Below, piece by piece: positions 1 through 57,669 of a stretch of 57,669 nt of DNA. The stretch's first letter is position 1. Every line of letters starts with the position of its first letter. Made by a program: the position numbers and the translations under genes. Source of the DNA: a virus (taxonomy: Duplodnaviria; Caudoviricetes); the IMG/VR virus record IMGVR_UViG_3300033149_004313, positions 1 to 57,669 of that record. One strand, written 5' to 3'. A model generated the notes under the pieces. The model ran no database searches and was not told the origin of the DNA. It worked only from the letters and a program-made list of their open reading frames with translations.

Positions 1-114
1 GGTGGGCACTGATGAGAGGCTTTATGATTACATTAAAGGCGGTATAGAGGCATTTGAACCACCTAAAAAAATAATATATAATAAGCCGGTATTATCCCAC
101 GATGAGGTGCACGC
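1..114. repeat. Terminal direct repeat (identical to 57556-57669); circular-assembly overlap
   Basis: Bases 1-114 match the last 114 bases exactly, and an ORF reads continuously across the junction. Confidence 0.97.
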
Positions 115-925
115 AGCCCTTATGCTAACCGATGCACATGCCGAGGAGCTCGTTAAGAGCGAGGAAATGGAAGGTTTAGCGGAATATAACTGGCAGATAT
201 TTTTAAACCGGATGGATAAAACGGCTAATAAGACACTTGAACTCGTTAATATCATGCGTCAGGCTAGCGAAGTTCATTCTCTTGATGTTGATTGTCTTGG
301 CGATTGGTTCACCGGCAAGATATTACCTCAAGAGGAAGGATACGGCACAACGCTAACTATGCCTCAAGCTGTCCCCCGTGTGGGGCAGGCGCTTGGGCGT
401 TTTCTCGTGGGAATATCACCACACTTTGATAAAATCCGTGTTAATTGTATGTGTGGCAATCACGGCAGGGATAGTTTGCGTCCTGCTTTCAAGATGACAG
501 CGGATAGAAACTGGGATATGTCAGTTTACCTCATTGCCCAGGGCTATACCGAGCAATGCTCCAACATTGAGTGGAATATCCCCAAGAGTATCATGACTGT
601 AGTTGATGTTATGGGGTGGAAATGTTTGCTATCTCATTCGATGGAAGTGCAAATGACGCATAGAACTCCATATTATCCTATCGAGACTACGGTCGATATG
701 GAGCATAAGGTAAGGGCTGGCACGGATAAAGATTTCCAATACGTATTCATGGGGCACTGGCACCACCATGCGGTATTGGATAATTCCATTATTATCTGTC
801 CATGTATGATTGGGGCAAATCAGTATAGCCGGTTTAGACTGCACCGGAAATCTACATCCGAGCAGTTGTTATGCTTCTTTACTAAAAAACATGGCCTGAT
901 CAGTCAATGGCCTATTAAATTATAG
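2..925 (+). CDS. Calcineurin-like metallophosphoesterase, 3' part; true start is ATG 57449 across the circular junction (about 343 aa)
   Basis: Motifs LTDAH, LGDW, CGNHG, LSH, MGHWH; 57449 is in frame with GTG 57557, which equals position 2. Confidence 0.85.
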   Translation: MGTDERLYDYIKGGIEAFEPPKKIIYNKPVLSHDEVHAALMLTDAHAEELVKSEEMEGLAEYNWQIFLNRMDKTANKTLELVNIMRQASEVHSLDVDCLGDWFTGKILPQEEGYGTTLTMPQAVPRVGQALGRFLVGISPHFDKIRVNCMCGNHGRDSLRPAFKMTADRNWDMSVYLIAQGYTEQCSNIEWNIPKSIMTVVDVMGWKCLLSHSMEVQMTHRTPYYPIETTVDMEHKVRAGTDKDFQYVFMGHWHHHAVLDNSIIICPCMIGANQYSRFRLHRKSTSEQLLCFFTKKHGLISQWPIKL

Positions 926-963
926 CATAGTAAGTCGGAGAAGATTCGACATATTGAGGGAAG

Positions 964-1152
964 ATGCTCAGAAAACTACTAGATAGATTGATTGGATGGT
1001 TTATAGCATTAATGATATTTGCTATTATTTATCTCTATCTGTTTTTTGGTTGGCAATTAGTATTTGGCCAAGAGCTCACCATGTATGATCAACAGGAAAA
1101 TAGCATGAAGGCCGAGTATCGGGAAACCATAGCTCGGCTTCGGAATAAATAA
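964..1152 (+). CDS. Small single-pass membrane protein
   Basis: Hydrophobic N-terminal stretch, GAGGG upstream. Confidence 0.6.
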   Translation: MLRKLLDRLIGWFIALMIFAIIYLYLFFGWQLVFGQELTMYDQQENSMKAEYRETIARLRNK

Positions 1153-1170
1153 ATTTATGGGAGGAGAATC

Positions 1171-3396
1171 ATGAAAGAAAAATGGAGAGCAAGATTAATC
1201 GCCTCTGGCGTCAGTTTATTAGCTCCTGTACTTCTCATGTTAGTTATCTTTCTTGTGATGGTCCTTACTGGTGATTATGTATTCGCAAAAGATCGTTACA
1301 AGATAGATAAAGACATCAAACTGAAAGCCCGTGCAGCATCAGTACAGATATTACATTTAATACCAGGCCTCAAAGCTAGCTTTGCAGATCCCCTTTCTGA
1401 AACTACCAGGATAGATACAAAACAACAGATTTTGGATATCCTGGAAGAGCAGGAAGTTACCAAGGAGGCTATCGAAGACCTCTTGAATAAAAGAAACCTC
1501 ACGGAAGAAAAACTAAATAAACTTATTACATCTATGATTGACGAGGCTATTAAAGCCGAACGGACTAGAGATGAACAGGATAAATATGAATCTAGCCTCA
1601 CCAGCATAGAAAGATACGGCTATGAAAGCCCTTCAAAAACAGCCATACCCCTGGGAGCACTGGCACCAAGGTGGGCCCGGTTTCCTGAACGGGTGCTGGT
1701 AGTTCAGAAGACCGAAAGGGATGAAATTACTGCATGGGAAAAAGAATATGAAGAGGATGTTCTGGCAGTATCCGAAACGGCGGACGTGAGCCCCAGCAAG
1801 GCAAAAGCAATAATCACAACACTCAGGAGCAAAGGTTACAGCATATTCAAGGAAGAAATAGCGGAGGAGGCTACTGTTGAACTTCTATGGTTCCGCTCTG
1901 GATGGGATGAAAAATATCCCACTACATTAAACTGGAAAGTGTGCATCGAAGGTACGGAGACTAACATTATCACCGGATATGATCCCAGAGGGATTTTACA
2001 TGTGCGCCCTATCCCTGACGGTAAGCGGGTGTATGTGTCCGCTGGATATTTTGATCTCAAAGACGAGTTCAGACCTAAATCCTCGGAAACTAAGCGGCTG
2101 GAATATGAATTAGAGGGACTTGAAAGAAAAATCAAGCTGATGCAGGAACAGCAGGCTGAAAGAGATGAGGCTAATGAGAAAAGAATAAAAGAATTAAACG
2201 AGCAATTAGCCAAAACCGAGGAAGAGCTTCGCAAGGAAAAAAAGGAGGAATACAAGCGTGATATTTCCAAGGCTACCTGGCTTGATGTAAAAATGGGCGT
2301 TGTGAAACTTGAAGAATTCTGGATGATCGGAGGCGGTACAGGAACTTATCTTGGAAATATGAAGGTTGATAATGAAATGTACGGCTTTCAATCCAGTTGG
2401 GGCGGCTATAGACATTTCACTGGAAGTGAAGAAAAAGGCGTTATATTAACGAATGCACACGTTGCTACTCATGCCATAGATTACAATGTATACGTTTCGG
2501 AAGACAAAGAGGTTATGTGGATTATCTACCCAGGCTACCAGTATGTAAGATATACGCAAGACAGTGATCTTTTCGGATCGCCTAGTCAGGTTCTCTGCAT
2601 AGATTATAAGCCGGTATTAAGTCGGTCGATGGATTGCGCCATTATTGTGACAACCAAGGTGCCGCATTACAAAAAACATGCTGCACTTTTGGGTAACAGC
2701 GATAATGTGGATCAAGGCGACAGGGTAATTATGGTAGGCAATCCGGGTTTATTGCAGAAGTTTGCCACCGAAGGCATTATCTCGAACAAAAATTACGATT
2801 CGATGAAAGACGCCACGTGGTTTTATCTTCCGCCAATACCCAGAACAGTCCTTGACTTGCTGCGAAACGCAAACCTATGGATTGATGCACCTATTGGCAT
2901 TGGGGGCACAAGCGGTTCTGCAATCTGGGCACTGGATGGTAAAGAACAGGGCAAAGTTATCGCCCTTCATGCTCTGGGATTAGGCAGTCCTATTTCATTT
3001 ACCAAACCAGTGAGTAAAATTGATGTTGATTCCATTGATTTTTCGATAATCGGAGATGAGGAAGGAAAGATTGTTTGTGATCCAAAGGATTGTGATTGCG
3101 AAGATTATATTGGGAAAAAACAAATCAGATTGACTGCTGAAAAATTGAGAGAAGAACTATTCAAGGATTATTCGTTTGAAAAAGCTATGAAAGGAAACAG
3201 GCAATCCCCTGATGTTTTCTATAAAGAAAATGAGACGTTTAAACCATTGATGAGTGCACACGGGAAATTCATCTGGATTACTGGTATGAGTGCTGGTATT
3301 CCGATCAATAAAGTTAAAACATATCTCCAGGAGCGGGGGCTTGATCCTGATAATTTTAAATGGGAGGGTATAGACAAGAAATACTGGTGGCAATAA
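1171..3396 (+). CDS. Membrane-anchored trypsin-like (S1/HtrA-like) serine protease with large insertions
   Basis: N-terminal TM/signal; GGGTG, ILTNAHV (His), SMDCAI (Asp), LGNSD..VIMVGNP, GGTSGS (Ser), SAGIP; RBS GGGAGGAG. Confidence 0.85.
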   Translation: MKEKWRARLIASGVSLLAPVLLMLVIFLVMVLTGDYVFAKDRYKIDKDIKLKARAASVQILHLIPGLKASFADPLSETTRIDTKQQILDILEEQEVTKEAIEDLLNKRNLTEEKLNKLITSMIDEAIKAERTRDEQDKYESSLTSIERYGYESPSKTAIPLGALAPRWARFPERVLVVQKTERDEITAWEKEYEEDVLAVSETADVSPSKAKAIITTLRSKGYSIFKEEIAEEATVELLWFRSGWDEKYPTTLNWKVCIEGTETNIITGYDPRGILHVRPIPDGKRVYVSAGYFDLKDEFRPKSSETKRLEYELEGLERKIKLMQEQQAERDEANEKRIKELNEQLAKTEEELRKEKKEEYKRDISKATWLDVKMGVVKLEEFWMIGGGTGTYLGNMKVDNEMYGFQSSWGGYRHFTGSEEKGVILTNAHVATHAIDYNVYVSEDKEVMWIIYPGYQYVRYTQDSDLFGSPSQVLCIDYKPVLSRSMDCAIIVTTKVPHYKKHAALLGNSDNVDQGDRVIMVGNPGLLQKFATEGIISNKNYDSMKDATWFYLPPIPRTVLDLLRNANLWIDAPIGIGGTSGSAIWALDGKEQGKVIALHALGLGSPISFTKPVSKIDVDSIDFSIIGDEEGKIVCDPKDCDCEDYIGKKQIRLTAEKLREELFKDYSFEKAMKGNRQSPDVFYKENETFKPLMSAHGKFIWITGMSAGIPINKVKTYLQERGLDPDNFKWEGIDKKYWWQ

Positions 3397-3400
3397 AGTC

Positions 3401-3429
3401 TTGACAAGAAAGATGAGGAACAATATCAT
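3401..3429 (+). promoter_or_regulatory. Sigma70-type promoter ahead of the lysis/packaging genes
   Basis: TTGACA-17 bp-TATCAT. Confidence 0.65.
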
Positions 3430-3574
3430 TAAAGTCAAATATGATTACATCAATAGCAGGTGGCGTTATATCTGGATTTGTAAGATACATGGCTGCGCTT
3501 CCAACAAGGTGGGCAGGTGTCCATGCCTGGAAGGTAAGCCGTGTTATTCAGCGTAAAGGATAGATTATGACATA

Positions 3575-3760
3575 ATGGATCGTTCTTCAACTATATTGGA
3601 TTTAATGAGCAATGCAATCGATCAATGGTTACATCTATTGTCTGAGGGCCATATTGAGGAGCTGGAGCATAGGTTGGAGACAGCAAAAAAAGACCTCAGA
3701 ATACTCATTGAGAAAGATGATGAACGTAGAATTTCTGCAAAAGCTAAAGAAAAGGATTAA
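3575..3760 (+). CDS. Hypothetical protein
   Basis: 61-aa ORF downstream of the promoter, overlapping the lysozyme start. Confidence 0.5.
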   Translation: MDRSSTILDLMSNAIDQWLHLLSEGHIEELEHRLETAKKDLRILIEKDDERRISAKAKEKD

Positions 3761-4175
3761 GAAAGACGAAGCATATAGAGCGTACCCTTACGATGATAAG
3801 ACGGGGCATATGCTCACCAAGGGCTCAACTGTTTATGGCACGGTGACATTTGGCTACGGTTTAACTTACCTCACCGAGGAGGAGAGTGATCACGTCCTCC
3901 AGATGCGGCTCAGGTGGATCATTGAAGAGCTCTTGCCGAAACTGCCTGAGATAGGCAACTGCAACCATGATCGGCTGATAGTGATTATCAGTATGATCTA
4001 TCAGTTTGGTTTTGAAGGATATAAGCGTTTCTCTCGCATGAGAGAAGCGATACAGATGCAGGATTGGCAAGGGGCTGCCGAGGAGTGCCTGGATAGTAAG
4101 GCATATCGGAGGGGAATGCCAGGTGTAAGAAAGCGATTTGAATGGTATGCAAAGACGTTAAGGGATGGGGAATAA
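3717..4175 (+). CDS. Endolysin, GH24/T4-lysozyme-like muramidase
   Basis: DEAYRAYPYDDKTG..TFGYG catalytic region and MIYQFG..F..M..AI...DW..AA.E.LDS C-lobe; start moved from 3612 to ATG 3717. Confidence 0.85.
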   Translation: MMNVEFLQKLKKRIKKDEAYRAYPYDDKTGHMLTKGSTVYGTVTFGYGLTYLTEEESDHVLQMRLRWIIEELLPKLPEIGNCNHDRLIVIISMIYQFGFEGYKRFSRMREAIQMQDWQGAAEECLDSKAYRRGMPGVRKRFEWYAKTLRDGE

Positions 4176-4348
4176 TGCTTCGCTGTCCTAATTGCGGTAA
4201 CAATGTCATGTACGACAATTATAATTGGTGCCCTTGGTGTGGATCGAATCTCAGGGTAGAATATAAAACAAAGTTGAATGATAATAAAACAGATGATGTT
4301 TTTACTCCAGTTTATAGAATAGACGAGGAAGAGGAACAATATGATTGA
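4175..4348 (+). CDS. Small zinc-ribbon protein
   Basis: CPNCG...CPWCG; start overlaps the lysozyme stop. Confidence 0.6.
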   Translation: MLRCPNCGNNVMYDNYNWCPWCGSNLRVEYKTKLNDNKTDDVFTPVYRIDEEEEQYD

Positions 4349-4360
4349 GGGAGATAAATA

Positions 4361-4519
4361 ATGTGGTTATGGATACCTCTAATACTTCTTGCAATCGGTT
4401 TGGGAATCTATATTTTCATAGGTATTGCGACATTATATACTATATTTCCAGCAATCGATCACTCGCTGGGGGAAATGATTAAAATTATTCTCTTTTGGCC
4501 TTTTATTACGTATTTGTGA
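4361..4519 (+). CDS. 52-aa membrane protein (not in the ORF track)
   Basis: MWLWIPLILLAIGLGIYIFIGIATLYTIFP...; RBS GAGGGAG. Confidence 0.6.
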   Translation: MWLWIPLILLAIGLGIYIFIGIATLYTIFPAIDHSLGEMIKIILFWPFITYL

Positions 4520-4582
4520 AAAAAAAAGATGTGGAATGATTTAAAAAGGAAGAAGGACCAATAAAAGGATATGTAATAATCA

Positions 4583-4696
4583 TATTAGTTTCCTGATATT
4601 TAGGGAGCGAGTTTTTGCCGAAAGGCTACGGTAGGGAAACCTACTAAGAGCGGGCTGGTAATGAGTGGGGGGTAGTTACCTATCAGGAAGCTAATA
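4583..4696 (+). ncRNA. Putative multi-branched structured RNA upstream of the holin-like gene
   Basis: 16-bp closing stem (4583-4598/4681-4696, one G-U) enclosing two GAAA-tetraloop hairpins. Confidence 0.55.
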
Positions 4697-4727
4697 CACA
4701 AAATTTAGAAGGAAAGGAGAAAGACGA

Positions 4728-4946
4728 ATGAGCTACAAGAAAGATCCTTGGATCGTAAGTGTAGTGTGGGGCCGTATCGGGGCGGCTGTATTGGCGCTGT
4801 TGGCCTTTGTTCTCGGGATATTTGGCTATTCCATGGGAATGGAAGATGTAGGCTCCGCTAATCAGCTCATAACTGCCATAATAGCTGGTGTGGGCGGTAT
4901 TCTTGCGCTAATAAGCAAGATACGTGAAACGAAAAAGATTAAGTAA
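4728..4946 (+). CDS. Holin-like protein with 2 TM segments
   Basis: Two hydrophobic helices, basic C-terminus, lysis-cassette position, RBS AAAGGAG. Confidence 0.65.
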   Translation: MSYKKDPWIVSVVWGRIGAAVLALLAFVLGIFGYSMGMEDVGSANQLITAIIAGVGGILALISKIRETKKIK

Positions 4947-5149
4947 TGCACTGGATTGAAGTTATAGCGGAGTTGTTGAACCGTGTTGCCGAGATCATTG
5001 AAAGGATATGGTATGCACAACGCCAACAGCAAAGGCAGGAAGAGGCTGATATGGCCCATGATGATCCTTCTTCTGCTTTTGCTGACCATTTCGGTGGGAG
5101 CGTGCACCACATGCCGGATGCCTCCGAGACCGATAAAACCACAGATTGA
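4946..5149 (+). CDS. Putative i-spanin-like (Rz-like) protein
   Basis: Coupled to the holin stop; overlapped in another frame by a lipoprotein gene; N-terminal helix is amphipathic rather than clearly TM. Confidence 0.45.
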   Translation: MHWIEVIAELLNRVAEIIERIWYAQRQQQRQEEADMAHDDPSSAFADHFGGSVHHMPDASETDKTTD

Positions 5150-5243
5150 TGTGTATGAGTACGGCGAATACGTATGTTTCGACAGGGATGATGCAATGGA
5201 GCTGTTTGATTATATTTTAGAGCTTGAAGCTGGATACGAATAA
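5058..5243 (+). CDS. Putative o-spanin-like (Rz1-like) lipoprotein
   Basis: MMILLLLLLTISVGA-C lipobox, Pro-rich segment, starts inside the preceding gene. Confidence 0.6.
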   Translation: MMILLLLLLTISVGACTTCRMPPRPIKPQIDVYEYGEYVCFDRDDAMELFDYILELEAGYE

Positions 5244-5569
5244 TGACAAATGAAGTCACAAAAGAAGATATGATTAAGCATTTAGAGCGTTCTCCAGCTC
5301 AACTTGCATTTGATAACGAAAAGCTCACTGAAGATCAGGTAGCGAAAGACCTTGCTCTTATTCGGAGAAGGGCAAAAAAATTATTGAGCCCGAAACAGAA
5401 AGATGCTAAAATAATTGCTAAAGCAGCAAAAACATTACATGATTGTCTGCAAACCATTATAGCTGTGAGAGGTATGGAAGCCCCCAAAGTAGACAATAAA
5501 GAGCACTCCGGAGAAGTAACATTGAGAGTTGTTTATGATGATGAATTAAGTGAAAACGGTAAAGAATAA
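5243..5569 (+). CDS. Probable terminase small subunit
   Basis: Directly upstream of TerL with stop/start overlap; C-terminal EHSGEVTLRVVYDD strand typical of TerS. Confidence 0.55.
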   Translation: MTNEVTKEDMIKHLERSPAQLAFDNEKLTEDQVAKDLALIRRRAKKLLSPKQKDAKIIAKAAKTLHDCLQTIIAVRGMEAPKVDNKEHSGEVTLRVVYDDELSENGKE

Positions 5570-6821
5570 TGGAATTGACAATTCATTTACCAGGTTTAGA
5601 TAAACATCCAAAACAAAAAGAATTCGTTAGAAGTTCAGCAAAGCGTAAAGTAGTAAGAGCAGGCCGAAGAGGTGGAAAAACTGTGGGTGTTGCGATATTG
5701 GCAGTTGAAAAATTTCTAAAAGGCCATCGTATTTTATATGGTGTACCTGTCACAGAACAATTAGATCGATTTTGGACAACAGTTGTTCGAGCACTCGAAG
5801 AACCTATTAAAAAAAAATTTTTTATAAAAATGAAACTAAAAAAATTATTGAACTTCCAGGCACAGAACAACGAATTAAAGCTAAGAGCGCCTGGAATGCG
5901 AATTCACTTCGTGGAGATTATGGAGACCTCTTGATTTTAGATGAGTTCCAACTTATGAGTAAAGACACTTGGGATGCAGTAGGAGCACCGATGCTGCTTG
6001 ACAATGATGGGGATGCAATATTTATCTATACTCCACCCTCGTTACACAGCCGGTCTGCTTCCAAGGCCGATGATCCTCAATATGCAGCCAAGATGTTCAA
6101 AAAGGCTAGAGAGTTGATGAACGGCGGTTCCACCCGATGGGCTGCCTTCCATTTTACATCTATGGATAATCCTCATCTGTCCAAAGAGGCGCTTGAAGAT
6201 ATTGTTACCGATATGAGCTCTCTATCCTACCGCATGGAGATTCTTGCGGAAGATATTGATGAAGCACCAGGTGCCTTATGGACAAGGGCCATGATTGAAG
6301 ATCATCGAGTAATGTCTGCACCAGAAGAATTACACAGGATTGTAGTGGCTGTTGACCCCTCCACTACTAGCACTGGAGATGAAGCTGGAATTATTGTTTG
6401 CGGAAAGTTGAAAGATGAAGGCTATGTTTTAGCGGATTATTCTTTGCAAGGAAGTCCTCTCACGTGGGCCAGAAAAGCTGTAAAGGCCTATCATGATCAT
6501 AAGGCTAATTTGATTGTAGCCGAGAAGAATCAGGGAGGGGAGATGGTGGAAACTACAATTCACCAGGTAGACCCTGATGTGCCAGTCAAACTAGTTCACG
6601 CTTCAAAAGGCAAGCAGGCTCGGGCGGAGCCTATCAGCGCTAAAGCAGAGAAAGGTAAGATTCACCATGTAGGGAGTTTCCCTCTGTTGGAAGATGAGCT
6701 TTGCCTGTGGCAGCCTGGAGACCCATCACCCAGCAGATTAGATGCGTGTGTCTGGGGTATGACGGAGCTTATTGGCAAACAGGCGTTTGATAGTATGGAT
6801 TTGGATGAGGTGTTGAGTTAA
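5569..6821 (+). CDS. terL: Terminase large subunit, split by a -1 frameshift at about 5809-5823
   Basis: AGRRGGKT Walker A in frame 0; the -1 frame continues FYKNETKKII...NSLRGDYGDLLILDEF (Walker B) and then the nuclease motifs VAVDPS, AEKNQGG, SRLDA. Confidence 0.92.
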
Positions 6822-6826
6822 TAGAG

Positions 6827-7697
6827 ATGAGTATTTTAAAATATAAAGTTTGGAATAAAAAAGAAAAGAAATACGAAGCTAATAATGATTGTATTGTGAC
6901 ACAAGAAGGAAAAGTAGCTTTTTGGGATGAAAGCCAAGGATGGTCTTCAGATTATGCACATCAATCAGACTATGTAATAGATAAAATTATTATTGAGACC
7001 TCTAAAGGAGAGTGCCATGAGCATTAATTTTGAGACAAAAACTACTGCCTCTGTGAGATATCCAGTTGGAGAAACTAATAGAATTGAGGAAGTAAATATA
7101 ACAAATAAAGGTATTGAAATTATGGATGGATATGTCTTATTACCATGGGATTGGATAGATAATGGTAGAAAAATCATAGAGGAGGATAATCATTGGTAAT
7201 CCCTAATAAAAAAAGATTGCAGTGATGCCACAAGAAATAATACTTAAAACAAAAATGAAGCCTGAAGAAATTCAAGAAATAAAAAAAAGAATAAAAGGAA
7301 AAGATGTTGCGGGTATTTCATTAAAAGAGATTAATGAATTTGAGGAACTTCTAAATAAAGCATATGAATATAATTCAACAGTAATTTGTCCTAAATGTGG
7401 ACATGAATTTGAAATAGAGGAATAATATACTAAATAAATTAGAGAATCCCAAGGAAGAAGATTATGGTGAGCCCTAAGAAAACATTACATCCATTAGAAG
7501 GGCCATATTGTTGTCCTGAATGGGAAAGAGCCCGCCAAAAGAAAACTGATTGTGAAGGTTGGCAAGAATTAATATGGAGAGATGAAATTGCTCGTGATGA
7601 TAAACCCCACATTGGTAATATTGGCCTTGGGACGAATTTTCCACCATTAAGATATTGTCCCTGGTGTGGTCATTGTTGGGAGAAAGAATCTTATTAA
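6827..7697 (+). other. Run of four small hypothetical CDS (6827-7027 YopX-like N-terminus, 7017-7199, 7222-7425 with CPKCG, 7464-7697 with CPWCG)
   Basis: Tightly packed ORFs; LKYKVWNKKEKK resembles the YopX N-terminus. Confidence 0.55.
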
Positions 7698-7786
7698 TTA
7701 AATAGCACCAGGAAAGGGATGCAAAGTTCACAGAGATGCAGCCGAAAGTATTTATGATCAACTTAAAGAACTGAAAAGAGAAAAAT

Positions 7787-7945
7787 ATGCCTAAAGATTT
7801 TGAAAATTGCGCCAAACAGGGTGGAAGAGTAAGAACAAAAACTCTTAGCGGCAATAGATACATCCGAATCTGTTTCAAAGATAATAAAAGCTATGCTGGT
7901 GAGGCCAAAAAAAAGAAAACCGGCTTGATGGCGGGAAAGGCGTAA
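7787..7945 (+). CDS. 52-aa basic protein ending TGLMAGKA (not in the ORF track)
   Basis: MPKDFENCAKQGGRVRTKTLSGNRYIRICFKDNKSYAGEAKKKKTGLMAGKA. Confidence 0.7.
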   Translation: MPKDFENCAKQGGRVRTKTLSGNRYIRICFKDNKSYAGEAKKKKTGLMAGKA

Positions 7946-7947
7946 TT

Positions 7948-8154
7948 ATGCCAACAACAAAAGAAATTAAAAAAGCGAGAGATTTGGTAGAACCTATTAC
8001 CAATAAAGCAATAAAAGTCGAACTAAAATCTTATGGTGATTTTGAAAATATTAATACTAATGAATCTATGCTTGCAGAAAAAATATTGAAAAATCAAGTT
8101 AAGGAAGTTCTAAAGGGATTTATTAAGAGAAGAAAAGAATTTAAGAAAAAATAG
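7948..8154 (+). CDS. Small basic hypothetical protein
   Basis: ORF directly follows the previous stop. Confidence 0.55.
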   Translation: MPTTKEIKKARDLVEPITNKAIKVELKSYGDFENINTNESMLAEKILKNQVKEVLKGFIKRRKEFKKK

Positions 8155-8205
8155 GAATTGATTGGCGGCATATGCCATCTAAAATAGTGATAAGGGAAAA
8201 GAAAC

Positions 8206-8475
8206 ATGCCGAGAAGAGATTATTCGCCTGAAAACTATAATTCTTTTGCAGAGGCTTATGTCGCTTATTGGGATGATAGACATAGTGATATGAAGAACCC
8301 TACAATTATCTCGGAAGACAAATTTGCCCAGATATGGGGATGGAAAAAGAAAAAAAAGCAAAAGGAAAAAGGTTTGATGGCCGGTAAAAAGAAAGGTTTC
8401 GGTTCTATCACCAAAGAGGCGAAATCATCTATTGCAAGACGCAATCTTGAGTTGAAAAAGATTATGGAGGACTGA
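8206..8475 (+). CDS. Small basic protein containing GLMAG
   Basis: ORF with RBS; Lys-rich. Confidence 0.6.
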   Translation: MPRRDYSPENYNSFAEAYVAYWDDRHSDMKNPTIISEDKFAQIWGWKKKKKQKEKGLMAGKKKGFGSITKEAKSSIARRNLELKKIMED

Positions 8476-8476
8476 T

Positions 8477-8677
8477 ATGCCTCGATTTGATCAAACAGGC
8501 CCTCCAAGTGGTAGTAAGGGTCCCCGTGATGGCAGAGGGCGAGGACAAGGTTGGGCTCCAGGTAAAGGTATAGGTCTGATGGCCGGTGGTCAAAAAGGAC
8601 TTTTCAATCCTATCAGGATAAGAAAAGCCAGGAAGAAGAAAAATGAATTCAGCAGAACGAAAACTAACACATATTAA
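8477..8677 (+). CDS. DUF5320-like Gly/Arg-rich small protein containing GLMAG
   Basis: MPRFDQTGPPSGSKGPRDGRGRG matches the MP..D.TGP.G.GP..GRG.G pattern; RBS GGAGG. Confidence 0.6.
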   Translation: MPRFDQTGPPSGSKGPRDGRGRGQGWAPGKGIGLMAGGQKGLFNPIRIRKARKKKNEFSRTKTNTY

Positions 8678-9149
8678 AGGTTTGCTTGAAGCCTTTTACA
8701 TGCGGGGTGAAGATACCATCCCGATAGAGAGGATTCAAGCTATACTAGACCTAGAACCAGAACCTTTTGATAAAGAAGAAGAAAAAGAAATGAAAATACC
8801 CAAAAAGATTAAGATTCTCGGTCATTGGTTTAAGATTGAATTTCCGTATGCATTTAAGGAACGATTTGATCGTTATGCACAATGCGATGATACTCAGAAG
8901 ATTATCTATATAAGTGAAGTTGATATGAATGGAACAAAGAGGGCAGATTCAAGCATTATAGTCTCATTTATCCATGAAGTTTTACACGCTATTGACCTGA
9001 ATATAGGACATCATATTTTCGATGGAAAAGAAGGAGAAAATAAAATCGAAGGTTTTTCGGAAGGAATTTATCAGGTTTTGGTAGACAATGGATATTTAAA
9101 GCAACAGTCAGAAACCCTAAAAGATGAGGTTCAAAATGTATCAAAATGA
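8643..9149 (+). CDS. HEXXH zincin-like small metallopeptidase
   Basis: FIHEVLHAI with downstream E; an internal start MKIPKKIKILG is possible. Confidence 0.65.
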   Translation: MNSAERKLTHIKGLLEAFYMRGEDTIPIERIQAILDLEPEPFDKEEEKEMKIPKKIKILGHWFKIEFPYAFKERFDRYAQCDDTQKIIYISEVDMNGTKRADSSIIVSFIHEVLHAIDLNIGHHIFDGKEGENKIEGFSEGIYQVLVDNGYLKQQSETLKDEVQNVSK

Positions 9150-9507
9150 AATCATACATTTTACAGGCGGTATCAACGAGTATATCGGAGAGCTCGACCA
9201 GACTGAGCATCCATTAGGTGAAGGATGGATCAGGATCAAAAACCCCTGTGAAGTTATTTATGGGGAAAAGAAAGGCCAGGGCAAAGTCAGGTTGCTTTTA
9301 AGAATATGGGGCGTCAAGAAAGACTACCGGAGATTCGTGGACATCTACTGCCCCCCTGATTCCTTGAAAGAAATCCGTGTATTGGATAAAGATGGGGAAG
9401 TTTACAAGGTCTATAAAAGGGAATTGGATAGACCAAGTTTAGACCTTATTAAGGCTCCAACGGATGCTGACTTGGCTACAATAGGCAAAGATCGAAAACT
9501 GAATTAA
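9124..9507 (+). CDS. Hypothetical protein
   Basis: ORF in the operon, likely start 9136. Confidence 0.6.
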   Translation: MRFKMYQNEIIHFTGGINEYIGELDQTEHPLGEGWIRIKNPCEVIYGEKKGQGKVRLLLRIWGVKKDYRRFVDIYCPPDSLKEIRVLDKDGEVYKVYKRELDRPSLDLIKAPTDADLATIGKDRKLN

Positions 9508-9509
9508 GC

Positions 9510-10172
9510 ATGAAAAAGCCAATTCATAAATACTTCAATAATCACAGAAAGACCTCATGGCTTTACTTCGATGGCGAAGAAAACCCAAGGGAATGCTACA
9601 TGCGTGGTGGTATTTGTTTTCCTATCAGGTACGAATCTTTAACGGGTATTGATAATCATGGCTATGCGATTATAGCTGGTCAAGACCTCAAAACCGGCAT
9701 AGTGCATGTGTTTGAACAAATGAATTGGATAACTGTAGATGATATTTTAGCAAAGGATGAATCGAATAAGGTGAAATACCCTGGCCTGTCTCATTGGCTC
9801 AATATGGCGTGGAGTCGATATTTTATGCAGGCGTTTTATTTTAGCCAGCCAGATGAGCTTTCAAGGCGATTCAGATTACAAGTGCTCAGATCACCTATGA
9901 TAAATCCTAAGCCTCGGTTCATTGAGATACATATCAATAAAGAGGATGAATTGATTTCCGTCATTCGGCATAGGATTAAAACTGGATTGCTTGAAATCGA
10001 AAAGGATTCAGAGATTGCAATTTTATTAAAAGAGGCTAGGGAAGAAAGAAGAGAAGTAAAATTATTTCCTCAAATTCACGCCCTGGGATGCTGTTTGCTA
10101 GGACTTGAGCAGTACCCATGGCGCAAACCTTATGAGCAGCCAATACAGGAGATATTGGTGGCGTCGGGATAG
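9510..10172 (+). CDS. Hypothetical protein, possibly RNase H-fold (terminase nuclease-like, apparently inactive)
   Basis: Three-strand pattern GGICFP/GYAIIAGQ/IVHVFE and terminal helix IHALGC; lacks the acidic catalytic residues. Confidence 0.4.
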   Translation: MKKPIHKYFNNHRKTSWLYFDGEENPRECYMRGGICFPIRYESLTGIDNHGYAIIAGQDLKTGIVHVFEQMNWITVDDILAKDESNKVKYPGLSHWLNMAWSRYFMQAFYFSQPDELSRRFRLQVLRSPMINPKPRFIEIHINKEDELISVIRHRIKTGLLEIEKDSEIAILLKEAREERREVKLFPQIHALGCCLLGLEQYPWRKPYEQPIQEILVASG

Positions 10173-10177
10173 AAAAG

Positions 10178-10543
10178 ATGAAAGAAAGACTTTTTATCTT
10201 ATGTTTGATCTTATTAATTTTTGCTCTAACTTGTATATGGTGCCAGCGTGAATTAAAATGGCAAAACAAAGAGCGGATTTACAGTGATAATATAGCAATG
10301 CTTGAACATGAATCCAATATAAAAACGATAACAACTGAAAAAGAATTAGAAGAAGCTCTTAGTAAAAAATATGATGAGCCCATTATTATTAAATTTCAAC
10401 AAGATACTCCTATAAGAAAACCTATTACTATTCCATCTAACATGACTATCTTGTGGGATGCACCTTATGGAATTAAAGATTCCAAACGCTACCAAGGATA
10501 TAATAATAAATATAAACTCGATTGGTGGGGACCTGCGAGATAA
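10178..10543 (+). CDS. Hypothetical membrane-anchored protein
   Basis: N-terminal TM helix; AT-rich. Confidence 0.55.
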   Translation: MKERLFILCLILLIFALTCIWCQRELKWQNKERIYSDNIAMLEHESNIKTITTEKELEEALSKKYDEPIIIKFQQDTPIRKPITIPSNMTILWDAPYGIKDSKRYQGYNNKYKLDWWGPAR

Positions 10544-10615
10544 TTAGGATTCTCCAAGTTCCAAGCCAAAGATAAGAAAATGCAAGAAATATAACTTAAA
10601 AGAAAGGAGATCAAA

Positions 10616-10882
10616 ATGCCAAGCGATAACGAAATCAAACAAATAATGACGGAGAAGGTGTTTCCATTTTTCGATGGTGGAGGCCTGGACCAACTTTTAG
10701 CCAGAATAGAAAACTTGGAAAAAGGGGAAGAGATTACAAATGAAGATGTTCGTTATATTGTTAAACAGGAAATAGAAAAAATAATGGATGCCAAAAAACC
10801 TGATATTAAGGCTAAAATGAGCATTGATAAAAAAACCGGCATGGCGAAGACTACCGTTATCAGAAAATCCAAAGAAAAGTAA
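10616..10882 (+). CDS. Hypothetical protein
   Basis: RBS AAAGGAG; abuts the portal. Confidence 0.65.
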   Translation: MPSDNEIKQIMTEKVFPFFDGGGLDQLLARIENLEKGEEITNEDVRYIVKQEIEKIMDAKKPDIKAKMSIDKKTGMAKTTVIRKSKEK

Positions 10883-10885
10883 TCC

Positions 10886-12865
10886 ATGGCAACTTCTAGC
10901 TTACATACTTCCGACCTAGCTCAATATCTCCGCTCGGAGCTTTACGAGAATTGGGCCGTTGACCGCAAGCCATTAGAAGAAAAATGGCAAAAAAACGAAA
11001 ACGCTTTTAAAGGCGTGTCAGAGGGAATCTGGAAGGCCGAGGAAGGTGCTAATTGGCGAAGCAAGACCTTTATTATGATGACCAAGATAAAGGTATTGTC
11101 TGCCTATTCTATGGTAATAGATATACTTTTACAAGGTGGACAGCTACCCTTTGCCCTGGATTTATCTCCCTGGGACCAGGTTACCATAGAAGATTTACCG
11201 CCTGAACAACAAGAAGTTGTCCAGGATAAAATTGATGATATGACAGCTCTCATTCAACAGCAGATATTGGACTGTAAAGGTGATAGAGAGCTTATGAAAT
11301 GTGTGATGAGTGCGGCGAAATTCGGCGAGACCTACTGGCGTTCATTTGTCCACGATGTTACCCGCAGAGGCTTTCGGTCTGTAAATATGGCTCCTCAAGG
11401 TACTCCTAATCCAGAGAGATTCATCAGACATGAATATTTCGAGGAAACGATCATGGCACCTGGATTTGAATATATCTCATGCTGGGACATGTTCAGGGAC
11501 CTTGAAAACGATAATATGCAGAAAAGCCGGGGATATTGCCAGAGAGAATATGTATCGCCTTATGATTTACGAAAACTCAAAGGTGATGCATATTATTTAG
11601 ATGATGCCATTGATAGGGTAATTGAAAATCATTCCAAGGCGCTCTCTACGAAAAATAAAGAGAACATGAAGCCTGGATTGAGAAATATAAAGAACCGATA
11701 CAACACGGTTGAGAAGCTGACTTTTTGGTGTAGAGTCCCTCGAAAGATATTGGATAAGTTTGAATCCGAGGTGAAAGGCAATACTACATCTTCCCTCACT
11801 ACTGATTTTGTCAATGATGGCGATGAAGTGGAAATTGGGGCAGTGCTTGCAGAGGATGAAGTTGTCAGGCTTATGAGAGTGCGACCCGATTCAAGACCCC
11901 ATGGCAGGGTTGTATGGGAGATCGATCCTGACGGAACTTCTGGAGTTGGTGTAGCTGACAATGTGGAATCCGTTCAAATGGTCTTAAACGGCATGGTGCG
12001 AGCATTTGAAGACAACAAGAAACTTTCCGCCAATATTATAGCGGCTATTAAGAAATCATTGATTGTTAGTTGGAGCGGGGAATTTAAGCCTGGTGAACCA
12101 ATTGAGGTGGCCGATGAAGCAAGAACTGCTGCCGAAGCTATACAACAGATCATCTTTCAGGATGTAGGCGAGACTCTTCTTTCCGGTATTGCCCTCATGG
12201 AACGATACGCAGATGAAGTCTCTATGTTGCCTAAAATCCTTCAAGGTGCTGTGGCTGCAAAGCAGAAACCGGATACCCTCGGTGAGATAAATATTCTTCA
12301 AGCCAATGCCGGAAGATATTTAGGCAGTGTTATCAAGAACTTCGATGAGGGTATGATAGAGCCCATTGTTTCACGGTTCTATGAATATAATATGCTTGAT
12401 GAGAAAGTGAACAAGGGTAAAGGCAGCTACATTACTAAAGCATTGGGATATGCGGGATTTCAGGATAAGGTTTTGAAACTCACTAAGATTCTCCAGGCCC
12501 TTAACCTTGCTATTAGCTCACCAGCTATTCAGGCAGAAACCAGACTAAAAACGTTGCTTGATCAAGTATGGAGAGGATTGGACATTGATCCGCAACAAAT
12601 AAGCAAAACAAAACAAGAGAAAGAAGAGGATGCCCAGGCCATGGCTCAAGCCAGGCAACAGGCGTTGGATGAACAAGGTGTTGTGCTTTTAGCGAAGTAT
12701 AAAGCTGAGATGGAGAAAGAGATAACCAAAATCAGGGAGGAGCATACGGCAAAACTTGAAGAGATTGAGGCAGAGCATAAAAACAGACTTGAAGAAATAG
12801 ACGCTGAATCCGAGAGCAAGATTGTGGAGAAGAAAGCTATAGATATGAAAAGGGAAATAACATGA
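10886..12865 (+). CDS. Portal protein (P22/N4-like, with C-terminal barrel coiled coil)
   Basis: 659 aa between terminase and capsid; G.GVADNVESVQ..LN, TLGEINILQANA..., long helical C-terminus. Confidence 0.85.
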   Translation: MATSSLHTSDLAQYLRSELYENWAVDRKPLEEKWQKNENAFKGVSEGIWKAEEGANWRSKTFIMMTKIKVLSAYSMVIDILLQGGQLPFALDLSPWDQVTIEDLPPEQQEVVQDKIDDMTALIQQQILDCKGDRELMKCVMSAAKFGETYWRSFVHDVTRRGFRSVNMAPQGTPNPERFIRHEYFEETIMAPGFEYISCWDMFRDLENDNMQKSRGYCQREYVSPYDLRKLKGDAYYLDDAIDRVIENHSKALSTKNKENMKPGLRNIKNRYNTVEKLTFWCRVPRKILDKFESEVKGNTTSSLTTDFVNDGDEVEIGAVLAEDEVVRLMRVRPDSRPHGRVVWEIDPDGTSGVGVADNVESVQMVLNGMVRAFEDNKKLSANIIAAIKKSLIVSWSGEFKPGEPIEVADEARTAAEAIQQIIFQDVGETLLSGIALMERYADEVSMLPKILQGAVAAKQKPDTLGEINILQANAGRYLGSVIKNFDEGMIEPIVSRFYEYNMLDEKVNKGKGSYITKALGYAGFQDKVLKLTKILQALNLAISSPAIQAETRLKTLLDQVWRGLDIDPQQISKTKQEKEEDAQAMAQARQQALDEQGVVLLAKYKAEMEKEITKIREEHTAKLEEIEAEHKNRLEEIDAESESKIVEKKAIDMKREIT

Positions 12866-13056
12866 CTAGAAAAATGACTGAATTTATTGATAAATTAGCT
12901 ATGCTTTGCACTGAATATAGTGCGGAGCTTTTATATACAAATGATGATGATGGAATCCATGTTATAATAGACAATGAAGACGTTTGTATTGGATTTCCTC
13001 TGCTTCCTGATCCTGGCGCAGATATCCGCAGTTATGTCGCTGATAAATCACAATAA
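12862..13056 (+). CDS. Hypothetical protein
   Basis: ATGA overlap with the portal stop. Confidence 0.5.
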   Translation: MTRKMTEFIDKLAMLCTEYSAELLYTNDDDGIHVIIDNEDVCIGFPLLPDPGADIRSYVADKSQ

Positions 13057-13111
13057 ATGAACATCAATATCAAAAAACAAGATTATCGAAAAGAAAGTAA
13101 AGGAAAATACC

Positions 13112-13414
13112 ATGATCGATCTTAAATTATCCAAAAAGGACAAAAAAGACAAAGAAGATTTAACACAAGTTCCTATGGTAGAAGAATATCCTTACGGGAC
13201 ACGGCTTCATTTTGAAGACGAGACTATCAAGAAAATACCTGCTTTGCAGGATATAAAGGCAGGGACTATGGTGAATATCAAGGCCGTTGGGAAAGTTCTG
13301 GAAGTTCGAGTAACCGACAAGGAAAAAGGTAAAAATTACGAAAGTGTGCAGATTCAGCTCCAGAAGATAGAAATTGGTAATGCAAATGAGGCTGAAGAGG
13401 CGTTTAAAGAATAG
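13112..13414 (+). CDS. Capsid staple/decoration protein (epsilon15 gp10-like)
   Basis: MIDLKL...YPYGTRLHFEDETIKK...V.I.A.GKV...SVQIQL pattern; head-module position. Confidence 0.6.
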   Translation: MIDLKLSKKDKKDKEDLTQVPMVEEYPYGTRLHFEDETIKKIPALQDIKAGTMVNIKAVGKVLEVRVTDKEKGKNYESVQIQLQKIEIGNANEAEEAFKE

Positions 13415-13473
13415 TTCCACAGTCTTTTAGCCATACACACACACAATTAACAGTCAAAGATGGATCAAAGACT

Positions 13474-13740
13474 GTGGACAGAATCAACAAATACCTTGAC
13501 AAGAGTGAGGAAATAATATTACTTTCTCAGTCTGAGGAAGTCGAAGCGGTAAGGGTTTTGCTAAAGGCTGTTAAAAGCAAGAGAGATAAAGTAAGACAGC
13601 TTTATGAGACAAAACCCAAGCATAGCCCGGAAGACCTTGAAGAGGATCTTGTATTTCTTCTGGGCATGGTTAAGGGATTAAATTGGGTGTTAGGACTTCC
13701 GGCGAGAAGCAGGAATTATATTAATAATTTTAAACAGTAA
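13474..13740 (+). CDS. Hypothetical head-module protein
   Basis: Helical 88-aa ORF typical of the portal-scaffold interval. Confidence 0.55.
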   Translation: MDRINKYLDKSEEIILLSQSEEVEAVRVLLKAVKSKRDKVRQLYETKPKHSPEDLEEDLVFLLGMVKGLNWVLGLPARSRNYINNFKQ

Positions 13741-13752
13741 AGGAGTAGAAAG

Positions 13753-14802
13753 ATGAAAAGGATTGGAATTTTTATTGTAGCAGTGATGTTTTCGCTGGTG
13801 ATGGCAAGTCCCTGCTTTTCAGGTGCCGGCCTGACAACCGGGGATCAGACCATCTATGGAAACAAGACCTTCGAGCATGATGTAACATTTAATGCCGATG
13901 TGACTATTCTCGGCGCTCTGCTAGGCGTAACACAATACAGTAATATTTATTATGTGGACAGCACTTCTGGTCATGATAGCGCAGGGAATTATGGGACTAC
14001 TTATTTGAAACCATTTAAAAGCATTGATTTTGCTATTGGCCAGTGTACTGCTGATAATGGTGATATTATTTTTGTTATGCCAGGGTACACTGAGAATTTG
14101 TCTGCGGCAGATGCAATAGATGCCGATGTTGCTGGAATAAGCATTATTGGGCTTGGAAATGGTAATTTACGTCCCACCTTGACCTATACGAATGCTGCTG
14201 GAGAATTTGTCATTGGGGCTGATGATGTTCGTGTATCAAATATAATTTTCAATGCCTCAGTTACAACGACTCTTTTGGCAATCGATATTGAGGATGGATC
14301 TGAAGGGGCGGTTATTGATCATTGTTTGTTTGGTGTGGATAGCGCTGGGACAGACGAATTCAATAATGCTATCAACATAAATGATCAATGCAATAGATAC
14401 CTTATTAGTCATAATGAGTTTCATCAAGGAACTGCCGCCGCAGTAAGCGCTATTTATATTGACGCAGATACCGACTACGGCACAATTGAGTATAATACAA
14501 TTTCGGGTGATTACAGCACGGCTTGTATCAAAGGCGATGAGCAAGATGATTTTATTGTTATCCGACACAATTCGCTTTATAATGGTCAGGCCACAGGAGT
14601 TGGACTAAATACCGAACCATGCATTGAACTTGCAGCGACCACAACGGGAATTATCGAGTATAACGTCTGTTATACGAACTTAGCGACAAAAGCTGCTTCT
14701 ATCGTAGCCGCGGACTGCCATCTTCACGAAAATTACTACAATGAGGATGAATCAAGTGCAGCAACAAGCGGCATTATCGGTACTGCCTCTGATGATGATT
14801 AA
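13753..14802 (+). CDS. Right-handed parallel beta-helix protein with signal-like N-terminus
   Basis: YYVDS..G.D...G....PFKSIDFAI....GDIIFVMPG.Y opening followed by beta-helix rungs. Confidence 0.75.
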   Translation: MKRIGIFIVAVMFSLVMASPCFSGAGLTTGDQTIYGNKTFEHDVTFNADVTILGALLGVTQYSNIYYVDSTSGHDSAGNYGTTYLKPFKSIDFAIGQCTADNGDIIFVMPGYTENLSAADAIDADVAGISIIGLGNGNLRPTLTYTNAAGEFVIGADDVRVSNIIFNASVTTTLLAIDIEDGSEGAVIDHCLFGVDSAGTDEFNNAININDQCNRYLISHNEFHQGTAAAVSAIYIDADTDYGTIEYNTISGDYSTACIKGDEQDDFIVIRHNSLYNGQATGVGLNTEPCIELAATTTGIIEYNVCYTNLATKAASIVAADCHLHENYYNEDESSAATSGIIGTASDDD

Positions 14803-14894
14803 AACCAGAGCTTAGCCAGAGCCAGCTTTAGCAAATTTGGCTTAAAATTGAATAAAGGGCTAATCCGAATCTGATCCGTTCGGAAATGACAACT

Positions 14895-14933
14895 AGGGAT
14901 AATGCGGGACCCGCACTTGCATTATCCCTTTTT
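14895..14933 (+). terminator. Hairpin plus U-tract (terminator/attenuator) before the scaffold gene
   Basis: AGGGATAATGC...GCATTATCCCT followed by a T run. Confidence 0.55.
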
Positions 14934-14964
14934 GTTGCCCATAAAACAGAAAGGAGAAATCAAA

Positions 14965-16011
14965 ATGCCAGATGACGAAAAAGCCACAGAGCAAGAACCA
15001 AAAGAGACAGAAGAAAAAGCTCCTGATGAAGAGGGAGAACTGGCCTTTGCCGAGGATATGAGCGAAGAGGAAGAGCCCTCTGAAAAGGGTAAGGAGAAAG
15101 CCGAATCCAAGTCCAAAGAGGATGAGGAAGAAAAGAAGAAACCTGAAAAAAAGGCCAAAAAGGAACCTAGGGAAGAAAGTGAAGAACAAAAGGCAGAGGA
15201 GAAAAAGAAGGAAAAGGAACTGACAGTCGAAGAAAAGATCAAGGAGCGCATCAAGAATTTAGAAGATGAAGAGGAGGAAATAGAGGAAAAATCACCTGAA
15301 GAGAAACCAGAGAAAAAGAAACCGGAGGAGGAGAAAGAAAAGAAACCTGAAGAGAAAGCGGAAGAGGGATCGAAACCGGCAAAGCTAAACAAAGAGCTCC
15401 TTGCAGAACGTTTAAGCCTGATCTCAAAAGATGATCTTCCAGGGGAAGTAATCATAGGCGATGAAACGGTAAATCTAAAACAATATGCTGAGGATTACCC
15501 CGATGACTTTGCGGCAATTCGAGTGTTATCGAGCTTGGTTGCCGAAAAAATGATTAACAAAACAGTGGAAGGAATTGAAATACCTGATACTGGAAAAGTT
15601 ACCGAAAGAGTAGACAACCTGGAAGCGGGATTGGCTCAGTTATCTTTTGATAACGGTGTTATGCGAGCCAAAGATGATGAAGGCAATTTAAAACATTCCG
15701 ATTATTATGATATTGTGTATGGTTCAGGTATGAAAGATTTCCACGCATGGATAAAAGAACAGTCGCCCAAGGTGCAAAAACTGGCAAGTTCTTTGAACCC
15801 GGAAGATGGCATTTTAGTTCTGGATTACTACAAAGAGAATATAGCCAGGAGAAAAACAACCGAGCATGACAAAAAGACCAAGGATAAGAAAAGGGAATAC
15901 GATGACATTTATAAGTCCGAAAAGACTATGAGGAAGAATCAACCGGAATCCAGTATCGGGGGAAAATCACCAGACAAAGAAGCGGAAGAGGCTTTTGAAG
16001 AAGAAGATTAA
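14965..16011 (+). CDS. Scaffolding protein
   Basis: Very E/K-rich low-complexity N-half, upstream of the capsid gene; RBS AAAGGAG before ATG 14965. Confidence 0.7.
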   Translation: MPDDEKATEQEPKETEEKAPDEEGELAFAEDMSEEEEPSEKGKEKAESKSKEDEEEKKKPEKKAKKEPREESEEQKAEEKKKEKELTVEEKIKERIKNLEDEEEEIEEKSPEEKPEKKKPEEEKEKKPEEKAEEGSKPAKLNKELLAERLSLISKDDLPGEVIIGDETVNLKQYAEDYPDDFAAIRVLSSLVAEKMINKTVEGIEIPDTGKVTERVDNLEAGLAQLSFDNGVMRAKDDEGNLKHSDYYDIVYGSGMKDFHAWIKEQSPKVQKLASSLNPEDGILVLDYYKENIARRKTTEHDKKTKDKKREYDDIYKSEKTMRKNQPESSIGGKSPDKEAEEAFEEED

Positions 16012-16395
16012 ATGAGCAAAAATTCACCCAGCCAAAAAGGAAGAAAAAGTCGTGGCAAAATATCTTCTGGACATTTAGTCACTTTAGGAAAAGGTGTTGA
16101 TGATCAATTCTTCAAAGCGTTCAAAGGAACCCCTAATCACGGATTGAATAGAAAATTAGACCAAACTGGAAAAAATAAACTGTGGGGAAGCTCACTGTTT
16201 AAGTTACATGAATTTTCTTATAAACCTGTAGAAGAAAGGAGAAAATTAATTTTAGATTGCCAAAAAAATGGCGAATTTCGCTGTTTTTGGTGTGGCAGGG
16301 TCTTTTTTCGCGGTGTTCTGGGTCCTAACACCAACATACAGATCAAATGTCACAATTCTAAGTGTAGGCACATGAATGTAATTTCAAGCGTTTAA
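16012..16395 (+). CDS. Protein with C-terminal Mu Com-like zinc ribbon
   Basis: FRCFWCGRVFF...IQIKCHNSKCRHMN matches the Com-family pattern. Confidence 0.6.
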   Translation: MSKNSPSQKGRKSRGKISSGHLVTLGKGVDDQFFKAFKGTPNHGLNRKLDQTGKNKLWGSSLFKLHEFSYKPVEERRKLILDCQKNGEFRCFWCGRVFFRGVLGPNTNIQIKCHNSKCRHMNVISSV

Positions 16396-16464
16396 CCTAG
16401 AACCTGCCTTTGCTGGAAGTCCCAGAGACTCTTTTTGAAAGGCGCAACAGAAAGGAGTTTTGTT

Positions 16465-17493
16465 ATGGGATTACCTGCAAACACTACCACATATGAGGAC
16501 ATTTCCCCGAGAACCAGGGGAAAGGCTGTAAGGAAGCTGCTAGAACGCGGTCAGCATATTATGACCACGGAGCGTTTTGGCACTATTGATCCGCAGCCGA
16601 AACATTCAACCTTAACCCGCAAGTGGAGAAGGTATCATTCCCTTGCGAGAGCTACCGCACCATTGGCTGACGGTGTTCCGCCTACCGGCCAGAAACTCAC
16701 GCATACCGACATTACGGCAACCCTGGAATTTTACGGCGATGTCGTAAAAATCACCAATACCATTCATGATACACACGAGGACCCTGTGTTGAATGAAGCC
16801 ATGAAGATATGCGGTGAGCAAGCTGCGGAAACGGTAGAGGAATTGAGGATTAATTTCCTCCGAGCCGGAAGTAATGTATTTTATGCAAATGGTGTAAGTG
16901 CCAGAAGTTCAGTCAACAGTCCGGCGGTACGTGGCGATTTCCGCAAAATCTACAGATATTTCAAAAAATACAAAGCACGTGAGATAAGCGAAATCATTAA
17001 GGCTTCAGCTCTAATTTCAACCGAGCCGGTGGAATCTGCCTATTTCTGCATGGGCCATACCGACCTGGATGCAGATATAAGGGGAATTTCTGGTTTTCTG
17101 CCCAGTGCTCAGTATTCAGATTCTACTAAGCGGTTGCCTGGTGAAATTGGCAAGCTGGAGCAGTTCAGGGTTATTTTAACGGCTATGTTCGAGCCGTGGG
17201 AAACCTCGGGTGCTTCGGGAACCACCTATCTTTCCGGCGGAAGCGCACCTTCAAGTGCCGCTCAATGCGATGTCTATCCCTTAATTTTTGTCGCCAGGGA
17301 TTCTTATGCCATCGTTCCGCTTCAGGGATATAACTCCGTGGATATCGGCGTGGTAAATCCTGGCAAGAAAACCAAGGACGATCCGCTTGGCCAGATCGGG
17401 TTTGTTTCCTGGGGAACCTATCAGACTGGGGCAATTTTGAACCAGAACTGGGTGGCACGCCTGGAGGTAGCTGCCAGTGCAAATCCATCATAA
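16465..17493 (+). CDS. Major capsid protein, N4-gp56 family
   Basis: TTYEDISPRT, WRRY..L, L.DGVPP.G, GEIGKLEQFR, DVYP, DDPLGQ.G.V.W, ILNQNW.ARLE; RBS AAAGGAG. Confidence 0.92.
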   Translation: MGLPANTTTYEDISPRTRGKAVRKLLERGQHIMTTERFGTIDPQPKHSTLTRKWRRYHSLARATAPLADGVPPTGQKLTHTDITATLEFYGDVVKITNTIHDTHEDPVLNEAMKICGEQAAETVEELRINFLRAGSNVFYANGVSARSSVNSPAVRGDFRKIYRYFKKYKAREISEIIKASALISTEPVESAYFCMGHTDLDADIRGISGFLPSAQYSDSTKRLPGEIGKLEQFRVILTAMFEPWETSGASGTTYLSGGSAPSSAAQCDVYPLIFVARDSYAIVPLQGYNSVDIGVVNPGKKTKDDPLGQIGFVSWGTYQTGAILNQNWVARLEVAASANPS

Positions 17494-17555
17494 TGTAGTT
17501 AAATCAATAACTTAGCTTATTAACTTTAACCCTTTTCAAAGAAAGGAGTAGACCG

Positions 17556-18260
17556 ATGATAAAAGTAGCAGGAACAATGAATGGAACTGGGGCTGCGTTT
17601 TATCTGTGTCTAGGGTTCGTTCCCGATGAATTCCATCTTCAGGACTTTGAGACTAGCAACGACTACGAGCTTTACTGGAACCGCAATATGTGGCGGTCGG
17701 GTGAGTTCGTGGAAGGTATGCAAGTTCACACTGGAACGACCTACAGGCAGATTACGGCCCTTACCAAAGGTAATGGTATTTTACCGTATTACGGTGGAAC
17801 CGTACTTTCTTCAAGCGATGTCGGCACCACAACCTATGGCGAAGGTGTGTATCTCAAACCGGATAACAGGGATTATCGTTTTACAGATGATGATTCCCCA
17901 ACTGGTATAGGTGATGCCTCTGAAGAGACTATCGATACATGGACACTCGATACTGCAAGCGATTACACCGGCCATTTTAATGGCGGGCTAAGCGAAGACT
18001 ATATCGGTGAAGGTTCCATCATTCAAATTGATGGTAAAAGATATACCATTGTCGCCCTCACTTCAGATGGCAGTGATAGTGATGATGTTACATTGAGTGA
18101 TGACGCTCCATCTGGCGAAGTTCAGTTTATCAGTGGCATGTATTCCACACGTCCGATGGTAGCTGGTGAGATTACTAAGGATGGCATATATTGTGCCAAT
18201 ACAACGGTAAATACCAATGATGCCCTTATCGGCTTTGAAGCCGTGAAGTGGGATTGGTAA
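17556..18260 (+). CDS. Virion structural protein (minor capsid/decoration)
   Basis: GT.NGTGA..Y.CLGF.PD start; directly after the MCP. Confidence 0.55.
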   Translation: MIKVAGTMNGTGAAFYLCLGFVPDEFHLQDFETSNDYELYWNRNMWRSGEFVEGMQVHTGTTYRQITALTKGNGILPYYGGTVLSSSDVGTTTYGEGVYLKPDNRDYRFTDDDSPTGIGDASEETIDTWTLDTASDYTGHFNGGLSEDYIGEGSIIQIDGKRYTIVALTSDGSDSDDVTLSDDAPSGEVQFISGMYSTRPMVAGEITKDGIYCANTTVNTNDALIGFEAVKWDW

Positions 18261-18319
18261 TAACCTATGCATGAATGAGCTTCTGGAAAGCCCGATCTTT
18301 TAAAGAAGGAGAAATTCAA

Positions 18320-18823
18320 ATGCCAGAGGAAACAAAAAGCCCGGAGCAGATTTTTTCAAATCAGGGAATACCCTTTACAAGCGAGCAGAGAGCACGGGCA
18401 GCTATCGAGCAGAAGGGACTCAGTTTAGATGATTACATGGTTCAATCTTATGAAAACGGCTATGTTATTGTTCCGAAACCACAGCGAGATGCCAAACCCG
18501 AGAAGTATTACCGAGTGGTATTCAGTCACAAGACGAGTCCGAACGATGAGGATGATGTTACACTCATCGTTAACGGCGAACCTAAAGTAATCCAGAGGGG
18601 AGTAGAAACCATTATCCCTGAACGATACAAGGAGTGTGCCGACCATGCCACATATCCGGTATTCAGACAAAGACCCAATGAGGCGAGAAAACAGGTCGGG
18701 AGCGTTATGGTATTTCCTTATAGTCTCATAGGGGAAGCGACCGAAGAGGAGTATCGGAAATTGCTCGCAGAAGGCAATAAGAAGACCAAAGAAGCGATAG
18801 AATCTGATAAAAAATTAATGTAG
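18320..18823 (+). CDS. Hypothetical head-module protein
   Basis: VNG....IQRGVE..IP motif; RBS AAGGAG before ATG 18320. Confidence 0.6.
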   Translation: MPEETKSPEQIFSNQGIPFTSEQRARAAIEQKGLSLDDYMVQSYENGYVIVPKPQRDAKPEKYYRVVFSHKTSPNDEDDVTLIVNGEPKVIQRGVETIIPERYKECADHATYPVFRQRPNEARKQVGSVMVFPYSLIGEATEEEYRKLLAEGNKKTKEAIESDKKLM

Positions 18824-18833
18824 GGTGTGAAAG

Positions 18834-19736
18834 ATGGCGGCACCAGCAGCGCCAACAGTAACAAGCCTATGTACAGAAGGAATAAAACAGGCTGGATACA
18901 AGAGTCCGAGTAGTTCACAACTCACGAGAGCGGCTGAATGGCTCGAGCAAATAAAAAACGATATTTGGATCCTCGGGAAACGGCTGAAACCATTAATGGC
19001 GGAGCATGATGAAGTCCTAACTCCAGGCCTATCAAGATATGATTTCCCCTCGGGATGTTCAAGCGTAGCAACGGCAAAAATACTGTACGGGGATGAAGAG
19101 GACGATGTGCAAGATTCCGGCTCTGCAACCGTTACCCTTGATTCAGAAGAAGATGAAGGAGAAGACGAACTCGAAGGCAAAGAGATTGTTATCTACTCCG
19201 GCACCGGCAAGGGATCGGTATCTCAGATATACAGTTATGATGAGGATACCTTTGTTGCCTCGGTATCTCCAGCCTGGGCCGATACTCCTAATGGAACCGC
19301 ACCAGTTGCTAATGATACCTATTTTATAGTAGATAATTATATCCCTCTTGAAATCCAGCCAATTACTCATTTTGAGGAGATAGCCTCGCCTTTCGAGACG
19401 GGGGCACCAAACATCATGTATCCCGTAGGCGATGAGAACCAATACGGTCACTATCATCTTTTTCCAGTTCCCGACGAAGATCATTACTACGCTATTCATA
19501 TAGTCTATTACCTCAATTTGCTTACCCTGGATTTAGCAAGTACCCGCATGACTTCGCTTTATTATAGGTGGCGGAATTTGTGGATTCAGGGAGTGAAGGC
19601 AAAGCAGCTTGACAGCGATGACGATGCAAGGGCCGCAGTAGAGATGCAACGGTATTTCAATATGGTGAAGGATATAGTCTCATTGGAAACCTATGGACGA
19701 ACCGTGAATCAGCATTATACGGGAATAAAGGCTTAA
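18834..19736 (+). CDS. Head-tail adaptor protein
   Basis: Helical N- and C-termini around a beta insertion, G.P...Y..., LFPVPD; synteny. Confidence 0.6.
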   Translation: MAAPAAPTVTSLCTEGIKQAGYKSPSSSQLTRAAEWLEQIKNDIWILGKRLKPLMAEHDEVLTPGLSRYDFPSGCSSVATAKILYGDEEDDVQDSGSATVTLDSEEDEGEDELEGKEIVIYSGTGKGSVSQIYSYDEDTFVASVSPAWADTPNGTAPVANDTYFIVDNYIPLEIQPITHFEEIASPFETGAPNIMYPVGDENQYGHYHLFPVPDEDHYYAIHIVYYLNLLTLDLASTRMTSLYYRWRNLWIQGVKAKQLDSDDDARAAVEMQRYFNMVKDIVSLETYGRTVNQHYTGIKA

Positions 19737-19740
19737 TAGG

Positions 19741-20358
19741 ATGATATCTTGCAGTTACAAACAGGACAGCCGTAGAATACAGTTATACGATTTAAGTTAT
19801 CGGCTGAAAAACCTGACCGATGCGGAAGTAGAGCAGCTTGAGGCCATAGGTGATACTACAATATCTTCTGCTCAGTGGGGATATTTAGGGGCAATGGATC
19901 AAGGAGTAGCGACTACTGATAATGTTACCCACGATAAACTAAGCCTATCGAATCAAAGCGGATGTTCGGTTACATTGAGTGCAGATCAGGCCGTTGCCAC
20001 TGCCACTTACACGGTAATAATATTTGATACAGAAAATTATGACAAACAAAACGAATACGATACAACTAACGGGAAATTCACCGCTGCTACTAGTGGAAGA
20101 TATCTTGTGTGCGCAACACTAAGGTATGAAACATTAGGTGATGGCGATTATGTGAGGGCGGCTGTTTATCTTAACAATGGCCTGTTTATATATAATCAAT
20201 TAATAGCAGGTGGAGCATTAAGACTGAGTCCTACAATTTCTACAATAGTGAATATGGCTGCTAATGACTATATAACGATAAAGGCGTATCATAATTATGG
20301 TGCGAATAGAAACGTAGAAGCGGATGGTAGTTTGCTAACAATTATCAAACTATGCTAA
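19741..20358 (+). CDS. C1q-domain tail fibre/adhesin-like protein
   Basis: IIFDTENYD...YDTTNGKFTAATSGRYLV C1q signature. Confidence 0.75.
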   Translation: MISCSYKQDSRRIQLYDLSYRLKNLTDAEVEQLEAIGDTTISSAQWGYLGAMDQGVATTDNVTHDKLSLSNQSGCSVTLSADQAVATATYTVIIFDTENYDKQNEYDTTNGKFTAATSGRYLVCATLRYETLGDGDYVRAAVYLNNGLFIYNQLIAGGALRLSPTISTIVNMAANDYITIKAYHNYGANRNVEADGSLLTIIKLC

Positions 20359-20370
20359 TGCAAAGTGAAT

Positions 20371-20544
20371 ATGATGAGTAAAGAATCTCTTGTTGATATT
20401 GATGCTGGTATCCTTTTTCAAATGATAGGGAAACGGGACTTGCATATAGAATCACTACAGGCCCAATTACTTGCATTACAGAAAGAGATAGAGAGATTAA
20501 ACCAGGAATTGGCCGAATTGAAAGACAAAAAGAAAGGAAGCTGA
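20371..20544 (+). CDS. 57-aa coiled-coil protein (not in the ORF track)
   Basis: MMSKESLVDIDAGILFQMIGKRDLHIESLQAQLLALQKEIERLNQELAELK... Confidence 0.6.
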   Translation: MMSKESLVDIDAGILFQMIGKRDLHIESLQAQLLALQKEIERLNQELAELKDKKKGS

Positions 20545-20545
20545 T

Positions 20546-22114
20546 TTGGGTTACAGAGGGAAAACATTCAGAATACCTTGCTCTGCCGGTGGATTTACAC
20601 ACAATAATAATATTGACATGGCGAAACCTACGGATATGGTGCATCCGTCAAGGAATATCAACCTGAATGAATTCGGCAGGCGCAAAAGGGGAGGTACTGC
20701 CCATATATCCGATGCCGCCTATGATGCTGCTATCTCCGGCGCCCCTCAGATAATGGGTGTCTATCAATTCAGACTAAGAAACGGCACTGCCTATCTGGTT
20801 GTAGCAACTGATGATGGTAAAGTATATCGAGCTCACGATACCACTATCAAGGCTTCAGGAATGTCCACGAGTAATTTCTATGATTTCGAGACTTTTGAAA
20901 ATGAGCTCTACATTGTAGATGGTGAAAGCACACCGGAAAAATGGACTGGATCGGGGAACACAGCAACCTTAACCGATATTCCGAGCGATTGGAGCGGTGA
21001 CGGCCCTCAGTGGATTGTGAAGCATGGCAGGGGAGTATCTGAAAGGCTCTGGGCAGGTGGACTCAGTAGCTATCCGCACAGGATATATATTTCAGTCAAT
21101 GGTGACGGGGATGATTTCTCGGATGCTAATGTTACCACCATAGATATAGAGACAGGAGATGGCTTTGGCGTAATCGGAGCGGAGGAGTTCGGAGATAGAC
21201 TTTTCGCCTTCGGTAAACGAAAAACTTATATTATAGATGATGCCTCTGTTGATACCTCTGAATGGGGCTATGATCCAGCTCAATGGGAAGGAGGCGCAGC
21301 TAATTTCAGGCTTCTTATTAAAACTCCCAATGATATTGTTGCCATGATGGAAGATGGAGAAATCTATTCTGTCAGAACGGCGCAATATTACGGTGATTAT
21401 AAGGCTGCTTCCCTGACAAGAGGATCATTCATGCATAATTGGATCAAAGAGTATGTGCGTCTGGGCTATATTGATAAGTTTCATGGCATATACGATCCTG
21501 TTTTGCGGGCTATTAAGATATTCGTGGTTAGAAGCGGCCAAACAACAGTGGACACCGCTCTAGTATATTTTATAGATAGAAACCCTGGCGAGGCATGGAT
21601 GATACATGACAATCAATCAGCCACTTCAGGTTATTCCGCCTCTTGTTCTGCTCTTGTGCGGGTGAGTTCGGGTGATTATCAAGTCTATACGGGCGGCTAT
21701 GCGGGCCTTCTATGGGCTCTTGAACAGACAAATAGAAATGACAATGGAAGCGGATATTATGCCGGCTTTAAAACTCCAAATCTTGCTTTCGGTAATCCTC
21801 GAGTGGATAAGAAATATCGGGGAGGCAGAGTTATCATGCAGTCCAAAGGAAATTATAATCTAACCATCGACACCTGGATTGATGGAGAATCACAGACACA
21901 AAAAACCATATCAATGGCAGGTACAGGAGGAACACTGCCCTTTACTCTTGGAACTGATCTTCTAGGTGGAAATGAATTGATAGACGAACCCTATGACATA
22001 GGGAACAAAGGGAAAAGAATTCAGGCGGAATTTTATAATGCTAATGCCAATCAGGATTTTTTTATTTCACAAATACTTTATGATCATAGTATTTTAGGAG
22101 CAAGACCAGATTAA
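20546..22114 (+). CDS. Tail hub/nozzle protein (P22 gp10 / T7 gp12-like beta-propeller)
   Basis: 522-aa all-beta protein; RNINLNEFGRRKRGG, FKTPNLAFGNPRVDKKY; TTG start with AGGAAG upstream. Confidence 0.7.
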   Translation: MGYRGKTFRIPCSAGGFTHNNNIDMAKPTDMVHPSRNINLNEFGRRKRGGTAHISDAAYDAAISGAPQIMGVYQFRLRNGTAYLVVATDDGKVYRAHDTTIKASGMSTSNFYDFETFENELYIVDGESTPEKWTGSGNTATLTDIPSDWSGDGPQWIVKHGRGVSERLWAGGLSSYPHRIYISVNGDGDDFSDANVTTIDIETGDGFGVIGAEEFGDRLFAFGKRKTYIIDDASVDTSEWGYDPAQWEGGAANFRLLIKTPNDIVAMMEDGEIYSVRTAQYYGDYKAASLTRGSFMHNWIKEYVRLGYIDKFHGIYDPVLRAIKIFVVRSGQTTVDTALVYFIDRNPGEAWMIHDNQSATSGYSASCSALVRVSSGDYQVYTGGYAGLLWALEQTNRNDNGSGYYAGFKTPNLAFGNPRVDKKYRGGRVIMQSKGNYNLTIDTWIDGESQTQKTISMAGTGGTLPFTLGTDLLGGNELIDEPYDIGNKGKRIQAEFYNANANQDFFISQILYDHSILGARPD

Positions 22115-22126
22115 AAGGAGATAATT

Positions 22127-22840
22127 ATGGGTGCAACATTTTCTCGTCTTAAGCAGTGGAGCACAGGGGAGACACTTACCGCCTCAGACTTGAATGCTGA
22201 ATTTAACCAAATATATAACAACCTCGACCCCTCCGGCATTGACGATGAATCAGCCAATGATGCGGCGGCACAGGCGACTTCTGATCCATACCCTGGAAGT
22301 TCACTAAGTAAAGCTACTTCGTTACAGGGAGAGATTCAGCAGCTACGTTATCTCATAGCTCAGATTACTGGTGAGACCTACTGGTACATCGACCCTGATA
22401 ATAATATTGCCACGCTTGCTGCAAATCTAATCGCTCCTAGTGGCACAATAATGCTTTTCGGGCAAAATAGCGCACCTACGGGCTGGACTCGGAAAACTGA
22501 CTGGCAAGACAATGCCATGCTTTGCTATGCGGCCAGTGGGGATATAGGAAGTGGAGGTAGTGTTAATCCACAAAGTACGCATACTCATGGACCTGGTAGT
22601 CTTAAATTTAAGACAGGAGAACAGGCTGGATCACATCCACGAACACTTAAGATGTATGACACTGACGGGACTGCTAGGGATGTAGTAGGCAACCAATACG
22701 CAGCCGGTAGCGCAGGCGAATATGAAGCTCGATGTTTGCCTTCGGATTCTTATACTTACTATACAAAGGATGGAAGCGGAGTGACTGGCGCAAACTCTGC
22801 TCCTTATTTCCAAGAGGTTATCGCAGCTCAAAAAGACTGA
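22127..22840 (+). CDS. Tail fibre/needle protein
   Basis: W..GETLTASDLNAEFN anchor; PSGTIMLF.Q.SAPTGW collar motif. Confidence 0.7.
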   Translation: MGATFSRLKQWSTGETLTASDLNAEFNQIYNNLDPSGIDDESANDAAAQATSDPYPGSSLSKATSLQGEIQQLRYLIAQITGETYWYIDPDNNIATLAANLIAPSGTIMLFGQNSAPTGWTRKTDWQDNAMLCYAASGDIGSGGSVNPQSTHTHGPGSLKFKTGEQAGSHPRTLKMYDTDGTARDVVGNQYAAGSAGEYEARCLPSDSYTYYTKDGSGVTGANSAPYFQEVIAAQKD

Positions 22841-22851
22841 TTATTAGAATA

Positions 22852-23508
22852 ATGGAATATTATGAACATACTTGCAGATGTGGGTGCGGAGGAAAAATCG
22901 AAAAAAAACCTTGGCATAAATATCAGGGAATTCCTGATTATATTCCCTATCATCAACATAGATGCAGAAATGAAGAAACAAGAATAAAAATGAGTGAAGC
23001 GAAAAAAGGTCAAATTCCCTGGAATAAAGGAACCAAGGGGCTACAAACAGCTTGGAATAAAGGTAAAAAATTTCCTGAATTCTCTGGCAAAAATAGTTCC
23101 CGTTATAAACACGGTAAATCAAAAACTAGAGAATATAACAACCAAATTAAACAAAAACAACAAAATGAAGATGATCCGAGATTTGTTTATTCTAGGCTTA
23201 AATCCCATCTGAAGCGCAAAGGTGCGCTTATGGATTGGGAAAAAAATGATTTTATTGATTGGTATAACTTACAAGAAAAAATATGTCATTATTGTGGGAT
23301 AAAAATTAAAAAGTATTCAGGCAAATCGGGACCCCAAAGAGATACTATATCTATAGATAGGAAAAACCCAAAAGGACCATATTCAAAATCAAATTGCATA
23401 TTATGTTGTATGAAATGCAATATTGTTAAAAACAATATTATTACTTATGAGCAAATGTGTAATATTGTGGGACCGCTGATTAAAAAAAATAGAGAAGAAA
23501 AGTCATGA
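22852..23508 (+). mobile_element. Free-standing HNH-type homing endonuclease with NUMOD3-like repeats
   Basis: CRCGCG, EETRIKMSEAKKGQIPWNKG, CHYCG...SIDRKNP.GPY..SNC..CC..CN; AT-rich relative to its flanks. Confidence 0.8.
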
Positions 23509-23888
23509 ATCCACCATGTATAAGAAATTTAGAGCGATTCAAAAAAAGCGGGTGTCCACAGAAACCTTGGGATGGTCAAGAGGGCTGTCCAGCATGGATT
23601 GAGATTCTCATTACTCCAAAAAATGAACCAATGAAGCCAAAAGATAAAATTGGAAAATGTATTGATCATTGGAATATTGAACTTCAATTAACGGCTTTAG
23701 GGTTGATGGAAGGCAACCAACAAGCCACAGAATCATTCAGAAACGGCATGATTGAAATAGATAAGGATGGCAATGCATATCCGAAAGCAGACCTAGGCAC
23801 AATGGCACTGATAAAACTTCTACATGAATCACAAAAAAGGCAGCAAATCATTACTGAGTATGAAGCTAAGAGGGCAATTCCCAAATAG
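23505..23888 (+). CDS. Hypothetical Cys-rich protein following the tail fibre
   Basis: GCPAW...KCIDHW...ATESFRN. Confidence 0.6.
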   Translation: MNPPCIRNLERFKKSGCPQKPWDGQEGCPAWIEILITPKNEPMKPKDKIGKCIDHWNIELQLTALGLMEGNQQATESFRNGMIEIDKDGNAYPKADLGTMALIKLLHESQKRQQIITEYEAKRAIPK

Positions 23889-24414
23889 AGTAAAGATTAA
23901 ATTCAAGAATAAGTTCATAATATGGAAAGACTTCAAAAAATTCATCGTATTTATAAATCTGCTTAGATGGTTGCCATGATGGATTTACAATATATTCAAT
24001 ATTATCAAGACGCACGATGCAACCCATGTGATAGATATTTGAATCTATTCTTTGCAGGATTATTAATTTATTACATGAATCAGGCAAACGGTTTTCCCTT
24101 ATCATGGACCATAAAAGAATAGCCATGCCATCGCAGTCATCGAATTTTGAATATTTAATTTCACAAGATGTAGGCCAATAATCTATAGGTTCGCTGATGT
24201 AGAATACATTGCTATTTATCCAAATAAGGGAATATTGCAACCATAGAAAATGCCAATCAGATGATTGATCTGAATGATAAATTATATTGGGATTTTTTTG
24301 ACAAGAAATTTCCCTATCTTGCCAATCACAGATTTTATTGTAGAAATCGGAATCATCGGGTGGATAAGCACAGGCAGGGAAAAGAAGAAATATTATCAAC
24401 AATAGCTTTCTCAT
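23866..24414 (-). CDS. Lipoprotein with transglutaminase-like cysteine protease (BTLCP/LapG-like) motif
   Basis: MRKLLLIIFLLFPA-C lipobox; DYWPTSCE....FDDCDGMAIL, YHMGCIV. Confidence 0.65.
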   Translation of the reverse strand: MRKLLLIIFLLFPACAYPPDDSDFYNKICDWQDREISCQKNPNIIYHSDQSSDWHFLWLQYSLIWINSNVFYISEPIDYWPTSCEIKYSKFDDCDGMAILLWSMIRENRLPDSCNKLIILQRIDSNIYHMGCIVRLDNIEYIVNPSWQPSKQIYKYDEFFEVFPYYELILEFNLYSIWELPS

Positions 24415-24449
24415 AACTAATATTATAGCAAATAATAAACAATAAGTCA

Positions 24450-24713
24450 ATGCCAGAATCTATTGAAACCATAATCGCTCGGATGGATGAACGCCTGAAG
24501 GCCAATAATGATATGACCTTGGAATTGCTCAAAATAGTAAAGGGCGATAACAGCCAGGGTTTAATTACACGGATGGCAATAGTTGAACAGCAACAAGGAA
24601 ACTGTCCGAAAGTACAACAGGCTGCCATATCCATCAAATGGCTTACATGGGGATTCAGGGTGATTGCGGCTGCTATTATAGGTGGATTCTTTTGGCTTAT
24701 TAGGAGCCAATAA
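24450..24713 (+). CDS. Small coiled-coil protein with C-terminal TM (second holin/antiholin-like)
   Basis: ARMDER...G.N..GL..R...VE followed by a C-terminal hydrophobic helix. Confidence 0.5.
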   Translation: MPESIETIIARMDERLKANNDMTLELLKIVKGDNSQGLITRMAIVEQQQGNCPKVQQAAISIKWLTWGFRVIAAAIIGGFFWLIRSQ

Positions 24714-25115
24714 ATGGTTATTCGTCCATACAAATCAGAGGATTATGAAAAGGTAATTGACCTGCTGATTAAGTGTAACGTAGAACCTCCGCAAGAGCAA
24801 TCGGATTTGAAGGGCATATGTTTTGTGGCAGAAGATAACAACCAGATTGTGGGCCATATATGGGCTTTAACAGGGCTATCTTCTCAAGCCTATGTGGATT
24901 ACTTTTCAATACATCCTGATTATCGGAAAACCAAAATCGGTTGGAAGCTCTGGATCATCATGGATAAGACATTGAAATATATGGGAATAAAGCGATATTA
25001 CTTTTTTATTGAACATGATAATAGCGGTTTTATTAATTTGGTGGAAAAACACAGAGAGCTAAGAATTACAAAACTAAGAAAGCTCCAATGGTACAAAAAG
25101 GAAATTGGAGATTAA
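24714..25115 (+). CDS. GNAT family acetyltransferase
   Basis: IRPY, CFVAEDNNQIVG, IHPDYRKTKIG acetyl-CoA motif A; usual position before ejection genes. Confidence 0.8.
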   Translation: MVIRPYKSEDYEKVIDLLIKCNVEPPQEQSDLKGICFVAEDNNQIVGHIWALTGLSSQAYVDYFSIHPDYRKTKIGWKLWIIMDKTLKYMGIKRYYFFIEHDNSGFINLVEKHRELRITKLRKLQWYKKEIGD

Positions 25116-25117
25116 TT

Positions 25118-26209
25118 ATGAAGATTTATAAAGCAATTAGCATCGACATAAACGGCAATGTGATCAGTGAGGACTCCTACGAATATCATGGGATTATTGC
25201 AGAATGTAAAGGTGGCAGCAGTCCCCCTCCACCCACGGAAGCAGAAGAGGCACTAACTGAAGCGCAAACAGAGCTTATAAATCAGCAAATTAGTCAGCTC
25301 GAGCATCAGAATGAACTTATTGATGAAATGTGGCCCAATATAGAGCAGTATATCCAAGGGCAGCTGGATTACCAGCAGCTTATGTTAGAATCGCAACAAC
25401 ACCTCCTTCCTCTTCAAACAGCACTTGCAGAACAGGGAATAGAACTGAATAGCCTTCAAATGGAGGCCATACAAGATCAATTAGAAACCAGCGAGGCAAT
25501 TCGGCCAGCCTTACTGGAGGCGATGGGCTATGAACTGGATGAAGGAACAGGTCAATACGTTGCAATAGAAGGCGAGCAAGATCCTCTTCTTGCACAGCTT
25601 GAAGAGAGATATACGGCTGCATTAAGAGGAGAAACGGAAATTTCTCCATATCTGGAAAAGCAACTGCAAGATGAAAGGGCAAAATTGGAAGAAGATTTGT
25701 CAAGGAGGCTAGGCCCGAATTGGCAAACAACTACCCCTGGAAGACAAGCACTTTCGGATTTTCAGACTCGGGCCGATTTGCTGAGAGAGGAGGCCCGGCA
25801 ATCAACTATCTCTTCGGCAGGAAGCCAATATTTAGCCACCCGTGGACTTTTAGCTGGAGAAAGACAACAAACAATAAGCAACCTCGCCAGCCTTATGGGT
25901 GGAGGAACCTCAGTACCTACCAGTATTCCAACAGGCATAGGCGGTGGAGGAGGTGATCTATCTGGCTTGCTAAGTGGTATGAGTGGTGGTGGCGCCGGAA
26001 ATGTTTCACAGAATATCGCAAATCTGAGAGATTATTATCAAGGACAGCGCTATGATCCTTGGCTTATGCAACAAGGACAGCAAGCAGGTCAAATGCAAGC
26101 CATGTTTGGCGGACTTATGGGCGGAGCGCAAGTAGGTGCTAATTTTGGGGTTCCAGGTGCAGCAATAGGCGGAGGCGCAGGATTATTAGCAGGATACTTA
26201 TTAAGTTAA
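25118..26209 (+). CDS. Internal virion/ejection (pilot) protein
   Basis: SYEYHG.IAECKGGSSPPPP N-terminus, Q-rich helices, Gly-rich hydrophobic C-terminus. Confidence 0.7.
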   Translation: MKIYKAISIDINGNVISEDSYEYHGIIAECKGGSSPPPPTEAEEALTEAQTELINQQISQLEHQNELIDEMWPNIEQYIQGQLDYQQLMLESQQHLLPLQTALAEQGIELNSLQMEAIQDQLETSEAIRPALLEAMGYELDEGTGQYVAIEGEQDPLLAQLEERYTAALRGETEISPYLEKQLQDERAKLEEDLSRRLGPNWQTTTPGRQALSDFQTRADLLREEARQSTISSAGSQYLATRGLLAGERQQTISNLASLMGGGTSVPTSIPTGIGGGGGDLSGLLSGMSGGGAGNVSQNIANLRDYYQGQRYDPWLMQQGQQAGQMQAMFGGLMGGAQVGANFGVPGAAIGGGAGLLAGYLLS

Positions 26210-26218
26210 AAGGAGATT

Positions 26219-27391
26219 ATGATGCCAGATTTATATAATATAGCAGCACAAAGAGGCAGGATAGTAGGCCAGGGGCTTATGGGTTTAGGACAAGCTGTAA
26301 GTACAGGTCTAGGAAAATATAAACAAGCAAAATTAGAAGCCGAGGAAAGAGAAGAGAGAAAGAAGGAACAGCAACTTACGAAAACTCTTTCTTTGATAAA
26401 TATCTACACCAAAATGGGTGATGATCTCACTCCACAAGATCGCATGAAGTTATATACTGGCGCACTTATTCCCATGCTTGCGAAAGCTGGAGGACTACCC
26501 GAAGGCACAAAACAAGAAGATGTATCTAAGTTCATTAGCTCTCTTGCAGCACAAAGCAAGGATGCCATGAAAGGATTTAGAGAAGATAATAACAAACTGC
26601 TTAATTTAGTGCATGAGGGCAAATACAAAGAGGCCGATAAGTTTTTGTCTGGTATGATGACTGAATATGGCAGATTTCCTGGAGCAAAATCTTTCCTAAA
26701 TCATGCTAAGGAACTGCTCAAAGAGGAGAAAGCATACGGCAAAGAGCAACAGAAAATAAAAGAAGAGCGTGAATATGAAGAAGAGCAGTTAGGAAGAGAA
26801 CGTCTCTATGAGGAAAAAAAGACAAAGGAAGAACGGAAATGGGAAGAGGAGAGAGAAAAGGCAAGATGGAAGCGAGAAGAGGAGAAGGAGAAGGAAAAGC
26901 GGGCTAGAGAGATAGCAAAGGAACAGCAGAAGCGGACTAGAGAAATGACAGACAAAATAGCAGGATGGATTGCAGATAAAAAAGTGAGAGAGGTGCCGAA
27001 ACGTGGATTAATGGCAGGTTTGTCAGATACGGAGAAAGAGACGATTTTTTCATACGGGCACAAAAAACTCTATATACCTGATGACTCTGAACTCAGCAAG
27101 CCGGAAATGAAGGAATCCACCGCTATCGAAAAAATGGAAGCCATTAAAAAAGGTATTGATCGCTATGAAACCACAGGTGGCCTTAGCGATACGCTTCTTG
27201 CTGCGATTAGTGCTGCTGATCCAACTATTGCAGAAGATATCAAAGGGAAGCCCCACGATGAAGCTATAGAATTTATGAAGAAACGATACAATTATCTCTT
27301 TGATAATTTCGTGTCGCAGAAAAATAAGGATAAATATGGGCTTGAAAGATTTGAGGAAAAGAAGGCAGTAGATTGGAGAAACTTTAAGTAA
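26219..27391 (+). CDS. Ejection protein 2
   Basis: Gly-rich N-terminus, long charged coiled coil, synteny. Confidence 0.65.
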   Translation: MMPDLYNIAAQRGRIVGQGLMGLGQAVSTGLGKYKQAKLEAEEREERKKEQQLTKTLSLINIYTKMGDDLTPQDRMKLYTGALIPMLAKAGGLPEGTKQEDVSKFISSLAAQSKDAMKGFREDNNKLLNLVHEGKYKEADKFLSGMMTEYGRFPGAKSFLNHAKELLKEEKAYGKEQQKIKEEREYEEEQLGRERLYEEKKTKEERKWEEEREKARWKREEEKEKEKRAREIAKEQQKRTREMTDKIAGWIADKKVREVPKRGLMAGLSDTEKETIFSYGHKKLYIPDDSELSKPEMKESTAIEKMEAIKKGIDRYETTGGLSDTLLAAISAADPTIAEDIKGKPHDEAIEFMKKRYNYLFDNFVSQKNKDKYGLERFEEKKAVDWRNFK

Positions 27392-30300
27392 TGGAACCTT
27401 TTGATACATGGCAGCAAGACCCGGAATTTATCGAACTCCCTTTGTCGGAGAAGGCCAAGGTTTATCTAAATTATTTCGATCAAGAAATGACCGATGATGA
27501 GTTTGATAGCCTGCCTTCTTCTGAACAACGTAGAATCAAAACGAATTTCCTTCATGATCAAGGTGTAGATTTGGGTGGTGTCCCTGTCAAAGAGAAAGGC
27601 TTTATTGAAAAGCATATCGTTGAACCTTACATTGAGCCATTCCGAAGGAAACCTGCTGAGACGCAAATGCAGGGCTTAATGCCTAAAGAGGAACCTGAAG
27701 AGACAAAACTTATCGCCCCTGAAAAACCTTACCAGATTCTCAAGGATAAGGTATTGACTGATGTAAAGGAATCTTTGGAATCGCCTGAAAAAGAAGTATC
27801 ACCTTTCAAAAAACCTGATACATGGGGAGGCAAACGGAAACCTCATGGAGTTACGGGAACATGGGAAGCTGAACCAGAAAAAGCCGAATTTACAATAGGT
27901 AGATTAGGCCAACAGGCAATGCGTGGGGCAGCACAAGGTTTTGCGGATATACTGAGATTTATTAAAGCTGCTGAAGAACAAAGGGACATTGAAAAAGAAA
28001 TGAAATTGCCAAAGGGTATTATGCCCACTCCACAAGAGCGATTTCATATGACAGAGTGGATACGGAAACAAGAAAAGGAACCCACAGCTAAACAAATCAA
28101 AGCTGAGCGAGTCAGATATAGAAAAGAAATGCAGCAACTCAGGATCGGAAAACTTAAAAAAGGAATTGAGGCATTCCCAAAAGAACTGCCAAAAACCTCC
28201 GGTATTATTGAAGATGCGGTCAAAGGAATGGCAAGATTTTTGCCTTCTATGGGAGTTTCAGTTGTTAGTCCCATAGGTGGTGCCGCTATAACGTTCTCTC
28301 AGATTGTCGGCATGGAATATGATGAGATGATAAGCCAAGGAATAGATAAAGAAAGAGCCTTTGATGCTGCTGTAGTTTCTTCTTTGATGCAGACGCCTGT
28401 TGAAATGGCTGGTAACTTATTACAAATTGGGGTTTTGAAAAACTTAGCAAAAACCTTTAAGGTTTCTGGAAAAATATCTACAAAGGTTATTCAATTCTTT
28501 GAGGCTATGGGCAAAGGTACATTAGCCGAAGGTACAGAAGAACTTATACAACAATATCCAGCCGAATTTTCTAAAATATGGGCTGCCAATCCAGATCTTA
28601 CTCCAAAAGAATTATCTGAAGAATTTGTTAATCAGGTTTCTCAGATTACCAAAAGAGGCGTAGAAGCAGCGAAGGCTGGGGCAGTTGGAGGAGCTTTGCT
28701 TGCTGGCACCACTGGTGGAGCTATTCAAATTCCTTTAGAAATCAGTGAATATGTTTCTGAGAAACAGAAAAAATTGACTGAGAAAAAAGAAGCCGAACCC
28801 AAATTCCCCGAAGAGGAAGGCCCACCAGAATTTGTATTTCCAGAGGAAAAAGAGACCCCCAGGGTTATCAAGCGAGAGGAACTGAAGCCTGAAGATATTG
28901 AGGATATTCAGGCAGGCAAGGCGGTACTTGAAGAAGCTCCTAAAAAACCTGAAGTTACTCCACCAAAGAAAGAAGTTGAGAAACCGGCAGAAAAAGAAGA
29001 AGGGATTGAGATACCAGAGACACCTAAAAAACCCCCCTCAGAAGCCGAAATCAAGCCCACAGTGGAAGAAAAGGAAGAGGTGGAGGGTAAGGTTAGGCCT
29101 AAAGTTGATAGACCTCCACAGCCTAAAGCAATAAAGGGAAGTGAAATCATAGATCAATATTATGATTCAAAAAACAATATAGTTTATACTCTGCAAAAAA
29201 AGGGCGAGAAGTGGGGAATATTCTCTCATTCCAGAGTTACGAATAAAGCCTACAAAACATATGGAAATCAAATTGATTCTATTGAACGAACTGGAATGAC
29301 TGAAGCAGTAGCTAAAGATAAATGGAAACAGTATAAACCCACCCCAAAGGCGAAAGAGCCGTGGGCCAAGAAAGCATTAAAAAAAAGACCCTTAGCACAA
29401 CAAATAAAGGCTAAGGGAAGCGAACAAAATTACCTCGTACCCTGGATAGCAAGATCAGGAGGAATCAAAGAAACAGAACTTGCAGGAGAAATCAGGGATA
29501 TCATTTACACCGTTGATGCTAGAGGTAAAAAGAAATTAATGAAAGGTGTCACACCTGGATTTCTTAACAAGAAGGGCCGTGGCTTAGACGAAATAGTAAG
29601 GGATGCACGAGAAGCTGGCTTTGATGTCAAGGATACCGATCATCTCCTTGAATTGATTGAAAGAGACCTTGGCGCTAAGACACCTCAAGAACGTATTACT
29701 CGCTTGACAGATACATCATTTGAAGATAAGCTATGGGAAGATGCAATAAAGGAGGCTGAAGCCAATGGAATCAGCGAGAGAGAGATTAAAGAATCACTTG
29801 AAAGAGAAGTTACGGAAGAGATTGCGCGAGAGGCTGAATTTGCCAAAGCCGAAAGGGAAGCAATCCAAGCCGAAAGTAATTCCTTCTTCAAAGAAGAAGT
29901 AAGTTTTAAGCCTGAAGAGTTTGAACCTGCCAAGAAGCCTACCCCTATACCAGACATAAAACACTCCAAGCTCATGCCCTACACCAAACGGGGTGATCTC
30001 GCCAATCAAATATTGATGGACAAGAATGGCGTCGTCTATGAGGGCAGAGGCGAGGAACATATTGAGATTCTGAAGCATTTCAAGCTCAAGCCCGATGATA
30101 TACAGAAAGCTGGCATGATAAACATGCATGGAAATTATGTGTGGAAAGGCGTTGAAGGTAGAATAGAAGACTACAGGCGCTTATGGAAGGATGCTCTGGC
30201 AATGAGGGAGAGGGGAGAGCCAGAGGTATTAAAGGAATATCCCAAACCCTCCAAAGAAAAGAAGATAAGAGACTTTGAGAAAGAAACCACTACCCCTAGC

Positions 30301-33300
30301 GCCATGGCTATAGCGGAATCTGGTCGTAGAAAAAGAGAGGAGGCTATCCCTCTCAGAAATATTCAAGTACCTGAAGGGACTGAAAGAAATAATATCCTTG
30401 AAACAATATCTCACCGTCTTGAATTACCTATCAGGGTAGGAAGATTCAGAACCAAGAGGGGTAAGGTAAAAATTGGTGGAATCTATAAACCACAAGCAAA
30501 GGTTGTTCGTATTAAAAAAGCCAATGATGTTGAATATGCTCTGCATGAAGTAGGACACCATATACAAAAACTTTTGGGCTTTCCTGACAAGATGCCGGAA
30601 GAGGTAATGAACCTTGCCTATAAAGGTGCTAAGAATAAATCACAAGAAGGTTTTGCAGAGTTTGTTAGGTTTTATGTAACTGACCAAGGGAAAGCACAAA
30701 AAGAGGCCCCGAATTTCTATCGGGTCTTTGAGAAAAGATTGGCTAGATATACCGATGTTCAAGATACTCTTGTCCAGGCACGGCAGGCATGGGAGGAATG
30801 GATAGCATCTCCCTCTGTGGCTAAGTTAAGTTCTTTTATTGTTGAGGGGAATGACCGGAAACAACTGCCCACCATGAATGAATTATACACCTGGATAGTG
30901 GATGAAATAAGAGCTTTACAGGTATTAAAAAATAAAGTTGAGAAACGAACCGGAGTAGCTCTTAGGGCTTCTGAAGACCCATATCTTTTAGCAACTCTTA
31001 CAAGAGGATGGCCGAGAAAAGCAGATCAATATTTAATATGGCAACCCTTTCAGCTTAAGGAAGATAAAGGAGTCGTGTTTCAAGGTGAATCCCTCTATGA
31101 TATTATTGCACGCATTGAAAGAGAAGGCAAAAGACGAATGCTGAGTATCTATTTGGTAGCCAAAAGAGCCATAAACGATCCCAGGATTTTAAAGGGATTC
31201 GAGGGAATATTCTCAAAAAAAGATTTTGAGCAAGCGGTAAAGGAGCTTGAACCGGAGTTCAAAGAGACTGCGGAAAAACTTTATGAGTATTCTGATAATC
31301 TTCTTGAGTTTTTTGTAGACTCCGGGCGCATAAGCCGAGAATTGGCTGACAAAATAAAAGAAAAGAATCTGTTTTATGCACCGCTCTATCGTCTGATGGA
31401 TGGGGAAGCCTCTCTTAAAAGTTTAAGCAGAACAAAATATGCTAATCTTTTTAATCCTATCAAAAGATTGAAGAGTTCGTCAAGGTATATCCACGATCCT
31501 ATTGAGAATCTTATGTATAACACCTATGCTATGATCAACATAGCTGAAAGAAACAGAGTAGGAGAAGCCCTTATAAAAATATCTAAAATGGAGGGAATGG
31601 GCGATGTTATAGAGCAACTTCCATTTCCTTTAAAACCTATTAAAATAAAAAGCGAAGAAGCCCTGAGGGCTATTGCCAAAGATCAGGGGCTTGATCTTAA
31701 TACATTCATTGCGGAATTTGGACTTGATAAAATTGACTTGGATCAGGTGCTTTTAACATTCAGACCGAATTATAATCCTCAAAAGGGAGAAGTTATCTTT
31801 TATGAACAGGGAGAACCAAAGTTATTTATTCTTGATAAAGACCTTTATGCTGCGGTTCTATCTCTTAATAAGGAATCATTAAATACCTTAACACAAATAG
31901 CGTCTGTGCCAGCCAAATGGTTGCGGGCTGGGGCAACAAGATTTAGTCCTGAGTTTGCCATAAGAAACCCCGCAAGAGATCAACTAACAGCGTTTCTATA
32001 TACAAAATATGGTCTTATGCCTGGTTATGATTTTCTGAAAGGTGCTTTTCATATTACAGCAACAAGTAAAGACTGGCAGGAATTTAATGCAAGTGGAGCT
32101 GCACATGCAACAATGGTGTCTGTCGACAGAAATTATATGGGGAAAAACTTAAAACAACTTATGAGGAAAGGGGTAAAGAACATTCCCCATATGGTTAAAC
32201 ATCCACTAGAGGCTATTCAAATAGTATCAGAGCTTTTCGAGGAAGGCACTCGAATGGGGGAATTTCTCAAAGGAAAGAAAGCGGAAGCCAAAAAGGTAAA
32301 GAAAGGCGAACAGACAGAGTTAGATGCTTTGCTTCAACGTGCTTATGCTGCAAGAGATATAACTTTAGATTTCCAACGCATAGGGCTCAAAACAAGGGCT
32401 ATGAATTCTATTACCGCCTTTTTCAATGCCCAGATTCAGGGTGTTGACAAGATGATCAGAGAATTCAAGAATCATCCTACCAGAACGATAATAAAAATGT
32501 GGTTCGGTATAACACTTCCCTCTCTTCTGCTTTATTGGGCCCAGAAGGATGATCCTATTTATCAAGAAATACCTGAATGGAGAAGAATAGCCTTCTGGAA
32601 TATCGTAACTTATCCCGATGGAAGGCCTGAAAAGATCACGACAAAAGACTATCAAGGAAAATTTAAAGGAAAAAAGGGTTTCAGGTGGGAAATGAATATT
32701 GGAAATAAAAGGGTGCATATATGGTCTATTCCAAAGCCATTTGAGCCTGGTATTCTGTTCGGAAGTGTGCCTGAATTGGCACTGGATTGGCATTACTCCA
32801 AAGACCCAGAAGGGTTCAAGGAAACACTAAAGGCATTGGTCGAATCAACCACGCCAAGTTTTCTACCTACTATCTTGACGGGACCCGTGGAATGGTTTGC
32901 AAATAGAATGCTTTTCTTTGACAGACCCATAGTTCCTAGGGGCAAAGAAGAGCTTGTACCTGAATTGCAGTATACTGGCTATACTTCAGAAACCATCAAG
33001 CTCTTGGCAGAAGAAATGGCAAAGGTGCCTGGATTGAGAGAATTTGCATCCCCAGCCAAGATTGAAAATTTGATTAGGGCATATACTGGAGGAGCTGGAA
33101 GAATTGTCCTTGAAGGAATAGACGAAATGATTGAGAGGTTAGGTATAATTGATGTTCCTCCTGAACCTTCAATGACTATTTCGGACATACCTGGTATCCG
33201 TGCATTCTCGGGTAGATTTCCCACTGCCAATACACGAAGTATAGAAAACTTCTACAAGCGATACACTAAACTCAAGAGGAAATGGGAAAGCACTAAGGAA

Positions 33301-33561
33301 AGGGCTGGCTTGAGAGGTTATGGCATAGAAGTATCAAAACCGCAAAGACTTATTGAAGATGAGGCAATAGCAAAAGCCCTTAGCGTAAAACGAAAAGTGA
33401 TCAAACAAATATACAAAAATGAGCACTTGAATCCAGAAGAAAAGCGCAAACTTCTGAATGACAACTATTGGGATATGATTAATCTGGCAAGATTCGCATT
33501 AGGTAAGTCCCTTATTGCCAGATCATCAAATAAAACAATGCAAAAAGCCGTGAATGAATAA
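27391..33561 (+). CDS. 2056-aa large polyvalent ejection protein with zincin-like metallopeptidase and LPD38-like C-terminal domain
   Basis: AEGTEE..Q hydrophobic region, ALHEVGHH...EGFAEF, FAIRNPARD, FFNAQIQG, IPKPFEPGILFG. Confidence 0.8.
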   Translation: MEPFDTWQQDPEFIELPLSEKAKVYLNYFDQEMTDDEFDSLPSSEQRRIKTNFLHDQGVDLGGVPVKEKGFIEKHIVEPYIEPFRRKPAETQMQGLMPKEEPEETKLIAPEKPYQILKDKVLTDVKESLESPEKEVSPFKKPDTWGGKRKPHGVTGTWEAEPEKAEFTIGRLGQQAMRGAAQGFADILRFIKAAEEQRDIEKEMKLPKGIMPTPQERFHMTEWIRKQEKEPTAKQIKAERVRYRKEMQQLRIGKLKKGIEAFPKELPKTSGIIEDAVKGMARFLPSMGVSVVSPIGGAAITFSQIVGMEYDEMISQGIDKERAFDAAVVSSLMQTPVEMAGNLLQIGVLKNLAKTFKVSGKISTKVIQFFEAMGKGTLAEGTEELIQQYPAEFSKIWAANPDLTPKELSEEFVNQVSQITKRGVEAAKAGAVGGALLAGTTGGAIQIPLEISEYVSEKQKKLTEKKEAEPKFPEEEGPPEFVFPEEKETPRVIKREELKPEDIEDIQAGKAVLEEAPKKPEVTPPKKEVEKPAEKEEGIEIPETPKKPPSEAEIKPTVEEKEEVEGKVRPKVDRPPQPKAIKGSEIIDQYYDSKNNIVYTLQKKGEKWGIFSHSRVTNKAYKTYGNQIDSIERTGMTEAVAKDKWKQYKPTPKAKEPWAKKALKKRPLAQQIKAKGSEQNYLVPWIARSGGIKETELAGEIRDIIYTVDARGKKKLMKGVTPGFLNKKGRGLDEIVRDAREAGFDVKDTDHLLELIERDLGAKTPQERITRLTDTSFEDKLWEDAIKEAEANGISEREIKESLEREVTEEIAREAEFAKAEREAIQAESNSFFKEEVSFKPEEFEPAKKPTPIPDIKHSKLMPYTKRGDLANQILMDKNGVVYEGRGEEHIEILKHFKLKPDDIQKAGMINMHGNYVWKGVEGRIEDYRRLWKDALAMRERGEPEVLKEYPKPSKEKKIRDFEKETTTPSAMAIAESGRRKREEAIPLRNIQVPEGTERNNILETISHRLELPIRVGRFRTKRGKVKIGGIYKPQAKVVRIKKANDVEYALHEVGHHIQKLLGFPDKMPEEVMNLAYKGAKNKSQEGFAEFVRFYVTDQGKAQKEAPNFYRVFEKRLARYTDVQDTLVQARQAWEEWIASPSVAKLSSFIVEGNDRKQLPTMNELYTWIVDEIRALQVLKNKVEKRTGVALRASEDPYLLATLTRGWPRKADQYLIWQPFQLKEDKGVVFQGESLYDIIARIEREGKRRMLSIYLVAKRAINDPRILKGFEGIFSKKDFEQAVKELEPEFKETAEKLYEYSDNLLEFFVDSGRISRELADKIKEKNLFYAPLYRLMDGEASLKSLSRTKYANLFNPIKRLKSSSRYIHDPIENLMYNTYAMINIAERNRVGEALIKISKMEGMGDVIEQLPFPLKPIKIKSEEALRAIAKDQGLDLNTFIAEFGLDKIDLDQVLLTFRPNYNPQKGEVIFYEQGEPKLFILDKDLYAAVLSLNKESLNTLTQIASVPAKWLRAGATRFSPEFAIRNPARDQLTAFLYTKYGLMPGYDFLKGAFHITATSKDWQEFNASGAAHATMVSVDRNYMGKNLKQLMRKGVKNIPHMVKHPLEAIQIVSELFEEGTRMGEFLKGKKAEAKKVKKGEQTELDALLQRAYAARDITLDFQRIGLKTRAMNSITAFFNAQIQGVDKMIREFKNHPTRTIIKMWFGITLPSLLLYWAQKDDPIYQEIPEWRRIAFWNIVTYPDGRPEKITTKDYQGKFKGKKGFRWEMNIGNKRVHIWSIPKPFEPGILFGSVPELALDWHYSKDPEGFKETLKALVESTTPSFLPTILTGPVEWFANRMLFFDRPIVPRGKEELVPELQYTGYTSETIKLLAEEMAKVPGLREFASPAKIENLIRAYTGGAGRIVLEGIDEMIERLGIIDVPPEPSMTISDIPGIRAFSGRFPTANTRSIENFYKRYTKLKRKWESTKERAGLRGYGIEVSKPQRLIEDEAIAKALSVKRKVIKQIYKNEHLNPEEKRKLLNDNYWDMINLARFALGKSLIARSSNKTMQKAVNE

Positions 33562-33579
33562 TTTAGAAAGGAGTAAACA

Positions 33580-34296
33580 ATGAAAAAAATACTCGCCATT
33601 TTATGCTTTACAGTTCTTTTCTTGCTTCCCATGACTGGTTTCGGAGCGGGAAGCTCTATGACCGTGACAAATGATACGGGGCCTATAAAGAACAAGCAAA
33701 CAGGAGATGTAATCAGGGTAATTACCATTACTTTCGTAGCCGATGACACTGACGGCTCAATCCCTGATTTGACTTTAAATGATACTACAAGCGGGATAAA
33801 CAGATATTATCCATTAAAAGGCTGGAGTATTTTTCAGGTCATAATTGATGGTGATCATGCTGGTACTCACGATGGAAGTAATAATGCCTCCGTGCTTTCG
33901 GACACCGATGCGGGGTTCGATGCAGATCAATGGGTAGGCTACACAATTACAAACAGCACAGACAGCTCAAGCGGAACCATTACTGCCAATACTGCATCCA
34001 CGGTGACAGCTACACTTTCCGGCGGCACGGACGATGATTGGGATAATGGTGATTCCTACACCATAGCGACAGAACCTACGGAAAACAGCGACCTTTATAT
34101 ATATCAAAACGGCCGTGATGTTTTAGAAGGCAATGGAGTTGATCAAGTAGATAATACTACCGAAAGAACTGCCTATTGTATGGTTGATGGAGCAGTAGCG
34201 ACACCGCCTATAATTTCTGATTTGGTGATTACAGTTACTCAGGCATCTACAGCAACAAATGACGCAGTAGGAACTATCAAACTTATTTTATACTGA
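33580..34296 (+). CDS. Virion-associated beta-rich protein with signal-like N-terminus
   Basis: T/D/S-rich; LSGGTDDDWDNGDSYTI motif; RBS AAAGGAG. Confidence 0.6.
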   Translation: MKKILAILCFTVLFLLPMTGFGAGSSMTVTNDTGPIKNKQTGDVIRVITITFVADDTDGSIPDLTLNDTTSGINRYYPLKGWSIFQVIIDGDHAGTHDGSNNASVLSDTDAGFDADQWVGYTITNSTDSSSGTITANTASTVTATLSGGTDDDWDNGDSYTIATEPTENSDLYIYQNGRDVLEGNGVDQVDNTTERTAYCMVDGAVATPPIISDLVITVTQASTATNDAVGTIKLILY

Positions 34297-35540
34297 TGAA
34301 AAAATATCTTTATATATTATTAGCAATATTCTTTTTAAGTAGTTCTGTCTCTGCGGGGCCTACAATTACTTCTCCATATAATCCTGGTCAAAGTGAAAGT
34401 GGAGCAGGTATTATCGGCAGGGCAGTTACCGCTACTCTCTTTGTATCTCCTAATGGTAGCGGGACGGATGGTTTAACCTGGGCTACAGCATATACTACGA
34501 TACAGGATGCTTTAGACGCCGCCTCCACCGATGCTGATGATTGCACCCTTATAATGATAAGCCCCCATACAAACAATTATGATATTGATACCGCAGGCGA
34601 TCCTACATGGGCAGGCAATTATATCCTTGCTGGAGCTTCAAGGAATTGGGCCAAGATAAAAAATACTCATGCCTCCGCTACCTCTATCATGAAATTTACA
34701 GGTAAAGTGATGTTGAGCAAACTGAATTTTAATTTAGGCACAGGTAGCGGAAATGGCGTTATAATAACTCACGGTGGTTTTCGGGTTTATGACTGCATGT
34801 TTGTAGGGGAAGATTTGGGAGGTGCAGCAACAGCATTACATATAGATGGTGCAACGGCTAAACATGGAAGGATTTATGACTCTGATTTTGTTGGTCACAA
34901 AAGCTACATGACAGGAATATTGTTGGATAATGCTTCACGGAATGATTTGATAAATTTGCATATGCATGACTGTTTAACGGGTATCCAAATTATCCATGCA
35001 AATAGCGATGAGAATTATTTTGATACGATAGATATTGGTGATTGCACATTAGGGTTAGATCTTGATGCTGGTAATGGACAGCACTTTTCAAATGTGAGGT
35101 TTCACGGAAATACAAGCAATATTGATGATACAGTGGGAGATCATCATTGGGATGGGATAATAGGATCATTCCCTATCAAAACTGCCCCGGATAATTTCAC
35201 GGGGATTGACGTAGCTACCGGAGATGGCGCTGATACTTGGTCAGGTTCATGGGTAGAATTAAGATCAGCAGGTAGCGCAACTAAACCTTTCAGAATTACA
35301 GGCATCCATGTTGAAGCAGATGCAAGTGAAAAATTTAGAATAAAACTCTATGATGGCACAACTACGTTTATGGATATCCAAGTAGAAGGCGAGGCCAATG
35401 TTAATAAGCGAAAGGTTGCGAACTTTCCATCAGGAACAGAATTTATTTTCAACAAAGGTACGGCAATATCAGCTAAATCAAAGTCGGAGTCAGCAGGTAT
35501 TGATACAGCCACCGTCTGGCTGGAAATACAAGAAATTTAA
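34296..35540 (+). CDS. Beta-helix tailspike-like protein
   Basis: LFVSPNGSGTDGLTWATAYTTIQDALDAA followed by beta-helix rungs. Confidence 0.75.
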   Translation: MKKYLYILLAIFFLSSSVSAGPTITSPYNPGQSESGAGIIGRAVTATLFVSPNGSGTDGLTWATAYTTIQDALDAASTDADDCTLIMISPHTNNYDIDTAGDPTWAGNYILAGASRNWAKIKNTHASATSIMKFTGKVMLSKLNFNLGTGSGNGVIITHGGFRVYDCMFVGEDLGGAATALHIDGATAKHGRIYDSDFVGHKSYMTGILLDNASRNDLINLHMHDCLTGIQIIHANSDENYFDTIDIGDCTLGLDLDAGNGQHFSNVRFHGNTSNIDDTVGDHHWDGIIGSFPIKTAPDNFTGIDVATGDGADTWSGSWVELRSAGSATKPFRITGIHVEADASEKFRIKLYDGTTTFMDIQVEGEANVNKRKVANFPSGTEFIFNKGTAISAKSKSESAGIDTATVWLEIQEI

Positions 35541-35687
35541 AGAGGTATACCATATTAACTATGGATTATATCATAGCGTTCACCAATTTAAGCGAAACTC
35601 GTACAGCCACAATATCTACTGAAGGTATACAAAGCGGAACAAACGGGTAAGTTTATTAAATTCTAGACGAAAGGAGATATAGGACTT

Positions 35688-37952
35688 ATGACAACCCAAA
35701 AAACTATCCTGGATATAAAGAAAGTCTTTTATTTAGTCATTATTCTATCGCTTTGTTTATTAGTGCAAAGAGCAGCGATAGCTGAACCTACTTTAGGTGC
35801 TTCATTTACAAAATATCAGGGGAAATATTTTTATTATCCCGATCCCTCAATAGCCGATCAAGGCGCCGCCGTAGGAGCTTCATCGGTTAAAGATTTCGTT
35901 GATGAGATAGGCTCCAAGGAAGCTACAATCGTGTTCAGCCGAAAAGATTCTGGAAATACTACTACGTATACCTTCTCCACCAGTGAAACAATACCCTCTA
36001 ATATTGCGGTTGAAGTAGAAAATGGAGCTATACTATCAGATAATGGAGGAACTGCCTCTTTAACTATTAATGGAAATTTTAAGGCTGGCCTATATAAAGT
36101 ATTTGATTGGACTGGTAGCGGAAGTGTGAGTTTTGGCAGTGGGGCTGTAAGTGAGGTTTATCCTGAGTGGTGGGGAGTTGATGGGACGGCTGACGAAGTA
36201 CAAATTAGTATGGCTATTTCTGCCTGCCCCAACACAGCAAAAGTAATGTTAACTCAAAACTACACAACTACAGCCGCAATCACTATATCAAGTGCAATAG
36301 AATTAGATTTCATCGGGGAGGCCAGCATTAAAGCGAATCATACAGGCAATGCAATAACAATTGGGACTAACCCTGATTATGAAGGAACTAGCGTGAGTGA
36401 TGCGGCTGTTAATCAGATAAAATTTAGTGGTGCATCCTTCACGGTAGATGAACATATTGGGAAATGGGTTTATCTATATGACACATCATATCCACAATAT
36501 AGAAAAATCGTAGATAATACTAGTGATACAGTGGTCTTGGATTATGATCTTGATGCTGCCCCTACTGGCCAAGAAGCAAAAATTTATCCAGTAATTGATA
36601 AGGTTGTATTGAAAAACCCCACAATTGATGGACTTGCAAAAGCGCACAATGGCATAGAAATTATTTTTGCTGATAGAGTTATCATTAAAAACATTGATAT
36701 AGATAATTGTACTCACAATAATTTAGAGTTTCTACATTGTAATAATGTCAATGTTGACGGAGGAAAAACACTCAATTCGGATGAAATAGGTATATTTTGT
36801 TATAATTCTGAAAATGTAAATATTAAATCTGTCTATGCAGAAGGAAATGATCATTCTTACTCGCTGCAAATGAAAGATTGTCGAAATGGTCGTTTTGATA
36901 AATGCACCGTAAAAGGAATAGCGGGGATAGGAAATACTGGCATCAATCTAAAGTCTTCAGGAAGAAATGTTTGTTTTAATGTGGGAATTGAGAATTGTAC
37001 TATTTTTGACATGCCCAATATAGCAATATCTATACAAGCTTTTGACAGTGAAGGTTCATCCTTTGATATGGAGAGCGTTTCTCTTGTTGGAAACACTATG
37101 AAAAACTGTGGTCTAAAAATTCAGGAAAGTGCAACTAGACATATACAAAGTATATCCTCTAGTGGAAATGCTATTTATGGGGCTGGAATTAATATTGATA
37201 CTGTAAACGGATTATCTTTAACTGGAGTTACCGTTGTCAAATGTAGCCGAGCTATGACGGTTTCGGACGCTATCGGCTTCAGATTTCATAATAATACCAT
37301 TATTAATCCTATGTATAATGTTGCTGCCAATACGGTTATAAGGATAGAGGATGCAGAAGATTGTGTGTTTGACAATAATTTGATACTTGTCAACGATGCT
37401 TTATGCACTGGTAATGTTATATGGGAGGAAAAGTCTGGCTATACTCAGAAAAGAAATCTTTTTATTAATAATGTATATATAGACAGTATAAATACTGCTA
37501 CGGAATACTCGCTTAGAGGAACAGGAACTTCTAGGGTAGTAACTCCAAAGTCTCAAATTGGTGGCCATGGAAGAACAAAAGTATATGGTGTCTGGGGTGA
37601 ACTTGTTGGGTCAGCTTCGATTGAAGGAGACACTAGCACCACAATTCCGCTAAGCATCCCATCAGGTGCTAAACTACTTGGCGTATCTTTAAGGGTTGAT
37701 GAGGCTCTTGCAGCCGGAGAAACTTGGGATGCTGCCTATAGTGGGGGATTAACACAAACAATAGCTACCAATGTTGCTGTAGACAAAAACACTAAAGTGA
37801 ACACTTCATACGATGCTAATGCAAATTCCGATGTTGCTTCTTCTGTTACGAATATAAATATCACTAGGAATGGGGGCGGCAGCTTTACTGCACAGGGAAA
37901 GATAACGGCAAAAGTTCACTTCTATTTTCCAATTGGTTTGGCGGATTTATAA
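35688..37952 (+). CDS. Tailspike / pectate-lyase-like beta-helix receptor-binding protein
   Basis: VYPEWWGVDGTADEVQI..AI head motif followed by a long N/I/G-rich beta-helix. Confidence 0.8.
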   Translation: MTTQKTILDIKKVFYLVIILSLCLLVQRAAIAEPTLGASFTKYQGKYFYYPDPSIADQGAAVGASSVKDFVDEIGSKEATIVFSRKDSGNTTTYTFSTSETIPSNIAVEVENGAILSDNGGTASLTINGNFKAGLYKVFDWTGSGSVSFGSGAVSEVYPEWWGVDGTADEVQISMAISACPNTAKVMLTQNYTTTAAITISSAIELDFIGEASIKANHTGNAITIGTNPDYEGTSVSDAAVNQIKFSGASFTVDEHIGKWVYLYDTSYPQYRKIVDNTSDTVVLDYDLDAAPTGQEAKIYPVIDKVVLKNPTIDGLAKAHNGIEIIFADRVIIKNIDIDNCTHNNLEFLHCNNVNVDGGKTLNSDEIGIFCYNSENVNIKSVYAEGNDHSYSLQMKDCRNGRFDKCTVKGIAGIGNTGINLKSSGRNVCFNVGIENCTIFDMPNIAISIQAFDSEGSSFDMESVSLVGNTMKNCGLKIQESATRHIQSISSSGNAIYGAGINIDTVNGLSLTGVTVVKCSRAMTVSDAIGFRFHNNTIINPMYNVAANTVIRIEDAEDCVFDNNLILVNDALCTGNVIWEEKSGYTQKRNLFINNVYIDSINTATEYSLRGTGTSRVVTPKSQIGGHGRTKVYGVWGELVGSASIEGDTSTTIPLSIPSGAKLLGVSLRVDEALAAGETWDAAYSGGLTQTIATNVAVDKNTKVNTSYDANANSDVASSVTNINITRNGGGSFTAQGKITAKVHFYFPIGLADL

Positions 37953-38075
37953 ATTAGCTAATTTAGAGCTATCCTCCAATTAAATTATGTGCCGTATAGA
38001 AAACTGAAATTAAAAATAAGAACAACCTACACCAAACAGAATATAACCCGTGCATATTTTACATTAGGAGCCACC

Positions 38076-38723
38076 ATGAACCTAATACCAATCGTCATAT
38101 TAGGATTGCTTTTATCAATTGGTCCTGTCTTTGCAGGTAGCCTTGATTTAGGCTTATCCAGTAAATCAGGAGTTACTGACTCTCAGTCAGTGTATCTTGG
38201 GCTTGACACCAAGATTAAGGAAATCAGTTTAATAGGGAAGCTAAACTATGGCGAGCAGAATGATATAGAAGTTGAAAATAAGGCTTTCTTGCGCTTAGGA
38301 TATGACCCGAAACTTACTGATAAATGGTCTCTTTGGTTCTATGATCAGATTGGATATAACAGGATAAGGAACATAGACTTTGAGAATTTTATTGGCGGTG
38401 GCCCTAAATATAGTTTTTATAAGGACTTTTCTATCTCCGCTGGACTTTTACAGCATCATAAAAAATTTGAGAATGATACTCTTGATATAAATAGGCTTTC
38501 CTTTAGGTTAAAGGGGGAGATAGACTCATTTAAAGCAGTAATATTTTACCAGCCGAATCTTGAGGATTTTGACGACTATATTTTTGCTGGAGAGGCTTCT
38601 TTTAGGCAAGACATTACATCAAAGTTGTCACTGAAATTAACATTAACTGATCAATATAGGTCAATGTCAATAGGTGAAAAGAATGATCTATCGTTGGTGT
38701 TGGCGTTAGGGATTGAGTTATAA
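38076..38723 (+). CDS. DUF481/YdiY-like outer-membrane beta-barrel protein
   Basis: Signal peptide (VFA), LGLSSKSGVTDS, alternating amphipathic strands, C-terminal LALGIEL; RBS AGGAG before ATG 38076. Confidence 0.75.
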   Translation: MNLIPIVILGLLLSIGPVFAGSLDLGLSSKSGVTDSQSVYLGLDTKIKEISLIGKLNYGEQNDIEVENKAFLRLGYDPKLTDKWSLWFYDQIGYNRIRNIDFENFIGGGPKYSFYKDFSISAGLLQHHKKFENDTLDINRLSFRLKGEIDSFKAVIFYQPNLEDFDDYIFAGEASFRQDITSKLSLKLTLTDQYRSMSIGEKNDLSLVLALGIEL

Positions 38724-38734
38724 GTAATAGAATT

Positions 38735-40403
38735 TTACCACGAATATTCCCGTGTGATACCAGTTGAATATGTTATCTTGCAGAACTCTTTTTTCTTCTT
38801 GTGCATTGCACGATGTCTTGCAATTCCAAGGACATGGAAAGACTTTTTGCATGTATGGCAATAACAATTTTCCCCACTAGTGATATTATTGTCTATAAAT
38901 GATAAATTTTTCTGGGCCTTTGGCTTCATATCTTTGTCTTTTTAACTATTTTTTGGGGTAACCACTCCCCTTCACTTGAAAAAATCCTGATCTTGCCTGT
39001 TTTGGTTATATAGATTTGAATCATATTATATCCAGAATACTTAGATGATTCTATGCCTAAAGTAACCCATCCTTTTCTCTCATCTGAGAACAAGCGAGTC
39101 ACTTTCGCATCGCCATATTCAAAGCCGTACTCTGTTTCTTTGTAGTGCATTCTATTTCCTTTAAGTAAAACATCATGCCGCTTCTTTAGACGTGAATAAA
39201 AAATAAATTGACAACAAAATAAAGTAAATTGCTTGATTTGTTGAACCAATGATGTAAATTATCAAAGATGATAATGCCGATATTAATGAACACCAGGCTA
39301 AAAATGCTTTCATGTTTTACTCCTCCAATTTATGAGATAATATTTTTTTCTTATAAATCGTTAGCGGCACTTCCTTTGCTGCCATATCAAGTGCCAAGTT
39401 CCAAGCTTTACTAGCCTTATTTGCTTTAACCACTATCAAGGCATACTTTGCTGCTTTATCTTCATAAGCATGACATGCCTCACCGATCAAAGCCCAGGCT
39501 TCGTCTAGCGTCATATCTTTCTGTGGTATAAGTTCTTCAATGTTCATTATATTATCCCTTATCTGTTAGAACAATAAGTTAAGCAAACTCTCGCTCGAGT
39601 CTTCCCCTTTTAAATAAGCTGAGTTTGGCTCAAGTTCTGATACAATATATTCTTTATTTGCTTCAACATGTATTTGGTGTATATCTTCTGCACAACCACC
39701 GGTATAAATTATGAGGCCATCATCGTTCGAGAAACAAAAAGTGTATTTAAAGTATGAATCAAATTTAACTCTTTCATTTCCAAACTTCTCTATAAACTCT
39801 TTATAAGTCATAATAATTCTCCTTTTATGAGTTTATTTCTAAAAATGCTGGCAGGCCGGATTCTCACCGACAGGGCTGTTTATTAGCCAATGTTATGCGG
39901 TCGTCTTCCCCCGCAGATATGTTTTCGGCCCCCATATCGCTGCCAGCAACTAACAATTTTCCTTAATTACTAACTCACATTTGAGTTCCTCGCCTGCTTT
40001 TAATGCTAAGTATATGTATTCTGAGTTTTCCGGATCCGCATCATAAAGGAACTCCTTCAATATAATTGCCCATACCGCAACTTCACTTTTCGTTTTAGTG
40101 ACTATCTCAAAAACATCATTGTCATCTTTGTGTGGTTTTATTATAAACATTGTCTTCTCCTTTATTATTATTAGATTATTACACAAAAACCATCCGACCG
40201 ATACTATATCCTTCTGTATTGGCTAGCAATTCGAGCGATTCCAATTCTCTATCTCTAAGGGAGCCTAAGTCAGCCTCGTCTAAAAATTTCCTTATTTTCT
40301 GGTAGGCTTCAGTTGGATCCTCAGCCAAGACATAAGAGTCACCATAAGCGATCCCTGTCCTGGAGGATTGCATCCCTCTTAATTTTACTCTATATAGGTT
40401 CAT
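38735..40403 (-). other. Cluster of small hypothetical CDS (38735-38929 C2H2-like, 38926-39150, 39317-39547, 39566-39811, 39950-40150, 40179-40403)
   Basis: Co-oriented, closely spaced ORFs, most with AGGA(G) RBS. Confidence 0.6.
39846..39948 (-). ncRNA. tRNA-like cloverleaf RNA without a canonical anticodon arm
   Basis: Acceptor-like stem GCTGGCAG/CTGCCAGC, T-arm GTCGG-TGAGAAT-CCGGC, three internal hairpins. Confidence 0.6.
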
Positions 40404-40603
40404 TGAGTTTTCTCATTATTTTTTATAATGGGTTGCGTCAAGTGGTGGATTGTGGCGAACTCGATTCTCTATTGTTTGTTCAAGCGCCCACATCCACATG
40501 TCCTTGATTTCTTACACTATTTCTCTTTTACCCCATCCTGTTTTAGGGGTATGCTCAAAGTAGTTAATCAATACGTCTTTAAAATTTTTATCATCAGAGT
40601 AAG

Positions 40604-40972
40604 TCATGATTTTCTCCTTTCATCTACAATTCCAACGTTTGACTTTTCAAATCTTTCAATGAAATTCTTTGCCCTGCGGAGGGCTTCGTCTTTACCGAAC
40701 CTTCCACAGGGGCAAGGATCATTTTTTCCTAATCCTACATTTGCATGACAGAACAGGCATACATTTGAATTGAAAGAAAAACAAGTAGAATCAAGGAATT
40801 CTTCTAAAAACGCACCTGAACAATCTATGTCCTTCCGAGCAGGGCAGCATTTACACATCTTTGGATGCGCTATCACTTTCTTTAACTGTTCGATGTAGGC
40901 CCTCTGCTGCTCTATGGTGAGCCCGCAGGGGAACACTTCATCTGGTTCAGGCAATTTTTCATTCATTTTCAT
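40604..40972 (-). CDS. Cys-rich metal-binding protein, paralogue of 50883-51179
   Basis: CKCCPA...CLFC.ANVG...CPC. Confidence 0.65.
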   Translation of the reverse strand: MKMNEKLPEPDEVFPCGLTIEQQRAYIEQLKKVIAHPKMCKCCPARKDIDCSGAFLEEFLDSTCFSFNSNVCLFCHANVGLGKNDPCPCGRFGKDEALRRAKNFIERFEKSNVGIVDERRKS

Positions 40973-41257
40973 CCTCGTCTTTAAACAGAAAGCTCTCCAT
41001 ATATTGGACGATATTGAATATTCCTAAACTTCGCAGTTCACTATAGGTAGATTTATCTATACAAAGTGCTTTTAATGCCTCATACAGCGATGAAACCTCT
41101 GTACGAGAAAGAATTATAAACTCATTGCCTGATAGCATAGATTCTCCTTTATTAAATGGCGGTTGCCCAAGCCGCCCATCTTTTCTTGTTTCGGCATTTC
41201 CTAGGATGGTCTAGGGCTTCAAACAGGCGGGCACCTGTTTCCGCTCGTCAAGTTAAA

Positions 41258-42166
41258 TCACTCCTTAATTACTATAGATTTTTTTAGATCAATCAACAAA
41301 TTATCTTGCTGATCTTTATTAGCATTCAAGATATCCTCAATCGAAGAAAACCCATGCATACCCATTATTTCAAAATATTTAGCCCTATTTGCTGCTAGAA
41401 ATTTATTCAGTTGCGGAACAATACCATTGCTTTGTTCTTCTTGTTTTTTAGGTGGCCTACCTCTGCCTCTGGGCTTTAGTTGATCATTCTGAGATTCTGG
41501 AGGTGCTTCCGCTACCTCTGCATTGATAATATCAACTGGCATATCCTCAATATCTTGGGTGAAAATATCTGAGGCGGCCGTAGCATTTAAAGTAGCTGCA
41601 ATCAAAGAGCGCTTACAGGCCATTTTTACAAGAGTATTATCCAGATCCCAGGGATTATCGTTTTCAATTTGTTCAAAGATGAACCATCGATTTTTTCCAT
41701 TTTCATCTTTCTTTTTGCGGGGTTTGAATTGTGTGCCGCCTAATATATCAGGATCACGTTTATCCCAATATTCCTTTGGCACAGGACGGCCCGTATTCTC
41801 TGATCGATAGCGATATTTTGTTTCTCTGCTGTTACAAGAACCGACACCACTTGCAATGGGCCTGCCCGTGGGAATGTGAGTAAGAGAACATCTTACTGTA
41901 TAAGCTATAAAATCCTTTTCTCTCACCTCACGGATAATCTCATAATCGGGACCAAGCCGAAAGGTAAGGCACAGTTTTTCAGCTCCAGGTTTTAAAAGCG
42001 TAGGTTTATCCGTACCAGGAATAATGCCGTAGTGTTCATTTTCATGCATTATTTTTTTCATTATTTGTTGAATAAGATTCACCTGTTCTGTTAGATTGGC
42101 AAGAGGCATTGCCGATTCTTCTATATTTACAATCGGATGCTCTATGGTTGCTGGTGTATTCTGCAT
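41258..42166 (-). CDS. Single-strand annealing/recombination protein (RecT/Redbeta-superfamily-like)
   Basis: HYGIIPGTDKPTLLKPGAEKL, GVGSCNSRE, NTLVKMACKRSLIAA..ASDIFTQD.ED; adjacent exonuclease. Confidence 0.7.
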   Translation of the reverse strand: MQNTPATIEHPIVNIEESAMPLANLTEQVNLIQQIMKKIMHENEHYGIIPGTDKPTLLKPGAEKLCLTFRLGPDYEIIREVREKDFIAYTVRCSLTHIPTGRPIASGVGSCNSRETKYRYRSENTGRPVPKEYWDKRDPDILGGTQFKPRKKKDENGKNRWFIFEQIENDNPWDLDNTLVKMACKRSLIAATLNATAASDIFTQDIEDMPVDIINAEVAEAPPESQNDQLKPRGRGRPPKKQEEQSNGIVPQLNKFLAANRAKYFEIMGMHGFSSIEDILNANKDQQDNLLIDLKKSIVIKE

Positions 42167-42174
42167 GATACCTC

Positions 42175-42819
42175 CTATACTTTTTTCTTTAAAATTTTTT
42201 GTAATTTATGGAGTTCAAGAAGATGCTTAAAACATTCCCACGCTTCGGGTAAAATATCCCAATGGTGCCAATGCCAGGAAGCATCTTCTTTACCTATTCG
42301 TAAAAGATAAAATCCATTTAACTTATTGTCAGGATAATTTTCATTCCAGGCAACCTCATAAGCTGCAAGTTGCACTAGCATATCCTGATAAACTCCTCCA
42401 CCCGTTTTCCAATCGAATAGAGATAACTTACCTTTGATGAAAGCAGGGCAATCGGGAGTAGCGCCAAATTGCCATTTTTCTGATACAAGATGAATTTCAG
42501 TCTTAAACGGCTCAAATTGAACAGAATCTTTCCAATCAAGGAAATTCAAATAACAAGTTTCTGCTTTGTCAACCAATTCTTTATCGTATTTAGAACCGTC
42601 AAATTTTTTACCCTGAATGTCATATTCTATCATTTCATGCGCAATTGTGCCTGCATCTGCAGCCCTTTGAGATGTATCTCTGAAATTGCGGTTTTCCATC
42701 CCCTCATTCCAGGCCCAATACATAAGGGCTTGTTTGTTCCAACCTAGATTTTGACTTATAACGGTGGTTACCCCAGGGATTCTTTTACCTTTGCTATTTC
42801 TATAATTTATTGTCGGCAT
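42175..42819 (-). CDS. PD-(D/E)XK exonuclease (Cas4-like phage recombination nuclease)
   Basis: PGVTTVI, GTIAH, E...GATPD...LFDWKT, QLAAY. Confidence 0.85.
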   Translation of the reverse strand: MPTINYRNSKGKRIPGVTTVISQNLGWNKQALMYWAWNEGMENRNFRDTSQRAADAGTIAHEMIEYDIQGKKFDGSKYDKELVDKAETCYLNFLDWKDSVQFEPFKTEIHLVSEKWQFGATPDCPAFIKGKLSLFDWKTGGGVYQDMLVQLAAYEVAWNENYPDNKLNGFYLLRIGKEDASWHWHHWDILPEAWECFKHLLELHKLQKILKKKV

Positions 42820-42960
42820 TTTCTCCCCTTTCCAGAAATCTATTTTCTCTTCTATGCGGGCAGCTTTTTAAACATCTAAATGATTTTTTCTGCTGCCTCG
42901 CAAGGCACTGCTCTTTACTTATGATATGCCCCTTTTTGGGGCAGGAAATTAAATGAGGGC

Positions 42961-45147
42961 TCATTTTAATAGCTGATTGGTAGTTGACGGAAGCATCTCT
43001 TTTACTTTGTTTGTGATATGATCTAAACTACCTTCCAGCCTTGTGTTTAGTGGAGAGCCGCACCATAAACCTCTAATTATTTGCAAGTCGTTTTTATTTC
43101 CATGCCCATGATACCACACATCATAAGTGAAATACCAAGGAATATCTGGTGGCATTATTTTTTGTAATTCGCTTATGAAATCATTAATTTTCATCATATC
43201 CCTCCAGTTAGAAGATACATATCTCCCATCAAAGAGCCTAATGAGAGAAACATAGTTACTAGGCTCTGCTCACGGTAGAGCAGATAAAGGGTTGCTATAG
43301 TGCTAAGTAAGGAGAGCATTCAATTAGTAAATCCATTCAAGTGTTTCCGGATTAATGTCACATGAATTGCAAAATTCTGTATATGACATTTTCCCGTCCA
43401 AAACTGTGATTATATTCTTAAGTTGTGATCGCAAAGTTCTGCCATCACAATCGCTCCAATCCCCTCGCCAAGCAGAACCAAGAGCGATTAAACAATCTTT
43501 CGCAATTTCAATTCTCATATCTTTATCACTCAAAACATCCTCCTTTCCCTAAAGATAAGTTTTAGAACTTGAGAGAGCATTTTTTCAACCTGCAAAGGCT
43601 GTTAATGCCTCTAGGGTCTGGTTTAAAGTTAAAATCACTGAATCCAATGAATCTAAAATTCTTGATCCTGCTTCAGGGGGTATTGATTTTTTAATTGTTA
43701 CAGGATATTTTATTGGAGAATGAAGTGTAAGACTTTTATCCCTTATTAGATTTGACATAGATTGAATTTGCTCTATCTTCGCTTCAATAATTTCTAAATC
43801 ACATACTTCTGCATCCTTTTCCATAACATCTCCTTTCCCTTGGGGCAGGTGGAGGGTAAACCTGCCCCTTTGCTTATAGTAGGGCTAGGGTAGCCCGTAG
43901 AAAGAGTATGCGAATATTAACTATAGCTTGTAAGTTTGTTTTTTGAACCTCCCTTTTTAGTTCACGTTTATACCCTTGCCGCTTGTCCCTCTTTCGTCCT
44001 CGTAAGGCTGCGGTCGGGACTGGACCGTATGTTTAATCTCTAATTTTCACCATTGCCTGAGCTCTCGCCCTGAGCACGGGAGGGAAAAGAGATTAATTGC
44101 TGTGTATAATATCTGATTTGCCTTTCTGCTTGTTTGATATTTTGGCGAACATTATGCTTTTGAATATCTATCAGTCCTGGGAGCCATTGGTCAAACTTGA
44201 TACTGTCATCAAGATACCATTCCCAATATTTCAATCTCGCTTTTATTCTGGTCAATCTGTCCTTGCTACAACACCCACATCCAACACAAATTTCACCAAA
44301 ACTCCATAGGGTGGCATAACAACTCTTTTTAGCGGGAATATCAATATAGCTATTCATACTTTTTCCTGCGGCATATTTCTCTCTTCGCACCTTATATCCC
44401 TCATTAGGTCCATGATTTTTCTTTCCACAAGTTGCATGACATTAAAAATTCTGCCAACTTTATCGGTTCCTGGTGTCTCTAAGCTTTCTTCTACTATAAG
44501 ATTTACTATTTTATCTATTCCGTTCATCAGGCATATTAGTTTCCGTGCACTTCCTCGCCCTCTCATAGACCTCATCAATGAGGAGGTCCATTGCTTCGTC
44601 TAGCTCTTGAGCGTCCATAGGGGCAAAGAGTGCCCGGAGAGTATTGATTTGGTTTTCATTTAAGTGGGCCATAATTTATCACATTGACTGTAGCAGATAA
44701 ATTACGATAAGTCCTATAAGAACCCAAGGGATAAGGAGTTTCACAATTTCTGAATTAGTCATAGGTTGACCTCCGTCGCTTGATTAAAGGTCTTCCGATA
44801 CTGCCAACGCCGGTTAAAATACTTGGCGTTTATAGTACAGATTTTCTCGATTTGCTCAACAGGTAGGAAGGTGGCATCCAAGATTGCTACCTTTTTTGAG
44901 TTGTGGAGGTAGGGATAACCTCCATCCTTGCTTTCGTAGAAGTCGATATAAAATCGCTCTTCCATCATTGATCATCCTCTATAGGCCTCTCAAGGCGATC
45001 CTCGTACTTAAGCCATTCGCCACACTGAGGACAATGAGTAATAGGCTTATTTTGATTGATATCTAAAAAGGTAGGAATATATGCCAAGCCATTCCATTTA
45101 AATTCAACCAGAACCTTGGCTCCGCATTTACAAAAGTGTACGTACAT
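42961..45147 (-). other. Cluster of small hypothetical CDS (42961-43197, 43324-43533, 43585-43824, 44040-44357, 44354-44539, 44759-44968, 44965-45147 zinc ribbon)
   Basis: Co-oriented ORFs with GGAGG/AGGAG RBS and intergenic hairpins. Confidence 0.6.
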
Positions 45148-45191
45148 TAAATGGCCTCCATTCTTGAGAGGTTTTCTTTTATGGTGTTTAG

Positions 45192-45220
45192 ATGATAGTA
45201 CAAATTGTCCTACTATGCAA
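45192..45220 (-). promoter_or_regulatory. Leftward promoter with an operator in its spacer
   Basis: TTGCAT-17 bp-TATCAT on the minus strand; GTACAAATTGTCC at 45198-45210. Confidence 0.7.
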
Positions 45221-45360
45221 GTACGGAAATGAGCGACAATAGATGATAAGAGGTAATTTATTGCTTGTTATTGGCTTATTTCTTTTAATTTCTTAAAATA
45301 TTAAAGATTATCTAATGATTTCTCATTATGGCGATAACAATTGATCATCAAAATATTTTC

Positions 45361-45395
45361 TTGACAAATCCTTCAGAAAGTGGTACAAATTGTCC
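45361..45395 (+). promoter_or_regulatory. Rightward promoter with an operator over its -10
   Basis: TTGACA-17 bp-TACAAA with extended TG; second GTACAAATTGTCC at 45383-45395. Confidence 0.7.
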
Positions 45396-45396
45396 C

Positions 45397-45654
45397 ATGG
45401 ATAATTATGACCTTTTAGAGAAACATTTCGGCAATCACACCAAGGTAGCCCAAAGGCTGAGGATTACTCCTCGGCATTACCGCAGGATCCGAAATGGGCA
45501 ACTCAAACCATCCAAAACATTGAATGCCTTGATTCAATTTATTGTTAAGGATATAAAGGCCAAGAATCCTAACCGATTTTATTCTAATAACCCCACACCT
45601 AATAGAAAAGGAATAAAGAGGCTATTTAATCTCTTTAAAGGAGGGAGAAAATGA
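45397..45654 (+). CDS. Cro-like HTH transcriptional regulator
   Basis: HFGNHTKVAQRLRITPRHYRRIRNG HTH; first gene after the divergent promoters. Confidence 0.7.
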   Translation: MDNYDLLEKHFGNHTKVAQRLRITPRHYRRIRNGQLKPSKTLNALIQFIVKDIKAKNPNRFYSNNPTPNRKGIKRLFNLFKGGRK

Positions 45655-45893
45655 GCGAATGGAAAAGAATTTATAATTTCAAAGACCACATGCTAGACAT
45701 CTCTGTTGGCATGTGGCCTATGGACAGTCGTGTTTATTTCACTGTCGGGGGGCTAGAACCCGAAGATCTAATAGACCAAAATATTGAGTTTGGTCTATCA
45801 ATAGAAGGGCTTGAGCGCATACTGAGAGAGGCCAAGAAAGTGGCTTATAAGAGGCCTTACAAATGGGAGGCGAGACCTACTAGTACCTTATAG
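45651..45893 (+). CDS. Hypothetical protein
   Basis: RBS AGGAGG; ATGA overlap. Confidence 0.6.
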   Translation: MSEWKRIYNFKDHMLDISVGMWPMDSRVYFTVGGLEPEDLIDQNIEFGLSIEGLERILREAKKVAYKRPYKWEARPTSTL

Positions 45894-45928
45894 AGGGAAT
45901 ACAAGGGAGACTTTTCATATATTATACT

Positions 45929-46265
45929 GTTAGCCATTAAGAAAGGAGACATTATGAACAAAGGCAAGTTAATATTCCAAACCAAACCAGACAGAGGCTT
46001 TATTTTTAAAGCCTGGGAGTTACCCGATTCAAATGGTGATGCTCTGGTTGAAGTAGAACGAGACAAAAAGGTCATACGAAGTTTTAGCTTCCCAGCCTAT
46101 AAGGTCTGGAATATCCCTGCACATTCTGATGATATTATTCAAAGCGAATTAAACAAAGATGCTGAAGGATATATAATTGCTGGTTCAGATGGGCTTGGCG
46201 GGAATGTTTTTGGCTAACCAGCCATTTGAGCCGCCGTTTTCGGTCAGCTCAGCTAAATGTTATGT
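45929..46265 (+). mobile_element. Integron-like gene cassette carrying ORF 45954-46217, closed by an attC-like site (46212-46265)
   Basis: Begins GTTAGCC; the ORF stop lies in the complementary GGCTAAC; followed by TGAGC..hairpin..GCTCA and GTTATGT. Confidence 0.7.
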
Positions 46266-46373
46266 GTGCATCGAGGGCATATTGATGTGTACCATCCGGA
46301 GGAGCGCATCTTAATAATTGATAACAATTAGATATGAGCGACCTGGACACACATAACTACCACAAAGGAGTAT

Positions 46374-46574
46374 ATGATGGAATTTAAAATCCAGTTTTTT
46401 GGTCGTGTATTTTCTATATCTATTGGTCATAAAACTTATTGGTTTGAACAATTACCACTAATTTTGATTGTTGAAGAATTTTATAATGAACGCCGAGAAG
46501 TAGATTATGCCAACTATATATGGAGTACGGCTGACTGGCCGTTCCACTTAACTGCTAAAAGGCATAGCAAGTGA
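46374..46574 (+). CDS. Hypothetical protein whose C-terminus reads into an attC-like site
   Basis: RBS AAGGAG; ends ADWPFHLTAKRHSK. Confidence 0.55.
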   Translation: MMEFKIQFFGRVFSISIGHKTYWFEQLPLILIVEEFYNERREVDYANYIWSTADWPFHLTAKRHSK

Positions 46575-46588
46575 TCTAATCGTTATGT
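46529..46588 (+). mobile_element. Second attC-like site (60 bp, degenerate R'')
   Basis: GGCTGAC-5 nt-GTTCCACT...TGCT..AGCA..AGTGATC-5 nt-GTTATGT. Confidence 0.65.
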
Positions 46589-46693
46589 GGAATAATGCTG
46601 GCCCCGAATATGGATAAGCGTAAGCGAAGAGATAGTTGTATATGACTATCACCAGCTTATTCCACACAGTTTATGTAAGCGTTACACAACACT

Positions 46694-48637
46694 TTGAAAG
46701 GAGAAATTATGAGCGGTGGAAGTTATGACTATCTTTACATTAAAATGGAAGATGCTGCCGAAACATTAAGTAATGACAAAAACCCTTTGCGGAAAGCATT
46801 CGCTAGAAAGTTACAACTTTTTGCAAAAGCTATGCATGATATTGAGTGGGTTGATTCTTATGATTATGGTCCTGGTGATGATGAAAAAGCAATTAGGCAG
46901 GCACTTGGAAAGAATGCTGATAAGCTAGCGCTGCAGGAAGTTGTATTAGCGGCTGAGGCAATTAAAAAAGATTTATCTAAATATAATAAAGCTAACAAAT
47001 TAATCTATAGCATTATTTGGAGAAATATAATGAAATATCCTTTCTGGAAAACAAACGTCTACTGGCGATTTAAAGGTGAGAAGACCTACCGTTATGGATA
47101 TCCAACACAAATGAATAATGGACTTGTTCGTATGGGTAGGTGGCATGGTGATATAGCAGGTGGAATAATTGTTGATATAAGGGATATCGAAGTCAAATGA
47201 GAAAAATAGCAATGTGGTTAATCAATAATATTCCGCTTGGCAAACTTGCTCCACATATATTTGGCTATGCTATCGGAGCAACGAGCTGGGCGAAAGTAAG
47301 TAAATATGAAAATAAAAAAAGTAGCAGAAGATATAGTTAATGATTTGAACAGCCTTGAAAATAGAACGAAGGCTATTCAAAAGCTGGCAACCCCGTATAA
47401 AGAAAAGCAAATTGAAATCGTGTCTAATCACTTGCATCTTTTAGTAAGCAAAGCGGCTCAACAAAACAAAAACTTTAACTAAGGAGAAAAAAATGAAAGG
47501 CACAAGAGAGACAAGCTATGCTTACGTTGGAGATAATAAAGCGACAGATAAGAATACATCGCCAAGGTTTAAAGTAGGCGATAAAGCTCTTGTTCCTTAT
47601 AAAGGAAAAATAATCTCACAAACTGTCAACAATGTTTTTTGGGATGAGGAGTTCGGTGGCTGGCTCGTATGCTGCTATTTAATTGGCATACATGAGCAAA
47701 ATTTTATACATGAATCTGAAAGAGATGATTGGATACCTCACGAGGATGGATTGTGGTCATGGTGGGAGAAAAAAGAATAAGAATTTTTACCGAAAGGACT
47801 TAAAATGAAAAACACGCCAATAACCGTACAAATGTCAGTCGATGTGAAGGCAGCGTATAAGTGGGTTAGAAATCAGCAACATGAGACTAGGGCGTTGAGA
47901 TATGCTAAAATATTAGCTGACTACATTGATCAAACGAAAGTTTGTGTCGATTACTGGAATGTAACACAACTTGCGGATAAAATGCCGTTCCTCAGCTATT
48001 ATAAGGAGGAAAATAAACCATGACAGTGTCTGATCCGGATTATTAACCAATGACCACTTCCCGAACCTACGTATGCATATGCCGCAATTGTGGGGACGCT
48101 TTCCAAGCCAAAAGCGCCATGACCGGATGGTGTCCTAAGCCCGAATGCCAAGAGGCTAGAAGGGTTCACAAGCTACAATATGACAATAACTACCACAAGG
48201 CCAACTATCGGAGATACTACAAGCAAAACCAAAAAGTACGTAGTTCGCCTAAGCTAAAGTCCAAGCAAAAGAAAAAACGCCGATGTCTGAAATGTAGAAC
48301 CTTCTTTAAACCTAAAAATGATGAACATTTCTGCGAGATATGTGATCGGCTGAGAAGAAACTACACTGAAGATGACTGGTATGGGCAAGAGTTGGGGATC
48401 ATTTAAATGCCCAATCATATCATGGCACCTATAATTGAAGCATGGAAGGAGATGAAAAAAGAAATGGAAAAAGAAAGGCGAATTAAGAAACTTGAAGATG
48501 CTTTGAAAGCTATTTGGATATGGGCTGAATACGATTTAGAGGAAGGAAAGTGTTTGGCGTTGAATCCTAAAGATGTGATCAAGCTCTGTGAGAGGATGTT
48601 GACAAATAAGAAAGAGATGAAGGATAAGCCCGAATGA
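46694..48637 (+). other. Cluster of small hypothetical CDS (46709-47200, 47493-47780, 47805-48023, 48050-48406 Cys-rich, 48407-48637, plus short ORFs at about 47197-47480)
   Basis: Co-oriented ORFs with RBS; 46709 starts MSGGSYDYLY. Confidence 0.6.
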
Positions 48638-49062
48638 AACTCATAATCCTGGGCAAACCGATTGCTAAGGCTAGACCGAAATTTTATCGCAGAGGTAATT
48701 TCGTAGGTGCATACAATCCGCAGGAAACTGAAGAAGGCCGATGGCTCTTAGACGCAACGCAGCAGCTAAAAGCAAATGGCTTTGTTAGGATTGATGAGGG
48801 GCCTGTCATGCTCAATCTAGTCTTTATCATGCCTATTACAAAGACATGGCCCAAGTATAAAATCGAACAAATTAGAAATAGAGAAAAGCTCTTTTGGCAT
48901 ACTAAAAAACGTGACGATTTGGATAATTGTATCAAATTCGTTTTGGATTGTTTAAATGGTATTGCCTACCGAGATGATAGTCAGGTGGTAGCCATAAATG
49001 CTATGAAATATTACGGACTAGAAGCAAGGACAGAGATAGAGATAAAGGAGATAAACGTATAA
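48634..49062 (+). CDS. rusA: RusA-family Holliday junction resolvase
   Basis: GKPIAKARP, KKRDDLDNCIKFVLDCLNGIAYRDDSQVV. Confidence 0.9.
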   Translation: MKLIILGKPIAKARPKFYRRGNFVGAYNPQETEEGRWLLDATQQLKANGFVRIDEGPVMLNLVFIMPITKTWPKYKIEQIRNREKLFWHTKKRDDLDNCIKFVLDCLNGIAYRDDSQVVAINAMKYYGLEARTEIEIKEINV

Positions 49063-49066
49063 AGAG

Positions 49067-49933
49067 GTGAATAACATGAAATGTTTTTATCACTCAGCGG
49101 ACCTTGATGGTCATTGTTCAGGAGCTATAGTCAAATATAAATATCCTAAATGTGAGATGATAGGAATTGACTATGGCGATGAATTCCCATGGGATAAACT
49201 AGATGAAGATAATGAGCCTATATTTATGGTTGATTTTTCATTAGAACCTTTTGAAAAAATGGTTCAATTACAACGATTAAGCGATAATAGACTCATTTGG
49301 ATTGATCACCATAAATCAGCGATAGAAGCTCATAAAGATTGGAACAATAATCATCCAGAATATTTAGCTATCGATGGCGTTAGAAAGATCGGGATAGGCG
49401 CTTGTGCACTCACTTGGAAATATTTATTTGCTGAACCAATTCCTAGAGCGGTCAAATTATTAGCGGAATATGATGTATGGAAATTAGATGATCCTTCTAC
49501 TTTACGTTTTCAGTATGGTATGAGGCTTTATAATACTAATCCAGAAAATCAAGATTTTTGGAAGTCGCTTTTTGAAATTCGTTTACGATCTAGTATTCTT
49601 GTTGAAGGCGAAATATGCTTACAATTTCTATCTAAACAAAATAAAAGATACTGTGATTTAAATACTATAGAAATATATTTTAGCGGCCTACACTGTATAG
49701 CTCTTAATCTCGGAAAACCTTATATAAGTTCATCAGCATTTAAACATGTTTGGGATTCAGAGAAATATGACGCCATGCTAGGGTTTTGCAGAAAAGATAA
49801 AATATGGGAAGTGAATCTATATACAGACAAAGATCATATTGATCTATCTATTATTGCTAAAGCTTACGGTGGGGGAGGCCACGAAAAAGCCGCTGGGTTC
49901 CAATGTGAAAAGTTGCCATTTGATCTTTCTTAA
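49067..49933 (+). CDS. DHH/DHHA1 family phosphoesterase (nanoRNase-like)
   Basis: YHSADLDG, MVDFS, WIDHH, YDVW, GGGGHEKAAGF. Confidence 0.9.
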   Translation: MNNMKCFYHSADLDGHCSGAIVKYKYPKCEMIGIDYGDEFPWDKLDEDNEPIFMVDFSLEPFEKMVQLQRLSDNRLIWIDHHKSAIEAHKDWNNNHPEYLAIDGVRKIGIGACALTWKYLFAEPIPRAVKLLAEYDVWKLDDPSTLRFQYGMRLYNTNPENQDFWKSLFEIRLRSSILVEGEICLQFLSKQNKRYCDLNTIEIYFSGLHCIALNLGKPYISSSAFKHVWDSEKYDAMLGFCRKDKIWEVNLYTDKDHIDLSIIAKAYGGGGHEKAAGFQCEKLPFDLS

Positions 49934-50029
49934 TAGAATATTGCGTATAGATACGGGACAGACAGGTGAGGGGAGGTGAGGCGAGGCCAAAAGGTCATTG
50001 CGGACCTAGTGTAACCTGATAGTCCCGTT

Positions 50030-50067
50030 AAAAATCCCCCTGCCGGCTCTTCCCAAACCGGCAGGGG
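50030..50067 (-). terminator. Intrinsic terminator between convergent operons
   Basis: CCCCTGCCGG/CCGGCAGGGG 10-bp stem, followed by a T run on the minus strand. Confidence 0.65.
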
Positions 50068-50089
50068 CAGGGAAGGGATTAAAAACTTA

Positions 50090-50284
50090 CTAAATTTCTT
50101 TTTCCCATGAAGCTCTATCTTTAAACTGAGTGTATTCGGCTACGATGGCTTCGCATATTCTTACTGTCCAATCAAGGGAACCTGCTTGCATTTCCCCTGA
50201 TTCCAGTTTTTTCCTAAAGCTTTCCATTTGCTCTAAAATTGCCAAGGCTATTATATCATTGTTCGATAGTTCGTTGGCTTTCAT
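50090..50284 (-). CDS. Hypothetical protein
   Basis: RBS AAGGAG; last gene of the leftward operon. Confidence 0.6.
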   Translation of the reverse strand: MKANELSNNDIIALAILEQMESFRKKLESGEMQAGSLDWTVRICEAIVAEYTQFKDRASWEKEI

Positions 50285-50457
50285 CTCTCGGTCTCCTTTT
50301 CTCTCAATGTTAGATCATAACAGTTAAAAGAGCAAAACCATTTCCCTTTCGCCTTTTGAGGTAGATCTTTATCAGCAGCCCACGAGCCGTTAGCTTTTCG
50401 GCCTTCTCCAGGAACTATTGGCGACCTACCGCATCTATAGCATTTAAATTTTCTCAT
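50281..50457 (-). CDS. 58-aa zinc-finger protein (CxxC...FCSxxC; not in the ORF track)
   Basis: MRKFKCYRCGR...WFCSFNCY; ATGA overlaps on both sides. Confidence 0.65.
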   Translation of the reverse strand: MRKFKCYRCGRSPIVPGEGRKANGSWAADKDLPQKAKGKWFCSFNCYDLTLREKETER

Positions 50458-50606
50458 CTCTCAACCTCCTTTCTTTCAGCCTCCCTTATCCATTCTAGGA
50501 TAAGGCCGGTGAGAAGTTCCTTCAAAGTTATACCCCTAGCCGCAACCATGGACTTGAGGCGGTTTCGGAATTCTTTTTCTATTCTGATGTTTAGATTTAC
50601 TTCCAT
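50454..50606 (-). CDS. 50-aa ribbon-helix-helix (ParG/CopG-like) regulator (not in the ORF track)
   Basis: MEVNLNIRIEKEFRNRLKSMVAARGITLKELLTGLILEWI; RBS AAAGGAG. Confidence 0.8.
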   Translation of the reverse strand: MEVNLNIRIEKEFRNRLKSMVAARGITLKELLTGLILEWIREAERKEVER

Positions 50607-50626
50607 GATGATCTCCTTTCTTCTTT

Positions 50627-51543
50627 TTAAACGCCGACATATTCATCTAACTCTCGGCGTTTATCGACAATCATCCATTTGATAATTGGATTGTTGATTA
50701 AATCAGGAAATGGATTGATTTTATTCTCCATCCCCTCTTTAATTGCCAAAGAGAATTGAAGCCCAGAGGCGTCTACAAAATACCAGGCCTCGACCTCACC
50801 CTCTTTCACCACGATTTGATTAGGGAAACCGTGGCTTTGCGCTCGTTTGGTTACTATTTCCATAATTTCCCCCTTTCCTTTTTTAGAAACTGTTGGCCTT
50901 CTTCCATCCCTCAATAAAATCTAATCCTGCGTATTTAGCCTCTTCAACACCTAATGCATCACAGGGGCATTTAGGATTGGATAAAGAAATACCGATATTT
51001 GCTTTACAAAATGAACAAAATGCCCCTTTAGGGAATTTTTTATAAAAACCCTTCGCAGGACATTTTTTACAGTAATCCGTTCTGCTCAAAATTTCTTCTA
51101 ACCTTAATATGTAAAGTTCTTGTAATTCTATGGGTAACCCGAAAGTTAATATTTTCATGATTCTCTTCCTTTCTCCCAAACGTTATTATTGTTTAAAACG
51201 TATCCTTCTTTTTTCATTTGGAGGAGATAACACTTTCCACAGAAATTCCTAAACTGTGCTTTCTCCTTCCTATTTTTTGGCGGCATGTAATGACGGATTG
51301 CTGTAGAAATATAATTTTTGCAGATGTAACATTTCATGATTTCTCTCCTTCCCTCCATTATTCATAAAATACGATTTCACCATCCCCAAAACGGAGACAA
51401 AGATTTTGATAAGGGTCCTCCAATATTTTGGCGGGACCCTTTTTTGCTTCCATCCCCCTTACCCATTGTGAGTAAGAGGAATTCCCCTCTCTTATTTCCT
51501 TTTCCCAACGATGGGGCTGAAAGGGGTTCTCAAGTTCCACCAT
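50627..51543 (-). other. Small CDS 50627-50863, 50883-51158 (Cys-rich paralogue of 40604-40972), 51155-51337 (CxxC..CxxC), 51358-51543
   Basis: Coupled ORFs with purine-rich RBS. Confidence 0.6.
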
Positions 51544-51779
51544 TACAACAAAAGCACTATATCCCCATGTTTTAGGGACAAATTTATTCTGTTGAACTCT
51601 ATCGGCATACCTAATAGAGCCGATAGAATTTTAGCCGTTACCTCATGCCCAACGGCTGAGGTAACAGCACCATGATTTAGGGCCGTTTTTATAGGCCCCA
51701 GGTCTGTCAGCTCTTTAATGGTAGCTTTGGTGCCACCGTCAAGCATTGATGGTGACCAAGTAGACGCTAGGTATCTCAT
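51543..51779 (-). CDS. DUF1874 / STIV B116 / AcrIII-1-like ring nuclease homologue, C-terminally truncated (78 aa)
   Basis: YLASTWSPSML, SAVGHEVTAKILSALLG..IEFNRINLSLKHGD; stops after GDIVLLL; RBS GGGAGGGAG before ATG 51779. Confidence 0.8.
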   Translation of the reverse strand: MRYLASTWSPSMLDGGTKATIKELTDLGPIKTALNHGAVTSAVGHEVTAKILSALLGMPIEFNRINLSLKHGDIVLLL

Positions 51780-51795
51780 AGCTCCCTCCCTTTTT

Positions 51796-53216
51796 TTATT
51801 TTTTCGGAAGTAATCTAGGTATAAAAACCGAATCAGGATGTACAACAATCCTGATACCTAAGTCCTTGCCGCAAAAAAAGACGCGTTCTACTAACATAAC
51901 GTTTTTGGGAATGTCAAATTCTGAATGGGCTTTTTGGTTAAAAGGATTGTGTGCTACCACATCAGGACTTGACAACCCTAACTGCCCATTTTCTAACTTT
52001 AGGGCAGTTACATAAGTGCGACTACCACCGCTCCAGTAATCGCTCATATAGTAACGTTCCTGGAAAGCAAGCTCAAATTGACGGCCTTTATAGTCAGGAT
52101 ATGTAGCTTTGACAATGTCGGCTACGTCTTTCTTTCTAAGTTTTATTTCCATCTCTCTCTCCTTTTTAAGATTAACCATTGCCTAGGCCCTCATTGCTGA
52201 GGGCTAAGGTAAGGGTTAAGCTATTCTTTCGAGATAGGTTTGACCGGTAAATCGCTCATAGCGGTCGCCGATTTGGGCCTTTTCGGCCCACTCTCTCAGA
52301 TGATCTCCCCAAAGGGAGCTTATAGAAAACAAATCTATAATCTGTCCCTTTTCGTATGTCCTCTGGGCAAATTTTTTCATCTCTTCCTCCCATTTTAATT
52401 CACTACAATAACATCTGCATCGTGCGGAGCGTGCTCCGCACAATAGAAATGCCCTATCTGATGGTAGGGTACTTCTCCCTTATAATTTCGGGGAAGGCAA
52501 CTAGTAGCCCTTGTCGCTGGCTTGTGGCACCACCTGTAAGTGCCTAGGTCCCCTCCCCCCCCAAAATGAGCACATGTTACCAGTTCTGGGGGAACTGAAG
52601 GTTTTTTAAAGTATTTCATAACTCCCTCCCTTCTTCCCCTCCCCGGCCTTACCTCACGGCAGTGTAATTCCTGACGGGAGGGGATCTCGTTCAAATTAAA
52701 TGAAAATTATTTGAATCCGGCCATCATATTCACCAGATCTTTCCGTAACTTCCATTAAGAATTTTGTAAAATACATCAGATTATCAAAAAAATTGCCTGG
52801 TTGTTTCGGAATATATACTTTTAGCCAGCCTGATCCCATACCTTTGCCATGCCTTACCTTTGCTTTGGACTGGCCTATTTTTGCCAAAGCTTTCTTTACT
52901 GCCTTGGTTTCCTCTATGTTGGTGTTATATTTTCTCCATTTAAGTTTTATTTCCATTGTGTCCCTCCCTCTTTAAACGTTTACGATTCAAACCAATATGC
53001 AGGATACTCTTCAGTTGCATAGCTTTCAGACATAAGTTTATAATCCTGAGAGTTGGGGAATTTACCATTATCAAACTGAAAAGACCCTACACGCTCACTA
53101 TGAAGGTTGAAATCAATATAGGGTTTTTTCTTGCCTCTTAATATTGTTCGATAGACGCCAAAGATTGACTTTTCCCCGTCAGTGAAAATCATGGTTGTAA
53201 ACGTTACTTTTTTCAT
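51796..53216 (-). other. Early small CDS 51796-52152, 52216-52380, 52395-52619, 52696-52956, 52980-53216
   Basis: Each has a strong GGAGG-type RBS; downstream of a consensus promoter. Confidence 0.65.
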
Positions 53217-53267
53217 CTTCTCCTCCTTTCGTTTGCGTTTAGCTATATTTAATGCAATCTGTCAAGC

Positions 53268-53295
53268 ATTATATCACGCAATAACGCAATGTCAA
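53268..53295 (-). promoter_or_regulatory. Near-perfect sigma70 promoter driving the leftward small-ORF operon
   Basis: TTGACA-16 bp-TATAAT with extended TG; spacer holds tandem ATTGCGT repeats. Confidence 0.8.
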
Positions 53296-53320
53296 GAAAA
53301 AAAATGCACTCAAACAAAAA

Positions 53321-53380
53321 ATGAGTAGATTTACCTATGCTATAGGTAGAACTACCTATCCGATAGGTAAAAGTACCTAG
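53321..53380. repeat. Tandem palindromic sites TACCTAT-N3-ATAGGTA at 21-bp period
   Basis: Full copies at 53332-53348 and 53353-53369; partial copies at 53321 and 53374. Confidence 0.8.
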
Positions 53381-53403
53381 TAAGGCGTAAGAATTAAAAG
53401 TGT

Positions 53404-53432
53404 TTGACAGCGATTACAATTTATGCTACAAG
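53404..53432 (+). promoter_or_regulatory. Rightward promoter for the replication genes
   Basis: TTGACA-17 bp-TACAAG with extended TG. Confidence 0.5.
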
Positions 53433-53575
53433 GTAAACAATAATTTTTAAACGAGGCATGAGGCATAGATAAATCACCTAAAAAATCAGACACGTCCCCA
53501 GCCGTTTTTCCCCAAAACGGAGGGGTGGGCCTCGCTCCAGGGGACGTGTCCCCTAAACGAAAAATCCGAAATGAC

Positions 53576-53908
53576 ATGCGATGCGAGAACTGTACCCTCC
53601 ACGAGGCCACCACCTTACTGTACTACGAAAAATACCATCGAGAATCAGGCCGTATCTCTCTGATTAATCCCTCGTTTATATGTGATAAGTGCGTGCCTTT
53701 ATTTCGAGGGCTCAACGAGCTGTTTGAAAATAGGCCCGTGTTGGTGCCATTTGAAAAGATCGCTCAATGGGATGCTAGGCTGATGGGATTGACCAGCAAG
53801 AAAAAATGGGAATTTTCGGTATTCAGAAATCCATACTATCGCAAAAAACTCTATCGCATACGGTACATTTGGAAAGATGGCAGAAGACCGACCAACGAAG
53901 AGAAATAA
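53576..53908 (+). CDS. Zinc-finger protein upstream of the replication ATPase
   Basis: MRCENC...ICDKC. Confidence 0.55.
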   Translation: MRCENCTLHEATTLLYYEKYHRESGRISLINPSFICDKCVPLFRGLNELFENRPVLVPFEKIAQWDARLMGLTSKKKWEFSVFRNPYYRKKLYRIRYIWKDGRRPTNEEK

Positions 53909-54782
53909 AATTATCATCCAAGAAATCCGGGACTGGCTTGAGATCGTGGAAGGCGATTTTCATATCAACGATCTATATAGCTGGATGCCGGATTTCTGCA
54001 AGTCAACTACTGATAAACGGTATATATCACGCTGCCTCTGCCGACTAATAGATGAAGGGCTCGTATCACGCAACGGTAAATACGGCCAATATCGCAAAGT
54101 GTCGCAAGAGCTTGAGCGCATGGATATCGTGGGAGCCGATGAGACCCCTGTTGATATATGGCTGCCGTTTAACCTCACAGATTACGCTCAAATCATGCCA
54201 GGAGCGATTATCCTGATAGCAGGCGAGCAGGATACAGGTAAGACCACCATTGCCCTTAATATCGCCTGGGCGAATCGCCTTACCTGGGATGTGCACTATT
54301 TTAATAGTGAGCTCTCTGCTGGAGGGCTCAAAAAGCGTACCATGCAGTTTACCAATACCGAGCCATATCAATGGGCTGAGAGAATTAATTTTTACAGCAA
54401 GTCGCATGATTTCCAGGATCACGTTAAAAAAGGTCCCGATAAATTAAATATTATTGATTTCATGGAAGTCGGCGGAGATGACTACCCTTATGTGGCATCC
54501 TGGATTAGGGCGATACACGATCAGATTATTGACAATGGTGCTATTGCTGTTGTATGTTTGCAAAAACCACCTGGAAGAGATGAGGCAACCGGTGGCAGAG
54601 GTACGCTAGATAAACCCAGGCTATATCTTGCTGTGAGTAGAGGCGTTATAAAGATAGTGAGGGCCAAAGACTGGGCAGGCAATGTAAATCCAAGGGATAT
54701 GACCATTAATTTCAAGATTATCAATGGCAGCGAACTGCTTCCAGTAAGCGACTGGATGAGACCGGATAAATGGACTATATAA
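53877..54782 (+). CDS. Replication protein: N-terminal winged helix plus RecA/DnaB-like P-loop ATPase (helicase-like)
   Basis: ISRCLCRLIDEGLVSR..KYGQYR wHTH; GEQDTGKT, YFNSE, IIDF, LQK. Confidence 0.8.
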   Translation: MAEDRPTKRNKIIIQEIRDWLEIVEGDFHINDLYSWMPDFCKSTTDKRYISRCLCRLIDEGLVSRNGKYGQYRKVSQELERMDIVGADETPVDIWLPFNLTDYAQIMPGAIILIAGEQDTGKTTIALNIAWANRLTWDVHYFNSELSAGGLKKRTMQFTNTEPYQWAERINFYSKSHDFQDHVKKGPDKLNIIDFMEVGGDDYPYVASWIRAIHDQIIDNGAIAVVCLQKPPGRDEATGGRGTLDKPRLYLAVSRGVIKIVRAKDWAGNVNPRDMTINFKIINGSELLPVSDWMRPDKWTI

Positions 54783-54783
54783 A

Positions 54784-55135
54784 TGACGACTTTGACGATT
54801 GTGACGACTTTGACGCATTTGACGACAAATGACGACTTTATGACGACTTTCTTTGAGCTGATTTTCTTGTTATATCATATAGTTACGGCAAAGCACCTTT
54901 TTAGAATGACGATTTTGACGACTTTATCATGTTATTAAGAGCTTATGAATAAGTCTATAGTGCTTAATTTTCAAAACACTATTTTAGCTAATTTACCCAT
55001 TTATCAAATAATATCAACCACTTGAAATTTTATATAAAGGAATTAAATATATAAATAATATTTCAATATCTATTTTTATTTATTAAAATAAATAAAAATA
55101 GAGTACCTACGGTACTATTTATAATAATACTGTGG
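54784..55135. repeat. Putative replication origin: nine TGACG(A)-core iterons followed by an AT-rich tract
   Basis: TGACGACTT-like units at 54784, 54793, 54802, 54811, 54820, 54830, 54841, 54907, 54916; very AT-rich about 55020-55130. Confidence 0.7.
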
Positions 55136-55400
55136 TACTAGATAGGGAGTGCAAGAGATCATGGCAGAGATAAAATTAATATTCTAATAAAAGGGAGAAA
55201 GGACAATGAAAAGCAAAATTAAATCAGTTCGATTAGGTAGACAAGTATGGGGAGTAGGGTTGGACTTTATTGCTTACCAGATAGCTCTAGGGTTTAGATT
55301 ACGATATTGGGCTGATATACATGCTTATGCGCTTAAGGTTTATCTTGGACCATTAAGAGTATGGGGTTATGTACAGTTAAGATAGATAGGAGATGTAAAG

Positions 55401-55634
55401 ATGACAGACAAGGATAAAGGAGAAACAATAGTGAAGACCTGGAAGGGAGTAGCTAGATATTCGCCCTTTTCAGAGTATACATTGCAGAAAAAGTACGCTA
55501 AAGAGATGTTTGCCGCAGGAGTAGTATTTAAGAGCCGATTAAGAAGTAGCAGGACACTCACAGTATGGGGATACCCTTCTCAGATCATGCTATACTGGAC
55601 GAAGAAGGCAAAAGAGAACGGGATGATCCTATAG
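55401..55634 (+). CDS. Small Xis/MerR-like winged-HTH DNA-binding protein
   Basis: WKGVARYSPFSEYTLQK helix pair followed by a beta wing; RBS GGAG. Confidence 0.45.
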   Translation: MTDKDKGETIVKTWKGVARYSPFSEYTLQKKYAKEMFAAGVVFKSRLRSSRTLTVWGYPSQIMLYWTKKAKENGMIL

Positions 55635-55670
55635 GTATATCGTCTTTTAGGGGATATAGACTATAGAATC

Positions 55671-55699
55671 TTGACAAGTTGAAAATGTTGATATATGAT
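55671..55699 (+). promoter_or_regulatory. Sigma70-type promoter
   Basis: TTGACA-17 bp-TATGAT. Confidence 0.7.
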
Positions 55700-55722
55700 A
55701 AAAAAGCTCTTTCCTCATCCTT

Positions 55723-55807
55723 GACTTGGGCTGCTACCTCCACAGCCTGAGTCGTTGTTCGCTGGTAGTGACGTTTATAGATTGATACTTTCCGTCACTA
55801 CCAGCGA
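55723..55807 (+). ncRNA. Two-hairpin leader/small RNA directly after the promoter
   Basis: 11-bp stem with two G-U pairs (55723-55753) and a perfect 15-bp stem (55759-55807). Confidence 0.55.
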
Positions 55808-55820
55808 CATAGAGATAAAG

Positions 55821-56078
55821 ATGGCAGACTGCAAGAACTGTATACATTGTAGGATTAAATTAAGAGTCCGATACCCCAAAGGGATAGACGATAAGAGCTC
55901 GTGTACCTGAGATCAGCTCCTAATGGGACAGATAATCTATGGAGACAAGACGCAGATATGGTGTGACAAGGGGATGTGGACTAAGGATAATGGACAGCAA
56001 AAGGTCTACCAGAGCGATCTATATAACTTTAACAAGCGTGTCATTAATTATGGCAATGGGTGTCGGGAGTTTGAATAA
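55821..56078 (+). pseudogene. Cys-rich ORF interrupted by an in-frame TGA at 55908-55910
   Basis: MADCKNCIHC...SSCT*DQLL...WCDKG...GCREFE stays in frame through the stop. Confidence 0.5.
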
Positions 56079-56574
56079 GAATAATGAATGATTTATACTA
56101 TATAAAAAGTTGAAACCATGCAACTTGACTTTACAGACACCATATCAATACATGACCGAGGTGCTTTTCTAGCAGTCCTTACCATCTTGTATTATACTCA
56201 GCTTTACGGCACTAACGGACAGGAGGATGGCTAGATGGAAAATTTCCTCCCCTACGGCAATTATGATACCATTAGCCATATCCTTAAAGAAATTATGGAT
56301 ATAATCGAATTGGACTATAACGAGGATTATCGTAATGCTATGAATGTAGTTCTATGGGCCCATGCTAATCCCAGGAACCAATATGATGGAGACTAATGAA
56401 TGCTCTCTATTTCCCCCTCAGAAGCCCGGAATTGCCCCAGGCTCAACGATCCCTTTCAGCCCTATACTTACCTTACCCTATTTATTTTGGGCTTATCCTG
56501 GGGCTAGTTAAAAAAAGAATTGTTTTCTAACAAAAGACGCTGTATTATAATAGCAGCCCTAATCAGGAGTTATT

Positions 56575-57072
56575 ATGTCTATTAGTAAATGGCTTACCAG
56601 TAATATCGATAAATACGACAACTGGGATGAATGGATAGCTGATTGTAGTAATCAATGCGGTGTCACCCGTCAAGCCGTTTTAAAGAAATCCCATAGTTTA
56701 TGGACATTACGTGGAGGCAAGAAAGAGAATTTACCCTCCGCTCAACCTGCCAAAAAATCCACCTCATCAATGAATCGATCTCAATTCTTGAGTAAATACG
56801 ATACTTCAACAAAAACACGTGACGCTATTAGGCGGGCCGTATCTACTCTGATTGAGGAAGATGACCCTGAGAAGGATCAGATTGTTGAGGATGTGGACTT
56901 CAGGATGAATCGTTGCGATAATGTGAGCATACAGTTTTACAGGCAAACAGCCAACGAACCGGAATTCGAGAAATATCAGTTCCGGATGGGTGATAAAATA
57001 TTTTGGACTACGCCCAGACAAGTACAATGGGCGGTTGAGAATGTACCTAAAGCGAGACCATTAAACGAATGA
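56575..57072 (+). CDS. Hypothetical protein
   Basis: TATAAT at 56546 and RBS AGGAG upstream; first gene of the operon that continues across the junction. Confidence 0.7.
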   Translation: MSISKWLTSNIDKYDNWDEWIADCSNQCGVTRQAVLKKSHSLWTLRGGKKENLPSAQPAKKSTSSMNRSQFLSKYDTSTKTRDAIRRAVSTLIEEDDPEKDQIVEDVDFRMNRCDNVSIQFYRQTANEPEFEKYQFRMGDKIFWTTPRQVQWAVENVPKARPLNE

Positions 57073-57446
57073 AAATAGCGTACATTTCCGGTCCATATAG
57101 GGCGGATGACATAGAGGGCATTCAGGATAATATTTATCGTGCCCGAAAGGTAGCAGTTGAACTCTGGCGCATGGGATATGCTGTTATTACACCTCATTTA
57201 AATACTGCTAATTTCCCTGGAGAGGTTGGAGATAATCTTTTACGCTACAAGATTGATTATATTCGTGGCGATCTCGAAATAATATCTCGTTTAGATTGCC
57301 GTAGTGGTGATTGCGTTGTTATGCTGCCCGGATGGGAGAATTCACTGGGAGCAAGAAAAGAGAAGCACGTTGCGGAATGTGGTTTGTTAGATGTGTTTTT
57401 TTGGCCAGAAGATAGAGAAATATTAATGAACCGTAACAAGGATTAA
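57069..57446 (+). CDS. DUF4406-like / nucleoside 2-deoxyribosyltransferase-fold protein
   Basis: YISGPY, GYAVITPHLN, D.VVMLPGWENSLGARKE. Confidence 0.8.
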   Translation: MKIAYISGPYRADDIEGIQDNIYRARKVAVELWRMGYAVITPHLNTANFPGEVGDNLLRYKIDYIRGDLEIISRLDCRSGDCVVMLPGWENSLGARKEKHVAECGLLDVFFWPEDREILMNRNKD

Positions 57447-57448
57447 AA

Positions 57449-57669
57449 ATGGATAGAACAACTTTTAAAAAACAATATGACCCTGACCCAAAGGATGCTT
57501 CTACTCAGGAATATATACGTAAACTTGAGGAAGAGAATGATCGGCTCAAAAAGCAGGTGGGCACTGATGAGAGGCTTTATGATTACATTAAAGGCGGTAT
57601 AGAGGCATTTGAACCACCTAAAAAAATAATATATAATAAGCCGGTATTATCCCACGATGAGGTGCACGC
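57449..57669 (+). CDS. 5' part of the metallophosphoesterase (continues at 2-925)
   Basis: MDRTTFKKQYDPDPKDASTQEYIRKLEEENDRLKKQVGTDERLY... Confidence 0.85.
   Translation, partial: MDRTTFKKQYDPDPKDASTQEYIRKLEEENDRLKKQVGTDERLYDYIKGGIEAFEPPKKIIYNKPVLSHDEVH

Follow-up and report, generated by a model that had tools for sequence, protein, structure and literature searches.

A probable lone integron-type cassette with a weak attC-like site among the early genes of a tailed phage

How a small phage gene came to lie between sequences that resemble the two ends of an integron cassette, in a genome with no integrase of its own, is the question raised by ORF87. The gene lies in the window, by which we mean the whole 57,669-bp stretch of DNA that was analysed. 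As a virus record the window is complete: it has direct terminal repeats, CheckV puts its completeness at 100, and a head-tail connector, a beta-helix tail protein, RusA and a DHH phosphoesterase are among its proteins. An earlier note had described the locus as an array of integron cassettes, here called units 1 and 2, inside a phage early operon. The strings that it quoted for the two units are all present where it had placed them, and none of them is rare singly. That the phage lacks an integrase is confirmed: the integrase and recombinase families TIGR02249, PF00589 and PF00239 gave no match in the complete 57,669-bp record.

Genes of the phage run leftward up to ~45150 and rightward from 45328, where the first rightward gene encodes a weak Cro-like HTH protein. 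By its look the rightward block appears to be an early operon, and unit 1 is placed near its start because the rightward run of genes begins at 45328. The rightward genes are closely packed and leave only three gaps, at 45894-45953, 46218-46373 and 46575-46708. Scans for promoters (10 against 9.8) and terminators (3 against 2.3) were at chance level and placed neither in the first two of these gaps, and a tRNA scan found none. An Rfam scan of 44000-49000 at E<=10 returned 3 weak unrelated matches, none of them within the features described here; Rfam is not known to hold an attC family, hence this null result says little. Pfam and PHROGs gave nothing for ORF80, ORF87 and ORF66. When 45300-47300 was searched by blastn (distant mode), none of 50,697 phage records matched, and scans of viral contigs with ORF80, ORF66 and the DHH protein found no relatives of these. 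In these searches no close phage relative spanning the site was found, and gain or loss exactly at G/TT (the slash marks the junction) was not seen. Elsewhere in the genome, 37989-38723 encodes a DUF481-type (outer-membrane beta-barrel-like) protein (E 6e-16), and 1171-3396 a 741-aa protein with a trypsin-like peptidase domain.

Layout, model scores and fold of unit 1

The features of the locus are collected in Table 1. The 5' boundary of unit 1 ends 17 nt ahead of the ATG of ORF87, and GTTAGCC has a single occurrence per strand in the window. Inverted repeats of this size are common: perfect 8-mer inverted pairs at 150-1500 nt spacing number 1804 in the window and 1739 +/- 56 in 30 shuffles, and those prefixed with GTT number 18 and 17.2 +/- 3.1, respectively. 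The 8-mer inverted repeat formed by GTTAGCCA and TGGCTAAC alone is not above chance. ORF87 is, at the same time, the only one of the 251 ORFs of at least 50 aa with a 7-mer ending in AAC at its stop and the complement of this 7-mer at most 60 nt upstream of its start. In 20 shuffles that arrangement was found in 10 of about 2,800 ORFs, or ~0.35% per ORF. The combined features of unit 1 do exceed chance, because this unique complement of the ORF end coincides with the top hit of two models of attC sites.

Table 1. Features of unit 1 and of the adjoining region, in window coordinates
Feature	Position	Strand	Description
Unit 1	45929-46265	+	ORF87 and site 1; 5' boundary GTTAGCCA
5' boundary of unit 1, G/TTAGCCA (GTTAGCCA)	45929..45936	+	exact complement of R'' at the ORF87 stop
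ORF87, 87 aa	45954..46217	+	GGAG ribosome-binding site 45945-45948
Site 1, weak attC-like	46211..46265	+	R'' TGGCTAAC (46211-46218) contains the ORF87 stop codon TAA (46215-46217)
L arms of site 1	46227-46236 and 46241-46251	+	flank a TTTT loop
R' of site 1, GTTATGT	46259-46265	+	3' end of site 1
IG1 stem-loop, 99 nt	46259..46357		perfect 10-nt arms GTTATGTGTG and CACACATAAC; RNA fold z -3.7
ORF66	46374..46574	+	ORFan, putative coding
Site 2, attC-shaped by eye	46529..46588	+	R'' GGCTGAC 46529-46535; R' GTTATGT 46582-46588
IG2 stem-loop, 81 nt	46586..46666		perfect 10-nt arms 46586-46595 and 46657-46666; RNA fold z -5.6

Both models are home-made covariance models. Searching with IntI1 of plasmid R100 led to 80 loci with IntI1 or with integrases 73-77% identical to it. 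From the DNA upstream of intI in these loci we took sites that start with RYYYAAC, end with GTTRRRY and fold end to end, which gave 31 non-redundant seed sites; 14 of them, 57-72 nt long and from loci L011-L055, were aligned (alignment A2). In A2 RNAalifold found the R''/R' and L''/L' pairing again, and 6 of the 13 pairs showed compensatory changes. Run on 27 held-out loci (329 kb), model R1, built from this 14-site alignment, matched 68 times at E<=1, some sites being matched on both strands, and real sites in these loci scored about 20-67 bits. Model R2 is a broader model built from 58 matched sites. On R100 the aadA1 attC, whose annotation is independent of the model, reached 73.2 bits with R2, and no unrelated hit in the 50 kb exceeded 12.9 bits.

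Over the whole window site 1 was the top hit of R1 (46213-46265, + strand) at 18.4 bits (E 0.023; next hit 8.3 bits), and also of R2 at 14.5 bits (E 0.16; next hit 9.5 bits). The hit begins at the stop codon of ORF87. In the cmsearch alignment model positions 1-68 are covered and 5 of the 6 L pairs are present, with the AAC of R'' and the GTT of R' at the spacing of the model around the L''/L' stem. We determined the background of R2 with filters off over ~327 kb, comprising the window, 80 metagenome loci, L002 and R100. Barring the aadA1 control, which has a weaker opposite-strand match at 14.1 bits, the hits of at least 13.8 bits were either site 1 or attC clusters beside relatives of ORF87. 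The other background hits had 12.9 (R100), 11.9, 11.9 and 11.2 bits, metagenome loci reaching 11.2. It follows from this spread that the model evidence for site 1 is real but marginal, and that site 2 belongs to the background.

The fold of site 1 depends on the form in which it is considered. As integrated, TGGCT pairs with the adjacent AGCCA in the lowest-energy fold, and not R'' with R', giving two separate small hairpins. For the excised circle we folded the bottom strand of site 1 joined to the first bases of the cassette itself, that is, with its own R'. In this form site 1 makes the full R/L hairpin, with 8 of 8 end pairs, a dG of -15.7 kcal/mol and a z of -5.5. Two attC sites at L110, a locus with an ORF87 relative, also fold end to end in their own-R' form, with 7 and 8 end pairs.

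In attC sites it is the extrahelical bases on the L'' side, the 3' arm of the bottom strand, that set the choice of strand. Site 1 has none there: it bulges once, on the non-canonical 5' arm of the bottom strand, and the bulges of L110 and of a second such locus, L123, lie on the 3' arm. As the bulged base is on the wrong arm, site 1 may be eroded or non-functional. The bottom-strand folding that the earlier note had asked about is borne out in the end pairing of site 1 with its own R' and not in the position of its bulge, nor at site 2, where the ends are unpaired. The hairpin behind ORF87 has no T-run. Site 1 was also read on the minus strand, in the manner of the inverted arrays described below; this gave 4.8 bits only and no partner left of 45929, and we rejected it.

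Relatives of ORF87 and their attC sites

At E<=0.001 the protein collection contains 74 members of the ORF87 family, that of the window included. The AlphaFold model of ORF87 (pLDDT 82, pTM 0.72) has a four-stranded sheet followed by helices, and a fold search of PDB and BFVD with this model gave no match at E<=0.001. Its best hits, non-significant, were RGC domains of IQGAP and the anti-CRISPR AcrF1 (E 0.09-0.4, TM 0.33-0.47). The faint likeness to AcrF1 itself (E 0.2-0.8, TM 0.37-0.47) is likewise non-significant and serves as a lead only.

Similarity to the 20 close relatives at the DNA level is limited to 45936-46224, that is, to the ORF and its ribosome-binding site. In 18 of the 20 closest relatives, those other than L110 and the window, no attC-like hairpin was seen by eye and R2 gave no hit; the next gene mostly starts within about 10-60 nt. 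One relative, L122, ends in the same GGCTAAC as Gly-stop coding sequence only.

Scanning metagenomes with ORF87 yielded 80 loci, and viral contigs 3. R2 found attC sites of at least 13.8 bits at four of the 80 metagenome loci (L110, L123, L156 and L177), and attC sites also lie beside the relative at two of the three viral loci (L004 and, more distantly, L003). Running R1 on the viral loci had been meant as a null test; it gave five strong sites at L004 and one at L003. The family is therefore cassette-borne in 6 of the 83 sampled loci, and the layout is identical to that of unit 1 once, at L110.

L110, a contig of 1,007 bp, resembles the window in its G+C content (41%). Three attC hits, of 24.0, 13.8 and 26.5 bits (R2), lie on its + strand, and a 70%-identical relative of ORF87 lies between the last two of these, the 24.0-bit hit being upstream. 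An R' box, GTTATGC, ends 21 nt ahead of the ATG of this relative, and its TAA lies within the R'' box GCATAAC; the two boxes are exact complements (7/7). The neighbouring cassette has GTTAACC and GGTTAAC, which are likewise complementary at 7/7. This neighbour is a 50-aa cysteine-rich ORF, and the sites of L110 are A+T-rich and canonical. No attC was found beyond position 600 of the 1,007, and L110 may be another phage-borne mini-array. At L123, a 22.1-bit attC ends 20 nt ahead of the ORF87 relative. In the tree of the family the three canonically attC-linked members (the window, L110 and L123) are scattered among members with no attC; the tree is poorly resolved, with too few columns to tell gains of attC from losses.

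Stronger arrays with a different geometry, on contigs of phage type, are found beside other relatives. At L004/L092 (contig G001, 9584-11422) five attC sites of 26.5-58.5 bits flank the ORF87 relative on both sides, on a contig with a terminase and phage-type replication and recombination genes. At L003/L096 (G002, 14839-17346) there is an integron integrase (313 bits, cut-off 265), co-directional with the genes and with three attC hits upstream of it. At L177, five attC sites of 17.5-48.6 bits lie in 21-1492. The attC sites stand at gene ends on the strand opposite to the gene, in 5 of 5 cases in G001, at the 5 sites of L177 and in 3 of 3 cases in G002; at L156 a single attC lies directly ahead of the start of the relative, also on the opposite strand. 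The orientation of gene to attC in G001, L177, G002 and L156 is the reverse of that in classical cassettes. The ORF87 relatives of these four loci fall into one well-supported clade of 15 rows, to which 11 attC-less members also belong. The HK97-capsid family gave no match in G001-G003.

These arrays would be consistent with integron cassettes being made and traded in phage early regions and not merely received there, a reading that we consider doubtful. The ORF87 family occurs as a plain phage gene with no attC (at most loci), as a canonical cassette (at L110 and L123 and probably in the window), and within strong arrays. On this reading, cassettes would conceivably arise when attC sites, facing either way, come to lie between phage genes, by which the intervening genes would become new mobilisable cassettes; this step is as speculative as the rest. 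Were cassettes indeed made in phage early regions, this would touch on where cassettes come from, which is an unsolved question.

Site 2 and the intergenic hairpins

The second unit of the proposed array would consist of ORF66 and site 2. Searched against 5.8 billion proteins, ORF66 found itself only. R2 scored site 2 (46530-46588) at 7.7 bits, which corresponds to an E of 8.3 in a search of the whole window and of 0.17 in one of 1.2 kb, and R1 reported nothing there. Site 2 has GAC where AAC is expected. Its R'' box is not complementary to the 5' end of the unit, and in folding it forms no end pairs (z -1.5 to -1.8). Of the two attC-like sites proposed, then, site 1 stands, marginally, as the top hit of both home-made models, and site 2, with its 7.7 bits and its GAC, falls.

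Each of the two intergenic regions behind ORF87 and ORF66 holds a stem-loop. The first GTT of IG1 is the R' of site 1, and the 3' half of site 2 runs into IG2. Neither IG1 nor IG2 has a match in Rfam. The window has 4 copies of the string GTTATGTG, where ~1 would be expected; three of the four stand within 330 bp in this region. IG1 and IG2 each begin with, or follow, GTTATGTG. In the early transcript both may act as RNA structures for its processing or regulation. We also considered CACACATAAC (46348-46357) as the R'' box of a tiny cassette with no ORF; neither L boxes nor a model hit follow it, and the idea is unsupported.

That IG2 has a history separate from ORF66 came from run X2, a hydrothermal-vent metagenome of which contigs only, of low depth, were used. 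The Cro-like gene, ORF80, IG2 and 47030-47300 are all matched by contigs of a phage with ~90-95% similarity. In one of these contigs, with a depth of ~4, 116 unrelated letters stand where the window runs up to 46571, and the match then extends over 46572-46680, which contains IG2, with 4 other letters and 2 gaps. The boundary of similarity falls inside L', 10 nt before the GTT of site 2, and not at G/TT. To the left of this boundary the sequence differs; to its right lies a phage element that is conserved, IG2, to which the last 17 nt of site 2 belong. As the similarity starts at 46572, the 3' part of site 2 moves together with IG2 rather than with ORF66. The earlier note had expected relatives to gain or lose DNA precisely at the GTT sites, and for site 2 this X2 boundary speaks against it. 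The X2 contigs leave 45922-46571 uncovered, those of run X1 are gapped, and runs X3 and X4 gave no contigs on the window. Taken together, site 2 is probably a look-alike, either due to chance or long dead, whose 3' half is part of the native hairpin IG2.

Downstream of IG2, position 46680 is followed in the X2 contig by 20 other letters and then by 47030, so that 349 nt of the window are absent from it. At 47030 there is an ATG with a ribosome-binding site, inside the region of a 163-aa ORF (46709-47200). This ORF has a two-module look, and its five viral relatives align only to residues 1 to ~90-100.

Origin of unit 1 and likeness to known systems

We argue that 45930-46259 is a lone integron-type cassette, made up of ORF87 and a weak attC, that a host integrase inserted at a GTT in the early-right block of the phage; we give this reading a probability of about 0.6. 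The cassette origin of unit 1, taken by itself, is likely, although the scatter of the attC-linked members in the family tree and the reversed orientation of the strong arrays count against it. In the excised circle TTAGCCA would join the G at 46259 and pair with TGGCTAAC to form the R box of the attC hairpin. A host integron integrase would have put the cassette into phage DNA at a plain GTT, by recombination with a secondary site of the attC x attG type. The target GTT would be the foot of the native hairpin IG1, that is, its first bases. ORF87 would thereafter be read together with the phage early genes, from an early promoter that we assume. The junctions of unit 1 are phage/TTAGCCA on the left and attC-G/TTATGTG on the right, and no attC-like hit lies left of 45929; we take this to be the mark left by one insertion through attC x secondary-site recombination. 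Alternatively, the phage could have acquired unit 1 by recombining with a second phage in which the cassette was already present.

It could also be that all of this is chance: ORF87 would be an ordinary mosaic gene, exchanged at gene boundaries as early-region accessory genes are, the stem-loop behind it would act on the transcript, and the GTT and AAC triplets would be coincidental in an A+T-rich genome. Much of the evidence fits such a history. The similarity to the 20 relatives at the DNA level is confined to 45936-46224, most relatives of ORF87 have no attC, and the 8-mer inverted repeat occurs at chance frequency. Site 1 scores only ~1.6 bits over the best background hit, folds as two separate hairpins when integrated, and has its bulge on the wrong arm. 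We nevertheless consider chance an unlikely explanation, as it needs three coincidences at one ORF, namely the top model hit (E about 0.02-0.16), a terminal complement found in 0.35% of shuffled ORFs, and a family that is cassette-borne at 6 of 83 loci. The G+C-rich stem-loop would, if all is chance, serve processing, stability or weak termination, a role that we likewise hold improbable; against termination, the hairpin has no T-run and the terminator scan is empty there.

A larger structure is harder still to defend. Unit 1 and ORF66 could be what is left of an array of two or more cassettes captured by a host integrase, a CALIN whose attC sites erode, with site 2 as the dead attC of ORF66. 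Site 2 does align with the model from end to end, with 5-nt spacers and an additional C in L'', and ranks second among the hits within 1.2 kb (E 0.17). It is found at the end of the next ORF, on the strand of site 1, and the 14-nt ends of the two sites agree at 12 of 14 positions. A single A-to-G change would account for its GAC. Its 7.7 bits are, however, within the background range and R1 is silent; its R'' has no complement at the 5' end of the unit and shows no end pairing; ORF66 has no relative at all; and the similarity of the X2 relative (one contig, depth ~4) starts at 46572, inside L'. We regard such an array as very improbable, and unit 1 is best read as one weak or eroded cassette. 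What remains of the claim of an integron cassette array is that unit 1 looks like an integrated IntI-type cassette; there is no array, and site 2 fails as its second member. The term CALIN suits the locus in that the replicon has no integrase and does not suit it in number, as at least 2 attC sites within a few kb are usual and site 1 is the only one at E<=1 in the window.

Phages with attC clusters have been described, and the earlier note's suggestion of an undescribed system does not hold: the part of the paper by Qi, Rajabal, Ghaly, Tetu and Gillings (2023, Front Microbiol, PMC9892861) that we draw on reports such clusters and proposes the same phage route of cassette transfer. According to this part, integron components were found in 21 of 10,705 phage genomes, with 17 CALINs among those 21, some of them in virulent phages, and IntI1 recombined 5 of 6 tested phage attC sites. 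Like the window, these phages, virulent ones among them, have attC-type sites behind genes and no integron integrase, and GTTRRRY motifs are noted at their boundaries. The window differs from them, as they are described there, in having one credible and weaker site, with a score below 20 bits under a home-made model. As the attC calls there require at least 2 sites and at least 20 bits under the model used by those authors, the window would not be called by them.

The insertion that we propose resembles attC x attG recombination. The portion of the preprint cited here (bioRxiv 10.1101/2022.09.11.507474) reports that IntI1 inserts cassettes at GWT sites in genomes, from which they can be re-excised. 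As in unit 1, the product described is a lone cassette with a non-att junction on the left and an attC junction on the right, at a GTT, and neither attI nor a neighbouring attC is needed. It was shown there in the laboratory on bacterial chromosomes, whereas the target of unit 1 would be phage DNA, and the event is deduced from the sequence alone.

The classical aadA1 cassette of Tn21/R100 shares with unit 1 a stop codon in or next to R'', the order R''-L''-L'-R', AAC and GTT triplets ~9 nt from the 6-bp L core, and a 5' end that complements its own R''. Its attC scores 73 bits, against 14.5 for site 1 (R2); site 1 is shorter (53-55 nt), A+T-richer and without the two bulged bases on the usual arm. 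Compared with the aadA1 integron, the window has no intI, attI or Pc promoter. Morons are small accessory genes of phages with their own promoter and terminator. Unit 1 is like a moron in being a small gene between conserved early genes, with similarity that stops at the gene edges and a stem-loop behind it. It is unlike one in that our scans found no promoter or terminator for it, and morons are not known to have complementarity between start and end.

The finding reveals no new kind of system. Compared with the phage-route idea as already published in the part of PMC9892861 used here, the window adds at most a lone weak cassette and family-level evidence. If site 1 is a real attC, the window would be a further non-integrating marine-sediment phage with a cassette among its early genes, and, unusually for such a case, the ORF87 family provides evidence of one gene passing between ordinary phage surroundings and arrays of cassettes. 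It would then also support phages as carriers of cassettes between hosts, as put forward in the cited part of Qi et al. 2023. ORF87 is in any case a concrete small protein to test for a role in infection.

We would also mention a contig from run X1 (record 4; 2,445 nt, depth ~27), which matches ORF87 at ~90% over 46067-46174. It diverges at 46174 and goes on with an attC-like start (..TAAC and a GCTGGAC-type L box), and may be a second ORF87-type cassette in the same marine sediment sample.
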